A DNA stretch of 59,060 nucleotides from an uncultured Lachnospiraceae bacterium (GCA_946637865.1 CAMPBM010000001.1:1-59060), one strand, 5' to 3'. Positions 1 to 59,060 are shown, counted from the first letter of the stretch. Numbers and translations are program-made. The notes: generated by a model from the sequence alone, not told the origin.

Positions 1-70
1 AATATATTGCTAGCTCTTACATAATTTTAATTTTTGACTACTCTACTTTAATAGCTACCTGAATTGTAAC
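1..70 (-). mobile_element. Partial GTTACAG-type palindromic element (left-arm type, reverse orientation), truncated by the window start
   Basis: Reverse complement of 1-70 reads GTTACAATTCAGGTAGCTATTAAAGTAGAGTAGTCAAAAATTAAAATTATGTAAGAGCTAGCAATATATT. This is colinear with the left arm of the 34194 element and nearly identical to 59006-59060. Confidence 0.7.
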
Positions 71-183
71 CTATTAAATGATAATGTTTCATATCTTCAA
101 AGCAAAAATAGTCATAAACTAAATTCATTCCCAATATACTTTAATAAAGTTTACATAGACAAACATTTAAGGAGGAATTGTAA

Positions 184-1665
184 ATGGAAAATAATTTTAA
201 ACTATACGAGGATATTGCTAAACGTACTGATGGTGATATTTATGTTGGAGTAGTTGGTCCAGTTCGAACAGGTAAATCTACATTTATAAAAAGATTTATG
301 GATTTACTAGTAATACCGAATATAGATAACTCGTACAAACAAGAACGTGCCAGAGATGAATTGCCACAAAGTGCTGGAGGTCGAACAATAATGACCACCG
401 AGCCAAAATTCATTCCAAACGAGGCAATTGAAATAACGATTGGTAACAATATCTCATTAAAAACAAGACTTGTGGATTGTGTTGGGTACTTAGTAAATAA
501 TGCAATTGGATATTTAGAGGACGATATGCCTAGAATGGTTAAAACTCCGTGGTCTGATGAAGAAATTCCATTTGAAAGAGCTGCAGAAATAGGCACAAAA
601 AAAGTTATACAGGAGCACTCAACTATAGGTATTCTTGTAACAACTGATGGTAGTATAACAGACATTCCCAGAGAAGACTACATAAATGCAGAAGAAAGAG
701 TTGTGTATGAATTAAAGGAATTAAATAAACCCTTTATAATTCTTCTTAATAGTGATTCACCTTACTCTGAATCAACAAAAAGTTTAGCAAGAAAATTAGA
801 AGAAAAATATGAAACTACAGTAATTCCAACAGATTGTTCAAATTTAGAGCTAGAAGATATAAATAATATATTTAGTAAAATCCTATACGAATTTCCTATT
901 GAAAGAATAAATATTTCATTCCCTAAATGGGCTGACAGGTTAAATGAAAACCATTGGTTGAAAAAAGAATTATTTTCCGAAATAAAAGAGGCTTGTGCTA
1001 ATGTTAGAATTTTAAAAAATATATACAATACTATCAACAAACTGCAAAAAACAGAAATAATTACATCCAGTGTTTTAGATGAAATTAAACTAGGTACTGG
1101 TGAAGTTAATGTTACTATAAATTTAAATGATAATCTTTTTTATAAAATAATTACAGAAATCTCAGGCATGGAAATTTCTAATGAAGGTGATTTATTTACA
1201 ACAATTGCTGAGCTTTCCAAAGCTAAGAAAGAATACGATAAAATTGCGTATGCACTAGAAGAAGTACATGCAAAAGGTTATGGAATTGTGACACCTTCTA
1301 TGGATGAATTAATTTTAGATGAACCCGAAATGGTAAAACAAGGTTCTAGATACGGTGTTAAATTAAAGGCAACTGCTCCTTCAATACACCTTATCAAAGC
1401 TGACATTGAGACAGAGGTTTCACCTATTGTAGGAAGCGAAAAACAATCTGAAGAACTTGTTAACTATTTGCTTTCTGAATTTGAAAGTGATCCTAAGAAA
1501 ATTTGGGAATCTAATATATTTGGAAAAAGTCTGCATGAATTGGTTAATGAAGGATTGCAAAATAAGCTTTCAAGGATGCCTGAAGATGCACAGGGCAAAT
1601 TGCAAGAAACTTTGGAACGTATTGTTAATGAAGGTAGTGGCGGATTGATTTGTATTATATTATAA
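184..1665 (+). CDS. spoIVA: Stage IV sporulation protein A (spore coat morphogenetic ATPase)
   Basis: 493 aa. N-terminus DIYVGVVGPVRTGKSTFIKRFM (Walker A) and full-length resemblance to SpoIVA. GGAGG RBS upstream. Confidence 0.95.
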   Translation: MENNFKLYEDIAKRTDGDIYVGVVGPVRTGKSTFIKRFMDLLVIPNIDNSYKQERARDELPQSAGGRTIMTTEPKFIPNEAIEITIGNNISLKTRLVDCVGYLVNNAIGYLEDDMPRMVKTPWSDEEIPFERAAEIGTKKVIQEHSTIGILVTTDGSITDIPREDYINAEERVVYELKELNKPFIILLNSDSPYSESTKSLARKLEEKYETTVIPTDCSNLELEDINNIFSKILYEFPIERINISFPKWADRLNENHWLKKELFSEIKEACANVRILKNIYNTINKLQKTEIITSSVLDEIKLGTGEVNVTINLNDNLFYKIITEISGMEISNEGDLFTTIAELSKAKKEYDKIAYALEEVHAKGYGIVTPSMDELILDEPEMVKQGSRYGVKLKATAPSIHLIKADIETEVSPIVGSEKQSEELVNYLLSEFESDPKKIWESNIFGKSLHELVNEGLQNKLSRMPEDAQGKLQETLERIVNEGSGGLICIIL

Positions 1666-1680
1666 AATATAGTTTATATA

Positions 1681-1748
1681 ACAATAGCGGACATTAGGAA
1701 AGCTCTATAAATTAATTTTTACTCCATACTAGAACTTTCCTATTATAC
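1681..1748. repeat. Palindromic intergenic repeat unit (F-type: ...AGGAAAGCTCTATAA..ACTAGAACTTTCCTATTATA)
   Basis: ACAATAGCGGACATT plus the AGGAAAG/CTTTCCT hairpin. The same module recurs at 21708-21890. Confidence 0.7.
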
Positions 1749-1758
1749 GAAAAAAATC

Positions 1759-1805
1759 AATAAAAATTCTTGAACCCTAATACAGCGTTTTCAAGAATTT
1801 TTATT
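1759..1805 (+). terminator. Intrinsic terminator-like hairpin after spoIVA
   Basis: AATAAAAATTCTTGAA ... TTCAAGAATTTTTATT, a 16-bp stem followed by T-rich sequence. Confidence 0.6.
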
Positions 1806-1928
1806 AATTACTCCTCTAAATCAATTTATAGTTATTTTTTGCCTAATTAGATTTTACTACTATAATTATGCTTTTTATATTTTACATAATGAAAAACTTA
1901 CAACTTTCAAAATCTATAATATCAAAAC

Positions 1929-2648
1929 CTACTTTACAAATTCTAAAATAGCCTCAATAGTCTTTCTTTGTTGTTCTTCCCAACTAATATTTGCATTATT
2001 ATCCTTTGACTGTTTTCCATAGTTACCAAACTGTGCATGATTTCCACCATTTATGCATACTTCTGTTGTATTTTCGTTCCAAAACTGTTTTCCCTCATTA
2101 TATTTAACCATATTTAAAACTCCGTCTTTATCTCCATATATAGATAATATCTTCATATCACTAGATAATTCCTTAGTTGGATATGCTGCTAATAAAATTA
2201 ATCCATCTATCTTATCTATATTTTCTGAAGTATACATTGAAGCAACTGCCCCTCCAAGAGAGTGTCCAGAAAGATACCAATTTTTATAGTTGTATTTATC
2301 TATTATCTCATCGGCTCTGTTTTTCCCAAAGAATGCTAAATGAAATGGCATCTCTATCACAAAACAATCCTGCCCCTGCTCTGCTAAATGATATAGCAAA
2401 GGTGCATATGCTGTTGTATCTACCTTGGCTCCTGGATAAAAAATAATTGCATTTTCTTCACCATATCCATCAAAGAAATATCCCCTATCTATTTTGGTTA
2501 CAGTAATATCTCTATCACTTTTTAAATAGTCATATACCAATTGCTCACTCTTTGAATAACTACATAGAAAAACTGTAGCTAGAACTATCATAACTATTAA
2601 GAAAGCTACTATTACTATAACCGTAATCTTTACTTTTTTATTACTCAT
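1929..2648 (-). CDS. Membrane-anchored alpha/beta hydrolase
   Basis: GHSLGG nucleophile elbow and an N-terminal TM helix. Start moved to the ATG at 2648 behind an AAGGAG RBS. Confidence 0.7.
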   Translation of the reverse strand: MSNKKVKITVIVIVAFLIVMIVLATVFLCSYSKSEQLVYDYLKSDRDITVTKIDRGYFFDGYGEENAIIFYPGAKVDTTAYAPLLYHLAEQGQDCFVIEMPFHLAFFGKNRADEIIDKYNYKNWYLSGHSLGGAVASMYTSENIDKIDGLILLAAYPTKELSSDMKILSIYGDKDGVLNMVKYNEGKQFWNENTTEVCINGGNHAQFGNYGKQSKDNNANISWEEQQRKTIEAILEFVK

Positions 2649-2800
2649 CTTAATCACACTCCTTAGCATATATCTCTATATTAAATTTACATAATCTCTA
2701 TAACTATTATACTATATTTTAGATAAAAATGCAAAGATGTTATAATTTACTCTTTTTTGGTAAATACTACAAACAAGTCATAACAGAAAGGATATCTATA

Positions 2801-4522
2801 ATGAGAAGATACAATTTATTTAAGCAATTCTATACTAGATTCATAAAATACACACCTAACTCAGAATATAACTTCTATCTTACAACAGAGAATTATAAAA
2901 AAATAGAAAAAAGTCCAATATCACCTACTAAAAGCTTAGAGCCCACACACATATCACAAAATTTACAAGAAAACATGAATTTTTTAAAAGTAAAATACAA
3001 TAGTCTAATAAATAGCGACATAGTAATTAGAGAATTTTCATTAACTGCACAAAACAAAGAATATAGTTCTGCCATAATCTATATTGATGGTATGGTAGAT
3101 ACAAAAATAGTAAATGACTCCATTCTACGTCCACTTATGCTAAAAAACAAAGCTAATACCTACCAATCAAAAGAAAAAGAAGTTATTTCAGAATTTAATA
3201 ACAATGATGTAATAATTAGGAAAATAAAAAAATTTAATGTAGAAAACTATATTTATAGTCATCTAATTCCTCAAAATGATATAAAAAAAGTAAAACAATA
3301 TGATGAAATATTGACTAGCATAAACATGGGAAATTGTATACTACTAGTTGATACACTACCAGTGTGTTTTAACCTTGACGTTAAAGGATTTAAACAAAGA
3401 AGTGTTAGCTCCCCTAAAAATGAGATTGTCGTAAGAGGCTCCCAAGAAGCTTTTGTCGAAAATATAAGAACTAATACGTCCATGTTGAGAAGAATAATAA
3501 ATAGTGAAAACCTAGTTATAGAAAATTGTTCGATTGGAAAAATAAGTAAAACAAAAATAGCAGTCTGCTATTTAAAAGACATAGCAAATAATGACCTGGT
3601 AGCAGAAGTGAAATATAGATTAAACAATCTAGATATAGACTATTTAACTTCTTCTGGGCAATTGGAACAATATATTCAAGACAGTAGTTTAAGTGTATTT
3701 CCACAATTAATTGCAACTGAAAGACCCGATAAAGTTTCAATACATTTATTTGAAGGCAGAGTAGCTATAATAGTAAATGATACTCCATATGTATTAGTAG
3801 CACCTGGTGTACTTTCAGATTTTATGTCTTCCCCTGAAGATACAAATTATAAATACCAGTTTTCTAATCTACTAAAAATTATTAGATTAATTGCTGTTTT
3901 TTTTGCCTTATTTTTACCAGGAATTTATGTGGCAGTAACTTCCTACCACCATGAATTATTACCAACTGAACTTTTATTTACAATTGAAGCTGCTCGTGAA
4001 ACCGTACCTTTTCCCGTCATTTTTGAAATATTATTGATGGAAATTTCATTTGAATTAATAAGAGAAGCTGGTGTTCGTGTTCCCTCACCTATTGGACCTA
4101 CTATTGGAATTGTAGGTGGTCTTATTTTAGGTGAATCTGCTGTGAGCGCTAATTTGGTAAGTCCTATACTTATTATAATTGTAGCTATTACAGCTATATG
4201 CTCATTTAGTATTCCAGATTTTTCGTTAAACTTTACCATAAGAATATTACGATTTGTTTATATTCTTCTTGGATATATGGCTGGATTTTTAGGAATTGCA
4301 GTTGGTATGTTTATACAAACCATTTTATTGTGCAACTTAAAGTCATTTGGGTGTCCTTATCTTACACCTTTTGTAGTTAACAATGCTAAAAGAAGCTTAA
4401 CGTCATACTTTTTACCACCTATTTGGAAGCGAGAAAATCGTTCTAACATAGTTAGTCCTAAGAAAAAATACTCTCAAGGAAAAATAAGTATGGTTTGGAA
4501 GAATAAAGGGATGCGCAAATAG
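2801..4522 (+). CDS. GerA-family spore germinant receptor, A subunit
   Basis: Soluble N-domain plus C-terminal multi-TM domain, and the TERPD motif typical of GerAA/GerKA. Start taken at MRRYNLF (2801). Confidence 0.85.
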   Translation: MRRYNLFKQFYTRFIKYTPNSEYNFYLTTENYKKIEKSPISPTKSLEPTHISQNLQENMNFLKVKYNSLINSDIVIREFSLTAQNKEYSSAIIYIDGMVDTKIVNDSILRPLMLKNKANTYQSKEKEVISEFNNNDVIIRKIKKFNVENYIYSHLIPQNDIKKVKQYDEILTSINMGNCILLVDTLPVCFNLDVKGFKQRSVSSPKNEIVVRGSQEAFVENIRTNTSMLRRIINSENLVIENCSIGKISKTKIAVCYLKDIANNDLVAEVKYRLNNLDIDYLTSSGQLEQYIQDSSLSVFPQLIATERPDKVSIHLFEGRVAIIVNDTPYVLVAPGVLSDFMSSPEDTNYKYQFSNLLKIIRLIAVFFALFLPGIYVAVTSYHHELLPTELLFTIEAARETVPFPVIFEILLMEISFELIREAGVRVPSPIGPTIGIVGGLILGESAVSANLVSPILIIIVAITAICSFSIPDFSLNFTIRILRFVYILLGYMAGFLGIAVGMFIQTILLCNLKSFGCPYLTPFVVNNAKRSLTSYFLPPIWKRENRSNIVSPKKKYSQGKISMVWKNKGMRK

Positions 4523-4690
4523 TTTTACTCAGATAATGCATTCAAATTATTAATAATTTTCACACTCGTATCTTTATATTGCCTGCCAAAAAATTATCAT
4601 TAAATAAAACATTATGGTAGTTGCCTACAAAGACATCTTAATTGAGTGCATTTTTAAAATTATATGTTAATTATGGAGGATATTGGATTT

Positions 4691-7015
4691 ATGTATACTG
4701 AAAAAATTGGTTATGCCGAAGCTATTGCTTTAATAAACGTTGTAATGATAAATAAAATTATATTAAATACCCCAAAAGATATTATAGCCAATACTGGTTC
4801 TTCAGCCTGGCTTAACGTACTATATATATCACTAATTTCTGTATTAGTTGCATGCATAATAACCCATCTTTTAAAAAAATTTCCTGGTCGTGACATTTTA
4901 GACATTTCTGAATTCTTGGGCGGAAAAACACTAAAAGGTATAATTGGAATTGCGTATATGATTTTACTTGTATTATTGACAACGCTGGTAATAAAAAATC
5001 TATCTGAAACACTAAAAATTATTTACTTTAAGACTTCGCCCATTTTATATATAGTATTATTTTTTATAGTAAGCAGTATTATTTGTAGCAAATACCCTAT
5101 CAAAGTCTTTGCAAAGGCTAATTTAATAGTAACGCCTATAATTTTTCTAAGTGTTATTATTATCCTATTATCCTCCATTAAAAATTTTATGCCTCAAAGA
5201 ATCTTTCCAATTTTAGGATATGGAGTTGATAGTACATTTTTCTCTGGTTTAAGCAATATCTTCAGTTTTTCAGGAATGTTATATCTTTTATTCTTACCAC
5301 CACTACTTGATAAACCTGAGAAAATGAAAAGAATGTCTATAATTGCGATTACAATATCTGCAGTATATTTGTTCTTAAGTGTAACTTGCTTATTATTATC
5401 GTTGTCTTTTACGTTTCATAGTGATGAATCTTTTTCATTGTATGTATTAACAAGAAGTTTGGAATATGGTCGATTTATACAAAGAGTTGATGCCATCTTT
5501 ATCTTAATTTGGATTTTAGCAATAATTTCATATATAAACCTACCAATTTCATTATGTGTTTATATATTTAAAAAGCTAACTAATATATCTGATACAAGCT
5601 CAATAAGTTATTCTATTAACTTACTTATCTTAGCTTTATGCATTATTCCTATTGAATATGCCATTTTTGCTAATATACTAGGTAAATTTGTACAGTACTC
5701 TTTCCTAATACTATTTTTTGCAATTAGTATACCTATATTGATTTTTGCAAATTTAAAGCTAAAATTAACAAGTAGATTTAAGAAAATGAAAAATGTCTTA
5801 AAAAGGACCTTACTAATTTCATTAGTTTTTATAATGCCTCTAACTTGCCTTTCTGGTTGCTATGACGCACGTGGAATTGAAGACCTAGCCTATGTTACAG
5901 CACTTGGTCTAGACATTTCTGAAAATGGTATTTTATCAATGACTTTTCAAATTTCAGTTCCAGAATCAAGTTCAGAATCCGGTAGTAGCCAATCCAGTAA
6001 AACCAAAAATGCAACCGTACAGTGCAGTAGTATTGACTCTGGAATTAGTTTAGTTAATAGCTACATCAGCAAACAAATAAATCTATCTCACTGCAAAGTT
6101 CTTGTATTTTCAGAAGAAATTGCAACCCTAGGACTTAATGATTACCTTAATACCTTCTCTAACAACATAGAGATTAGACCCGATTGTAATGTCATAATTA
6201 CCAGATCTACCGCTCAAGAATTTATTGAAAATGCAACTCCATCTATAGAAACAATAACTGCACGATATTATGAAGTTGCATTACACTCAAGCGAATATAC
6301 TGGTTATACTACATCTACTGAATTTGCTACTTTTGTAAACGATGTCAAAAACTCTTTCATACAAGGAAGCGCAATTTTAGGAGGAGTTAACTCTGGTGAA
6401 AATAAGATGCCCGAAGAATATTACGTTGGAATTGATGCCAACTACCTTGCAAATTCTTCTCCCATTGAAGATTCCGATAAAACTGAAACATTTGGAACTG
6501 CCGTTTTTAAAGATGATAAATTGGTTGGTGAATTAACAGGACTTGAAACCTTGTGTTTTCTGCTGGTTTCTAATAAGATTAATAGTTGTACAATTTCCGT
6601 ACCTAGTCCATTTAAAACCGATTCTGGAATAGATTTATTTATAGCATGCAGTAAAAGTCCCAAAATTAACGTTAATTTAATAAATGGTATTCCACATATA
6701 TCAATTGACTTATTCATTGAAGCCCGAGGGCTTACTTTGAACGAAACAGTAGATTATACCTCTATTTCCTATGTTAAGCAGTTAGAAGACTCTGCAGAAT
6801 TGTATATTAAAAATCAAGTTGAAAACTTTTTATATAAGACTTCCAAGGAGTTTAATTCAGATATCTGCGGATTTGGAAAATATGTTTTATCAAAATACTA
6901 TACCTGGCAAGATTGGGAAAATGCTGACTGGGCTGGCAATTATATAAATTCAGTATTTGATTTAAATGTTAATATAAGTATCCTTTCGGGTTCTGAATTT
7001 AACAAATCGCCTTAA
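4691..7015 (+). CDS. GerA-family B subunit (APC-type permease) fused in frame to a C subunit (lipoprotein-like)
   Basis: First ~365 aa are a polytopic permease. From the ATG at 5786 the sequence reads MKNVLKRTLLISLVFIMPLTCLSGCYDARGIEDLAYVTALGLD, a typical GerAC lipobox N-terminus. No stop codon lies between the two parts. GGAGGA RBS before 4691. Confidence 0.7.
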   Translation: MYTEKIGYAEAIALINVVMINKIILNTPKDIIANTGSSAWLNVLYISLISVLVACIITHLLKKFPGRDILDISEFLGGKTLKGIIGIAYMILLVLLTTLVIKNLSETLKIIYFKTSPILYIVLFFIVSSIICSKYPIKVFAKANLIVTPIIFLSVIIILLSSIKNFMPQRIFPILGYGVDSTFFSGLSNIFSFSGMLYLLFLPPLLDKPEKMKRMSIIAITISAVYLFLSVTCLLLSLSFTFHSDESFSLYVLTRSLEYGRFIQRVDAIFILIWILAIISYINLPISLCVYIFKKLTNISDTSSISYSINLLILALCIIPIEYAIFANILGKFVQYSFLILFFAISIPILIFANLKLKLTSRFKKMKNVLKRTLLISLVFIMPLTCLSGCYDARGIEDLAYVTALGLDISENGILSMTFQISVPESSSESGSSQSSKTKNATVQCSSIDSGISLVNSYISKQINLSHCKVLVFSEEIATLGLNDYLNTFSNNIEIRPDCNVIITRSTAQEFIENATPSIETITARYYEVALHSSEYTGYTTSTEFATFVNDVKNSFIQGSAILGGVNSGENKMPEEYYVGIDANYLANSSPIEDSDKTETFGTAVFKDDKLVGELTGLETLCFLLVSNKINSCTISVPSPFKTDSGIDLFIACSKSPKINVNLINGIPHISIDLFIEARGLTLNETVDYTSISYVKQLEDSAELYIKNQVENFLYKTSKEFNSDICGFGKYVLSKYYTWQDWENADWAGNYINSVFDLNVNISILSGSEFNKSP

Positions 7016-7064
7016 TTGTATTTCTACGTATTTATTATATCCATCTTTAAAAAGGAGTTAAATT

Positions 7065-7241
7065 ATGTTTTTAAAATTATTAGTTAGTTTGTTTGGTATC
7101 TTAGCTTTTATAAAAAATATTTCTTATTCTATTTATGAATATAAGAATAATAGCAATACCGTTGGTGCATTTTTCGTTTGTAGTTTAAGTTTTGTAAGCA
7201 TTACTATTCTGAATCTAGTTTTGTTCTTTATTAAGTTTTGA
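7065..7241 (+). CDS. 58-aa two-TM membrane peptide, possible germinant-receptor D subunit
   Basis: AAAGGAG RBS 7 nt upstream. Sequence MFLKLLVSLFGILAFIKN...VGAFFVCSLSFVSITILNLVLFFIKF. Lies immediately downstream of the ger operon. Below the ORF-track length cutoff. Confidence 0.4.
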   Translation: MFLKLLVSLFGILAFIKNISYSIYEYKNNSNTVGAFFVCSLSFVSITILNLVLFFIKF

Positions 7242-7339
7242 AATGGTGGACGGTTTGAAATTGGGGACGGGGATTTTTTTTGAAATTGGGGACGGAGATT
7301 TCAAATCCCCGTCCCCAATTTCAACCCGTCCCCAATTTC
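7240..7339. repeat. Array of GAAATTGGGGACGG units (D-type): three direct plus two inverted, forming a compound hairpin
   Basis: GAAATGGTGGACGG, GAAATTGGGGACGG twice, then CCGTCCCCAATTTC twice. Sits between convergent genes and probably acts as a bidirectional terminator. Confidence 0.8.
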
Positions 7340-7348
7340 AAAAACCAA

Positions 7349-9640
7349 TTAAACCACTCTGCAAAACGACACTCTTCTCATTTCCTTATTAGCTTCAATA
7401 ACTCTAATTCTCATCTTATCTCCAATATTAAATAACTCCCCGCTGTTTTCTCCAATTAATTGTTTATGTTCTTCATCATAGATAAAATACTCTTCTCCAA
7501 GATTTTCAAATCTTATTAAACCTTCAACTGTGCTTTCTAGCTCCACAAAAACACCAAAAGAAGTAATATTAGAAATAATCCCCTCGTATTCTTCACCAAC
7601 TTTAGACTGCATATATTCAGCTTTCTTTATATCAACACTATCCCTTTCCACCTTTTGAGCTACCTTTTCTCTTTCAGATGAAGTTCTCGCATACTTAGTT
7701 GCCTCATCCGAATATTTCTCTAATTCATCATCAGATATGTTATATCCTTTTTCTAAATATCTAGAAATAATCCTGTGTATAAATAAATCTGGATACCTTC
7801 TAATTGGTGATGTGAAGTGACAATAGTATTTACTAGCTATTCCAAAATGTCCCCTATTTTCACTCTCGTATTGAGCAACTTTTAGGGTTCTTAATATCAA
7901 GTTAGATACCACTCTTTCCTCAGGCTTTCCCTTAACTTCTTCTAATACTTCAGCAAATGCTTTAGGATGAATATTATCTTTATTAGCCTTTATCCTATAT
8001 CCTAAATTCCATATAAACGTATTAAGTTCTCTTACTTTCTCCATATCTGGTGCTGGATGCACTCTATATATAAATGGTGCTTCTAACCAAAAAAATTTTT
8101 CAGCGACAGTTTCATTTGCAATAAGCATAAATTGCTCTATTATCTCATTAGCAAAGGTTATTTCATATTTTTTAACGTCGATGGCGACTCCATTTTCATC
8201 CAATATTATTTTACTCTCTGGAATATCTAGGTCTAAACTTCCATCTTTTTCCCTCTTTTTCTTTAAAATCATAGCTAAGTCGGACATTAATTTAAGACTA
8301 TTAAAATACTGCTCGTATTCCTTAATTATCTTGAATTCTTCTTTACACTTAATAGTTGCATCACTGTTTTTAATTTCTACGCTATCAATAGTTTCTTTCA
8401 TCATTTCATTATTATTTTTTTCAATATTTTCAATGTATGCAAAATTTTTGGAGTTACTAGCATTCTCTGCTTTTTCCTTTTTTCTTAAATTCTCTTTTAA
8501 TTTAAGATATTCTAGTATCTTATGAACACCATTATAACTCATTCTCTTCGTAACTCTAATAATACTTTTGTGAATATCAGAAGATATAACCTGTCCCTTA
8601 CTATTTATCTCCATTATTACAGACAATGCAAATCTATCTTGCCCTTCATTTAAACTACAAATACCATTAGACAATTCTTTTGGTAACATTGGAATTACTC
8701 TGTCCATCATATATATGCTAGTACCTCTTAATATTGCTTCCCTGTCTAATTGAGAATTTTCCTTAACGTAATTGCTCACATCTGCTATATGCACACCTAA
8801 TACAAAATTTCCAGAATCATTTATTTCGACACATACAGCGTCATCCAGATCTTTAGCATCCTCACCATCAATTGTAAACATTTCCTTATTTCGTAAATCC
8901 AATCTCTTTTTTAAATCATCTTCTGTAATAGTCATTTTTAATGCTCTAGCTTCCTCTAATACTGGTTCTGGGAATTCGTATGGTAGGTTGTATTCCTTAA
9001 TTAAAGAAAGCATATCTACCCCGGCTTCATCCTTGTTTCCTAGTACTTCTACAATTTTTCCTTCAGCTTTTCTTCCTCTTTGAGCAAATTTTGTTATTTT
9101 TACTACTACTTTTTGATTATTTCTTGCTCTAGCGAAATCTTTTTTTGATATGAAAATGTCTGTTCCAAATTTTCTATCGTCTGGTATTACAAATCCAAAA
9201 TTCTTGCTATTTTTAAATACTCCTACCACCATATTTTTGCTATGTTCTAGTATTTTTAGTATTTTTCCCTCTTTATGCTGTGACTCATTATTGTTTACTT
9301 CAATTATTTTTACTAGTACTTTATCTTCATTTAGCGCATTGTTTAAATTACTGCTAGTAATAAATATTTCGTCAACGGAATCTTCTACTTTTACAAAGCC
9401 GAATCCTTTTTGATTTAGTGTTAATATTCCAACTTTATATATACTACTGTCTACTAGCATGTATTTTCCTTTTTTAGTTAATTCTACTTTACACTCAATT
9501 TCTAATTCTTTTAAAATTTGGTGGAACTCTGTATATTTTTCCTTTGGGACACCTAGAATAAACGCTAATTCTTTTGCTTTCATTGGTACATATTTCTCGT
9601 TAGACATGAAATCTAAAATTATTTTTCTATTTTCTTCCAT
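7349..9640 (-). CDS. rnr: Ribonuclease R
   Basis: 763 aa. Cold-shock-like N-domains, RNB domain motif DGEDAKDLDDAV, C-terminal S1 domain. Confidence 0.93.
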   Translation of the reverse strand: MEENRKIILDFMSNEKYVPMKAKELAFILGVPKEKYTEFHQILKELEIECKVELTKKGKYMLVDSSIYKVGILTLNQKGFGFVKVEDSVDEIFITSSNLNNALNEDKVLVKIIEVNNNESQHKEGKILKILEHSKNMVVGVFKNSKNFGFVIPDDRKFGTDIFISKKDFARARNNQKVVVKITKFAQRGRKAEGKIVEVLGNKDEAGVDMLSLIKEYNLPYEFPEPVLEEARALKMTITEDDLKKRLDLRNKEMFTIDGEDAKDLDDAVCVEINDSGNFVLGVHIADVSNYVKENSQLDREAILRGTSIYMMDRVIPMLPKELSNGICSLNEGQDRFALSVIMEINSKGQVISSDIHKSIIRVTKRMSYNGVHKILEYLKLKENLRKKEKAENASNSKNFAYIENIEKNNNEMMKETIDSVEIKNSDATIKCKEEFKIIKEYEQYFNSLKLMSDLAMILKKKREKDGSLDLDIPESKIILDENGVAIDVKKYEITFANEIIEQFMLIANETVAEKFFWLEAPFIYRVHPAPDMEKVRELNTFIWNLGYRIKANKDNIHPKAFAEVLEEVKGKPEERVVSNLILRTLKVAQYESENRGHFGIASKYYCHFTSPIRRYPDLFIHRIISRYLEKGYNISDDELEKYSDEATKYARTSSEREKVAQKVERDSVDIKKAEYMQSKVGEEYEGIISNITSFGVFVELESTVEGLIRFENLGEEYFIYDEEHKQLIGENSGELFNIGDKMRIRVIEANKEMRRVSFCRVV

Positions 9641-9673
9641 TGAGTCTCCTTTCTATTTTATTGGAAAATGAAA

Positions 9674-9767
9674 ATTCTTTTGTGGAGCACAGTAGTGTTC
9701 CGCTACAAGAGCTTGTGTTTTTTTGGTGTTGTAGGTATTTGTGGAGTACGATATATTTTAGTCTACG
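9674..9767. repeat. Two degenerate E-type REP-like units (GGAGCAC..GTGYTCCGCTACAAG)
   Basis: GTGGAGCACAGTAGTGTTCCGCTACAAGAGC and GTGGAGTACGATATATTTTAGTCTACG. Confidence 0.6.
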
Positions 9768-9786
9768 TTTTTGTGACTTATGAAAA

Positions 9787-9823
9787 GACCTCAAAATCTG
9801 TAACAATTACAACTTTTGAGGCC
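9787..9823 (-). terminator. Intrinsic terminator after secG
   Basis: Minus strand GGCCTCAAAA...TTTTGAGGTC followed by TTTTC. Confidence 0.6.
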
Positions 9824-9844
9824 TACTTGCATAGATATTAGCAA

Positions 9845-10093
9845 CTACATTACATATAGCACACTTAGTATCACTGTGCTTATCATAAATGCAACACCTA
9901 ATATAACCGTATATCTTTTAATTTTTCCTTCTTTAGTTCTTCCTTTATTTTTTTCATAGAAATTATTTGTTGAAGAACCTACTATTGCTTCTGAAAGACC
10001 ATTTGAATCTTTTGTTTGTACTGTAGCTACTATTATTAGTGCTATACAAATTATTATATAAATTGCTAATACTATATATCTTAATACTGTCAT
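9845..10093 (-). CDS. secG: Preprotein translocase subunit SecG
   Basis: Two-TM small protein with a central Gly/Ser/Asn-rich loop. GGAGAGGG RBS before the ATG at 10093. Confidence 0.75.
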   Translation of the reverse strand: MTVLRYIVLAIYIIICIALIIVATVQTKDSNGLSEAIVGSSTNNFYEKNKGRTKEGKIKRYTVILGVAFMISTVILSVLYVM

Positions 10094-10165
10094 TTTTACC
10101 CTCTCCATTCATATATATTTTTCCTTCGCTTATTGTAGCATAACTTTTTTTAAAATGCAAATAAT

Positions 10166-11497
10166 TTATGCTGTCTCTATATCATTACTTTTACTAGTTC
10201 TAATTCTTTTTGAATTTCTAGTAGTAACTCTTTTACTATTAATAAAAACCTTAGGTTCTTCGCCATTTACAACAGTTTCCCTAGTAATTACGCACCTTTC
10301 TATTGTTGGATTTGATGGAATTTCAAACATTACATCTCTCATAATATCTTCTAATATGGCACGCAAGCCTCTAGCACCTGTTTTTCTTTCGATTGCTTTG
10401 TCTACTATAGCTTCTAGTGCCTCTTTTTCAAACTCTAGCTCAACACCATCTAGTTCAAATAACTTCTTATATTGCTTTACTAATGCATTTCTAGGTTTTG
10501 TTACAATTTCAATAAGTGCCTCTCTATCTAAATCTTGCAAAGTAGCAACTATTGGTAATCTTCCAACAAATTCAGGAATTAATCCAAACTTTAGTAAATC
10601 TTGTGGTAATAATTCGCTAAATACTTTTGTTTTATCTATCTCTTTTGCACTTTCTATTTTAGCACCAAAGCCTATAGATTTTTTACCTATTCTGTCATTT
10701 ATTAACTTATCCAAACCTTCAAAAGCGCCACCACAAATAAATAATATATTTTCAGTATTTATTTGTATAAATTCTTGATGAGGATGCTTTCTTCCACCTT
10801 GAGGAGGAACTGAAGCCACTGTACCCTCTACTATTTTTAATAGTGCTTGTTGGACACCTTCTCCACTTACATCCCTCGTAATTGATGGATTTTCAGATTT
10901 TCTGGTAATCTTATCAATTTCGTCAATATATATAATTCCTCTCTCTGCCTTAGAAACATCATAATCAGCTGCTTGTATCAACTTTAATAAAATATTTTCT
11001 ACATCCTCTCCAACATATCCTGCTTCTGTTAAAGTTGTTGCATCAGCAATTGCAAAAGGAACATTTAAAACTTTTGCCAAAGTCTGTGCTAACAAAGTTT
11101 TTCCACAACCTGTTGGACCTAACAATAATATATTACTTTTTTGAATTTCAATTGTATTACTATTGTTACTTTTCTCTATAATATACTCATTATTATTAAT
11201 CCTTTTATAATGATTATATACAGCAACAGAAAGCGTCTTTTTAGCGTCTTCCTGTCCAATCACATACTCATCTAGTACACTTTTTATTTGTGCTGGTGTT
11301 GGCAATTTTTCAGATTCATCAACAGTATAAGTTGCATCAGGATTTTCATATAAATCATCTTCAATTATATCATTACACACACTAATACACTCATTACAGA
11401 TATATACCCCTGGTCCTGCAATAATCCTTTGTACAATCTCCTGCGTTTTACCACAAAAAGAGCATCTTATTGTTTTATTTTGTTCTTTACTTGGCAT
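10166..11497 (-). CDS. clpX: ATP-dependent Clp protease ATP-binding subunit ClpX
   Basis: N-terminal C4 zinc finger (CSFCGK...CNEC), Walker [12 protein letters not shown]-type loop region. Confidence 0.95.
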
Positions 11498-11629
11498 CTT
11501 GACTTTATATGATATATCTTTTGCTCATATAATATATCATACACTCCTTTCTTAATTTATTTTAATATAAACGTATTCTTACCATTCTTCACGCTTTGCC
11601 TGAATACAATATCTTAAAATCTGTAGAAA

Positions 11630-12235
11630 TTATGCTCTCTTTTCCATAATTCCATCAATTAATCCATATTCTAAAGCTTCTTGTGCTGTCATGTAGTTGT
11701 CTCTTTCTGTATCTTTATTAATTACATCTAGTGGTTGACCTGTTCTATCACTTAACAGTTTGTTTAATTTTTCACGTGTTTTTACCATGTGGTCTGCATG
11801 AATTTTAATTTCAGTTGTTTGACCTGAAAGACCTCCACCACCTATAAGTGGTTGATGTATCAATATTTCCGCATTTGGAGTTGCAAATCTCTTCCCTTTC
11901 TCTCCAGAAGCTAAAAGCACTGCTCCCATACTTGCAGCCATTCCTATACAAATTGTAGAAACTGGACATTTAATATAATTCATTGTGTCAACTATTCCCA
12001 TTCCATCTGTTATTGAACCTCCTGGACTATTTATATATAAAGAAATCTCCTTGTCTGGATCTTCAGACTCTAAAAATAGTAATTGCGCAATTACCAAACT
12101 TGCTGAAGTAGGATTTACATCCTCTCCTAAAAATATTATTCTGTCTTTTAATAATCTTGAGAAAATATCATAAGATCTTTCTCCTTTTGATGTTTGTTCA
12201 ATAACATATGGTACTAAACTATTTCTTTCTAACAT
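11630..12235 (-). CDS. clpP: ATP-dependent Clp protease proteolytic subunit ClpP
   Basis: [30 protein letters not shown] and GMAASMGA active-site Ser context. Start at 12235 after a GGAGGG RBS. Confidence 0.95.
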
Positions 12236-12503
12236 AATTACCCTCCTATTTTTTAACCATTTGTTTTTATATAAAATTATATGTAAAATTGTATACAAAT
12301 TATATGTGTTCCATATATTTTATATATAATACTACTATAATTATTAACAAATCAATCTTTTATATAACAATTATTCTCTATATCTTATAAATAAACATAT
12401 ATTTTGTGAATATATTTACTAAAAATATTAACTGCATTTTATACTATATTCACCTTTTTTTCAATACTTATTTACACTTTTTTTAGTTGGATTGTTATTA
12501 TTG

Positions 12504-12608
12504 GTTACAGGTCAGCCGTTTTTTCTGAGTAGTCCAATATAAGAATTATGTAAGAGCTAGCAATATATTAATAACGTAGTACAAAGTGCTCCGCTACAAG
12601 GGGATTAC
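12504..12608 (+). mobile_element. Truncated GTTACAG-type element (left arm only) joined to an E-type repeat right half
   Basis: GTTACAGGTCAGCC...GAGTAGTCCAATATAAGAATTATGTAAGAGCTAGCAATATATTAA matches 34194-34262, then switches to TGCTCCGCTACAAGGGGATTAC. Confidence 0.7.
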
Positions 12609-12625
12609 TCGACCGTCATATTTGC

Positions 12626-12657
12626 AAAAAGTTAGGAAAAAAACTTTCCTAACTTTT
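12626..12657 (-). terminator. Intrinsic terminator after tig
   Basis: AAAGTTAGGAAA / TTTCCTAACTTT stem with a T-run on the minus strand. Confidence 0.6.
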
Positions 12658-12671
12658 CATCATTCATTTTC

Positions 12672-13955
12672 TTATTTTACTTTTGCATTATCAACTACGA
12701 ATTTTATTGCTTTTTCTACTTTCATATTACCCTTAATGTAATTTACTAATTGCTCATTTTTCATTAATTCTTCTGCTTTCTTTCCATAGCTTTCTGCCAT
12801 TTCTTTTACCTTATCAGAAATTTCTTCTTCAGATGCTTCTAGTTTTTCAGCCTCTACAATAGCCTCTAAAACTAGTCTACTCTTTACTGATGTTTTAGCT
12901 TGTTCCTCATATTCTTTTCTCATATCTTTCTCAGTTTTTCCTACCATCTGAAGATATTGTTTCATATTTAAACCTTGATAAGATAATCTTGCTTCTATAT
13001 CCTTCATCATATTGTCAATTTCAGTTTCTACCATTCCTGATGGAATATCTATATCTGTAGCATCACAAACAGCTTTTATAGCATTATCTTCTAATTCATA
13101 TTTAGCCTTTTCTGCATTTTCTTTTACTAGTTTCTCTTTAACACTAGCCTTTAATTCCTTTATTGTGTCAAATTCACTAACATCTTTTGCAAATTCATCG
13201 TCTATTTTTGGTAATTCTTTTCTTTTTATTTCATGTAGTTTTACCTTAAATACCGCATCTTTTCCGGCTAAATCCTTTGAGAAATATTCATCTGGGAATT
13301 TTACATTTATTTCTCTTTCTTGGTTAATTCTCATTCCAATAATTTGGTCTTCAAATCCTGGTATAAATGTTTTACTTCCTATTTCTAACTCATGATTTTC
13401 AGCTTTTCCACCTTCGAAAGCAACACCATCTACAAATCCTTCAAAATCTATAGTAACTATATCTTTATTAGCAACAGCCTTATTTTCTATAGTAACTAGT
13501 CTCGCATTTTTTTCAGCCATACGAGCTAATTCTTTATTAACATCTTCAGCCATTATTCTACGTTCAGTTTTTGCTAATTCAATGCCTTTATATTTACCTA
13601 ATTTTACTTCTGGTTTTGTTTGTACTATAGCAGTAAAAATCAATTCTTTTCCTTTTCCTATTTGTTCTATATCTATTTTAGGTTTACTAACAATCTCTAA
13701 TTTATTTTCTTTAACCTCTTTATCAAAAATTTCAGGGACTATTTCATTAAAAGTATCTTCATAGAATATTTCTGAACCATATGTTCTTTCTACTAAAGCC
13801 ATTGGAGCTTTTCCTTTTCTAAACCCTGGTATATTGAAGTATTTTGCTGTTTTTTCATATACTTTCTTCATTCCTGAATCAAAAGTTTCTGCTGGCACAT
13901 TGAATGTTAATTTTAATTCATTTGCATTTTCTGTTTTTTCTACCTTCATACTCAT
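12672..13955 (-). CDS. tig: Trigger factor (PPIase chaperone)
   Basis: 427 aa. N-terminal ribosome-binding signature GFRKGKAP and a central FKBP domain. Order tig-clpP-clpX. Confidence 0.93.
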   Translation of the reverse strand: MSMKVEKTENANELKLTFNVPAETFDSGMKKVYEKTAKYFNIPGFRKGKAPMALVERTYGSEIFYEDTFNEIVPEIFDKEVKENKLEIVSKPKIDIEQIGKGKELIFTAIVQTKPEVKLGKYKGIELAKTERRIMAEDVNKELARMAEKNARLVTIENKAVANKDIVTIDFEGFVDGVAFEGGKAENHELEIGSKTFIPGFEDQIIGMRINQEREINVKFPDEYFSKDLAGKDAVFKVKLHEIKRKELPKIDDEFAKDVSEFDTIKELKASVKEKLVKENAEKAKYELEDNAIKAVCDATDIDIPSGMVETEIDNMMKDIEARLSYQGLNMKQYLQMVGKTEKDMRKEYEEQAKTSVKSRLVLEAIVEAEKLEASEEEISDKVKEMAESYGKKAEELMKNEQLVNYIKGNMKVEKAIKFVVDNAKVK

Positions 13956-14187
13956 TTTTTACATACATCCTTTCAAAATATCTCTTTTACGTTACCTTAA
14001 GAAAAGTAACTAGCTTTCTTATTATACCACATTTTTCCATTTTTGCAATAGTTTTTTTCTTTTTTAATATCTATCGGTTACTCTTTGTTACAGTTTAGGT
14101 GGTATAATTTTCATAGAGGGATACTTAAGTGCTTCTCCACAAAGATATATTATAAAATATAAGTATTTAATACCAAATTTTAATGAA

Positions 14188-14237
14188 TAGAGTGCTTTAA
14201 TACTCCGCTACGAATTGAGATTACTTTCCTATTATAT
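14188..14237. repeat. Degenerate E-type REP-like unit
   Basis: AGAGTGCTTTAATACTCCGCTACGAATTGAGATTACTTTCCTATTATAT. Confidence 0.55.
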
Positions 14238-14285
14238 AAAAAAAGAGAAGGAACCCAGCAAATACTGTGTTCCTTCTCTTTTTTA
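14238..14285. terminator. Bidirectional terminator hairpin
   Basis: AAAAAAGAGAAGGAAC...GTTCCTTCTCTTTTTT. Confidence 0.6.
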
Positions 14286-14651
14286 TTTGGTAAATATTAC
14301 ATCCAATTGGATGTAATGTTCATTTAGGAATTTTATCCTACATATATGAGGTTCACCAAGTTTCGCCAGTTTCTTCTCAGCATTTACCCATAAACTCATT
14401 GGATTTATTCCTTCTTGACGCTTGATGCCTCCAATAGAGATGTTCGAAGAATTCCCCGATTTTTTTCTGCGTTCTAGTGCATTATCCAGCATAGAAAGGT
14501 ATTTCTCTTCAGCATTTTCACTGGTCTCTGTGTAGCTGGTGGTAGTTATCATTACATCGTCCTCTGCCTGAGCAATTACAGAATTACAGTTACAAGCCAC
14601 GATTTGTGCCAGCAACACAGCGATTATTGCAATTTTTTTCTTCATTTTCAT
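14283..14651 (-). CDS. Small secreted protein, unknown function
   Basis: Signal-peptide-like N-terminus MKMKKKIAIIAVLLAQIVA. Visibly higher G+C than the neighbours. Confidence 0.4.
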   Translation of the reverse strand: MKMKKKIAIIAVLLAQIVACNCNSVIAQAEDDVMITTTSYTETSENAEEKYLSMLDNALERRKKSGNSSNISIGGIKRQEGINPMSLWVNAEKKLAKLGEPHICRIKFLNEHYIQLDVIFTK

Positions 14652-14999
14652 TTCCTCCTGAAAAAATTATTTTGTGGGTTTATACGAATGATGAAAACAC
14701 ATACAGGATTATAAAATGTTTTCGTCTATATTGTACTATATTATGTAAATAAAGTCAAGTTTTTCAACAGGGTAATTTCATAAAATACAACAAAATTGTG
14801 ATATTTTATGAAATTACCCTGTAAAATCTTATATTTAACTTATGGTAAAATCCCCTTATAATGTTATAAACAAATAATTACCCACGCATACATGAATATA
14901 TAAAAATCAGTTATAGTGGCAAAACGAATGATTTATTTAATACTAAAACAAAAAATGTAAAGAGAAAAACCTGAGTTGAAGCATGCAAGCAAGAACAAT

Positions 15000-15707
15000 C
15001 TATAGAATTTTTTTCAACTTAAAATTCAAATAATCTGCACTTATTAAGTGAAAATTTATTCCCCCAACATTGCCTTCTATCGCCTCCTTATGTGAGTTGC
15101 CATGTAAATGCCCATAATAACACTCTTGTACATTATACAGTTTCATAGTTTTATAAAAATCTAAATACTCACTTCCCAATAGTTCCTTAGTAGGAATGGG
15201 TGGATAGTGCATAAATACTATAATTTCTTTATCTGTACCATAATTTTTTATTGCATTTGCAAAAGATAATTTTAGTCTTTCATTTTCCCTTTTTATCATC
15301 TTTCTTGCATCATCCGTATCTTGGAATGCCCAACCTCTAGTTCCCACTATAATTTTATCCTCTACTAAATAAGAATTATTATATAAAAAATCAATATTAT
15401 GGAAGCCATTCTCCTCTATAAAATCCCTCATTTTCTTTAATGTTGTCCACCAATAATCATGATTTCCCTTTAGTAAAATTTTCTTTCCTGGTAAGTTGTT
15501 TAAATAATTAAAATCCATTCTAGCATCATCTATATAAGTAGCCCACGAAAAATCTCCAGGGAGAATAACCGTATCTTCTTCTTTTACACTTTCAAGCCAG
15601 CTTTTTTTTATTTTTTCTTCATGCTTTTCCCAGTTATTGCCAAAAATATCCATAGGCTTGTTTTGTTGAAAAGATAAATGTAAATCTGCAATAACATATA
15701 TGGACAT
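15000..15707 (-). CDS. Metallophosphoesterase (calcineurin-like)
   Basis: IYVIADLHLS, GDFSW, GNHDYWW and GHLHG motifs. Start at 15707 after a GGAGG RBS. Confidence 0.75.
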   Translation of the reverse strand: MSIYVIADLHLSFQQNKPMDIFGNNWEKHEEKIKKSWLESVKEEDTVILPGDFSWATYIDDARMDFNYLNNLPGKKILLKGNHDYWWTTLKKMRDFIEENGFHNIDFLYNNSYLVEDKIIVGTRGWAFQDTDDARKMIKRENERLKLSFANAIKNYGTDKEIIVFMHYPPIPTKELLGSEYLDFYKTMKLYNVQECYYGHLHGNSHKEAIEGNVGGINFHLISADYLNFKLKKIL

Positions 15708-15754
15708 ATCCTTTCCTCCTTCTATTCTATCTATGATTACTGTCTCTAATGTAC

Positions 15755-16753
15755 TTATTCCTCTCCTAATTTTAAATTTGGTATTGCGTTCAAATATAAA
15801 TCTGATTTTTTTCCATTTATGTAATTGTAATACCCCGCACATGCTATCATTGCTGCATTATCAGTACACAATATTGGCTCTGGATAATATATCTTCATAT
15901 TATACGTTTTCTCTAATTCCAAAAATTTTTCTCTAATATATGTATTAGCTGACACGCCTCCAGCTAAAGCTATTTTATTAATTCCTAATTCTTTAGAGGC
16001 TCTTAATACATTATCTAACAAGACCTGCGTAACATTTTCCTCAAAACTAGCACATAAATCTGCTTTATTTATATCAGGATTTTTGTGGTGCAAATTTATT
16101 ATGGCAGTCTTTATACCACTAAAACTAAAATCTAAATTATCAAAATGAGTTTTAGGTAAAGTAATATTAGGCATTCCCTCTTTTGCTAGTTTATCAATCT
16201 TAGGACCACCTGGGTATCCAAGACCAACAACCCTTGCGACTTTGTCAAATGCCTCTCCTATTGCATCATCCCTAGTTTTTCCAAGTATTTCAAATTCTTC
16301 ATAACTTTTTATATGAACTAAATGAGTATGTCCTCCAGAAATAATCATGCATAAAAAAGGTGGTTCTAAATCTTTATGAGTAATATAATTTGCCGCAATA
16401 TGTCCCTGAATATGATTTGTTCCAACTAAGGGAATATCCAAGGTATAACTCAATGCTTTTGCATATGATACGCCTACTAATAAAGCACCAACAAGCCCAG
16501 GACCATACGTACATGCTATATGGTCTATATCTTTAAATGTAACATGTGCATCTCTAAGTGCCTGATTTGTTACTTCTGAAATAACTTCAACATGGTTTCT
16601 TGAAGCTATTTCTGGAACAACACCTCCAAATTGTTCATGTATTTTTATTTGAGAATTTATAACATTAGAAAGAACCTCTCTGCCATTTTTTACAACAGCT
16701 ACAGAAGTTTCGTCACAACTTGATTCAATTCCTAAAGTTAAAATATCTTTCAT
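15755..16753 (-). CDS. tsaD: tRNA N6-adenosine threonylcarbamoyltransferase TsaD
   Basis: [27 protein letters not shown] motifs. Confidence 0.92.
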
Positions 16754-16962
16754 ATTTATCCAATTCAATTACTATGTTATATAACTGAATTGCCCTCCTT
16801 GTATAGTATATTTTGGTTTTTAAAAGGTGACCCATAACCTTTGTATAATTAGAATAATTATTATATCAGTTAACAATAAAGTGTATATTTGTACCTTTCT
16901 TGAGTAATATACACTTTATATAAATAATTCAATTTTTTTAACATCATACAAACCTGTAACAT

Positions 16963-17733
16963 TTAATAAATTCCAAATATCCTAAGTAAACTACCTAAAT
17001 CTACATTAAATATATTACCAATCAATGTTCCTAAACCAAGAGTAACCTTACTTATTGCTGGGCTGATGATAACACCAGCTATTCCAGTAACCCAGATAAC
17101 TAGAAAAACTATATACATTATTTGTTCGTTTCTAATAAACCACTGTCTTGCATTATATGGTAAGAAATTGCTCAAAATTTTTGAACCATCAAGTGGTGGT
17201 AATGGAATTAAGTTGAATAAACCTAGTCCTATATTAATTAAAATCAATTCCACGAAAAAAGCCAACACTAACTCCGTTGTTTTATATGGTAAATTAACCA
17301 ATAAATTGAATTTCAATAAGCATGCTAATATAATTGTTGAAATTGTAGCTAATACGAAATTCATTAGTGGACCTGCAATTGATACAATAGCTTCTCCTTT
17401 TGCCATCGAAATATTTCTTTTAAATTTTACAGGACTTATTTGAACTGGCTTTCCCCACCCAAAACCTGCTACTATCATAAGTGCAAATCCTACAGGATCA
17501 ATGTGTTTTAGGGGATTCAGGGTTAATCTTCCTTGTCTACGTGGTGTATCATCTCCTAATTTATCTGCAGCAAAAGCATGTGCAAACTCATGAAATGTAA
17601 TTGCTATTAATATTGCTGGCAATGTTAATAATAATATCAAAAGACCATTTGTACTTGTAAACCTATTTACAATGTTCATAAATACAAATATTCCTAAAAC
17701 TATATACAAAATTCTTTTATCAAAACTAAACAT
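16963..17733 (-). CDS. Site-2 protease family (peptidase M50) membrane protein
   Basis: HEFAHA zinc motif inside a TM segment, polytopic, NLIPLPPLDG motif. Confidence 0.8.
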   Translation of the reverse strand: MFSFDKRILYIVLGIFVFMNIVNRFTSTNGLLILLLTLPAILIAITFHEFAHAFAADKLGDDTPRRQGRLTLNPLKHIDPVGFALMIVAGFGWGKPVQISPVKFKRNISMAKGEAIVSIAGPLMNFVLATISTIILACLLKFNLLVNLPYKTTELVLAFFVELILINIGLGLFNLIPLPPLDGSKILSNFLPYNARQWFIRNEQIMYIVFLVIWVTGIAGVIISPAISKVTLGLGTLIGNIFNVDLGSLLRIFGIY

Positions 17734-17826
17734 AACTATCCTTTCGTTTCATACAAGTTACATAAACTCTTTTTATTAGTAACTCATATACTTTTTATAA
17801 TATATCATTTTTTTATGATTCTTTAG

Positions 17827-18084
17827 CTATCGTTCTCCCCTCTGTCTTATATACCAATCATCTATTTCTCTTTCTTTATTATTATGTTTTGTATTAGCCG
17901 TTTTATTATAGATTTCTGTGGCTCTAACAAGTATATTCCTACCTTTATAAAATTCTCTTGTTACTACTGCTTTAGGATAATTTTCCTTTAGTTTTTTTAT
18001 ATATGCCGTTATAGTTTGTTCCATATCTTCTTTACCATTGTATTCTTCAAAAATAAAAATTCTAGATGCTAGTTCCTTTTCCAT
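17827..18084 (-). CDS. Hypothetical protein
   Basis: ORF only. Start placed at MEKELAS behind a GGAAAGGA RBS. Confidence 0.3.
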   Translation of the reverse strand: MEKELASRIFIFEEYNGKEDMEQTITAYIKKLKENYPKAVVTREFYKGRNILVRATEIYNKTANTKHNNKEREIDDWYIRQRGER

Positions 18085-18385
18085 TTTTTCTAATATTCCT
18101 TTCCACCTACAGGTACAAAAATTAATGAAAATAATTTTTGTTATAATCATTTTTCAAACATTATCCTCCCTGTATAATATTTTCTTTGTTCCAAGATATT
18201 ATTTTCTTCATTAAAACGGTTTATATTGTTAGTACTCACTATATCTCATTCAATTCTCTATAAACTTCTTTTTGTATCTCATATCTATAATTAATAATCT
18301 TTTTGTAGAAGCTTATTCTACTATCAGACATACTTGTTATGAAATTCACACTATATCAAAAACAAACTAATCCAATTTGGTATAT

Positions 18386-19891
18386 TTAAGCAAGAGGTTT
18401 CATTGTTGGGAATAGTAAAACATCTCTTATTGAAGCTGAATCTGTTAATAGCATTATCAATCTATCTATACCTATTCCTAATCCTCCTGTTGGTGGCATT
18501 CCATATTCTAATGCTTGAACATAATCTTCATCCATCATTCCAGCTTCCTCATCTCCTGCTTCCCTTGCTTCCACCTGTTTTTTGAATCTCTCATATTGGT
18601 CAATTGGATCATTCAACTCTGAGAATGCATTTCCATATTCTCTACCACCAATAAATAATTCAAATCTTTCAGTCATACGAGGATCTGAAGCCTTCCTTTT
18701 AGCAAGAGGTGAAATTTCCACTGGGTATTCATAAATAAATGTTGGTTGAATTAGTGTTTCCTCAACGTATTCATCAAAGAATAAACTTATTACATCTCCT
18801 CTTGTTTCCTTGGTTGAATCTGGAATAATTATATTTCTCTCCTTTGCTAGTGCTACCGCTTCTTCATCTGTATTTATTGTATTAAAGTCAATTCCTGTAA
18901 CTTCTTTAATAGCATCAATCATTGTAATTCTTTTCCATGATGGTGTTAAATCAATTTCTTGTCCCTGATATGTTAGTTTTGTTGTTTCTAACACTTCTTG
19001 AGCACATCTTGAGAATAATTCTTCAGTTATATCCATCATATCATTATAATCTTGATAAGCAGCATATAACTCAAGTTCTGTAAACTCTGGGTTATGTCTT
19101 ATATCCATTCCCTCATTTCTAAATACTCTTCCCATTTCATATACCTTGTCAATTCCACCAACTATTAACCTTTTTAGATTTAATTCAAGTGCAATTCTCA
19201 AGTACATATCTATATCTAATGAGTTATGGTGTGTAATAAATGGTTTAGCAGTTGCTCCACCAGCTATAGTATTTAATATTGGTGTTTCAACTTCTAAGAA
19301 GCCTTTTTCGTCTAGTATTTTACGAATTTCCTTTATTATTTTGCTTCTTGTTTCAAAGCTTTTCTTTACCTCTGGATTAACTATTAAATCAACATATCTC
19401 TGTCTATAGCGTAAATCAGGATCTTTTAAACCGTGAAATTTCTCTGGTAATGGACGTAATGACTTTGATAATAGTGTAACTTCCTTAGCATGTACTGATA
19501 TTTCCTCAGTTCTTGTTTTAAATACAAATCCTGTTATTCCTATAAAATCTCCTATGTCAAAAGTTTTGAAGGCTTTATAACTTTCTTCTCCTAAATCGTT
19601 TATGCTTACATAACTTTGGATTCTTTCATCGCAGTCTTGTATTGTGCAGAAAGATGCTTTTCCCATTATTCTCTTAGCAATTATTCTACCAGCTACAGTT
19701 ACATCTTTTTCCTCAAATTTCTCATAATTTGATTTTATTTCACCTGCTGTGTTAGTTCTATTAAATTTTGTTATTTCGTAAGGATTTTTTCCCTGTTCTT
19801 GTAATTCTGCCAATTTTTCTCTTCTTACCATCATTAATTGGTTTAAATCTAATTCTTGCTCTTGTGCATTATTTACTTCATTTTCGCTCAT
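18386..19891 (-). CDS. lysS: Lysine--tRNA ligase (class II)
   Basis: 501 aa. OB-fold N-domain, [19 protein letters not shown] (motif 2), GIGIDRL (motif 3). Confidence 0.95.
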
Positions 19892-19970
19892 AAGTAATTC
19901 CTCCTCTATAATTAATAAACTTTATAAACTTTCAATATTATATATTAAAATGCTTGGAAAGTAAATACTT

Positions 19971-21596
19971 TTAACACACTCTTCTTAATTCTTTGGCATG
20001 ATTTATTGAATTTATGGTTATATCCCCACTTGAAATTCTAGCTATCTCTTTTATCACTTCTTGTTCATTTAATAGTCTTATTTCTGTAACCGTTTTTTCT
20101 CCCTTAACTTTTTTACTAATATAGTAATTAGCATCACCCTTAGCTGCTATGCTTGGCTGATGCGTAACACATAAAACCTGATGTTTTTTTGATATAATTT
20201 TAATTTTTTCGCCTACTGCTTTGGCTGCTTTTCCGCTAATTCCAGTATCTATTTCATCAAAAACTAATACTGGTACTTTATCTGAATCTGCTAGCACTGT
20301 TTTTATTGCAAGCATTATTCTAGAAATTTCACCACCTGATGCTACTTTTACAAGTGGTTTTGCTTCATCTCCTATGTTAGTTGAAATTAAAAATTCAACT
20401 TCATTTAGTCCATTTTGTGTAAAATTCATTTGCGTATTATAATTCATTTCTACACAAAACCTTGCATTGGGCATTTCTAAATCACCCATTTCTGTATTTA
20501 CACTTTCAGTTAATACTTTTATATACTCTTTTCGTATTTCATTCATTTCTGAACATAGTAAAAACATCCTACTCTCTATCGTCTTCAACTCTTTATTTAA
20601 TACATTATTACGCTTTTCACAATTTTCTATGGCATATATTTCGTCCTCTATGCTTTTTTTATACTCCAAAATTTCCTCTACACTATTACCATATTTTTTC
20701 TTTAGAGAATATATCAAGTCTAACCTCTTTTCCACTTCATTTCTCTTGCTCTCGTCAAACGAAAGCTCACTGTTCATATCAACTATATCCCTGGACAATT
20801 CTTGAACTTCATAGTAAACATTCTTCAATTCTATTAATTTTTCTTGATATTTACCTCCAAAACTCTCTATTTTTTCCAAACACCTAATTGAATTTTGTAT
20901 AGCATCAATTGCACAATAACCTAAATTTTGCTCTATCTCTGCTAAATTCTTATATATCTTTTCTGAATTTTTCATAATTTGGTGATATTCGTTTAATTCA
21001 GTTTCTTCTCCATCTCTTAAATCTGCTTCATCTATTTCTCTTAATTGATATTTTAACAAATCCAACTTACGTTGTCTTTCCATTTCATCGCCATAATTAT
21101 TTTTTAGCTCTTTCTTTATTTCATTGTAAGTATTAAACTCCTTCAAATATTCATCTTTCTTTTTCAATATCTTATCACCTATGAAATTATCCAAATACTT
21201 GATATGCTCTTGCTTCTTCATTAATACTTGGTTATCATTTTGTCCATGAATATCTATTATGTTACTCATATAATCTTTTAATTCACTTACAGTAACCAAT
21301 CTGCCATTTATTTTACATATATTTCTACCATTGCTATATATTTCTCTTGACACTACAACATTTTTGTCTTCAGAGTCTATATCTGGCAAAAACAAATTTA
21401 ACTCAACAAAAGAGTGATTTTCCCCATTTCTAATCATTTCTTTGGAAAATCTATTTCCAGAAATTATGCCCAATGAATCTATTATTAAAGTTTTTCCTGC
21501 TCCTGTTTCTCCTGTTAAAACATTAAAACCCTCACCAAAATTCACTGTTAAATCCTCTATGATTCCTATGTTTTTTATATTCATTACACCTATCAT
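19971..21596 (-). CDS. recN: DNA repair protein RecN
   Basis: GETGAGKT Walker A, long coiled coil, C-terminal SGGE signature and LVFDEIDTG. Start at the ATG 21596 after GGAGG. Confidence 0.9.
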   Translation of the reverse strand: MIGVMNIKNIGIIEDLTVNFGEGFNVLTGETGAGKTLIIDSLGIISGNRFSKEMIRNGENHSFVELNLFLPDIDSEDKNVVVSREIYSNGRNICKINGRLVTVSELKDYMSNIIDIHGQNDNQVLMKKQEHIKYLDNFIGDKILKKKDEYLKEFNTYNEIKKELKNNYGDEMERQRKLDLLKYQLREIDEADLRDGEETELNEYHQIMKNSEKIYKNLAEIEQNLGYCAIDAIQNSIRCLEKIESFGGKYQEKLIELKNVYYEVQELSRDIVDMNSELSFDESKRNEVEKRLDLIYSLKKKYGNSVEEILEYKKSIEDEIYAIENCEKRNNVLNKELKTIESRMFLLCSEMNEIRKEYIKVLTESVNTEMGDLEMPNARFCVEMNYNTQMNFTQNGLNEVEFLISTNIGDEAKPLVKVASGGEISRIMLAIKTVLADSDKVPVLVFDEIDTGISGKAAKAVGEKIKIISKKHQVLCVTHQPSIAAKGDANYYISKKVKGEKTVTEIRLLNEQEVIKEIARISSGDITINSINHAKELRRVC

Positions 21597-21707
21597 ATGC
21601 AAACCTCCTTTTGTCGAACTTATGTTTTATTATATAACGCATATTCCCTGGTTGTCAATATGTTTTCTATTTTTTTCTCAAATAGTTTTTAAAATTATTC
21701 AAAAAGA

Positions 21708-21945
21708 ACAATAGCGGACATTACGAAATCTGCAAATGAAAAAATATATTGCAAATGTCCGCGTATAATTGTTCGCGTGCGAAATTTTCGTAAGAAAATT
21801 TCTGTACAATAGTTAGCGAAGCTTTTCTATAATAGGAAAGCTCTATAAGTTAATTTTTACTTCGTACTAGAACTTTCCTATTATAGAACAATAGTGGACG
21901 TGAGACAGTTCCTACGTCCACTTGTCTCATAAAACAAACCAGTCA
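21708..21945. repeat. Composite of nested palindromic repeat modules (F-type and relatives)
   Basis: ACAATAGCGGACATT...AATGTCCGC hairpin; TATAATAGGAAAGCTCTATAAGTTAATTTTTACTTCGTACTAGAACTTTCCTATTATAG; AACAATAGTGGACGT...ACGTCCAC. Shares modules with 1681-1748. Confidence 0.7.
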
Positions 21946-21979
21946 AATCAAACAAAAAGTTTAATTTGACTGGTTGTTT

Positions 21980-31161: not shown

Positions 31162-31499
31162 TTGCAGTTAGTTAACCATAATACTTTCAGGTGTCAGCAT
31201 TGCTTCGTTTAGGGAAATATTTCCAATTCCTTCGGAGAATAAAATATTAAAAATAAAAATTTTTGAAAATATTAACGTAGGATTCTTACAGTTCCTTAGC
31301 AGTAACACCACTTGAGGGTGCGCAAGCTGCCCTCTGCGGAGAGGCTCAAGGGTGTAACGCTTAGGAACTGTTGAATCCGAAGATTACATTTTCAAAAATT
31401 TTTATTTTTAATATTTTATTCTCTCGGCAACCACTCCCCAAAATTTCCCCAAACGTAGCAATACTGACGCCTGAAAGTATTATGGTTAACTAACTGCAA
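31162..31499. repeat. 338-nt imperfect palindrome (family C), arms of about 150 nt around a ~40-nt GC-rich centre
   Basis: TTGCAGTTAGTTAACCATAATACTTTCAGG at 31162 is mirrored exactly at 31470-31499. The internal block ATTAAAAATAAAAATTTTTGAAAAT is also mirrored. Centre is GAGGGTGCGCAAGCTGCCCTCTGCGGAGAGGCTCAAGGG. Confidence 0.85.
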
Positions 31500-31512
31500 A
31501 GTAATCTGTATG

Positions 31513-31565
31513 GCAACGTTGCATTATTTACATAATTTAAATTATGCAATAATACTTTAATTTTG
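31513..31565 (+). repeat. Direct repeat a, flanking the recombinase segment (contains the palindrome GCAACGTTGC)
   Basis: GCAACGTTGCATTATTTACATAAT...AATAATACTTTAATTTTG resembles 32700-32762. Confidence 0.6.
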
Positions 31566-31786
31566 ATTAGTCATTCTCCGATAAAAATTTTTCAAAATCC
31601 TCTATTGTTAATTCCTCTAAATTTTCATATTTTTCCTTTGTATAGTCACCCTTTCCATCACTATACATCTGTATAAATTTTATCATACCCTCAATACCTA
31701 ATTTATCTTTTAATGCCTTAAGACCTTTTCTTCTTATTAGTTTTATTGTAATAAATGACCTTAGCTTACGCCAAGGTCATTTATTA

Positions 31787-32662
31787 TTAAATATTATTCA
31801 GTTTTTCTACCTCCAATTCTGGATCAATTTTTTCTTTTGCTAGTGCCATATACTTGACAATACCACTATATTCAATTCCCATTATATCAGCCAGTACAAA
31901 TGAATTTATGCCATTAGCTAACGCATTAACAGCAACGTAATCTCTAATATTACTATACGTTATTGACGGAATATCTAGCTTTTTACATATTGCATGAAGT
32001 CTATAATTTGCCGTCCTTGGTTCTACTGGAGTATTTGACCCTGAGGCCACATATCTCTCCACTTGCATGCTTTTGGCTAGTAAGATTCTCAAGAGCTTAG
32101 TCGGTATAGGAATGTCCCTCGGTGTAATATTTATTTCTTCTAAAACCGTTTTTGACTCATTGCCTTCATATGCACTTATTCTCTTCAAATTTCTTCTGAC
32201 TTTGATAACACCCTTTATCAAATCAACGTCAGACCATTTTAGAGCGCATAACTCGCTAATTTTAAGACCTGTGTACATTACACAAATTATTCCTAAATTA
32301 TTAGGAGTAATATCCTTTAGAACATAATCCTTTAGAACTTCAAACTGTTCTTTTGAAACCAGTTTGATATTTTCTTTCTTCTTTGGAATAATCTTTTCTT
32401 CATATCCGTTTTCGTTGAATTCCAGAACCCTTCCAACCAGTTGCATTATGCTACTTTTGGTTCTTTCTTTGTTCTTCCGTTGGCTGTTTTCTGTTAACTC
32501 TAATATAAGTTGAGTATCTTTTACATCAAACTCTCCTATTATAGGGTTTATTGATTTTAAACGATTTTCATACGTACTATATGACGCATGAGATACTCGC
32601 TCCTTTTGGTATTCTAGCCATTCCTGGGCTACCTCTCTGAATGTCCGTTTCTCTTTACTCAT
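31787..32662 (-). CDS. Tyrosine recombinase / phage-integrase family protein
   Basis: 291 aa. SAM-like N-domain. Box I-like TGLKISELCALKWSDVD and C-terminal NIRDY...GIVKY segments. Confidence 0.75.
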   Translation of the reverse strand: MSKEKRTFREVAQEWLEYQKERVSHASYSTYENRLKSINPIIGEFDVKDTQLILELTENSQRKNKERTKSSIMQLVGRVLEFNENGYEEKIIPKKKENIKLVSKEQFEVLKDYVLKDITPNNLGIICVMYTGLKISELCALKWSDVDLIKGVIKVRRNLKRISAYEGNESKTVLEEINITPRDIPIPTKLLRILLAKSMQVERYVASGSNTPVEPRTANYRLHAICKKLDIPSITYSNIRDYVAVNALANGINSFVLADIMGIEYSGIVKYMALAKEKIDPELEVEKLNNI

Positions 32663-32699
32663 AAAAGATCTCTCCTTTTTTATTTACAATATTGCAATT

Positions 32700-32762
32700 G
32701 CAACATTGCATTAATTTGTATTGTTTACATAATATGTATTATACACTAATACTTTAATTTCG
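32700..32762 (+). repeat. Direct repeat b, flanking the recombinase segment
   Basis: GCAACATTGCATTAATTTGTATTGTTTACATAATATGTATTATACACTAATACTTTAATTTCG, preceded by the palindrome TTGCAATTGCAA. Confidence 0.6.
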
Positions 32763-32813
32763 TCAAGTTTTTATAAGTGTTTTGGCTCTTCTTGCGTGGA
32801 TAGTTTGTAATTA

Positions 32814-34082
32814 CTACCCTCGATTATTTATTTTAATAGCCGTCTCATCTTCAACATAATACTTAGTCCCCAACATCTTATCTGGCAAATACTGTTGCTC
32901 CACATAATGCCCAGGAAAATCATGAGGATACTTATACCCAACCCCATAACCTTCTTTCTCCATACCGTCAGCAACAGCATTTCTAATATGCATTGGAATT
33001 TCGCCTGTATCTTTATTTGCAACATCATCCATCGCCCTATTTATTCCCAAATACGATGCATTAGACTTAGGAGATTTTGCATTATAAACAGCCGCTTCTG
33101 CCAAAATAATTCTAGCTTCCGGCATTCCAACCATATGCACTGCCTGCATTGCAGAATTTGCAACAACTAAGGCATTAGGATTTGCCATACCCACATCTTC
33201 TGCTGCAGAAATAACAATCCTTCTAGCTAGAAACATTGGATCCTCGCCCCCATTTAAAGCCCTTGCTAAGTAGAATAAGGCCGCATCTGCATCACTACCA
33301 CGCATAGACTTTATAAATGCACTTATATTATCATAATGACTATCTCCATTTTTATCAAAAATAGCCTTTCTACTCTGGACACTATCAGCAGCAATTTCAT
33401 TAGTAATATGAATGCATCCATCTGAATCCATTTCTGTAGTAAGTACTGCTACTTCTAATCCATTTAAAGCAGTTCTTACATCCCCATTTGATACTTCTGC
33501 AATTTTCATTAACGTATCGTCTTCAATTTTTATATTATAATCTCCTAAACCTCTTTTATCTGTAATAGATTTCTTTAATACTTTATATATATCATCCTTG
33601 GTTAACGGCTGTAACTTAAAAACCATCGACCTTGAAATTAAAGCTTTATTAACTTCAAAATAAGGATTTTCTGTTGTTGCACCTATCAATATTATGGTGC
33701 CGTTTTCTACATATGGTAACAAAGCATCCTGCTGAAGTTTGTTGAATCTATGAATCTCATCTATAAATAAAATGCATTTTCCACTTGGGTTAAGCATTAT
33801 ATTTTGTGCCTCTTCTATTGCAGATTTAATATCAGATACCCCAGCAGTAACGGCATTTATTTTTCTAAACTTATACTTTGTGGTATTGCTAATTACTTTT
33901 GCAAGTGATGTTTTTCCACAGCCAGGAGGTCCCCATAGTATTATACTTGATAACCTATCCGCTTTTATGGTTCTATATAAGATTTTATCCTTAGCTAAAA
34001 TATGTTCTTGTCCTACGTAGTCTTCTAAGCATTGTGGTTTCATTCGAAATGCTAGAGGTTCATTATTATTCATTATTATCAC
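32814..34082 (-). CDS. rarA: Replication-associated recombination protein A (MgsA/RarA AAA+ ATPase)
   Basis: GPPGCGKTS Walker A, FIDEIHRFNK, and a C-terminal MgsA domain (SDADAALFYLARAL). Confidence 0.9.
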   Translation of the reverse strand: MIIMNNNEPLAFRMKPQCLEDYVGQEHILAKDKILYRTIKADRLSSIILWGPPGCGKTSLAKVISNTTKYKFRKINAVTAGVSDIKSAIEEAQNIMLNPSGKCILFIDEIHRFNKLQQDALLPYVENGTIILIGATTENPYFEVNKALISRSMVFKLQPLTKDDIYKVLKKSITDKRGLGDYNIKIEDDTLMKIAEVSNGDVRTALNGLEVAVLTTEMDSDGCIHITNEIAADSVQSRKAIFDKNGDSHYDNISAFIKSMRGSDADAALFYLARALNGGEDPMFLARRIVISAAEDVGMANPNALVVANSAMQAVHMVGMPEARIILAEAAVYNAKSPKSNASYLGINRAMDDVANKDTGEIPMHIRNAVADGMEKEGYGVGYKYPHDFPGHYVEQQYLPDKMLGTKYYVEDETAIKINNRG

Positions 34083-34099
34083 CTATGTTCCTTTCTTTT

Positions 34100-34180
34100 A
34101 ATTGGGGACGGAGATTTTTTTAAATTTTTGAAATTGGGGACAGAGATTCTTTTAATTTTTGGAAATCTGTTTCCCATTTC
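34100..34180. repeat. D-type GGGGACGG units (two direct, one degenerate inverted)
   Basis: AATTGGGGACGGAGAT, GAAATTGGGGACAGAGAT, GGAAATCTGTTTCCCATTTC. Confidence 0.7.
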
Positions 34181-34193
34181 ATGGAGTACGCTG

Positions 34194-34467
34194 GTTACAG
34201 GTCAGCCATTATTGTTGAGTAGTCCAATATAAGAATTATGTAAGAGCTAGCAATATATTAACAACGTAGTACAAAGCGCGCAGTTTGGTACGTTTAATCA
34301 AATGGATAAAAGGATTACACCATCACTAAAATCCTTCTCACACTTCAAAATCCTTTTATCTTTTGATTAAACCGACCAGCAAGCTTACGGAGTGTTAATA
34401 TATTGTAAGCGATTACATAATTCTTATATTGGACGGCTTATTGCAAAAGCCCATGCTGACCTGTAAC
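34194..34467 (+). mobile_element. 274-nt hairpin MITE, family A (GTTACAGGTCAGC...GCTGACCTGTAAC)
   Basis: 13-bp perfect termini, long imperfect arms, conserved core and an inner hairpin. 8-bp duplication GTACGCTG at 34186-34193 and 34468-34475. Confidence 0.9.
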
Positions 34468-34574
34468 GTACGCTGATCTCAGCTACAAGTGGTATTATTT
34501 TTCTATTATATGAATTAGTCCAGTACAATATTGGTTGTACTGGACATTTTGCTATCTGTTGGGAATTATAACGA

Positions 34575-35180
34575 CTATTTTGATAAATATAAAAGTCCCT
34601 TCTTTATTATATCCTCTACACTTAATTCTGCCTTATCAAATTGTTCAAATACCTTTTGAATTTCTTTTCTACCATAACCCAATACTTGTAATGCAGACAT
34701 TGCTTCTGAAACTTTTTCTCCATCTGATTCTTTCTTTTGCAACATGGCTTCCAAATCACTTTTATCTGTGTCTTCTATAGCTTTAAGTTTATCTTTCAAT
34801 TCCAAGATAATTCTTTGAGCCGTTTTTGGTCCAATTCCAGGCAGTTTTTTTAGTTTATCTACATCATCCGTAATAACGGCAAGAGCGAAACTCGAAGGTG
34901 TTATATTGGATAAAATCACAATAGCCGATTTAGCCCCAACACCGCTTACTGACAATAATAATTCAAACATTCGTAATTCTTCATTTGTATTAAATCCATA
35001 TAAACTCATATCATCTTCTCTTACCCTAAGATACGTATGAATTTTTACTTTAGACCCTACTTCATCTAATTTATCTATTGCAGTTTGTGACATAAATATT
35101 TTATAACCTATTCCAGCTGTTTCTATAACAACATAATCTGCTGTTTTTATTTCTAACGTTCCTTTTATGTATGCATACAT
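34575..35180 (-). CDS. ruvA: Holliday junction DNA helicase subunit RuvA
   Basis: MYAYIKGTL start, helix-hairpin-helix motifs LLSVSGVGAKSA and LPGIGPKTAQRI. Confidence 0.92.
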   Translation of the reverse strand: MYAYIKGTLEIKTADYVVIETAGIGYKIFMSQTAIDKLDEVGSKVKIHTYLRVREDDMSLYGFNTNEELRMFELLLSVSGVGAKSAIVILSNITPSSFALAVITDDVDKLKKLPGIGPKTAQRIILELKDKLKAIEDTDKSDLEAMLQKKESDGEKVSEAMSALQVLGYGRKEIQKVFEQFDKAELSVEDIIKKGLLYLSK

Positions 35181-35261
35181 TCTTATTTACCATTCCTTTC
35201 TCGAAAGGCACAAAATCTGATTAAGTCTTTTATCCTCTTATTTTGTTTACCTAAAAATTAT

Positions 35262-36926
35262 CTATACTCTTTGTTTATATTTTATAGTATTACCTTTACC
35301 TCTACGATTTTCTTTTATTGGTTCTATATTTTTATATAAAGTAGCTGCAACCAAAGACGTTAATGGTATTGTTGTTAAAATACCTATACTTCCTACTATA
35401 GCCTGCAATATCTCAACAGCAACCATCTCACGATTAAGCGTAAACATAAGTGTATCCTCGCTTACAGACAACATTAAAACTGTTGCAAGTGAACTACCTA
35501 TATATGCTAATATAAGGGTATTAGTCATAGTTCCCATAATATCTCTTCCTATATTTAAGCCCGATTTCATTATAGTTTTAAAATCTGGTCTATCCACCTT
35601 ACTTGCGACCTCATACAACGATGATGCTATATCTATAGAAACATCCATTATTGCCCCTAGCGCACCTAGTAGTATTCCAGCAAATATAAGTGCCTTAACA
35701 TTTATTGCAGAATTAAATATTGGTAAATATACGGCATCATCAATTTGACCTGTTAATTTTAAAACATTATTTAGTATTAATGTTAGCAAACCTGCCACTA
35801 GAACTCCACCTATACATCCTAATGCTGTAGCCATTGATTTTTTATTGTTTCCATATACTAACAGTATTGTATTAAATGTTGTAAATATGCACGTAATTAT
35901 AGTCCATACGTATATGTTTCTTCCTCCAAGTATGGCAGGAACAAATACGACAAAAATTGCTAATAGTGTAAATATTAGAGATACTAATGTTTTTGCACCT
36001 TTTATTCTTCCGAATACTATTATTAGTAGCATAAATAATATAGCAAGCCATATTAATGTTGAAGTTCTTGCATATTCTACGAAATATGCATCTACCCCTT
36101 GTCCTCCAGTTGTCTTTCCACTTGCGCTAGATTGTTGTTGTTCTGCTTTACTCTTACCAATAAAAGCATATTGTTCTTGACTAACAGCCTCTTGGTTTTC
36201 TTGTTGAACAGCATCTGTACTATTGGAATTTTCGCCTTCTGAATTAGTGTTTCCTGGAATCCCAACTATTCCATTATTTGATGATACTATCTTTCCTAGT
36301 TGTATTGTATCACCAACTTTCAATTCTTCTGACACACCATTTTCTGTAGTTTCAAAACTTTGTGAAGATGTTATCACCTTTCCATTTTCTTCTCCTGATG
36401 TAATTTTTGCTTCAAAAGTAACAGTAGTAATGTTAACTGTATCGATTACTTCATTCTTTTTATCTACAATTTTTGTAACTTCAGCATTTGCTGTAGATTG
36501 AAATGCACTTTGCACTACATTTGAACTTTCTTGTTGCATTGAACCTTCCTGTTGCACTACATGTTGATCAGCAAATTCTCCCCTATATTTATCTCCTAAA
36601 TACACCTTATCTCCAGGTTTTACTTCCAATGGATTTCCAGACTCGAAGGTTGAGAAATTTTGATTTGCAATTACTAAATTATTCTTATGCTCACCTGATA
36701 GTATTTGCGCCTCAAATGTTATATAAGTTGTATAATCACTATGGTCATCACTTATTTTTACTGGTACTTCTCTTCTTTCTAAAATTCTAGTTACCTTTGC
36801 TTTGGTATAATTATTTTTACTTATTACTGATGAAAAAGGGTTGTCCTTCATTACTATTCTATTTCCTATAAAAATATATAAAATTGAAACTATAAGAACT
36901 CCTATAAATACTACATTTTTTTTCAT
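35262..36926 (-). CDS. YibE/F-family polytopic membrane protein with a duplicated extracytoplasmic N-domain
   Basis: N-terminal TM, two similar ~100-aa beta-rich segments, C-terminal multi-TM region with GAIMDVSIDIASS. Confidence 0.65.
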   Translation of the reverse strand: MKKNVVFIGVLIVSILYIFIGNRIVMKDNPFSSVISKNNYTKAKVTRILERREVPVKISDDHSDYTTYITFEAQILSGEHKNNLVIANQNFSTFESGNPLEVKPGDKVYLGDKYRGEFADQHVVQQEGSMQQESSNVVQSAFQSTANAEVTKIVDKKNEVIDTVNITTVTFEAKITSGEENGKVITSSQSFETTENGVSEELKVGDTIQLGKIVSSNNGIVGIPGNTNSEGENSNSTDAVQQENQEAVSQEQYAFIGKSKAEQQQSSASGKTTGGQGVDAYFVEYARTSTLIWLAILFMLLIIVFGRIKGAKTLVSLIFTLLAIFVVFVPAILGGRNIYVWTIITCIFTTFNTILLVYGNNKKSMATALGCIGGVLVAGLLTLILNNVLKLTGQIDDAVYLPIFNSAINVKALIFAGILLGALGAIMDVSIDIASSLYEVASKVDRPDFKTIMKSGLNIGRDIMGTMTNTLILAYIGSSLATVLMLSVSEDTLMFTLNREMVAVEILQAIVGSIGILTTIPLTSLVAATLYKNIEPIKENRRGKGNTIKYKQRV

Positions 36927-37031
36927 AAAAACTCCTCTCCTTACTTTTTTATAACTCCATTCTATGATAACACAAATTGAATTTTTTTTGTATAAATTTT
37001 GAAAAAAAAGTTACAATATTATTAAAAAATA

Positions 37032-37094
37032 GTTACAGGTCAGCCTTGAAACAAATCAAGACCGTCCCCAAATGTTTCAAGGCTGACCTGTAAC
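37032..37094. mobile_element. 63-nt mini-element: family A termini enclosing one D-type unit
   Basis: GTTACAGGTCAGCC-TTGAAACAAATCAAGACCGTCCCCAAATGTTTCAA-GGCTGACCTGTAAC. 8-bp duplication AAAAAATA at 37024-37031 and 37095-37102. Confidence 0.85.
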
Positions 37095-37126
37095 AAAAAA
37101 TACAAATTGAAAGGAATGTTATATGT

Positions 37127-37342
37127 ATGGATATTGAAAAACATTTGTTAATAACAGGAAGCTCTGAAGTTTCTTGGAAAGATGCTATAACTACTGCTAT
37201 CAGTGAAGCCTCAAAATCAATTGATTATTTGTCAAGCGTAAAAGTTTTATCTCAATATGCTGAAATTAGTGGTAATAAAATTTCAAAATATTATGTTGAT
37301 ATAGATATTTCTTTTTCTATTGATACAAATAGAAATACTTAG
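37127..37342 (+). CDS. Dodecin-family small flavin-binding protein
   Basis: 71 aa. ITGSSEVSWKDAITTAISEASKS...YYVDIDISF matches the dodecin pattern as I recall it. Confidence 0.65.
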   Translation: MDIEKHLLITGSSEVSWKDAITTAISEASKSIDYLSSVKVLSQYAEISGNKISKYYVDIDISFSIDTNRNT

Positions 37343-37378
37343 GTTACCTAAAATAGATTTATTTTTGTAGATTTTAAA

Positions 37379-37843
37379 ATGAAAGGATTGATTAAATACA
37401 TGAAACCTATTGAAACAAAACAAGAATATAGTAATTATGTGGATAAGAAATCACCTAATTCTCCTATTATAAAGAATTGCTTTAATGCCTTTTGGGTTGG
37501 TGGATTAATTTGTTCTATTGGACAGATTATAATGGATTTTTGTATATATAAAGGATTAGATCAAACTTCAGCTTCTACAGTTGTTTCCATCGTGTTAATT
37601 GGTATTTCTGCTTTGTTAACTGGATTGAATATATTTAATAGAATAGGAAAGTTTGCAGGTGCTGGCTCATTAGTTCCTATTACAGGATTTGCAAATTCTA
37701 TTGTTTCTCCCGCTATTGAGTATAAATCTGAAGGGTATATTATGGGCGTTGGTGGAAAAATGTTTACTGTTGCAGGACCCGTACTCGTGTTTGGAATTTG
37801 TTCTTCGGTGTTGATTGGAATTATTGCAGCTTTGGTAATGTGA
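37379..37843 (+). CDS. spoVAC: Stage V sporulation protein AC
   Basis: 154 aa, four TM segments, GAGSLVPITGFANSIVSPAIEYKSEGYIMGVG. Confidence 0.85.
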   Translation: MKGLIKYMKPIETKQEYSNYVDKKSPNSPIIKNCFNAFWVGGLICSIGQIIMDFCIYKGLDQTSASTVVSIVLIGISALLTGLNIFNRIGKFAGAGSLVPITGFANSIVSPAIEYKSEGYIMGVGGKMFTVAGPVLVFGICSSVLIGIIAALVM

Positions 37844-37857
37844 GACAAGGGGAAAAA

Positions 37858-37903
37858 GTTCCAACAGTATTACTTTGGTAAATACTGTTGGAACTTTCTC
37901 TTT
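37858..37903 (+). terminator. Intrinsic terminator after spoVAC
   Basis: AGTTCCAACAGTATT...AATACTGTTGGAACT followed by TTCTCTTT. Confidence 0.65.
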
Positions 37904-38192
37904 ATATATTGGAAACTCTCTTAAATACCAATATATATTCGTTTTTGCCATGGCAAATATTAATTAGCTCAAGGCCGAACGGATTTTCTTTTCCGAGTAC
38001 ATACAATTCTTTTGGAGCTATCACATGGTGCAATACTACATATTCTACACCAATGCAACCAAATTTTTCTCCCTTAGCTATCCTAAAGTCCCGGTTGAAC
38101 CTGGTTATTAGTGATTTTTCTTTCGGTGACTTTGCATAGATTCTTTTTTTCTCGAGGAAAACTTTAATTTCCGCATTAACCATAATGGACAC
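37902..38192 (-). CDS. Hypothetical protein (96 aa)
   Basis: ORF only. Confidence 0.3.
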   Translation of the reverse strand: MSIMVNAEIKVFLEKKRIYAKSPKEKSLITRFNRDFRIAKGEKFGCIGVEYVVLHHVIAPKELYVLGKENPFGLELINICHGKNEYILVFKRVSNI

Positions 38193-38233
38193 TCCTTTTC
38201 GTTGAAAGTAGTAATATTATAACATTTTTATTT

Positions 38234-41200
38234 CTAAATTTCAATTAGTTTTTCAAGAAAAACTGAATAAATATAGCACTTATCTACCCTTTTTACCAAA
38301 GCTTGCTCCAAAGCTTTCCTATAAATCTCTAACTGCCTTTTATACTTCTCTGCCAATTCACCTTCTTTTCCCTTTTCTACAAAATCTGTTTTATAATCTA
38401 CCAAAACTACTTCCCCATTTTGATTTATAAAATATAAATCAATAATACCTTGAACTAAAATATTATCTTGCAGCCCATTACCATATATTTCGTCAGCTGT
38501 TAAGCTAATATAAAAAGGTTGCTCCTTATACACCTTTTTGGCAGATTTCAATTGTTTATATAGGTCAGACTTTGTATATGAGTATAACTTATACATATTT
38601 ATGGCTTTTCCTTCTAGAGGAGTAATTACCTTCCTATAAACTAAATCTTCAACCAATTGCTGTAGCATTTCTTTTGTATAATCTTTTCTCTCGTCTAATT
38701 TTTGGAAGCATAAATGCATTAAAGTTCCTTTTTGTGCATTTGTAATTTTGACCTCTTCATTTAAAAATTGTGGTCTTGCTATTGCAAATCTTGATTCTTT
38801 TTCATCCTGCATTTCATCTTCCTGCGACTGAATCTTTCCATTGTAATCTAAATCTATTTTCTTGCTACTTCTACTATTTTCTTCAATTTCTTCAATAGAA
38901 ATAATCTGTTCATTATTATCCGCTTCTTTCAACTTCGTAACAGAAGTTTTGGTTGGAATAACCGATGAATCCATATAAAAATACTTCCACTTAAGTATCT
39001 TAGCTAATTCGTTTGTTTTATTTTTTTCCAATTCTCTTGCCCTATTATTCAATTTTTTAACCAGGTTTTCATTACCATCAACAAGATTGCTGTCATCTAG
39101 AACTTTTAGTAACTCTGTCTTTTTAATAATATTGACATTCATATATTTATCGATATCTTCAATATTATTAAAGTACACCAACTCAATCCAATCTAAATAA
39201 GACTTATACTTTTTAAGCAATACATGATTAATCTCTTTTCCATCGGTTTTGTACATTTGAATTAAACTCTCTTTTTCTTTAAAAGATTTCTCTAAATCCT
39301 TTGATATCCCAGTAATTATTAGTTTTTCCTTAGCTCTTGTTAAAGCAACATATAAAACTCTCATTTCCTCAGATAATGTTTCCACTTTTGACTGTAGCCT
39401 TATCGCCTCTTTGGCAAGTGTTGTGTACTCTATCTTTTTATCTGCATTAATATACTTTGGTCCAAAACCTAATTCTTGATGAAGTATTATATTATCGTTT
39501 AAATCCTGCAAATTGAACTGTTTTCCCATACATGATAAAAATACTACTGGAAACTCTAGTCCCTTACTTTTATGAATACTCATTATTCTAATAACGTTTT
39601 CATTTTCACCTATCAATTTTGCAGATGATAGGTCACCACTATTGGAATGTAGTTTATCTATAAAGTTAATGAAATTGAATAATCCTTTAAAGCTTGCCGA
39701 TTCATACTGTTTAGCCCTTTCAAAAAGCATTTTTAAATTTGCTTGCCTTAATCCACCGTTTGGCAATAGTGTAACATAATTATAAAAATTAGTATCACTA
39801 TAAATTTGCCAAATTAATTCATCCAGCGACATATACTTTTCTTCATTTTGCCATTTTTTTAAATTACTTAAAAAGATTTCTATCTTGTTTTTTAAGTCGA
39901 TACTTTTATGAAGGTCTAATTCAATATCTTTACCGTTTTTTATTTTCTTGGTACACTGCACTGATTTTTCCGTTATCTTGCTCTGAATTTTTCATTACCT
40001 CGTTGTTATGCTCTAGCAATAATTCGTCAATTATGTCATATTTGTTTTCCTGCTCTGACATAGTTATATCGTTTTTATTATTTTCTTTTAATTTCAAGGT
40101 TTCATATTTGTTTTTCAGAGATTCAAAGAAAGATATTTTTTTATTATTTCCTCTAATTTCAACTAACTCATTATCCGTAAAACCGCCTATACTTGACCTT
40201 AATACTGTAACTAGTGGAATATCTTGCATTGGATTATCTATTATTTTTAGCAAACACATTATAGTTTGGATTTCCATAGATTCCAAATATTCTGATGATA
40301 CATCACTAAAGACTGGCATATTTAAATTTGAAATTTCTTTTTCGAATATAGGTGCAGACATTTTTGTTGAGCGTAGTAGTACAACTATATCTTTATATGT
40401 TACTTTCCTATAGCCTTCTTTCCTGTCATACACTATATAGTTACTATCAATAATTTCCTTTATTTTTTTTGCTACATATTTTGCTTCTAATACGACGTCT
40501 TCAACTCTTTCTTGTGATTCCTCTAATTCCTCAGATTCTTCTTGTTCATCTTTATATATATTGGCTTCTGGTTGTTTTAAATCTATTATATTTAGTTCAG
40601 CAATTCCTGCAAAATTTTTAATCTCCTTGTTTATAGAATTATTGATATCTGCATTACTTTTATTACCTACTTGTACCCTTCGTTCAACACTCTTTAAAGT
40701 GCTACTAGACTGTAAAACTTCCACATTTTCAGGCTCTGGATAATTGGCACCATAATTTAAGAACTCATTTTCATCATAACAAATACTTCCTAAATCATAA
40801 CTCATAATATTTTGGAAAATTAAATTGGTTACATCTAATACATTTTTCCTACTTCTAAAGTTCTTGAACAACTGAATTTTCATACCATCAGTTATGTTCT
40901 CTCCTTTAAACTTATATAATCCATATTTTTCTAAAAATAATTCTGGCCTAGCTTGTCTAAATTTATATATACTTTGCTTCACATCACCAACCATAAAAAT
41001 GTTGTTTCCCTTTGAAACACTCTTTAAAATATATTCTTGAACTAAATTACTATCCTGGTATTCGTCAATAGCTATCTCTTCAAATTTTTCTTTATATTTT
41101 TTTGCTACATCAGTTTCATATATTCTACCATCTTCATCTGTCTTCAATAAAATATTTAATGCAAAATGCTCAATGTCATTAAAGTCAACAATATTTTTTT

Positions 41201-42264
41201 CTTTCTTTCTAATAGCAAATCGCTCTGTAAATTCCAGAACCAGCTGTTTTATTGCCACTAGAATATCATACATTTCAAATATATCTTGACTTGCCTGTTT
41301 TGAATCATACACAAGATATTTTTCTATGGTTGCTACTACTTTCTTCTTTACACTATCCCTTATCTCTTTTGCCTCATCCTTTAATTCTATTGTTATTTTC
41401 CTATCAGATGGCCACTTAGCCCAATTCAAATTCATAGAACAATTATAAGTTTCTTCCCAGGAATATGTAACTTCCTTTATTTTTTCTAAACTTTCAATAT
41501 CGCTACTAATTACCAACTGATATTTAACCAATTCATCATATTTAGCTAAATTCTTTTCAACCTGCTTTAATTTCAATATTGAATCGGTTAGTTCCTCCTT
41601 AAAATTTTCTAACAAAATCTGTCCCCATACCGTTTCTGCAAAATCTCTATCCAACTTATCTTGCATATCAAACTTCTGTACCTGTTCATCTAACCATCTA
41701 TTAGGAAACGGACTACTTTGTATGAATCTATATATATTCAAAATTAACTGTCTTAAGTTTTCGTCTCCCCTATAATTTGTATATGTATTTAATAGTTTTT
41801 CAAAAGCTTTATCCTCAGCTAAATACTTATCTTCAAATAAATCATCTATTATCTCTTGTTTTAATAACTCTATCTCGGCAGTATCTGCAACTCTAAAATT
41901 TGCAGATGTATCTATCTCGTAAAAATTATTCCTAATTACGTCTAAACAAAAAGAATGTATTGTACTTATATTAGATTTATTTAACAAGATTATCTGTCTT
42001 TGTAAATCCATATTCAACGGCTCTTCCTCAATTTTTTTATAAATAGCCTCAAGAATCCTTTCTCTCATTTCACTAGCTGCCGCGCTAGTAAATGTAACTA
42101 TTAAAATTTTATCTATATCAACTTTATCATTTATTACTTTACTTATTATCCTCTCTACTAAAACTGAAGTTTTCCCACTTCCGTGCTGCCGCAGCAACTA
42201 ATATATTGTTTTCCTTTTCATTTATTGCCAAAGATTGTTCCTTGGTCCATCTTTCATTTGCCAC
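38234..42264 (-). pseudogene. addA: AddA-type helicase-nuclease (UvrD-like helicase plus C-terminal PD-(D/E)XK nuclease), split by two +1 frame breaks
   Basis: GTG 42264 after GGAGGT gives VANERWTKEQSLAINEKENNILVAAAA. The frame breaks at about 42183 just before GSGKT. Then TFTSAAASEMRERI, DEYQDSN, VGDVKQSIYKFRQA. The second break is in the 39930-39961 overlap. C-terminus GIIDLYF...VLVDYKTD. Confidence 0.8.
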
Positions 42265-42356
42265 TTCTTTTTACCTCCATTTTGGATTTTCTATAGTATA
42301 TATTACTTCTTACTAAATTTCAATTGTTTTTGACTCTGTTACAATGAAACAAATTA

Positions 42357-42630
42357 GTTACAATTCACGTTTTTTGCAATAAGCCGTCCAATATAAGAAT
42401 TATGTAATCGCAAAAAAACATATTAACATTCCGCAAACTTGCTGGCTCGGCTTTATCAAAAAGCAAAAGGAATATATGATGTCGTGTAAAGTTTCAATAC
42501 AGTTTATTCCTTTTGCACTTTTTGACAAACCTTGCCAAACTGCGCGTTTAGGGCTCCATTGTTAATATGTTTTTTTGTTCTTACATAATTCTTATATTGG
42601 ACTACTCAACTATAATGGCTGACCTGTAAC
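42357..42630 (-). mobile_element. 274-nt hairpin MITE, family A, inverted relative to 34194-34467
   Basis: Same length and the same outer arm blocks (GAGTAGTCCAATATAAGAATTATGTAAG; TTACATAATTCTTATATTGGACGGCTTATTGCAAAA), with the conserved core boxes. No clean TSD. Confidence 0.85.
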
Positions 42631-42733
42631 CCCCAAATGTTTCCCCATAGAAAAAGTTTACTTTACATAATTGACATTTCTTGAAAAATTTGCTATAATA
42701 CTAATTATCATTAAAAATAGGAGAGTGATTTCA

Positions 42734-43750
42734 ATGAATATGAACTCACAAGATTTACAAAAAATGGCAAGGTCATTTCATGCCGTTGAACAAATACTTA
42801 AGCGGAATGGCAGACTTACGAACGACACTGCAAAAGCCTTTGCATGTTACATGCAAAAGAATTTTCCCAATATAGGGATAATTGCTGAAATAGCAAAAAG
42901 GTTAGAGCAGTGTTCTAGCCTCACACAGGAAGAGCTCGAAATTCTTCACGAAATACTAGCAAAATACCAGATTTTTAGCAGCGATACCAACAACACAGAA
43001 AGACAATCCTCAGACACACTTCTCGAAAACCAGATTCCGACAGTGAAACTAACCTCCGAAATGAGGTTAATTGATCTTACAAGTAAGGATCAAAGTTTTC
43101 GAGAGCAGTATTCGTTTGTATTTGGAGACGCAATTCCATTAAGACAGTACATACTGTTTGATTCGAAAGATATGAACGGAATCAACGTTTCATATCTAAA
43201 TTATGTTTTCGGCAATGGAAGAAACATAAAACAGTATTCCCCCAGCAAGTTACAGGCTGTATTTTCAAGGGATAAGGTTGTCTCTAGCATAATGAATAGC
43301 TTCGGATGTTTTACATTTGGACAGGAGATTTTTTCAGAAGCATTAAAGGAGCAAGCTTTTTTAAAACTTCTTGAAAAAAAGTCACAAACGCTTGTAAGAA
43401 TGCATCGCTCTGATGGTTCACGGGTATCATTCCTAAGAATAGGAAAAATCTATGTTTCTTCGTCAAGCAACCTCGAGACTGAGTCACTTGATCAGTATTT
43501 AGTATGGAGCACTGGAAAAGTGCTTACAACACAGTTTTTATCTTATGGTAATATTGACGTTCCGAAGTTATCTATCGACCACAAGTATGCGTATGCAGTG
43601 GTGAACATGTTGCTTTCGGAAAAAAACCTCAATGCTTCAAGATACATAGGTTCCATATTGGGAAACTATATTCATAAGAATCATGCTTTATATGGACCCT
43701 GTATTCGAACAAATGAAATTCCTCATAAGAAATTATACAATATAGTATAA
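42734..43750 (+). CDS. Hypothetical protein (338 aa), compositionally atypical
   Basis: AGGAGAG RBS before the ATG at 42734. Visibly higher G+C and use of codons rare elsewhere in the window (CTC, CGG, GCC). Confidence 0.5.
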   Translation: MNMNSQDLQKMARSFHAVEQILKRNGRLTNDTAKAFACYMQKNFPNIGIIAEIAKRLEQCSSLTQEELEILHEILAKYQIFSSDTNNTERQSSDTLLENQIPTVKLTSEMRLIDLTSKDQSFREQYSFVFGDAIPLRQYILFDSKDMNGINVSYLNYVFGNGRNIKQYSPSKLQAVFSRDKVVSSIMNSFGCFTFGQEIFSEALKEQAFLKLLEKKSQTLVRMHRSDGSRVSFLRIGKIYVSSSSNLETESLDQYLVWSTGKVLTTQFLSYGNIDVPKLSIDHKYAYAVVNMLLSEKNLNASRYIGSILGNYIHKNHALYGPCIRTNEIPHKKLYNIV

Positions 43751-43774
43751 TTAAGCAAAATGAACATATAGTAA

Positions 43775-43906
43775 GAATCTTCGATTTCCTTTAGAGCACA
43801 ATGTGCTCCGCTACAAAGCAATTACTTCCTTATTATACTAGAAACAAGAAAATTCTACGATTCTTCTTTAGAACACAACGTGCACCGCTACGAAAGCAAT
43901 TACTAG
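43775..43906 (+). repeat. Two tandem E-type REP-like units
   Basis: GAATCTTCGATTTCCTTTAGAGCACAATGTGCTCCGCTACAAAGCAATTACTTCCTTATTATAC and AATTCTACGATTCTTCTTTAGAACACAACGTGCACCGCTACGAAAGCAATTACTAG. Confidence 0.8.
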
Positions 43907-43941
43907 AAAAAGCTCACTTGTTAATTCAAGCGAGCTTTTTT
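43907..43941. terminator. Bidirectional terminator hairpin
   Basis: AAAAAGCTCACTTG...CAAGCGAGCTTTTTT. Confidence 0.6.
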
Positions 43942-43971
43942 CTTTATATCTAGTAAGTTTAAAAAATACCC

Positions 43972-44841
43972 TTATTTTATATACATTTCTGGATCTATAG
44001 AATTCCCATCTTTCATAATTTCAAAATGCAAATGTGGATCATCTAATATTTCAAATGTTGCAGAATTTCCAACCGTACCTAAGGTTTGTCCTGCTTTAAC
44101 TTCTTCTCCAACAACTACAAATTCAGCTGTCAATAAATTTGCATATACAGATGAAAAACCATTTTGATGTTCTACAACTACTGTAAGACCATATCTAGGG
44201 TCATTCTTTATTGATTTTACAATACCATCTGAAGATGTTTTTACTATTGTTGTTTTATCTGCTTTTATGTCTATTCCTAGGTGAGTTGTCCATTCTTTCA
44301 AGGTATCTGAATATATCAGCTTATCTTTTCCGTAATGCTTAACAATTTCACCGTCTACTGGCATAATAAATATCGGATCTTTTATTTCTTCCGCTTCTTC
44401 TACTTTTGCATCTACCAAAGCTGTATTTGCTTCAGCTAATTCAGCAATTGTATTTATATCGGCTACATCTGTCTCACTAGGTTGTGTACTAATACCATTA
44501 TCACCAGTATTGGCTACTGCATTGTCACTATTTGTTGCTTCAGCCTTGTTTTCCTCTTTTGAATTCTCAGCTTCTGCTAAATCAACTTGCAATTCACCTT
44601 CATCTTTTAATTCTTCATACTTTGACAATTCTTCAACATTTTTTCCTATTGATGAGCTTGCTTCTTGTGAAGTATTCTCGTTAGAAGCCATATCCTTGCC
44701 AGTTTCTATGTTGTCATCTAGGTTTCCATTACCTGTAAAGATATTGAATACTATTAGAAAAATTACAATACTTAAAATTGCTCCTCCTAGTGAAAAATAA
44801 ATAATCTTATTTATTCTTTTTCCCTTTAATGTATTTGCCAT
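43972..44841 (-). CDS. Membrane-anchored M23/LytM peptidase-domain protein, SpoIIQ-like by position
   Basis: N-terminal TM, acidic linker, LytM domain with HLGIDI and HLHFE motifs. Directly downstream of spoIID. Confidence 0.6.
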   Translation of the reverse strand: MANTLKGKRINKIIYFSLGGAILSIVIFLIVFNIFTGNGNLDDNIETGKDMASNENTSQEASSSIGKNVEELSKYEELKDEGELQVDLAEAENSKEENKAEATNSDNAVANTGDNGISTQPSETDVADINTIAELAEANTALVDAKVEEAEEIKDPIFIMPVDGEIVKHYGKDKLIYSDTLKEWTTHLGIDIKADKTTIVKTSSDGIVKSIKNDPRYGLTVVVEHQNGFSSVYANLLTAEFVVVGEEVKAGQTLGTVGNSATFEILDDPHLHFEIMKDGNSIDPEMYIK

Positions 44842-44895
44842 ATTTTTTTCCTCCTTACTTTTTCTTTAGTAAAATTATTTCCAGTTTAGAATAAT

Positions 44896-45946
44896 TTATA
44901 CATTGTTGAAATCTATTACTTCAACACCTGTATAGAAATGCTTTATAATATCTTCATATCCATATCCTTGTTTTGCTAAACTATCTGCACCTGTCTGACT
45001 CATGCCAACTCCATGTCCATATCCTGTAACTTTAAATTTTATATTCTCACCAATCTCTATTATAAAATTAGCTGATTTCAATGAAAAAATAGTTCTAACT
45101 TCAACACCTGATAAATTATGATTTCCTATTTTTATGGTTTTTATTCTTCCTCCAGAGGTATATTCAACAACCTGTATAGCATCTACAGCATCCAAATTTA
45201 TTTCAAAATCTGAATATCTTGCCTTCATTTTTGATATAAATTCCTCTCTTGATAATTCTATTTCTGAACTGTACTGAGTATATGCATCTTCACCTGCAGT
45301 TTCTACTGTTTGTAGATATGGATATCCGCTTCCTCCGCCAAACATTAACTGGTTGCTCGGTTGCTCCTCCACTATTAGAGTGGAAAAAAGCATTTATTGG
45401 TGCACCTTCATATGTAATTACTTTTCCCTTTGTTTCATTAACAGCTATCATTATTCTGTTCCAATTATCTTCTCTCCTATCTTCTTCCCATCTAGCCATC
45501 CTATCTTCTTTAGTAATCCACGCTTGACAACACGCAGAATCGTCACATATATGTGCATCTCCATGTTTAGATTGATTGTGTGTTATAGTATAAATTGTGT
45601 ACGTTCTTGCAACCGTTGCTTGAGCTTTTAGAGCCTCCATATCAAAATCTACTGGCATTTCAGCTGATACCACTCCATACAAATATTCATCTAGTGGAAT
45701 TTCTTCAATAGTATTAGTTTTTGAATGTAAAAGCTTGATTGTTTTATAATTATTGTAATCATACGGAGTCACGTCAACATTTCTGTTCCCCACGTCTTCA
45801 CCATTATCTGCAGTTTCAGTATCTAAATTATCATAATCACTCTCTTGAATCAAAGCGTCATTAATAACTGTTACTTTTGTAAAAAAAATGGGTATAACAA
45901 ATGTTAACGCCACTAAAAGTAGTACATATATAACTATTTTTTTCAT
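44896..45946 (-). pseudogene. spoIID: Stage II sporulation protein D (lytic transglycosylase), interrupted by a +1 frame break near 45337
   Basis: Frame 1 reads ...AFFHSNSGGATEQPVNVW. Frame 2 continues GGSGYPYLQTVE...GYGHGVGMSQTGADSLAKQGY. Confidence 0.8.
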
Positions 45947-45963
45947 ATTTAAATAACTGCCTC

Positions 45964-46683
45964 CTACACCGCCAGCATTTCCCTCATATTTAGCAACACC
46001 TTTTTCTCTATTCTAGAAACTTGTACCTGACTTATTCCTAAGGTTTTAGCAACCTGAGATTGTGTGTTACCCCTAAAATATCTTAGTAATATTATTTTTC
46101 TTTCCCTTTCATCCAGTTTATCTATCGCTTCCTTTAAAATAATTTTATCCACTAAATTTTTCTCAGACTCATTATTGGCAGGAATTCTATCTAAAATATT
46201 TCCTTCACTATCGTCTTTATTATTTAAATCATATATTGAATCTACGCAATTTATTGAATCTAAAGCTGCAGCAATCTCCTCTTTTGCAACTCCTAAAATT
46301 TTTGCTATTTCTTCTACATTTATCTCTATTCCTTTTTTATTTATATATTCTTTTTGTACTTCTCTAATTTTTACACATAATTCTTTTGTACTTCTGCTTA
46401 TTTTTATTGGCCCGTCATCTCTAATAAATCTTTTTATTTCTCCTAATATATATGGTACTGCATATGTTGATAATTGTACTTCAAAATCGGTATCAAACCT
46501 TCTTATTGATTTTATAAATCCCAAGGAACCTATTTGATACAAGTCCTCTAGTTCATATCCTCTATCTTTAAATCTTCTAACAATACTCCAAATTAGTCCA
46601 GCATTGTTTTCTACTAATCTAGACATTGCATCCTCGTTTCCTTCCTTGGCCTTAATAATATCGTTTATATTATTATCATACAT
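45964..46683 (-). CDS. sigF: RNA polymerase sporulation sigma factor F
   Basis: 239 aa. Sigma-70 regions 2-4 (DLYQIGSLGFIKSIRRFD; TQSQVAKTLGISQVQVSRIEKK). Follows spoIIAA-spoIIAB. Confidence 0.9.
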   Translation of the reverse strand: MYDNNINDIIKAKEGNEDAMSRLVENNAGLIWSIVRRFKDRGYELEDLYQIGSLGFIKSIRRFDTDFEVQLSTYAVPYILGEIKRFIRDDGPIKISRSTKELCVKIREVQKEYINKKGIEINVEEIAKILGVAKEEIAAALDSINCVDSIYDLNNKDDSEGNILDRIPANNESEKNLVDKIILKEAIDKLDERERKIILLRYFRGNTQSQVAKTLGISQVQVSRIEKKVLLNMREMLAV

Positions 46684-46801
46684 ATTATTAAACTAAGCCT
46701 ACCTTTCTTAAGTATATTTAACCTTTTTCTTATGCTTTTATATTCTCCTTCCTATTTATATAATAAATCCTTAGCCTATATATTCACCCTCCATCTTTAT
46801 T

Positions 46802-47275
46802 TTACACAGCACCTACCATTTCTCTGTCTTCGCAAACGCTTTCTTGCTTTTCAATAGCTTTCTTCATGGTAACCTTAGTGCCTAGACCATATACAGATTC
46901 AATATGTACTTCGTCCATAAAACTTTCCATTATAGTAAAACCCATACCCGACCTTTCTAAATTTGGTTTCGATGTGTATAAAGGCTTTCGTGCAAGCTCT
47001 ATATTTTCAATTCCTTTCCCAGAATCTGATATTTCAATTTCAATATTATTTGCAAAAATTTTTGCTATTATCTTTATTTTTCCCTCTTTATTTTCATATC
47101 CATGTATAATACAATTTGTAACAGCCTCTGAAACTGCCGTTTTTATATCTGCCAACTCCTCTATAGTTGGATCTAATTGAGCTGAAAAGGCAGCAACTGC
47201 TATTCGTGCAAAAGCCTCGTTATTTGATTTACTTAAAAACTCTAATTTCATTTCATTTTCATACAAACCCTTCAT
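46802..47275 (-). CDS. spoIIAB: Anti-sigma F factor (serine kinase) SpoIIAB
   Basis: GHKL ATPase boxes [23 protein letters not shown]. Confidence 0.9.
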
Positions 47276-47367
47276 TTGTTTACATCCTTTGTATAATATA
47301 TTTAGGTTTTTTATGGTTATACCTATAAACCTCTATAATTAGTTAACTTTTTTTAAACTAATATAAC

Positions 47368-47682
47368 CTACGCACTTTTAACAACTGGTATAATTTTAAG
47401 AACTCCACTCATTTCAAAAATCTTTTGAATACTTGGTTTTACGTTAGTCATTTCAACGGTTCCACCAAGCATATTTGCCGTTTTATATCTACCAATTATC
47501 ATTCCTATTCCACTGCTATCCATAAAAGATACCTTACTAAAATCAAATAAAACTTTTCTAGGCATATATCTCGTAATTTCATTATCCACCAACCTCCTTA
47601 TTCTATCTGTACTATGATGATCGATTTCCTCCGTAATTTTAATTAGCAATAGCTTGTCCTCTTTTAAAAATTCACTTTCCAA
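47368..47682 (-). CDS. spoIIAA: Anti-sigma F factor antagonist SpoIIAA (STAS domain)
   Basis: 104 aa. Phospho-serine context FMDSSGIGMIIG. Confidence 0.9.
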   Translation of the reverse strand: MESEFLKEDKLLLIKITEEIDHHSTDRIRRLVDNEITRYMPRKVLFDFSKVSFMDSSGIGMIIGRYKTANMLGGTVEMTNVKPSIQKIFEMSGVLKIIPVVKSA

Positions 47683-47763
47683 AATACAATCCTCCTTACA
47701 TATTTATGAATTTGATTATATTGCTTTTTCCATTTTTTTCCAAGAGTGAAACCTAGGAAGTTT

Positions 47764-47790
47764 TGTCGAATAGATAAAAAGTTTTCGACA
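47764..47790. promoter_or_regulatory. Pair of inverted Spo0A-box consensus heptamers (TGTCGAA) upstream of spoIIAA
   Basis: TGTCGAA at 47764-47770 and TTCGACA at 47784-47790, about 80-110 nt upstream of the start at 47682. Confidence 0.55.
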
Positions 47791-47862
47791 ACATTTTTGG
47801 TACAAAAAAAATGCTTAGGCAGTTGGTGTATGCTAATTTCAACAAGAAATAGGAAAATTTTT

Positions 47863-47919
47863 AATTCTTTCTTTGGAGCACAATGTGCTCCGCTACGAAA
47901 CAATTACTTTTCTATTGTA
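47863..47919 (+). repeat. E-type REP-like unit
   Basis: AATTCTTTCTTTGGAGCACAATGTGCTCCGCTACGAAACAATTACTTTTCTATTGTA. Confidence 0.8.
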
Positions 47920-48015
47920 AAAATAAACCTCTTATTTCTTTGTTTATATAATTAACATAGCGTAACCTTTTAAGCATTTTTTAAATAACTGAAAAAATGT
48001 ATCTATATACATATA

Positions 48016-48423
48016 TCATTTTTGATTTTTTTCATCTTTGTTAAGTCGTCTACTAGCAGTCATCTTGTCTAGATTTGGATATGCAGCAACAATTAAAGCC
48101 TTAATTACTTCCAACTCTTCCTCATTACACCTATCTATAATATTTTTTAATATTTCCCTATTACTATATTCGTCTTTCATATACCCTTCATTTTCTTCAT
48201 AAAGCAAACTATCACTAGGAACCTTTAAGGCTTTTGAAATTTGATATAAAGTATGGACACTACAACTGCTATTTCCCTTTTCTAACTCTGAAACATAGTT
48301 TTCTGAACGATTTATCATCCCAGCAAAAGTCTCTTTTGTTAAACCTATTGCGACCCTATTACTTTTTGTTCTTTCTCCAAAACCCTTCCAATCCTTATAT
48401 TCATACCTATCAGTTCTACTCAT
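48016..48423 (-). CDS. XRE-family helix-turn-helix transcriptional regulator
   Basis: GLTKETFAGMINRSENYVSELEKG HTH segment. Confidence 0.7.
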   Translation of the reverse strand: MSRTDRYEYKDWKGFGERTKSNRVAIGLTKETFAGMINRSENYVSELEKGNSSCSVHTLYQISKALKVPSDSLLYEENEGYMKDEYSNREILKNIIDRCNEEELEVIKALIVAAYPNLDKMTASRRLNKDEKNQK

Positions 48424-48595
48424 TGTCTTAATTCCTCCCCTACTAGCAAAATAAATAATTTCCTTTGCTGGTATTATCTCATTTTTTTAAATGATTTATT
48501 ATCAACTACCAATTATTTATTTTTATTTTTGCTAGTTGGTGGAAGGTATAAATAAAAAAGCGAAATTTGCTTTATCACCTTTCTATAATATTTTT

Positions 48596-49057
48596 TTAAT
48601 CTATTGCAATTTGCTTAAATCTTTTTAAAAAGCTCTTTTTTAATGATTTCTCCAATGGTTTTTTAACTGTCCTAGGCATTTTCTCATATTCTATTTGCTT
48701 TTTTATTCTTTCTAGTTCCTTTAATATTGCATCATAGTTTAATAACGGTTTTTTAATAAAACCATCTATAATATCAACATTTACATATTCTTCCCCACCT
48801 GCACTAATAACAAGAAATTTGGGCAAACTGCATTTATTTTTATATTCCTTTATTATTTCTAATCCAGATGGGATACCATTTCTCATTAAATCTGTTATTA
48901 CAATTTCTGGCTTTTCACTTTCAATTAGCCTACGTTCCTCCTCATCCGAGTATGCACTGCCTAAAACCTCGATTTCTTCATACTTCTTTAGATTTTCCCT
49001 CATAACGCTATTTATTATTTTATTATCATCTGCAATAATCACTTTGATTTTTACCAT
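48596..49057 (-). CDS. Single-domain response regulator (receiver only)
   Basis: IIADDN, ITDLMR, VISAGG and IKKP give the receiver acidic pocket, phospho-Asp, Ser and Lys positions. No output domain. Confidence 0.75.
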   Translation of the reverse strand: MVKIKVIIADDNKIINSVMRENLKKYEEIEVLGSAYSDEEERRLIESEKPEIVITDLMRNGIPSGLEIIKEYKNKCSLPKFLVISAGGEEYVNVDIIDGFIKKPLLNYDAILKELERIKKQIEYEKMPRTVKKPLEKSLKKSFLKRFKQIAID

Positions 49058-49131
49058 ATCTTCAACCCCTTTACTAATTTTGTATATTATTTTATTACTT
49101 TGATATTTTACACCATTCTACATGAAAAATT

Positions 49132-49148
49132 TGTCGAAATTTGTCGAA
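49132..49148 (+). promoter_or_regulatory. Two direct TGTCGAA Spo0A-box heptamers spaced 10 bp apart
   Basis: TTTGTCGAAATTTGTCGAATA, 75-90 nt upstream of the receiver gene start at 49057. Confidence 0.5.
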
Positions 49149-49237
49149 TATATAAATTTATTTTAATTAATTGGTAAAAATATACTTTTTTACTTTCCTG
49201 ATATTGGAAACAAAGTAGACCATTCCTAAATGCCTCA

Positions 49238-49312
49238 TTTTTGAAACAAAACAAGACCGTCCCCAAATGTTTCATTTTTGAAACAAAACAGGACCGTCCC
49301 CAAATGTTTCAA
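49238..49312. repeat. Two tandem D-type units, each a hairpin TGAAACA...GACCGTCCCCAAATGTTTCA
   Basis: TTTTTGAAACAAAACAAGACCGTCCCCAAATGTTTCA, then a second copy with one substitution (A to G). Confidence 0.8.
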
Positions 49313-49313
49313 A

Positions 49314-49361
49314 GCAAAAAAAGACCTTGCAAAGAAATCATTTAAAACTCCTTTGCAAGGC
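49314..49361 (-). terminator. Intrinsic terminator after the desulfoferrodoxin gene
   Basis: Minus strand GCCTTGCAAAG...CTTTGCAAGGTC followed by TTTTTTT. Confidence 0.7.
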
Positions 49362-49376
49362 TTATATCTTTATTTA

Positions 49377-49769
49377 CTATTCGACATCAATCTTCCATAG
49401 TCCATGTTTATTACAATAAGCATATACCGTAGACCCTGGGATATATTTACAATGTGCAGCTACTTCTTCTCCAGCTTTAAAATAAGTTGTAACCTCTTTT
49501 CCATCAGAAACAATGCTAACCCACTCAATGTAATGTTCGTCTTCCATTACATGATTAACCTTAACAAATATTTTTCCATCCTTGACTTCATAAGTTGGAA
49601 CATGTTTCTCAATTGCAGCATCAACAGAATTTGGCTCTAGCACTGCCATTTTTTCGCCACAGCACTTTATTCCACAATCTTCTCCACACTTGCAATCTTC
49701 TATAACCTTAACCATAGCTCCACACTTCATACATTTTTTTATTAATAATTCTCTCTTCATAAAAATCAT
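49377..49769 (-). CDS. dfx: Desulfoferrodoxin (superoxide reductase)
   Basis: N-terminal Cys cluster CMKCG...CCGE, then EKHVP, MEDEHYIEW and CNKHGLW centre II ligand contexts. Confidence 0.85.
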   Translation of the reverse strand: MIFMKRELLIKKCMKCGAMVKVIEDCKCGEDCGIKCCGEKMAVLEPNSVDAAIEKHVPTYEVKDGKIFVKVNHVMEDEHYIEWVSIVSDGKEVTTYFKAGEEVAAHCKYIPGSTVYAYCNKHGLWKIDVE

Positions 49770-49858
49770 CCTTTCACTTTAATATGAGTTCATTATAACA
49801 CTCACTCAAACAATACGCAAACGCTTTTATTTAAATTTTTTACGTTCTATGAAACTAC

Positions 49859-50020
49859 GTTACAGGTTCAGGTGCCCATAATGTTGATGAAATATATTAA
49901 TACGAAGTGGAGTGCGCAGTTTGGCGCTCCCACCTAACGTCTTTTTCACATATCATAGCGCCAGCAAACGAACGGAGTATTAATATATTTCATCAACATT
50001 ATGGGCACCTGAATTGTAAC
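49859..50020 (+). mobile_element. 162-nt hairpin MITE, family B, second copy
   Basis: Identical to 22501-22661 except for one extra G at position 7. 8-bp duplication GAAACTAC at 49851-49858 and 50021-50028. Confidence 0.9.
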
Positions 50021-50024
50021 GAAA

Positions 50025-52667
50025 CTACATGTTACTTAACCTTTCCACCGTATTTTTCAACATTTCCTCATATTTAGCAAGTTTTTCCTTCTCCTCATTA
50101 ATCTTGCTTTCAGGAGCCTTACTTACAAAGCCTTGATTAGAAAGCATCTTCTTTGCTCTTTCTACCTCCGCTTCCAATCTTGTTTTTTCGTTTTCTAACC
50201 TCTCTTTTTCAGCTTCAATATCTACTAAATCCTCAAACGGAATATACAACTCTAAATCAGCTTGCATTATTGAAATTGCATTTGATGGAATATTTTCTTT
50301 ATTATTTTGAACAACTATCTCATCTCCAAAGGCTAATTTCTGTAGGAAAGTTTTACTTTGATTAATCAAATCCTCATATTTTTCAGTTACAAATAACAAT
50401 TTAGCTTTTTTTGATGGATGAACATTCATATTATTTCTAATATTTCTTACCTCTCCAATAATAGCTTTTAATATTTCAATCTCATTTTCCTCTGCTTCAA
50501 AATTTAAATCCATACTATATTTAGGCCATGCTGATGTCATTATTGTTTCATCATTATTATATAACTTTGTATAGATTTCCTCTGTTACAAAAGGCATTAT
50601 TGGATGTAGCATTTTCAAACTATACTCTAAAACTGTGTTTAATGTGTATTGTGCTTCTCTTCTAGTGCTACACTCTTTGTCATATAAACGAGGTTTAACC
50701 ATTTCAATATACCAGTCACAGAACTCGTTCCATATAAAATCATATATTTTCTGCGTAGCAACTCCTAAGTCATAATTATCTATGTTAGTAGCCATTTCTT
50801 GCGCTAACCTGTTAGCTTTTGAAATAATCCACTTATCTTCTTTGCATAGTTTTTCTATGTTATATTTTTCATCATAATCCTCTAGATTCATCAGTACAAA
50901 CTTTGAAGCATTCCATAATTTATTTGCAAAATTTGCACCCTGCTCCACCTTTGCAGGAATGTATCTTATATCATTTCCAAAAGAAATACCCAAAACCAAA
51001 GAGAATCTTAATGCATCTGCACCGTATTCAGCAATTACATCTAGTGGATCTACACCGTTTCCCAAAGTTTTACTCATCTTTCTACCTTGGTCATCTCTAA
51101 CCATTCCATGAATTATTATATCAGAGAACGGCTTTTTACCAACATATTCTAGACCTGAGAAAATCATTCTTGAAATCCACAAAGAAATAATTTCATAACC
51201 AGTTACAATAGTATTTGTAGGATAGAAAGTTTCTAAGTCCTCTGTTTTTTCAGGCCAACCTAATGTAGAAAAAGGCCATAAAGCTGAACTAAACCAAGTA
51301 TCTAATGTATCTGGATCTTGTGTTAACTTAGTATTACCACATTTAGAGCATGCATCTGGCATACTTCTAGAAACGTGTATTTCCCCACAATTATCGCAAT
51401 AATACGCTGGTATTCTATGTCCCCAATATAATTGTCTTGAGATACACCAATCTTGTAAATTTTCCATCCAGTTGAAGTAGGTTTTATCATATTTATTAGG
51501 AATAAACCTAATATCCCCGTTTCTTACTGCTTCAATAGCTGGTTTTGCAAGCTCTCCCATTTTTACAAACCATTGGTCTGAAATTGTTGGTTCTATAGTT
51601 GTCTTGCATCTCTCGCATTTTGCTACATTATGTGTATAGTCTTCTATTTTCACTAAATATCCTTGTTCTTCAAGCATTTTAACTATAATTGGTCTTGCTT
51701 CATACGCATTCATTCCTGCTACTTCTGGAATTAAATCGTTCATTATTAAATTACTATCAAACACTTCTACAAACTCCAAATTATTCTTCAAGCCTGCTTG
51801 ATAGTCGTTTGGATCGTGGCAAGGTGTTAATTTAACACAACCTGTTCCAAATTCCATATCTACAAAAGGATCAGCAATAATTGGAATTTCTTTATTCATT
51901 ATCGGCAAAATACATTTCTTCCCAATAAGATGTTTGAATCTCTCATCCTTTGGATTTACAGCAACACCAGTATCTCCTAGCATTGTTTCTGGTCTTGTTG
52001 TAGCTACTACTAAATACTCATCACTTTCGGTGTCGCTAGTTTTTATTGGATATTTAATATGCCAAATATGTGATGCTTCTTCTTTATACTCTACCTCTGC
52101 ATCTGAAATTGATGTTTTACAATTTGGACACCAGTTTATCATCCTTTTTCCTTTATAAATATATCCTTTTTCGTATAGTCTAAAGAATACCTCTTCAACT
52201 GCATTTGATAGTCCCTCATCCATGGTAAAACGACTTCTTGACCAATCACAAGAACATCCCATTTTACGTTGTTGTTTCTGTATTGTACCACCATATAGAT
52301 GTGTCCATTCCCAAGCTTTTTCAAGAAACTGCTCTCTAGTTAAATCTGATTTTTTTATTCCTTTCTCACGTAAACTTTGAACAACCTTCATTTCTGTTGA
52401 GATAGCAGCATGATCCGTACCTGGTAGCCAAAGCGTATTAAAACCTTGCATTCTCTTGTATCTTATTAAAAAATCTTGAATTGATGCATCTAGTGCATGT
52501 CCCATATGTAACTTACCTGTAACATTTGGAGGTGGCATCATAATACAATAACTCTCAGAATTTTTATCCATACTTGGTTTAAAATATCCGCTCTCCTCCC
52601 ACTTTTTATATAAAATATCTTCGAAATCTTTTGGATTATATTTGTCATTTAATTCATGTTTCATCAT
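50025..52667 (-). CDS. valS: Valine--tRNA ligase
   Basis: 880 aa. HIGH-type GKLHMGHAL, KMSKTLGN, C-terminal coiled coil. Confidence 0.95.
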   Translation of the reverse strand: MMKHELNDKYNPKDFEDILYKKWEESGYFKPSMDKNSESYCIMMPPPNVTGKLHMGHALDASIQDFLIRYKRMQGFNTLWLPGTDHAAISTEMKVVQSLREKGIKKSDLTREQFLEKAWEWTHLYGGTIQKQQRKMGCSCDWSRSRFTMDEGLSNAVEEVFFRLYEKGYIYKGKRMINWCPNCKTSISDAEVEYKEEASHIWHIKYPIKTSDTESDEYLVVATTRPETMLGDTGVAVNPKDERFKHLIGKKCILPIMNKEIPIIADPFVDMEFGTGCVKLTPCHDPNDYQAGLKNNLEFVEVFDSNLIMNDLIPEVAGMNAYEARPIIVKMLEEQGYLVKIEDYTHNVAKCERCKTTIEPTISDQWFVKMGELAKPAIEAVRNGDIRFIPNKYDKTYFNWMENLQDWCISRQLYWGHRIPAYYCDNCGEIHVSRSMPDACSKCGNTKLTQDPDTLDTWFSSALWPFSTLGWPEKTEDLETFYPTNTIVTGYEIISLWISRMIFSGLEYVGKKPFSDIIIHGMVRDDQGRKMSKTLGNGVDPLDVIAEYGADALRFSLVLGISFGNDIRYIPAKVEQGANFANKLWNASKFVLMNLEDYDEKYNIEKLCKEDKWIISKANRLAQEMATNIDNYDLGVATQKIYDFIWNEFCDWYIEMVKPRLYDKECSTRREAQYTLNTVLEYSLKMLHPIMPFVTEEIYTKLYNNDETIMTSAWPKYSMDLNFEAEENEIEILKAIIGEVRNIRNNMNVHPSKKAKLLFVTEKYEDLINQSKTFLQKLAFGDEIVVQNNKENIPSNAISIMQADLELYIPFEDLVDIEAEKERLENEKTRLEAEVERAKKMLSNQGFVSKAPESKINEEKEKLAKYEEMLKNTVERLSNM

Positions 52668-52690
52668 ACTATTCCTCCTTAAAAAATTAA

Positions 52691-52757
52691 GAAAATCTTC
52701 GATTTTCTTTGGAGCACATTATGCTCCACTACGAATGGGGTAACTTTCCTATTGTAC
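52691..52757 (+). repeat. E-type REP-like unit in the valS upstream region
   Basis: GAAAATCTTCGATTTTCTTTGGAGCACATTATGCTCCACTACGAATGGGGTAACTTTCCTATTGTAC. Confidence 0.8.
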
Positions 52758-52815
52758 AAAAAAGATAACTTCACCTAAAATTCTTAAAGGCGAAGTTTAT
52801 ACTTATGTTACCAAC

Positions 52816-53007
52816 TTACACTACAACTAGTACCCCTCCAACAATAGATACTAAAGCTCCAATTTTTTTCATTTTTTCGGTAACTTCATTTGTATCACTT
52901 TTGTTAAAAAATCTTTTAGTTAATCTTCTAGCATCATATACACATACAATTCCAACAGATACTATAATTAATCCTATTATTTTTAAAACAATTTTTCCAG
53001 TTTCCAT
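52816..53007 (-). CDS. Small two-TM membrane protein
   Basis: 63 aa with two hydrophobic helices flanking a basic loop. Confidence 0.4.
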   Translation of the reverse strand: METGKIVLKIIGLIIVSVGIVCVYDARRLTKRFFNKSDTNEVTEKMKKIGALVSIVGGVLVVV

Positions 53008-53040
53008 TTAAACCAACATCCTTTTTATAAAATATAAATT

Positions 53041-53916
53041 TTACTCTTCAAAAAACTCTACAGTATATTTGCACTCAAATGATTTCTTAGGGTCTAAATT
53101 TATAATTGATGTCTTTTCTGCAAAAATTCCACTTCCCTTTATAGAATCTGACATTCCATGCCATGGCTCTATACAAATAAATGGTGCTCCAGGTTTTGAC
53201 CAAACACCTAAATATGGAAATTCTGAGAAGTCAACCCTTAATACACTTTTCCCAGTCGACTTTCTTTTCAAATATACATTAGATGAGGTCATTCCTTTCA
53301 TTATAATTGCATCATTGCTAAAAGAGTTTTTATCTAGCGAAATCCTCCTTTTATCTTCTATAATATTCTTTGCATAATCTGTTCCTATTAGTCCATCTAC
53401 TAAATACATAAAATGGATTTTTTCTTCTTCCTCTTCAAATTCCAAATAGTAATCGCCATTCTTAAAAGCCTCCGCATCTACTTTAAATGCAGGATGCCCT
53501 CCTATACAAAAAGGCATATTCGTATTACTGGTATTTACTACTTTGTAAATTGTAGTTAGTTTATTTTCAAATATTCTATATGTCGTATATAATTCAAAAT
53601 TATATGGATATCTTGCTAAAGTATTTTTATTACTTTTTAACACATATGAATGAAAATTATTCAATTTCGTTACTGGCTCAAATTCTAAATCTCTTGCGAA
53701 ACCATGCTGGAACATCTCGTAAGTTTTAGCATTAATAATTGTTTGGTTTCTCTTCAATTTACCTACTATAGGAAATAACACGGGTGAGTGCCTTTTCCAA
53801 TAGACCTTTCCATTTTCATCTAAGCACTCTGCTCCTTGATGAATTCTCTCTTCACCATTTAACTTAAAGCTTAATAATTCTCCACCATATTTGGATGTTT
53901 CAATTTGAGTAAACAT
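53041..53916 (-). CDS. Aldose 1-epimerase family protein (LacX-like)
   Basis: Start at MFTQIETSKYGGELLSF after a GGAGAG RBS. GGHPAF and EPWHG segments fit the mutarotase-like fold. Confidence 0.7.
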   Translation of the reverse strand: MFTQIETSKYGGELLSFKLNGEERIHQGAECLDENGKVYWKRHSPVLFPIVGKLKRNQTIINAKTYEMFQHGFARDLEFEPVTKLNNFHSYVLKSNKNTLARYPYNFELYTTYRIFENKLTTIYKVVNTSNTNMPFCIGGHPAFKVDAEAFKNGDYYLEFEEEEEKIHFMYLVDGLIGTDYAKNIIEDKRRISLDKNSFSNDAIIMKGMTSSNVYLKRKSTGKSVLRVDFSEFPYLGVWSKPGAPFICIEPWHGMSDSIKGSGIFAEKTSIINLDPKKSFECKYTVEFFEE

Positions 53917-53999
53917 AAAATTAGACTCTCCTTTTTCTTTTTTCCCTATAATAATATGTTTTTTTTTCGAAAAAGTCAAGAGTTTTGCTGAATTTGAAG

Positions 54000-55547
54000 T
54001 TAATGGTGGGCATTTTCCATATCTAAATCGAAAAAGAACTCAATACCATCTGGCTTATTAACAGCACCATACTCATTCTTGTAATTATTCATAATAGCCT
54101 TAACAAAAGCCAAACCTATTCCAGTTCCACCTTTATCCCTATTTCTAGATGCATCCATTTTATAAAATCTCCCCCATATACGATGTAACTCATCAGCCTC
54201 TATGTTATCTCCTGTATTAAATACACTTATTCTAATTTTATTTTTCTCTGTATTCTCATTGATTTTTACTTCTATTTTTCTTTCACCATTAACCTCTTTA
54301 GAATATTTTATAGCATTCGTTATATAATTAGTTATTATTTGCTCAACATAAAAGCTATCTGCGTATGCAATAACATTGTCTTTGCTATCAAATATCACCT
54401 TAACGGAATTTTCCTCTAACATAACATTAGACTTTCGTATAACCTCATTTATCAACTCCACAATATTGAAATTTTCATTATTAAATTCACGTTTACCATA
54501 TTCCAATTTCATCAATTCCAATAACTGTTTAACCAATCTATCCATCTTATTTGCTTCGTCTAATATAACATCTGCATAGAATTTTCTTGATTCGTCATCA
54601 GCGTTAACATTTTCAACTAATCCTTCAGCATATCCTTGTATCAATGCGATTGGCGTTTTTAGTTCGTGAGAAACATCAGATATAAATTGCTTTCTCATCT
54701 CATCAATTCTAGATTTTTGTTCAATATCTTTTTCAAGTTCTGAATTGTTGACCGTCAGCTGTTTTATAGTCTTTTCCAACTTGTCAGACATCGTATTAAT
54801 GCTTCTTCCTAAATTATTTATCTCATCATCTGTATCACCAATTTGATATTTCTGTGAAAAATCTAAATTTGACATCTTTTGTGCAATAGCATCTAATTCT
54901 AATATTGGTGCCGTGAATTTTCTAGAAACAAATGAAGCAATAATACCAGATATAACTAAAACTGCTCCCCCTAAGGCTAATAGTACATTATTGGAAATTC
55001 TAGCACTTTCTTGTAAATCTGCCGTAGGAGTTCTCATATACAATTCTAAACCAGTATCTAACTTTGCGTGTGCTTCTATATATCCAATGTTAGTATCTTC
55101 CTCTTTCACTAGATTTATTTTTATATTTTCCTCTTTATGTAATAATTTATTATTAGCATTACTGTTATCAATATCACTAAAAAGTTTAGCTTCAGAACCT
55201 TCCTTAACTCGGTAATTATTTATTGCTAACATTACGATACTGTCATTTGATTTTATAACAATATCTAAATTATTTTTTATAGATATAATCTTTAAATTAT
55301 CTTCAATTTGCTCATATTGCGACGTACTATTAAACAATGTATTAATATCTTGATAAATGAGTTTTATTCCCTTTGTTTTATTATATAAATAAAATTTTTC
55401 TAATACAAAACTATTTACCAAAACCAATAATACTATTACTGCAGTAATTACTATACATAATGTAAAAAAAAGTTTCAACCTCACTGATTTAACAGCTTGT
55501 TTTATTTTCTCCATTTCATTATTTAATCTCAAATTTATATCCCACAC
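54000..55547 (-). CDS. Sensor histidine kinase (two TM, HAMP, HisKA, HATPase)
   Basis: H-box SHELKTPIA, N-box and G-box GTGIGLAF. The start may instead be the ATG at 55514. Confidence 0.85.
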   Translation of the reverse strand: MWDINLRLNNEMEKIKQAVKSVRLKLFFTLCIVITAVIVLLVLVNSFVLEKFYLYNKTKGIKLIYQDINTLFNSTSQYEQIEDNLKIISIKNNLDIVIKSNDSIVMLAINNYRVKEGSEAKLFSDIDNSNANNKLLHKEENIKINLVKEEDTNIGYIEAHAKLDTGLELYMRTPTADLQESARISNNVLLALGGAVLVISGIIASFVSRKFTAPILELDAIAQKMSNLDFSQKYQIGDTDDEINNLGRSINTMSDKLEKTIKQLTVNNSELEKDIEQKSRIDEMRKQFISDVSHELKTPIALIQGYAEGLVENVNADDESRKFYADVILDEANKMDRLVKQLLELMKLEYGKREFNNENFNIVELINEVIRKSNVMLEENSVKVIFDSKDNVIAYADSFYVEQIITNYITNAIKYSKEVNGERKIEVKINENTEKNKIRISVFNTGDNIEADELHRIWGRFYKMDASRNRDKGGTGIGLAFVKAIMNNYKNEYGAVNKPDGIEFFFDLDMENAHH

Positions 55548-56196
55548 CTCTCATAGTTTCTATATATTTACCTTTTTTTCCTAATTTATGTCTTATCTTT
55601 TTTATATGACTATCTATAGTTCTAGAATCGCCATAATAATCATAATTCCAAACATTGTTTAAAATTTTATCTCTTGATAATGCTATACCCTTGTTGTCTA
55701 CTAAAAATTTTAATAACTCATATTCTCTTAAACTTAATTCTATTACTTTTGAATCTACCTTAACAGTTCTTCCGTCAGTATCAATCTCGATACCTCCAAT
55801 ATCATAAACATTGCTTTTCTTAGGTGCTGTTCTCTTTAGCAATGCCTCAACCCTAGCCACAAGAATCTTTGGACTAAATGGTTTTGAAATATATTCATCC
55901 ACACCTAATTCAAATCCAAAAAGCTCATCCTGTTCTTCTCCTCTAGCTGTAAGCATAATAATTGGAATGTTTGACTTCTGCCTAATTTGCCTTAATACAG
56001 ACCATCCATCTAATTTTGGCATCATAACATCTAGTAGTATTAAATTGATTTTTTCTTGATTTTCTTCGAAAACTTTAATAGCATCTTCTCCATCAACAGC
56101 TTCCAATATTTTGTACTCTTTCTTCATTAAAAAATCTTTAATAAGCTTTCTCATTCTAGATTCATCATCAACAACTAAAATTGTTATCTCGTTCAT
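55519..56196 (-). CDS. OmpR-family response regulator
   Basis: VVDDE...LLDVMMP receiver and a winged-helix C-domain (RTIDSHIKKIRHKLG...TMRGVGYKF). Confidence 0.9.
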   Translation of the reverse strand: MNEITILVVDDESRMRKLIKDFLMKKEYKILEAVDGEDAIKVFEENQEKINLILLDVMMPKLDGWSVLRQIRQKSNIPIIMLTARGEEQDELFGFELGVDEYISKPFSPKILVARVEALLKRTAPKKSNVYDIGGIEIDTDGRTVKVDSKVIELSLREYELLKFLVDNKGIALSRDKILNNVWNYDYYGDSRTIDSHIKKIRHKLGKKGKYIETMRGVGYKFEIK

Positions 56197-56290
56197 AATT
56201 CCATCATTCCTTTTCTTTAATACTATTTATCATTATAAGACATTTATATGTCCAAAATGTGAATTCTATATAAAACTTTTTATAAAGGAG

Positions 56291-56319
56291 CTTAGATTGC
56301 TACAGATCAGCCTTAGATT
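56291..56319. repeat. Solo GTTACAG-like terminus (13 nt) flanked by the 8-bp direct repeat CTTAGATT
   Basis: CTTAGATT-GCTACAGATCAGC-CTTAGATT. The middle differs from the family A terminus GTTACAGGTCAGC at 2 positions. Confidence 0.5.
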
Positions 56320-56327
56320 AGTATATA

Positions 56328-56455
56328 ATTCTTTGGAGCACAATGTGCTCGTATAATCAATTATATAGAAAATAATCTATATAATTGATTATTTTTTATA
56401 TAATTGATTATACGAGTACATTGTGCTCCATTAAAATATTACTTTTCCATTGTAT
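56328..56455. repeat. E-type unit whose central hairpin is expanded by a nested palindrome
   Basis: GGAGCACAATGTGCTCGTATAATCAATTATATA ... TATATAATTGATTATACGAGTACATTGTGCTCC (33-bp arms, 1 mismatch), then the usual ...ATTACTTTTCCATTGTAT tail. Confidence 0.75.
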
Positions 56456-56467
56456 TAAAACTCAAAA

Positions 56468-57538
56468 TCATTCTTGACCCACAATTATATAACCCTTTTC
56501 GGATGTGGTTAAACTTTGAGCTTCTTGCTTACCTACAAAAATTGTGTCTTCGATTCTTACACCGAATCTACCTGTAATATATATTCCAGGCTCATCTGTA
56601 ACAATCATATTTTCCCTTAAAACGAAGTCATGTTTCGAATTAATAAAAGGATATTCATGAATATCTAAACCTACTCCATGTCCTAAACTATGCACCATTT
56701 GGGCTCCATGTAGTTTAAATTCACTATCAACGCTCTTTGAGATCAGTTTTATATTAGCTCCTGCCCTTAACTCTTCTAATACTCTTTTCTGATTATTTAA
56801 TACTAATTCATATACTGGTTTCATATGTGGTGGTACATGACCAGCAAATACTGTTCTAGTCATATCTGAACAATATCCATTATATGTGCACCCCATATCA
56901 ATTGTAATCGGATCACCAGCTTCAATTTTTCTATCTGTTGGAACTGCATGAGGCATCGAAGAATTTGGTCCTGACGCTACTATTGTATCGAAAGCTAGTC
57001 CATCTGCACCGTTCGTAAGAAAAAATTTATATATTTCAAAAGCTATTTCCTTTTCTGTCATTCCTATTTTTATAAAATCTTTTAAATACTCAAAACAATC
57101 ATCTGTAATTTTACAAGCTTTTTTTACACATTCTATTTCTTCTTCCGTTTTTATTATTCGCATTTTTTCAATTAACCCTTCTGTTTCAGCTAAGTTGTTA
57201 ATTTTATATTTATGCATATATTCTTTATATTGGGCATAAGTTAAATTTGCTTCTTCAAATCCAACATTTTCGCAAAAAATAAAAAAGTTTTCATAGTCTT
57301 CTTTGCTAAGCTCTTTAAAATCGCAAGTAACGATTTCATCATCAATTGTTAGCGCACTTTTTACTGCCTCCATGTATCTTCCATCTGTAATATAAATATT
57401 TTCACGTCTGGTTAAAAGCAGTACTCCTTCTGCATTAATATTAGTTAAATACCTTATATTTACTGGATTTGTTATTATCATCCCCTGTAAGTCTAAATTT
57501 TTTAACTTTTCTCTTAATAGTCTTATCCTATCATTCAT
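56468..57538 (-). CDS. Xaa-Pro aminopeptidase/dipeptidase (peptidase M24)
   Basis: Creatinase-like N-domain, HSLGHGVGLDIHE, EPGIY, VRIEDT metal-ligand contexts. Confidence 0.85.
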   Translation of the reverse strand: MNDRIRLLREKLKNLDLQGMIITNPVNIRYLTNINAEGVLLLTRRENIYITDGRYMEAVKSALTIDDEIVTCDFKELSKEDYENFFIFCENVGFEEANLTYAQYKEYMHKYKINNLAETEGLIEKMRIIKTEEEIECVKKACKITDDCFEYLKDFIKIGMTEKEIAFEIYKFFLTNGADGLAFDTIVASGPNSSMPHAVPTDRKIEAGDPITIDMGCTYNGYCSDMTRTVFAGHVPPHMKPVYELVLNNQKRVLEELRAGANIKLISKSVDSEFKLHGAQMVHSLGHGVGLDIHEYPFINSKHDFVLRENMIVTDEPGIYITGRFGVRIEDTIFVGKQEAQSLTTSEKGYIIVGQE

Positions 57539-57656
57539 ATTATCACCTTTTTCCTTCTATTAATAACGAAAGCCAAATTCTTTAAGTATTTTAACGTCTT
57601 TGTACTTTAAAGCTTGTAGTTTCGTAATTGAAATCTATTCTATTAACTTATATTTT

Positions 57657-58406
57657 TTATAATTTATATTTACCTAAGGTAAATATAAAAAACATCAATT
57701 TTATCCACATATCTAATGGTACAAACATAACTGCAAAAGTTGCTAAAACAATGAATGGACCAAATGGAATAAATTCAATTATTTCTTTCTTTTTTATTTT
57801 ACTCTTAGCTATCAACACCACACTAAAGATTGTAGCTATAAAAAACGAAAGAATAGATATTGCAATAATATTCCTCCATCCAAAAAATAAACCTAAAGCC
57901 CCCATTAACTTAACATCTCCAAAGCCCATGGTTTCTTTCTTGAATACCACATTGCCTATAAAAGTAAGCAATAAAAAAATTCCTGCCCCTAGCAACATTC
58001 CTAACCACATCTCTATTGCTATATTTATATTGTCTATTCCTCTTAGGAAGCTAAATATTACTCCTATTTCCAACATGGTTAATGTTAATCTATTTGGTAT
58101 AATTTGTAATTTTGAATCAATATAGAATACAGAAATTAGTAATGGTGTAAGTATAAGCATTTGTATTAACTGGATTTTATCTTCCATACCTATTACTCTT
58201 AACAAGGCAATATATAGTACACTCGTTATTATCATACATATATAATTTGCGTTAGAACTTTTTATATATTCTGTAATTCTTTCTATTGACACAACAGCTT
58301 TATGTTCTGGTAAATTTCTGTTTGCCAAGTCTACAAGCCTTCCCACTAAAAGACCTAATAAACCTGCACCTACATACCAAAAAATATGTATATTCGCTAT
58401 AAACAT
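57657..58406 (-). CDS. Prepilin peptidase (A24 family)
   Basis: Polytopic. MGFGDVKLMGALG aspartyl motif. Confidence 0.8.
   Translation of the reverse strand: MFIANIHIFWYVGAGLLGLLVGRLVDLANRNLPEHKAVVSIERITEYIKSSNANYICMIITSVLYIALLRVIGMEDKIQLIQMLILTPLLISVFYIDSKLQIIPNRLTLTMLEIGVIFSFLRGIDNINIAIEMWLGMLLGAGIFLLLTFIGNVVFKKETMGFGDVKLMGALGLFFGWRNIIAISILSFFIATIFSVVLIAKSKIKKKEIIEFIPFGPFIVLATFAVMFVPLDMWIKLMFFIFTLGKYKL

Positions 58407-59060: not shown

Follow-up and report, generated by a model that had tools for sequence, protein, structure and literature searches.

Among the described repeats, the REP and REPIN sequences served by RAYT proteins, a system of the IS200/IS605 type of single-stranded DNA (ssDNA) transposition, come closest to the elements described here, since both are multi-copy, intergenic and hairpin-forming (PMC3116915, PMC8266576, PMC3733652). 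Compensatory changes are frequent in REPIN hairpins (PMC3116915), and the RAYT protein TnpA-REP requires both the GTAG tag and the bulge of the stem, its activity being abolished when pairing is restored (PMC8266576, PMC3733652). The likeness extends to the presence of GTAG at one foot only, to stem irregularities that are conserved while compensatory changes occur elsewhere in the stem, to a preference for positions just downstream of genes, to the occupation of the same sites across related species and to a strand asymmetry. The differences are also substantial. A REP measures 20-40 bp and a REPIN about 100 bp, whereas the present elements span 190-270 bp; their best-conserved part is a centre of 80-150 nt, the arms being 20-45 nt long and made of conserved and variable blocks; the host belongs to the Clostridia, and the 1.2 Mb searched around the elements yielded neither a RAYT nor a Y1 gene; and in the stretch of 59,060 nucleotides analysed as a whole (hereafter the window) the element is also wrapped in terminal repeats with target duplications. 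RAYT systems have been described mainly from Proteobacteria. Neither Firmicutes nor Clostridia are mentioned in the survey of tagged REPs.

Classical MITEs (Correia, RUP, ERIC-like) resemble the present elements by their small size, their non-coding nature, their insertion next to genes and the potential of the whole element to form a hairpin, to which the window adds terminal inverted repeats, 8-bp duplications and identical recent copies. Unlike in classical MITEs, the terminal repeats are only 13-14 bp long and specific to the window's genome, and the conserved part is internal, polar and common to unrelated arm families and species, with a biased orientation. Integron attC sites are likewise imperfect palindromes recognised as structures, with a variable stem sequence and a conserved structure, and in attC the unpaired spacer and extrahelical bases give the choice of strand. 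The ends of the present elements, however, do not fit the R''/R' consensus (RYYYAAC / GTTRRRY), and they lie between housekeeping genes with neither cassette arrays nor IntI. Quasipalindromes, finally, are perfected by intrastrand template switching during replication, which results in fast and exact compensation and explains simultaneous complementary changes of both arms without selection on RNA (PMC7202029). This is a mutational process and not an element, and acting alone it would erase the bubble and bulges described below, which persist.

The comparisons presented here show a new family of interspersed repeats, widely distributed, that can form hairpins and are conserved and polar at their centre, a matching description of which was not found in Rfam or in a limited literature search. 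In kind the family belongs to the already known REP, REPIN or MITE-like palindromic repeats; as judged from the copies collected, it is unusual in its association of a conserved centre with variable arms, in the large size of its hairpin and in the nesting of the module in a second transposon shell.

Elements of the window and their terminal shell

The window derives from the chromosome of a spore-forming member of the Clostridia and has a G+C content of about 30%; the genes nearby include those for SpoIVA, GerA, ClpX/ClpP, trigger factor, RarA/MgsA and RuvA, as well as RNase R, a UvrD-like helicase, LysRS and ValRS. At least seven copies or fragments of the elements are present in this 59-kb contig. 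Four of them had been located by the first-pass annotation, and their coordinates, boxes, stems and inner hairpins are as it described them, far above chance.

The first copy of family A (A1; 34194-34467, plus strand) consists of GTTACAGGTCAGC terminal inverted repeats around a complete long-core element and is flanked by a perfect 8-bp target duplication, GTACGCTG (34186-34193 and 34468-34475). Within these repeats stands the form known from other species, or X element (34217-34448, plus strand), which runs from the foot GAGTAGTCC through an arm, the core and a second arm to GGACGGCTTATTGCAAAAGC, and the feet of which are asymmetric (GAGTAGTC against GACGGC). The left box, GCGCAGTTTGG, occupies 34278-34288 on the plus strand, its first 9 nt forming the 5' side of a conserved bubble, and the right box, CCAGCAAGCTTACGGAGTGTTAATAT, occupies 34376-34401 on the same strand, its AGCAA (34378-34382) forming the 3' side. 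The inner hairpin typical of the long (A-type) core lies between them (34293-34371, plus strand; arms 34293-34316 and 34349-34371), with a conserved bulge on its left strand and a variable loop, and the stem beside the core pairs 34251-34263 with 34393-34405. The second copy (A2) is inverted (42357-42630, minus strand; left box 42535-42545, right box 42420-42445), and a clean target duplication looked for at its ends was not found.

Family B combines a short core with unrelated arms and GTTACAGTTCAGG termini. Its first copy (B1; 22501-22661, plus strand) lies between perfect 8-bp duplications, TTTTAAGA (22493-22500 and 22662-22669), and the second (B2; 49859-50020, plus strand), 100% identical to B1 over 155 nt, between equally perfect 8-bp copies of GAAACTAC (49851-49858 and 50021-50028). 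The B1 duplication covers the stop codon (TAA) of an ORF at 22664-23128, and that of B2 the stop codon (TAG) of the valyl-tRNA synthetase gene (ValRS, 50025-52667); the upstream genes are thus intact and the element begins 2-4 nt past the gene.

The remaining copies are incomplete. A truncated family A copy (12504 to about 12590, plus strand), located between the trigger factor gene and clpP, retains the terminus, the left arm and about the first 25 nt of the core, beyond which an unrelated hairpin repeat takes over. The window is bounded on both sides by element arms, namely a partial element at 1-70 (minus strand), with an arm ending in a GTTACAATTCAGG terminus, and an arm at 59006-59060 (plus strand), which indicates that the contig broke inside repeats. 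The partial element at 1-70 lies just upstream of the same gene as full elements at two other loci (L011 and L025), the exact position being different. The elements are abundant and break assemblies of uncultured gut Clostridia.

All terminal inverted repeats of the window are 13-14 bp long and start with GTTACAG, reading GTTACAGGTCAGC / GCTGACCTGTAAC in family A and in a mini element, and GTTACAGTTCAGG / CCTGAATTGTAAC in family B. The mini element is a 63-bp MITE (37032-37094, unstranded) with GTTACAGGTCAGCC termini and a perfect 8-bp duplication, AAAAAATA, around another cargo, a GACCGTCCCC repeat unit; since the same termini enclose a different cargo, the terminal shell is separable from the core. 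The label of MITE given by the first-pass annotation is appropriate within the window, where terminal repeats are present and 8-bp duplications are found at A1, B1, B2 and the mini element (A2 lacks one), but it does not extend to other species, in which the same core is carried by GTAGAGTAG/GACGGC-footed elements devoid of GTTACAG termini. As far as these copies indicate, the GTTACAG shell is a secondary outer layer specific to the window's genome, and the conserved unit is the inner hairpin element. In that genome the module, enclosed by the GTTACAG repeats, is now mobile as a classical MITE with 8-bp target duplications, its shell having been active recently.

A polar centre within unrelated arms

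The left box occurs four times exactly in the window and five times when one mismatch is allowed, where chance would give 0.18; for the right box, CCAGCAAR-N3-RCGGARTRTTAATAT, four matches compare with a chance expectation of 0.00. Outside the window, an exact scan with a relaxed right box, applied to one genome per species, retrieved the core at 46 loci in at least nine uncultured Clostridia MAGs originating from rabbit, human, Hadza and rumen samples, and a left-box scan of metagenomes matched at least 120 loci, the core being present in more than 100 metagenome contigs. Because only one box is imposed in each scan, the other serves as an independent check. Elements found with the right box carry an exact left box in 37 of 45 cases and a left box with one mismatch in four of 45; conversely, 86 of the 102 left-box matches show the exact right-box pattern, CCAG[CT]AA then TTAATATAT, and four others CCAGYAA with a variant terminal repeat. 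Among the 12 left, at least nine are chance matches in unrelated DNA, mostly tRNA genes, retrieved on account of a D-arm sequence identical to the left box.

These comparisons show the core to be the central part of interspersed DNA palindromes of 190-270 bp that form a family widely distributed in uncultured, spore-forming, low-G+C gut Clostridia, each copy of which can be folded into one long hairpin. The first-pass annotation had rightly recognised a conserved polar module common to elements with different arms, at least eight arm families carrying the same boxes; it had described the core as shared by two MITE subfamilies, while the family is far wider and lacks GTTACAG ends in other species.

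Three size classes of the core were distinguished: a short one, with about 78 nt between TTAA repeats; a long one with an inner hairpin, which corresponds to family A and is also found in Lapin-001 and in many metagenomes; and a rare mini one. The apex is wholly different between classes. The same boxes are set within at least eight unrelated arm sequences, the arm types being X-long, the short-armed UMGS type, that of family B and those of loci L023, L029, L060, L091 and L149. In relatives, the element comprises, from 5' to 3', a short 5' segment, GTAGAGTAGTC, a variable stretch of about 11 nt, TTATGTAA, a variable stretch of 7-9 nt and AAATATATTAA-Y-AT; the core and the mirror-image arm follow, then GACGGC-N3-CTGCAAAAGC. 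The X arms have conserved blocks common to several species, and no X-type arm without a core was found in the 1.2 Mb of DNA sampled. An ATG at the core's left edge hardly varies.

The boxes form a conserved bubble of 9 x 5 nt, GCGCAGTTT opposite AG[CT]AA, and the other conserved irregularities are a bulged A, a 3-nt bulge and, in the long class, the bulge of the inner hairpin. The foot is one-sided as well, the GTAG-containing GTAGAGTAGTC lying opposite GACGGC..CTGCAAAAGC, with the tag on one side only as GTAGAGTAG-TC before the stem, where information content is high (76 aligned copies). The feet, GAGTAGTC and GACGGC, lack complementarity to each other, and at pair 22:215 the consensus is a T.G opposition. 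Symmetrised variants are rare and were seen at L072 and L160, where CTTCAT, the complement of ATGAAG on the left, replaces CGGAAT on the right. These irregularities of the hairpin are kept from one species and one arm family to another, whereas the arms themselves are wholly replaced, and they are under constraint, since they persist although a homogenising process should erase them. The architecture thus inverts the rule of MITEs and REPINs, the centre being conserved and polar and the arms fast-changing yet perfectly complementary.

Several other identities were considered for the core and rejected. It is not coding, its short ORFs being broken by stops and 1-nt indels between copies, and an invertible promoter (inverton) was ruled out as no copy has its core reversed with respect to the asymmetric feet. 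A tRNA origin was discarded: the match is limited to the D-arm-like box of 11-13 nt, ARAGORN predicted no tRNA, and the tRNA genes retrieved with the left box are chance matches. The resemblance of the TTATGTAA block to a XerD arm was judged to be an 8-nt coincidence. The left box of A1 (34278-34288) is itself identical to a common tRNA D-arm sequence, a likeness that stops at the D-arm, and genuine tRNA genes were drawn in by the left-box scan at L148, L155, L157, L159 and L162.

Some copies depart from the common layout. UMGS-type elements at L019, L079, L096, L150, L151, L013, L062 and L065 have the end of their right arm (..TTTTATTTTGCCGGC..TGCAAAAGC..) repeated in tandem behind them, one to three times, in a number that differs between near-identical strains. 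In two divergent copies (L015:3095-3188 and L029:2265-2360) the left box is replaced by GCGCTAG[CT]AAAGGCGC, which resembles the right box in direct, not inverted, orientation and is unable to pair with it.

Complementarity and placement of the elements

Among the 36 elements of the short class, 97.6% of cells are paired and two-sided changes affect 30 of 54 pairs, compared with 15.4 +/- 1.8 in shuffles (0 of 500 reaching 30), slid controls giving 6-16. As many as four Watson-Crick types coexist at a single pair, as at 54:161 (AU 17, UA 15, GC 2, CG 2), and pair 66:149 has UA 21, CG 14 and GC 1. The pairs predicted inside the core of this class never vary, and are therefore uninformative on pairing either way. 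In the long class (29 elements), the structure of which was written by hand for this test, 18 of 38 pairs have two-sided changes (shuffles 11.0 +/- 1.3, 0 of 500 reaching this; slid controls 1-5). Covariation there involves the helices flanking the bubble (17:148, UA 16/CG 13; 22:142, CG 15/UA 14; 28:139, GC 17/AU 12) and the inner hairpin (60:112, UA 15/CG 13). One-sided changes are rare, with about 12 cells versus 203 two-sided ones in the short class and 8 versus 123 in the long class, and single substitutions are already compensated within one genome at L017, L035 and L049 compared with their siblings. The compensatory change that had been noticed beside the core and in the inner hairpin thus holds on 36 and 29 independent sequences.

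The conclusion drawn from it by the first-pass annotation, a functional RNA, does not follow. Selection on an RNA helix should leave G-U pairs frequent, on the strand that is transcribed, and A-C pairs scarce. The arms of 132 unique elements provide 3762 pairs, distributed into 3650 Watson-Crick pairs, 27 G-T, 30 A-C and 55 transversion mismatches; since G-T and A-C are equally rare, the pattern fits maintenance of the palindrome at the DNA level and not selection on RNA. Nearly all changes lead from one Watson-Crick pair to another, in place of the G-U-tolerant and strand-specific covariation that characterises RNA families. Compensation does not by itself indicate an RNA function, and the unpaired boxes could act in RNA despite the scarcity of wobble pairs. 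A neutral palindrome had been considered as excluded, but the pattern is the one of DNA-level palindrome homogenisation, an alternative that the same annotation had named. Of the two possibilities that it left, a functional RNA or a folded ssDNA site, the near absence of wobble pairs speaks against the former, while recognition of ssDNA stays the best reading in view of the conserved boxes and bulges. The family represents a clean natural test case for distinguishing DNA-level palindrome maintenance from RNA-level covariation.

The elements are strictly intergenic, and an arm typically starts a few nucleotides past the upstream stop codon, the median gap being about 3-12 nt to the upstream gene versus 80-98 nt to the next one. 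Operons of essential genes are among their locations, as are the positions immediately past stop codons. Copies located inside operons such as gatCAB must be transcribed, and two elements of one gatCAB operon point in opposite ways. The core strand is on the C-rich strand in 101 of the 127 copies with a clear skew (about 80%), and in tandem-gene settings 45 copies are antisense versus 13 sense (78% in one orientation relative to transcription), a bias inseparable from gene direction, gene and replication direction being confounded in these genomes.

The same intergenic sites are filled across species, as illustrated by the gatC-gatA spacer (L022, L046, L076, L089) and by the sites shared between L011 and L025, L037 and L048, and L032 and L041. 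The same spacer can harbour a different core class or orientation from one species to another (L019 versus L043; L046 versus L076), copy number varies, and truncated and remnant copies occur. Sites devoid of the hairpin and keeping the outer segments (GTAGAATAGTC and a CAAAA-type tail) were observed at L061:8940-8990, L073:7468 and L041:1888, the first of them being the gatC-gatA spacer, in which L076 and L089 carry an element. Such sites may be footprints of excision or deletion, or unoccupied targets; together with the mixed classes and orientations at single spacers, they indicate turnover. When filled and empty sites were compared for the ends of the element, either the flanks were too diverged or the "empty" site kept the outer segments. 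Between L128 and L045, the flanks of which are 99.6% identical, a 137-nt indel polymorphism bounded by the direct repeat TGCAAAGCA lies exactly at the conserved 3' segment of the element.

Candidate partners, explanations and neighbouring repeats

The autonomous element with GTTACAG termini envisaged by the first-pass annotation did not appear: no autonomous IS with the same ends was found among 30 ORFs of the window (about the first 36 kb and the ORFs flanking copies), no autonomous IS or transposase in 1.2 Mb of related loci and no autonomous IS in viral contigs. HUH/Y1 transposases were searched by tblastn with IS608 TnpA and the E. coli RAYT (approximate sequences) and by scans for HUH..Y motifs, and neither these nor other transposases were found beside any element or in the 1.2 Mb, which cover about 8 kb around each copy. 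The only protein families recurring as neighbours are orthologous housekeeping genes. Full-length elements with an ORF between the boxes were absent from about 170 loci. Comparison by blastn with plasmids and phages gave no match, and in viral contigs the left box had no match, the right box one chance match and the terminal repeat 34 single matches at chance level, none with an inverted partner.

Individual candidates were discarded as well. Pairs of elements flanking a gene (L022, L076, L089) might have formed an autonomous unit, but the flanked genes are hsp33 and gatA. At L031, where the copy is limited to its right half and could have been the end of an IS, the neighbouring ORF on the minus strand is not transposase-like; by our own translation, and not by a database match, it resembles a housekeeping gene of the MTA/SAH-nucleosidase type. 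The divergent tyrosine recombinase of the window (31787-32662) has no homologue in the other element-bearing loci. An RAYT-like Y1 gene (HUH..Y..NP) flanked by GGGTCAGGCTTGAATAATTCC inverted repeats was observed in an unrelated metagenome contig, G+C-richer by eye (L157:5040-5560).

On the RNA side, the 59-kb window gave zero Rfam matches at the gathering score; L047 and L013 gave none at E <= 1, and at E <= 10 the matches were limited to generic long-hairpin models far below threshold, in agreement with the first-pass annotation, which did not recognise the motif as a described RNA family. Scans for promoter and terminator consensus detected none convincing inside the element.

We tentatively favour the reading of these repeats as REPIN-like non-autonomous DNA elements, the irregular hairpin of which would be read by a putative trans-acting enzyme. 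Complementarity of the arms would be preserved in the DNA itself, through intrastrand template switching or through repair within an extruded hairpin; the conserved irregularities would tell the strands apart and specify recognition and cleavage, and the enzyme would act on folded ssDNA, as RAYT (TnpA-REP) does on GTAG-tagged, bulged REP/REPIN hairpins. Such a strand-marking ssDNA mechanism would account for the orientation bias of about 80:20; the length of the elements, 5-10 times that of REPs, and a centre more conserved than the arms, opposite to the REPIN pattern, argue against this reading, as do the lack of a transposase among the housekeeping genes of the 1.2 Mb of loci, the description of RAYT systems mainly from Proteobacteria and a bias inseparable from gene direction. 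If a dedicated enzyme reads the irregular hairpin, REPIN-like persistent replicators would be extended to Firmicutes, and a new structure-specific DNA recognition module could be revealed. A bolder proposal, possible but doubtful, is that the bubble and GTAG-foot hairpin is the substrate of an ssDNA-processing enzyme representing a Firmicute counterpart of REPIN-RAYT with a larger, programmable-looking hairpin, or that the boxes are an RNA protein-binding module carried on mobile DNA. A functional structured RNA, co-transcribed with the upstream gene or made from its own promoter, in which the hairpin and its conserved bubble would stabilise the 3'-UTR, offer a site to RNase III or to a binding protein, or constitute a small RNA, would suit the position directly past stop codons (3-12 nt versus 80-98 nt), the 78% of tandem-gene copies in one orientation relative to transcription, the necessary transcription of copies inside operons such as gatCAB and the conserved unpaired boxes with covarying helices on their flanks. 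It is nevertheless unlikely, considering that wobble pairs are not enriched on either strand (27 G-T against 30 A-C in 3762 pairs) and one-sided changes are nearly absent, that Rfam gave no match even at E <= 1 to 10 save generic long-hairpin models below threshold, that no internal promoter or terminator is convincing, that 20% of copies have the other orientation, including both orientations in one operon, and that the apex is entirely different between core classes.

The terminal inverted repeats and 8-bp duplications of the window, the identity of the B copies and the hardly varying ATG of the core's left edge, which could be a relic start codon, are what a DDE-type MITE would leave, the boxes then being fused subterminal remains of a parent IS, bound as double-stranded sites by its transposase and conserved by recent spread. 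Yet in all other species the GTAGAGTAG/GACGGC-footed elements lack GTTACAG termini, the arms, which would hold the transposase sites, differ completely around a conserved centre, the reverse of what is expected of a MITE, none of the about 170 loci has a full-length element with an ORF between the boxes, L031 abutting a nucleosidase-like gene, and a bias of 80:20 is not expected; this origin is quite improbable. A host-domesticated site, the boxes of which would bind a chromosomal protein (nucleoid, topoisomerase or recombinase) and be retained as useful, as proposed for REP/BIME, would explain the strictly intergenic location and the same positions kept across species (gatC-gatA, L011/L025, L037/L048, L032/L041). 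The different classes and orientations at the same spacer (L019 versus L043; L046 versus L076), however, point to turnover and not to retention, as do the variable copy number and the truncated and remnant copies, and we know of no candidate protein, so that we give little credit to this explanation. It is very improbable, lastly, that the core is a small mobile insert targeting the AT-rich centre (AATATATT) of pre-existing palindromes, with arms of host sequence. Many unrelated arms do surround the same core, and the self-complementary AATATATT on both of its flanks can be read as an 8-bp duplication; but an X-type arm pair without core is absent from the 1.2 Mb, pairs within the ends of the supposed insert covary too (66:149, UA 21, CG 14, GC 1), and the blocks of the X arms conserved across species make the arms part of the unit.

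The window contains other repeats. Units of about 37 nt, TTGAAACA..GACCGTCCCCAAATGTTTCAA (GGGGACGG on the other strand), form tandem and inverted clusters like REP/BIME arrays at 7227-7352, 31090-31164, 34095-34153, 37046-37083 and 49204-49323; one such unit is the cargo of the 63-bp mini MITE and another is nested in the long-class apex of L166. A separate palindrome of about 340 bp (31162-31499) ends in TTGCAG../..CTGCAA and is richer in G+C at its centre; some 290 nt separate it from the divergent tyrosine recombinase gene (31787-32662, minus strand), to which it is downstream. A third family, consisting of the hairpin GGAGCACAATGTGCTCC followed by GCTACAAA, is present at 43776-43817, 43853-43894, 47858-47899, 52694-52735, 56325-56439 and 12585-12620, one copy abutting the truncated family A element (12504). 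Finally, tandem repeats with a period of 69 nt, and a spacing of 138 nt further on, occupy 27844-28306 within a BspA-type leucine-rich-repeat gene (27597-28742), a paralogue of which is located at 25784-27514.

Follow-up and report, generated by a model that had tools for sequence, protein, structure and literature searches.

RUP and Correia elements are bacterial MITEs that are mobilized in trans by a DDE transposase, and MITEAba12 is reportedly another example of this arrangement. Among the insertion sequences, IS6/IS26, ISL3, IS256, IS66, and IS1595 generate 8-bp target-site duplications (TSDs), and IS30 targets its own inverted repeats and produces a TSD of 2-3 bp. The terminal inverted repeat (TIR) consensus of IS6/IS26 is GGTTCTGTTGCAAA, in which the first two positions are GG and position 7 is G (PMC6807381).

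The stretch analyzed here (the window, 59,060 nt) is contig 1 of a fragmented short-read MAG (G000) of 1.6 Mb, which consists of 126 contigs and is 77% complete. Two copies of a 161-bp element family, named sub1, were present in the window. With a probability of about 85%, we regard this element as a MITE, that is, a 161-bp non-coding DNA-transposon derivative with 44-bp TIRs starting from GTTACAG, which was recently moved in trans. The two copies and the genes around the second one are arranged as follows.

22493-22669, plus strand: MITE copy 1 including its TSD TTTTAAGA; the element itself, 22501-22661, equals the family consensus.
49377-49769, minus strand: dfx-like gene, 130 aa, with a Desulfoferrodoxin domain; it lies downstream of copy 2 in the direction of transcription.
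49851-49858, no strand: left TSD copy GAAACTAC.
49859-50020, plus strand: MITE copy 2 of the sub1 family, 162 bp, that is, the 161-bp consensus with one G inserted after GTTACAG.
49859-49903, plus strand: left TIR, 45 nt in copy 2 (44 in the consensus), beginning GTTACAG(G)TTCAGGTGCCC.
49904-49976, plus strand: asymmetric core, 73 nt, richer in G+C.
49977-50020, plus strand: right TIR, ending GGGCACCTGAATTGTAAC.
50021-50028, no strand: right TSD copy GAAACTAC, which includes the valS stop TAG (50025-50027, minus strand).
50025-52667, minus strand: valS, 880 aa, with a reading frame that is not altered by the insertion.

Sequence comparison determined that the sole difference between copy 1 (22501-22661, 161 bp) and copy 2 (49859-50020, 162 bp) was the additional G following GTTACAG in the latter, while the TSDs were different, namely TTTTAAGA at 22493-22500 and 22662-22669 for copy 1 and GAAACTAC at 49851-49858 and 50021-50028 for copy 2. 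Because the neighboring bases outside the 8-mers disagreed at both copies, each TSD was exactly 8 bp. In both cases the stop codon of the upstream gene was situated within the right-hand duplicate: for copy 1 it was the TAA (22664-22666, minus strand) of a 154-aa ORF, and for copy 2 the TAG of valS, which starts 4 nt from the last base of the element. The dfx start was located 89 bp past the left end of copy 2. These data confirmed the preliminary description, which had stated that the two copies were near-identical except for one G and had different 8-bp duplications, and that copy 2 sat 4 nt from the valS stop codon, between the valS 3′ end and dfx. The pre-insertion site of copy 2 would read ...TATGAAACTAC joined straight to ATGTTACTT. 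In the closest species, G024, valS and dfx are neighbors as well, and the spacer between them is too diverged for an empty-site alignment. An exact-protein look-up of Dfx matched no record.

These junctions also bear on whether copy 2 could be an assembly artefact, namely a collapsed or misplaced repeat that was placed in the valS-dfx spacer. The MAG is fragmented and derived from short reads, contigs break at such repeats, and the extra G is located exactly where the copies vary (GTTACAGTT versus GTTACAGGT); because other copies vary there, this G could itself be a consensus error. Misplacement of the copy as a whole, however, is very improbable, because the identical 8-mer is found on both sides, a match that the chimeric joining of two loci would not produce. 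Furthermore, valS and dfx adjoin in G024 as well, and 14 other copies exhibit the same anatomy.

BLAST of the source genome detected at least 15 full-length sub1 copies, and 12 more contig tips ended within sub1. A perfect 8-bp TSD flanked 13 of the 15 copies, and every site was different. Five copies were identical to the consensus and most of the remaining ones differed from it by one base, resulting in a mean pairwise identity of 98.5%; left-end positions 7-9 accounted for almost all of the variation. This recent burst supported the earlier proposal that the element had been trans-mobilized recently. All 15 copies resided in intergenic DNA. The longest stop-free stretch was 40 codons, so the element is small and non-coding (161-162 bp). 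Its 44-nt arms pair with a single G/A mismatch, and the predicted hairpin fold has an energy of -84.5 kcal/mol as RNA (z = -11.7) and -51.2 as DNA, with z about -12. Thus, sub1 combines a small non-coding body, TIRs, a fixed-length TSD that differs at each copy, and many dispersed copies, as is characteristic of MITEs; a transposase-encoding autonomous element with matching ends, the other mark of a MITE, was not found in this only 77% complete genome.

The terminus of sub1 was shared more widely. At least five MITE families (51-397 bp) in the source genome have the common terminus GTTAC(A/T)G(T/G)T(C/T)A; the outer 12-15 nt are common to the families and the interiors differ. The sub2 family (~225 bp) has the ends GTTACTGTTTAACAG...CTGTTAAACAGTAAC and 8-bp TSDs too, and the inner ~105 nt of sub1 recurs within it at about 90% identity. 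The third family, of ~281 bp, has the shared outer terminus, a family with GTTACAGGTCAGCC ends occurs in sizes of 63, 100, and 274-280 bp, and another terminus-sharing family has the ends GTTACAATTCACGG. Besides copies 1 and 2, the window contains at least four further elements with the same terminus, including the following.

1-70, minus strand: final 70 nt of a family-3 element that ends with ...CTACCTGAATTGTAAC at position 70 and is cut off by the contig start.
34194-34467, plus strand: element of 274 bp from another family, bounded by GTTACAGGTCAGCC...GCTGACCTGTAAC, 8-bp TSD GTACGCTG.
37032-37094, plus strand: 63-bp mini-element with the same terminus, 8-bp TSD AAAAAATA.
42357-42630, plus strand: 274-bp stretch between GTTACAATTCACG and GGCTGACCTGTAAC termini with no matching TSD, probably a composite or rearranged copy.
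59006-59060, plus strand: initial 55 nt (GTTACAGTTCAAGTGGCTATTAAAG...) of a family-3 element of ~281 bp, cut off by the contig end.

Among 105 inward-facing terminus pairs spaced 45-420 bp apart, the flanking 8-mers matched with at most one mismatch in 38, versus 1 of 105 in a shifted control for which the 8-mers were taken one step (8 bp) outward, so the match is far beyond chance. Across the families, perfect 8-bp TSDs were counted in 29 cases. Terminus-sharing elements also occupied 109 of the 252 contig tips, including both tips of the window, which makes this superfamily a major source of contig breaks in this organism; therefore, it limits MAG quality for the lineage, and probably for other gut Clostridia.

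Next to the ends, target choice characterized the family. Seven of the 15 sub1 targets were located on the terminus of another superfamily element, versus 4.6% of random sites, and insertions on resident termini usually duplicated bases 1-9 of the resident terminus. The same habit was observed as back-to-back ends 7-8 bp apart in G016 (8 bp) and in a Muricoprocola MAG. Beyond A+T richness, no strong target consensus was found. An arms-only derivative of 75 bp (C41:10497-10571) carried its own TSD, CAATTTTT, and mini-elements of 51-65 bp, including those of 52-65 bp in relatives, were still mobile. Because the 75-bp derivative and the mini-elements moved without the core, the core is unnecessary for movement.

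This finding is pertinent to another possible mode of movement, in which sub1 would be a REP/REPIN-like hairpin that is moved as single-stranded DNA by an HUH enzyme (RAYT or IS200/IS605-type) recognizing the hairpin. Such a mode would suit the very long hairpin with the folding energies given above, as well as arms that covary across species around a conserved core. HUH single-strand transposition, however, gives no TSD, whereas a fixed 8-bp TSD occurred here in 29 perfect cases; the families agree in their outermost 12-15 nt and not in the hairpin, and mobility is retained by the 75-bp derivative and by the mini-elements of 51-65 bp. We therefore consider single-stranded movement highly unlikely and retain the MITE reading.

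The core nevertheless had features of its own. Together with the inner arm it constitutes a ~100-nt module; when 24 other species of the genus were searched, 6 of them had many copies of it, with 75-94% identity. The long arms around it differ among species yet remain complementary, so that the arms covary and the core is conserved. In the source genome, the core was oriented opposite to its flanking genes in 18 of the 22 contexts with co-directional neighbors (18:4, p = 0.004). No Rfam family reached its gathering score; the sole match, the plant miRNA hairpin MIR807, scored 31 bits against a cut-off of 113 and is a chance match. A scan of the element for a promoter-like site and a canonical terminator detected neither. 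The conserved, strand-biased core goes beyond what transposition alone accounts for.

It could accordingly be argued that the element is primarily a functional module, be it an RNA, a regulatory hairpin, or a terminator hairpin, that is selected between genes and has spread only secondarily. Conservation of the module within different arms, the orientation bias, and the intergenic position of every copy are all in line with this idea. We consider it improbable as a primary explanation, since the Rfam and motif scans described above gave no family, promoter-like site, or canonical terminator, since the core is not required for movement, and since selection against harmful insertions could also give both the intergenic placement and the orientation bias.

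Outside the source genome, the terminus was patchily distributed. Ends matching the 15-mer terminus with at most one mismatch numbered 116 in G000, 27 in G001, 12 in G016, and 2 in G045 within the genus, and an exact copy of the terminus occurred in 7 of the 401 genomes of the order (G000 included). The relatives G001 and G016 had the same terminus together with 8-bp TSDs. A scan of all species representatives listed matches to the terminus in distant Clostridia; as the clearest case among the matches listed, the MAG of a Muricoprocola sp. (Lachnospiraceae) contained a 133-bp element with the same terminus and 8-bp TSDs in 272 candidate copies. Related elements with GTTACTGTTCAC ends and 8-bp TSDs were found in human-gut contigs, and one metagenome contig had the same terminus with an 8-bp TSD. 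The MAGs G001, G016, and G336, all carriers, come from the gut of water deer and rabbits. This patchy pattern across families is consistent with horizontal spread of the enzyme. The sharing of one terminus by Lachnospiraceae and this distant order speaks for such spread among rabbit and deer gut bacteria, and the related ends in human-gut contigs accompany this pattern.

The mover was then sought, beginning with the window. The preliminary description had noted that the window was without a transposase and had classified 31787-32662 as a tyrosine recombinase; both statements held, as seven transposase Pfam families had no match on the window's contig and the product of 31787-32662 has a Phage_integrase domain. 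The source genome was also searched for ORFs between GTTAC-type termini, a check that the same description had proposed, and no pair enclosed a transposase gene. GTTAC...GTAAC pairs with an exact 8-bp TSD, up to 6 kb apart, were MITEs only, plus one chance pair within mutS2, and looser terminus pairs of 600-2900 bp contained ordinary genes. Pfam searches of this genome for ISL3, IS256, IS1595, DDE_Tnp_1, rve, and IS240 gave zero matches, and that for IS66 gave a single 129-aa remnant with the end GTAAGC; no intact transposase of an 8-bp-TSD type was found there. The carrier G016, which is 96% complete, likewise had zero matches to the seven transposase Pfam families. Neither the relatives checked, nor the Lachnospiraceae carrier, nor the matches listed in scans of public contigs included an autonomous element bounded by these ends. 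Viral and metagenome contigs yielded only chance matches or further MITEs, BLAST against plasmids and phages yielded nothing or just extra MITE copies in unannotated gut contigs, and a full-text literature search for the terminal sequences returned unrelated primer matches only.

Known insertion sequences with readable ends in the relatives and carriers were then compared. ISL3 copies end in GGCTCT, IS256-like copies in GAGTAT (GAGTATCGAAAAG), and IS1182 in CAGACTGTTGAC; the IS66 remnant ends in GTAAGC and the IS481-like element of G001 in TGTAGG, and GGTAGTGTCAAGTAA (GGTAGTG) bounds the IS6-like IS found in the Muricoprocola MAG as well as its homologues. All of these were rejected as movers. 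The GTTAC terminus was absent from the IS4-type contigs of G001 and the IS4/IS982-like loci that were checked. IS1595 was present only in G013 among the genomes searched and had no such ends there. The IS3 element of G001 was excluded on the basis of its family, and matches to PF13610 in five carriers were of the IS3 and IS481 types only. An rve-type transposase was absent from the source genome and from 4 of the 6 other carriers searched.

Rpn-like PD-(D/E)XK genes annotated as putative transposases (PDDEXK_2) were a further candidate. In G001, G227, and G336, 4-5 of ~22 such genes were preceded at 50-450 bp by GTTAC-type elements or solo ends, far above chance; in G000 itself, a remnant was located on C81 and another 3′ end at the C118 tip. 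Two of the upstream elements, however, are complete insertions with their own TSDs, GCTTAGAA and GAATGTCG, and hence are not the ends of a gene unit; paralogous gene units have other end sequences, and 24 of 30 genomes in the genus carry these genes irrespective of the terminus. No lone PD-(D/E)XK nuclease is known to carry out staggered-cut insertion. It is therefore extremely improbable that these genes are the movers, and we read the association as a preference of the elements for inserting into the palindromic region in front of these genes.

Short collapsed IS contigs are often missing from MAGs. The partner either resides in DNA lost to binning or length filters, is extrachromosomal, has been lost, or falls outside the models used. 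Because the readable ends of known insertion sequences differ from GTTACAG and the 96% complete G016 has no match to the seven families, it is conceivable, though doubtful, that an unlisted transposase group moves the GTTACAG/8-bp elements and that the core is a selected functional module riding on this transposon system.

For the MITE itself, the fixed 8-bp TSD and the TIRs lead us to infer that the enzyme is a DDE-type transposase, the gene of which would lie in unassembled or unbinned DNA of the organism or would have been lost. Because at least five families here and unrelated MITEs in distant Clostridia have one terminus, the enzyme appears to read the ends and not the interior. Supplied in trans, the transposase would bind the terminal 12-15 nt, cut the target with an 8-bp stagger, and then join the element ends, and gap repair would yield the 8-bp TSD. 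Copy 2 inserted at GAAACTAC, the 8 bp holding the valS stop; since the insertion is on these stop-containing 8 bp, ValS is unchanged and the element now stands between valS and dfx.

The element is a real, recent, trans-mobilized MITE, of an ordinary kind, for which no transposase with matching ends was found. Points of some interest are the orphan but widespread terminus, the targeting of resident ends, and the conserved, strand-biased core. The family offers a natural case of a very recent MITE burst, in which a stop-codon insertion that is harmless to the gene, a preference for resident ends, and the exchange of interiors under one terminus can be seen together. A matching transposase, if found, would either show which known IS group the family belongs to or establish a new group.

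Compared with known systems, sub1 resembles bacterial MITEs in being small, non-coding, and intergenic, in its TIRs, fixed TSD, and near-identical copies, and in having transcripts that would form hairpins. It is unlike them in that the combination of GTTACAG... and an 8-bp TSD has no matching partner IS found here, in that several unrelated interiors occur under one terminus, and in that new copies favor resident termini. The 8-bp TSD is shared with IS6/IS26, ISL3, IS256, IS66, and IS1595, whereas the terminus differs from those of the IS6-like, ISL3, IS256-like, and IS66 copies with readable ends in the carriers. Aligned by eye with the IS6 consensus, the sub2 terminus GTTACTGTTTAACAG agrees loosely, at 11 of 15 positions with one indel; unlike IS6, the ends start with GTTAC, so that the G at position 7 is present and the GG is absent. 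As with IS30, new insertions occur on or beside a resident terminus, and ends stand back to back 8 bp apart in G016, but the TSD is 8 bp versus 2-3 bp, and rve-type genes are absent from the source genome and 4 of the 6 other carriers searched. Finally, sub1 shares with REP/REPIN-RAYT systems the long intergenic hairpin repeats and covarying arms, and, unlike REPINs, which have no TSD, it is flanked by an 8-bp TSD at nearly every copy.

GTTAC-type elements are MITE families that share the terminus GTTAC(A/T)G(T/G)T(C/T)A and 8-bp target duplications. At a frequency far above chance, Rpn-like PDDEXK_2 genes had such elements, or solo ends of them, lying 50-450 bp upstream.

Loci with a GTTAC-type element or solo end upstream of a PDDEXK_2 gene
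L123, genome G227, contig C30
L042, genome G001, contig C9, 11516-11739
L132, genome G336, contig C42
L140, genome G227, contig C1

Two of these upstream elements were complete insertions, and their target was a conserved palindromic motif, AATCGTA(C/T)GTCGAA...TTTGACGTACGATT, which lies at the upstream edge of the PDDEXK_2 gene units. These units, each comprising a promoter region, the gene and a terminator, occurred as paralogues of ~1.1-1.4 kb with 90-93% identity at separate loci (L128/L131 in G227, L132/L134 in G336 and L130/L133 in G001). Their boundaries were sharp, and neither inverted repeats nor duplications were seen there in the units of the three genomes.

Genome-wide, the asymmetric core, the 73-nt G+C-richer middle of the 161-162-bp MITE, pointed against the flanking genes at 18 of the 22 sites where those genes are co-directional (p = 0.004).

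Example copies of the asymmetric core
Window 49904-49976
Window 22545-22617

This bias may stem from selection against one of the two orientations, such as the + orientation with a hairpin and then a T-run; alternatively, a replication-strand effect could be its cause.

At window 42357-42630, 274 bp lie between termini of two different families (left, GTTACAATTCACG; right, GGCTGACCTGTAAC). No matching duplication surrounds this stretch, and it resembles a composite of two elements or a recombinant between them.

Contigs of G000, the genome to which the window belongs, also terminate in four further repeat families.

G000 contig tips in the four other repeat families
C8_L, C10_R, C83_R, C125_R
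C35_R, C62_L, C74_R
C14_R, C25_R, C90_L
C20_R, C59_L, C104_L

Examples are GGGCACGCACGGTTTGATAAGGGGCGAACC..., a common leader ending in GGAATGGAGGTTATCATGG that precedes different genes, and ...CTGCCTGTCGTACAAAAAG. The structured G+C-rich stretch at C118:620-990 may be a member of these repeats.

Two transposase loci were observed in G001. An IS481-like element (L142, C34:14214-15450; 318-aa transposase; ends TGTAGGTTT...) lies within a truncated GTTAC-type element and is flanked on both sides by the 25-bp direct repeat TTTTATTAATGAAGTTACATAAATG, which would be exceptionally long as a target duplication. The other locus (L105), on the 1547-bp contig C81, which carries no GTTAC terminus, encodes a 364-aa DDE protein. 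This protein reached the cut-off of none of the NCBIfam IS models, its highest scores being 51 bits for IS4 and 44 bits for IS982, and it may belong to an IS group that is poorly catalogued.
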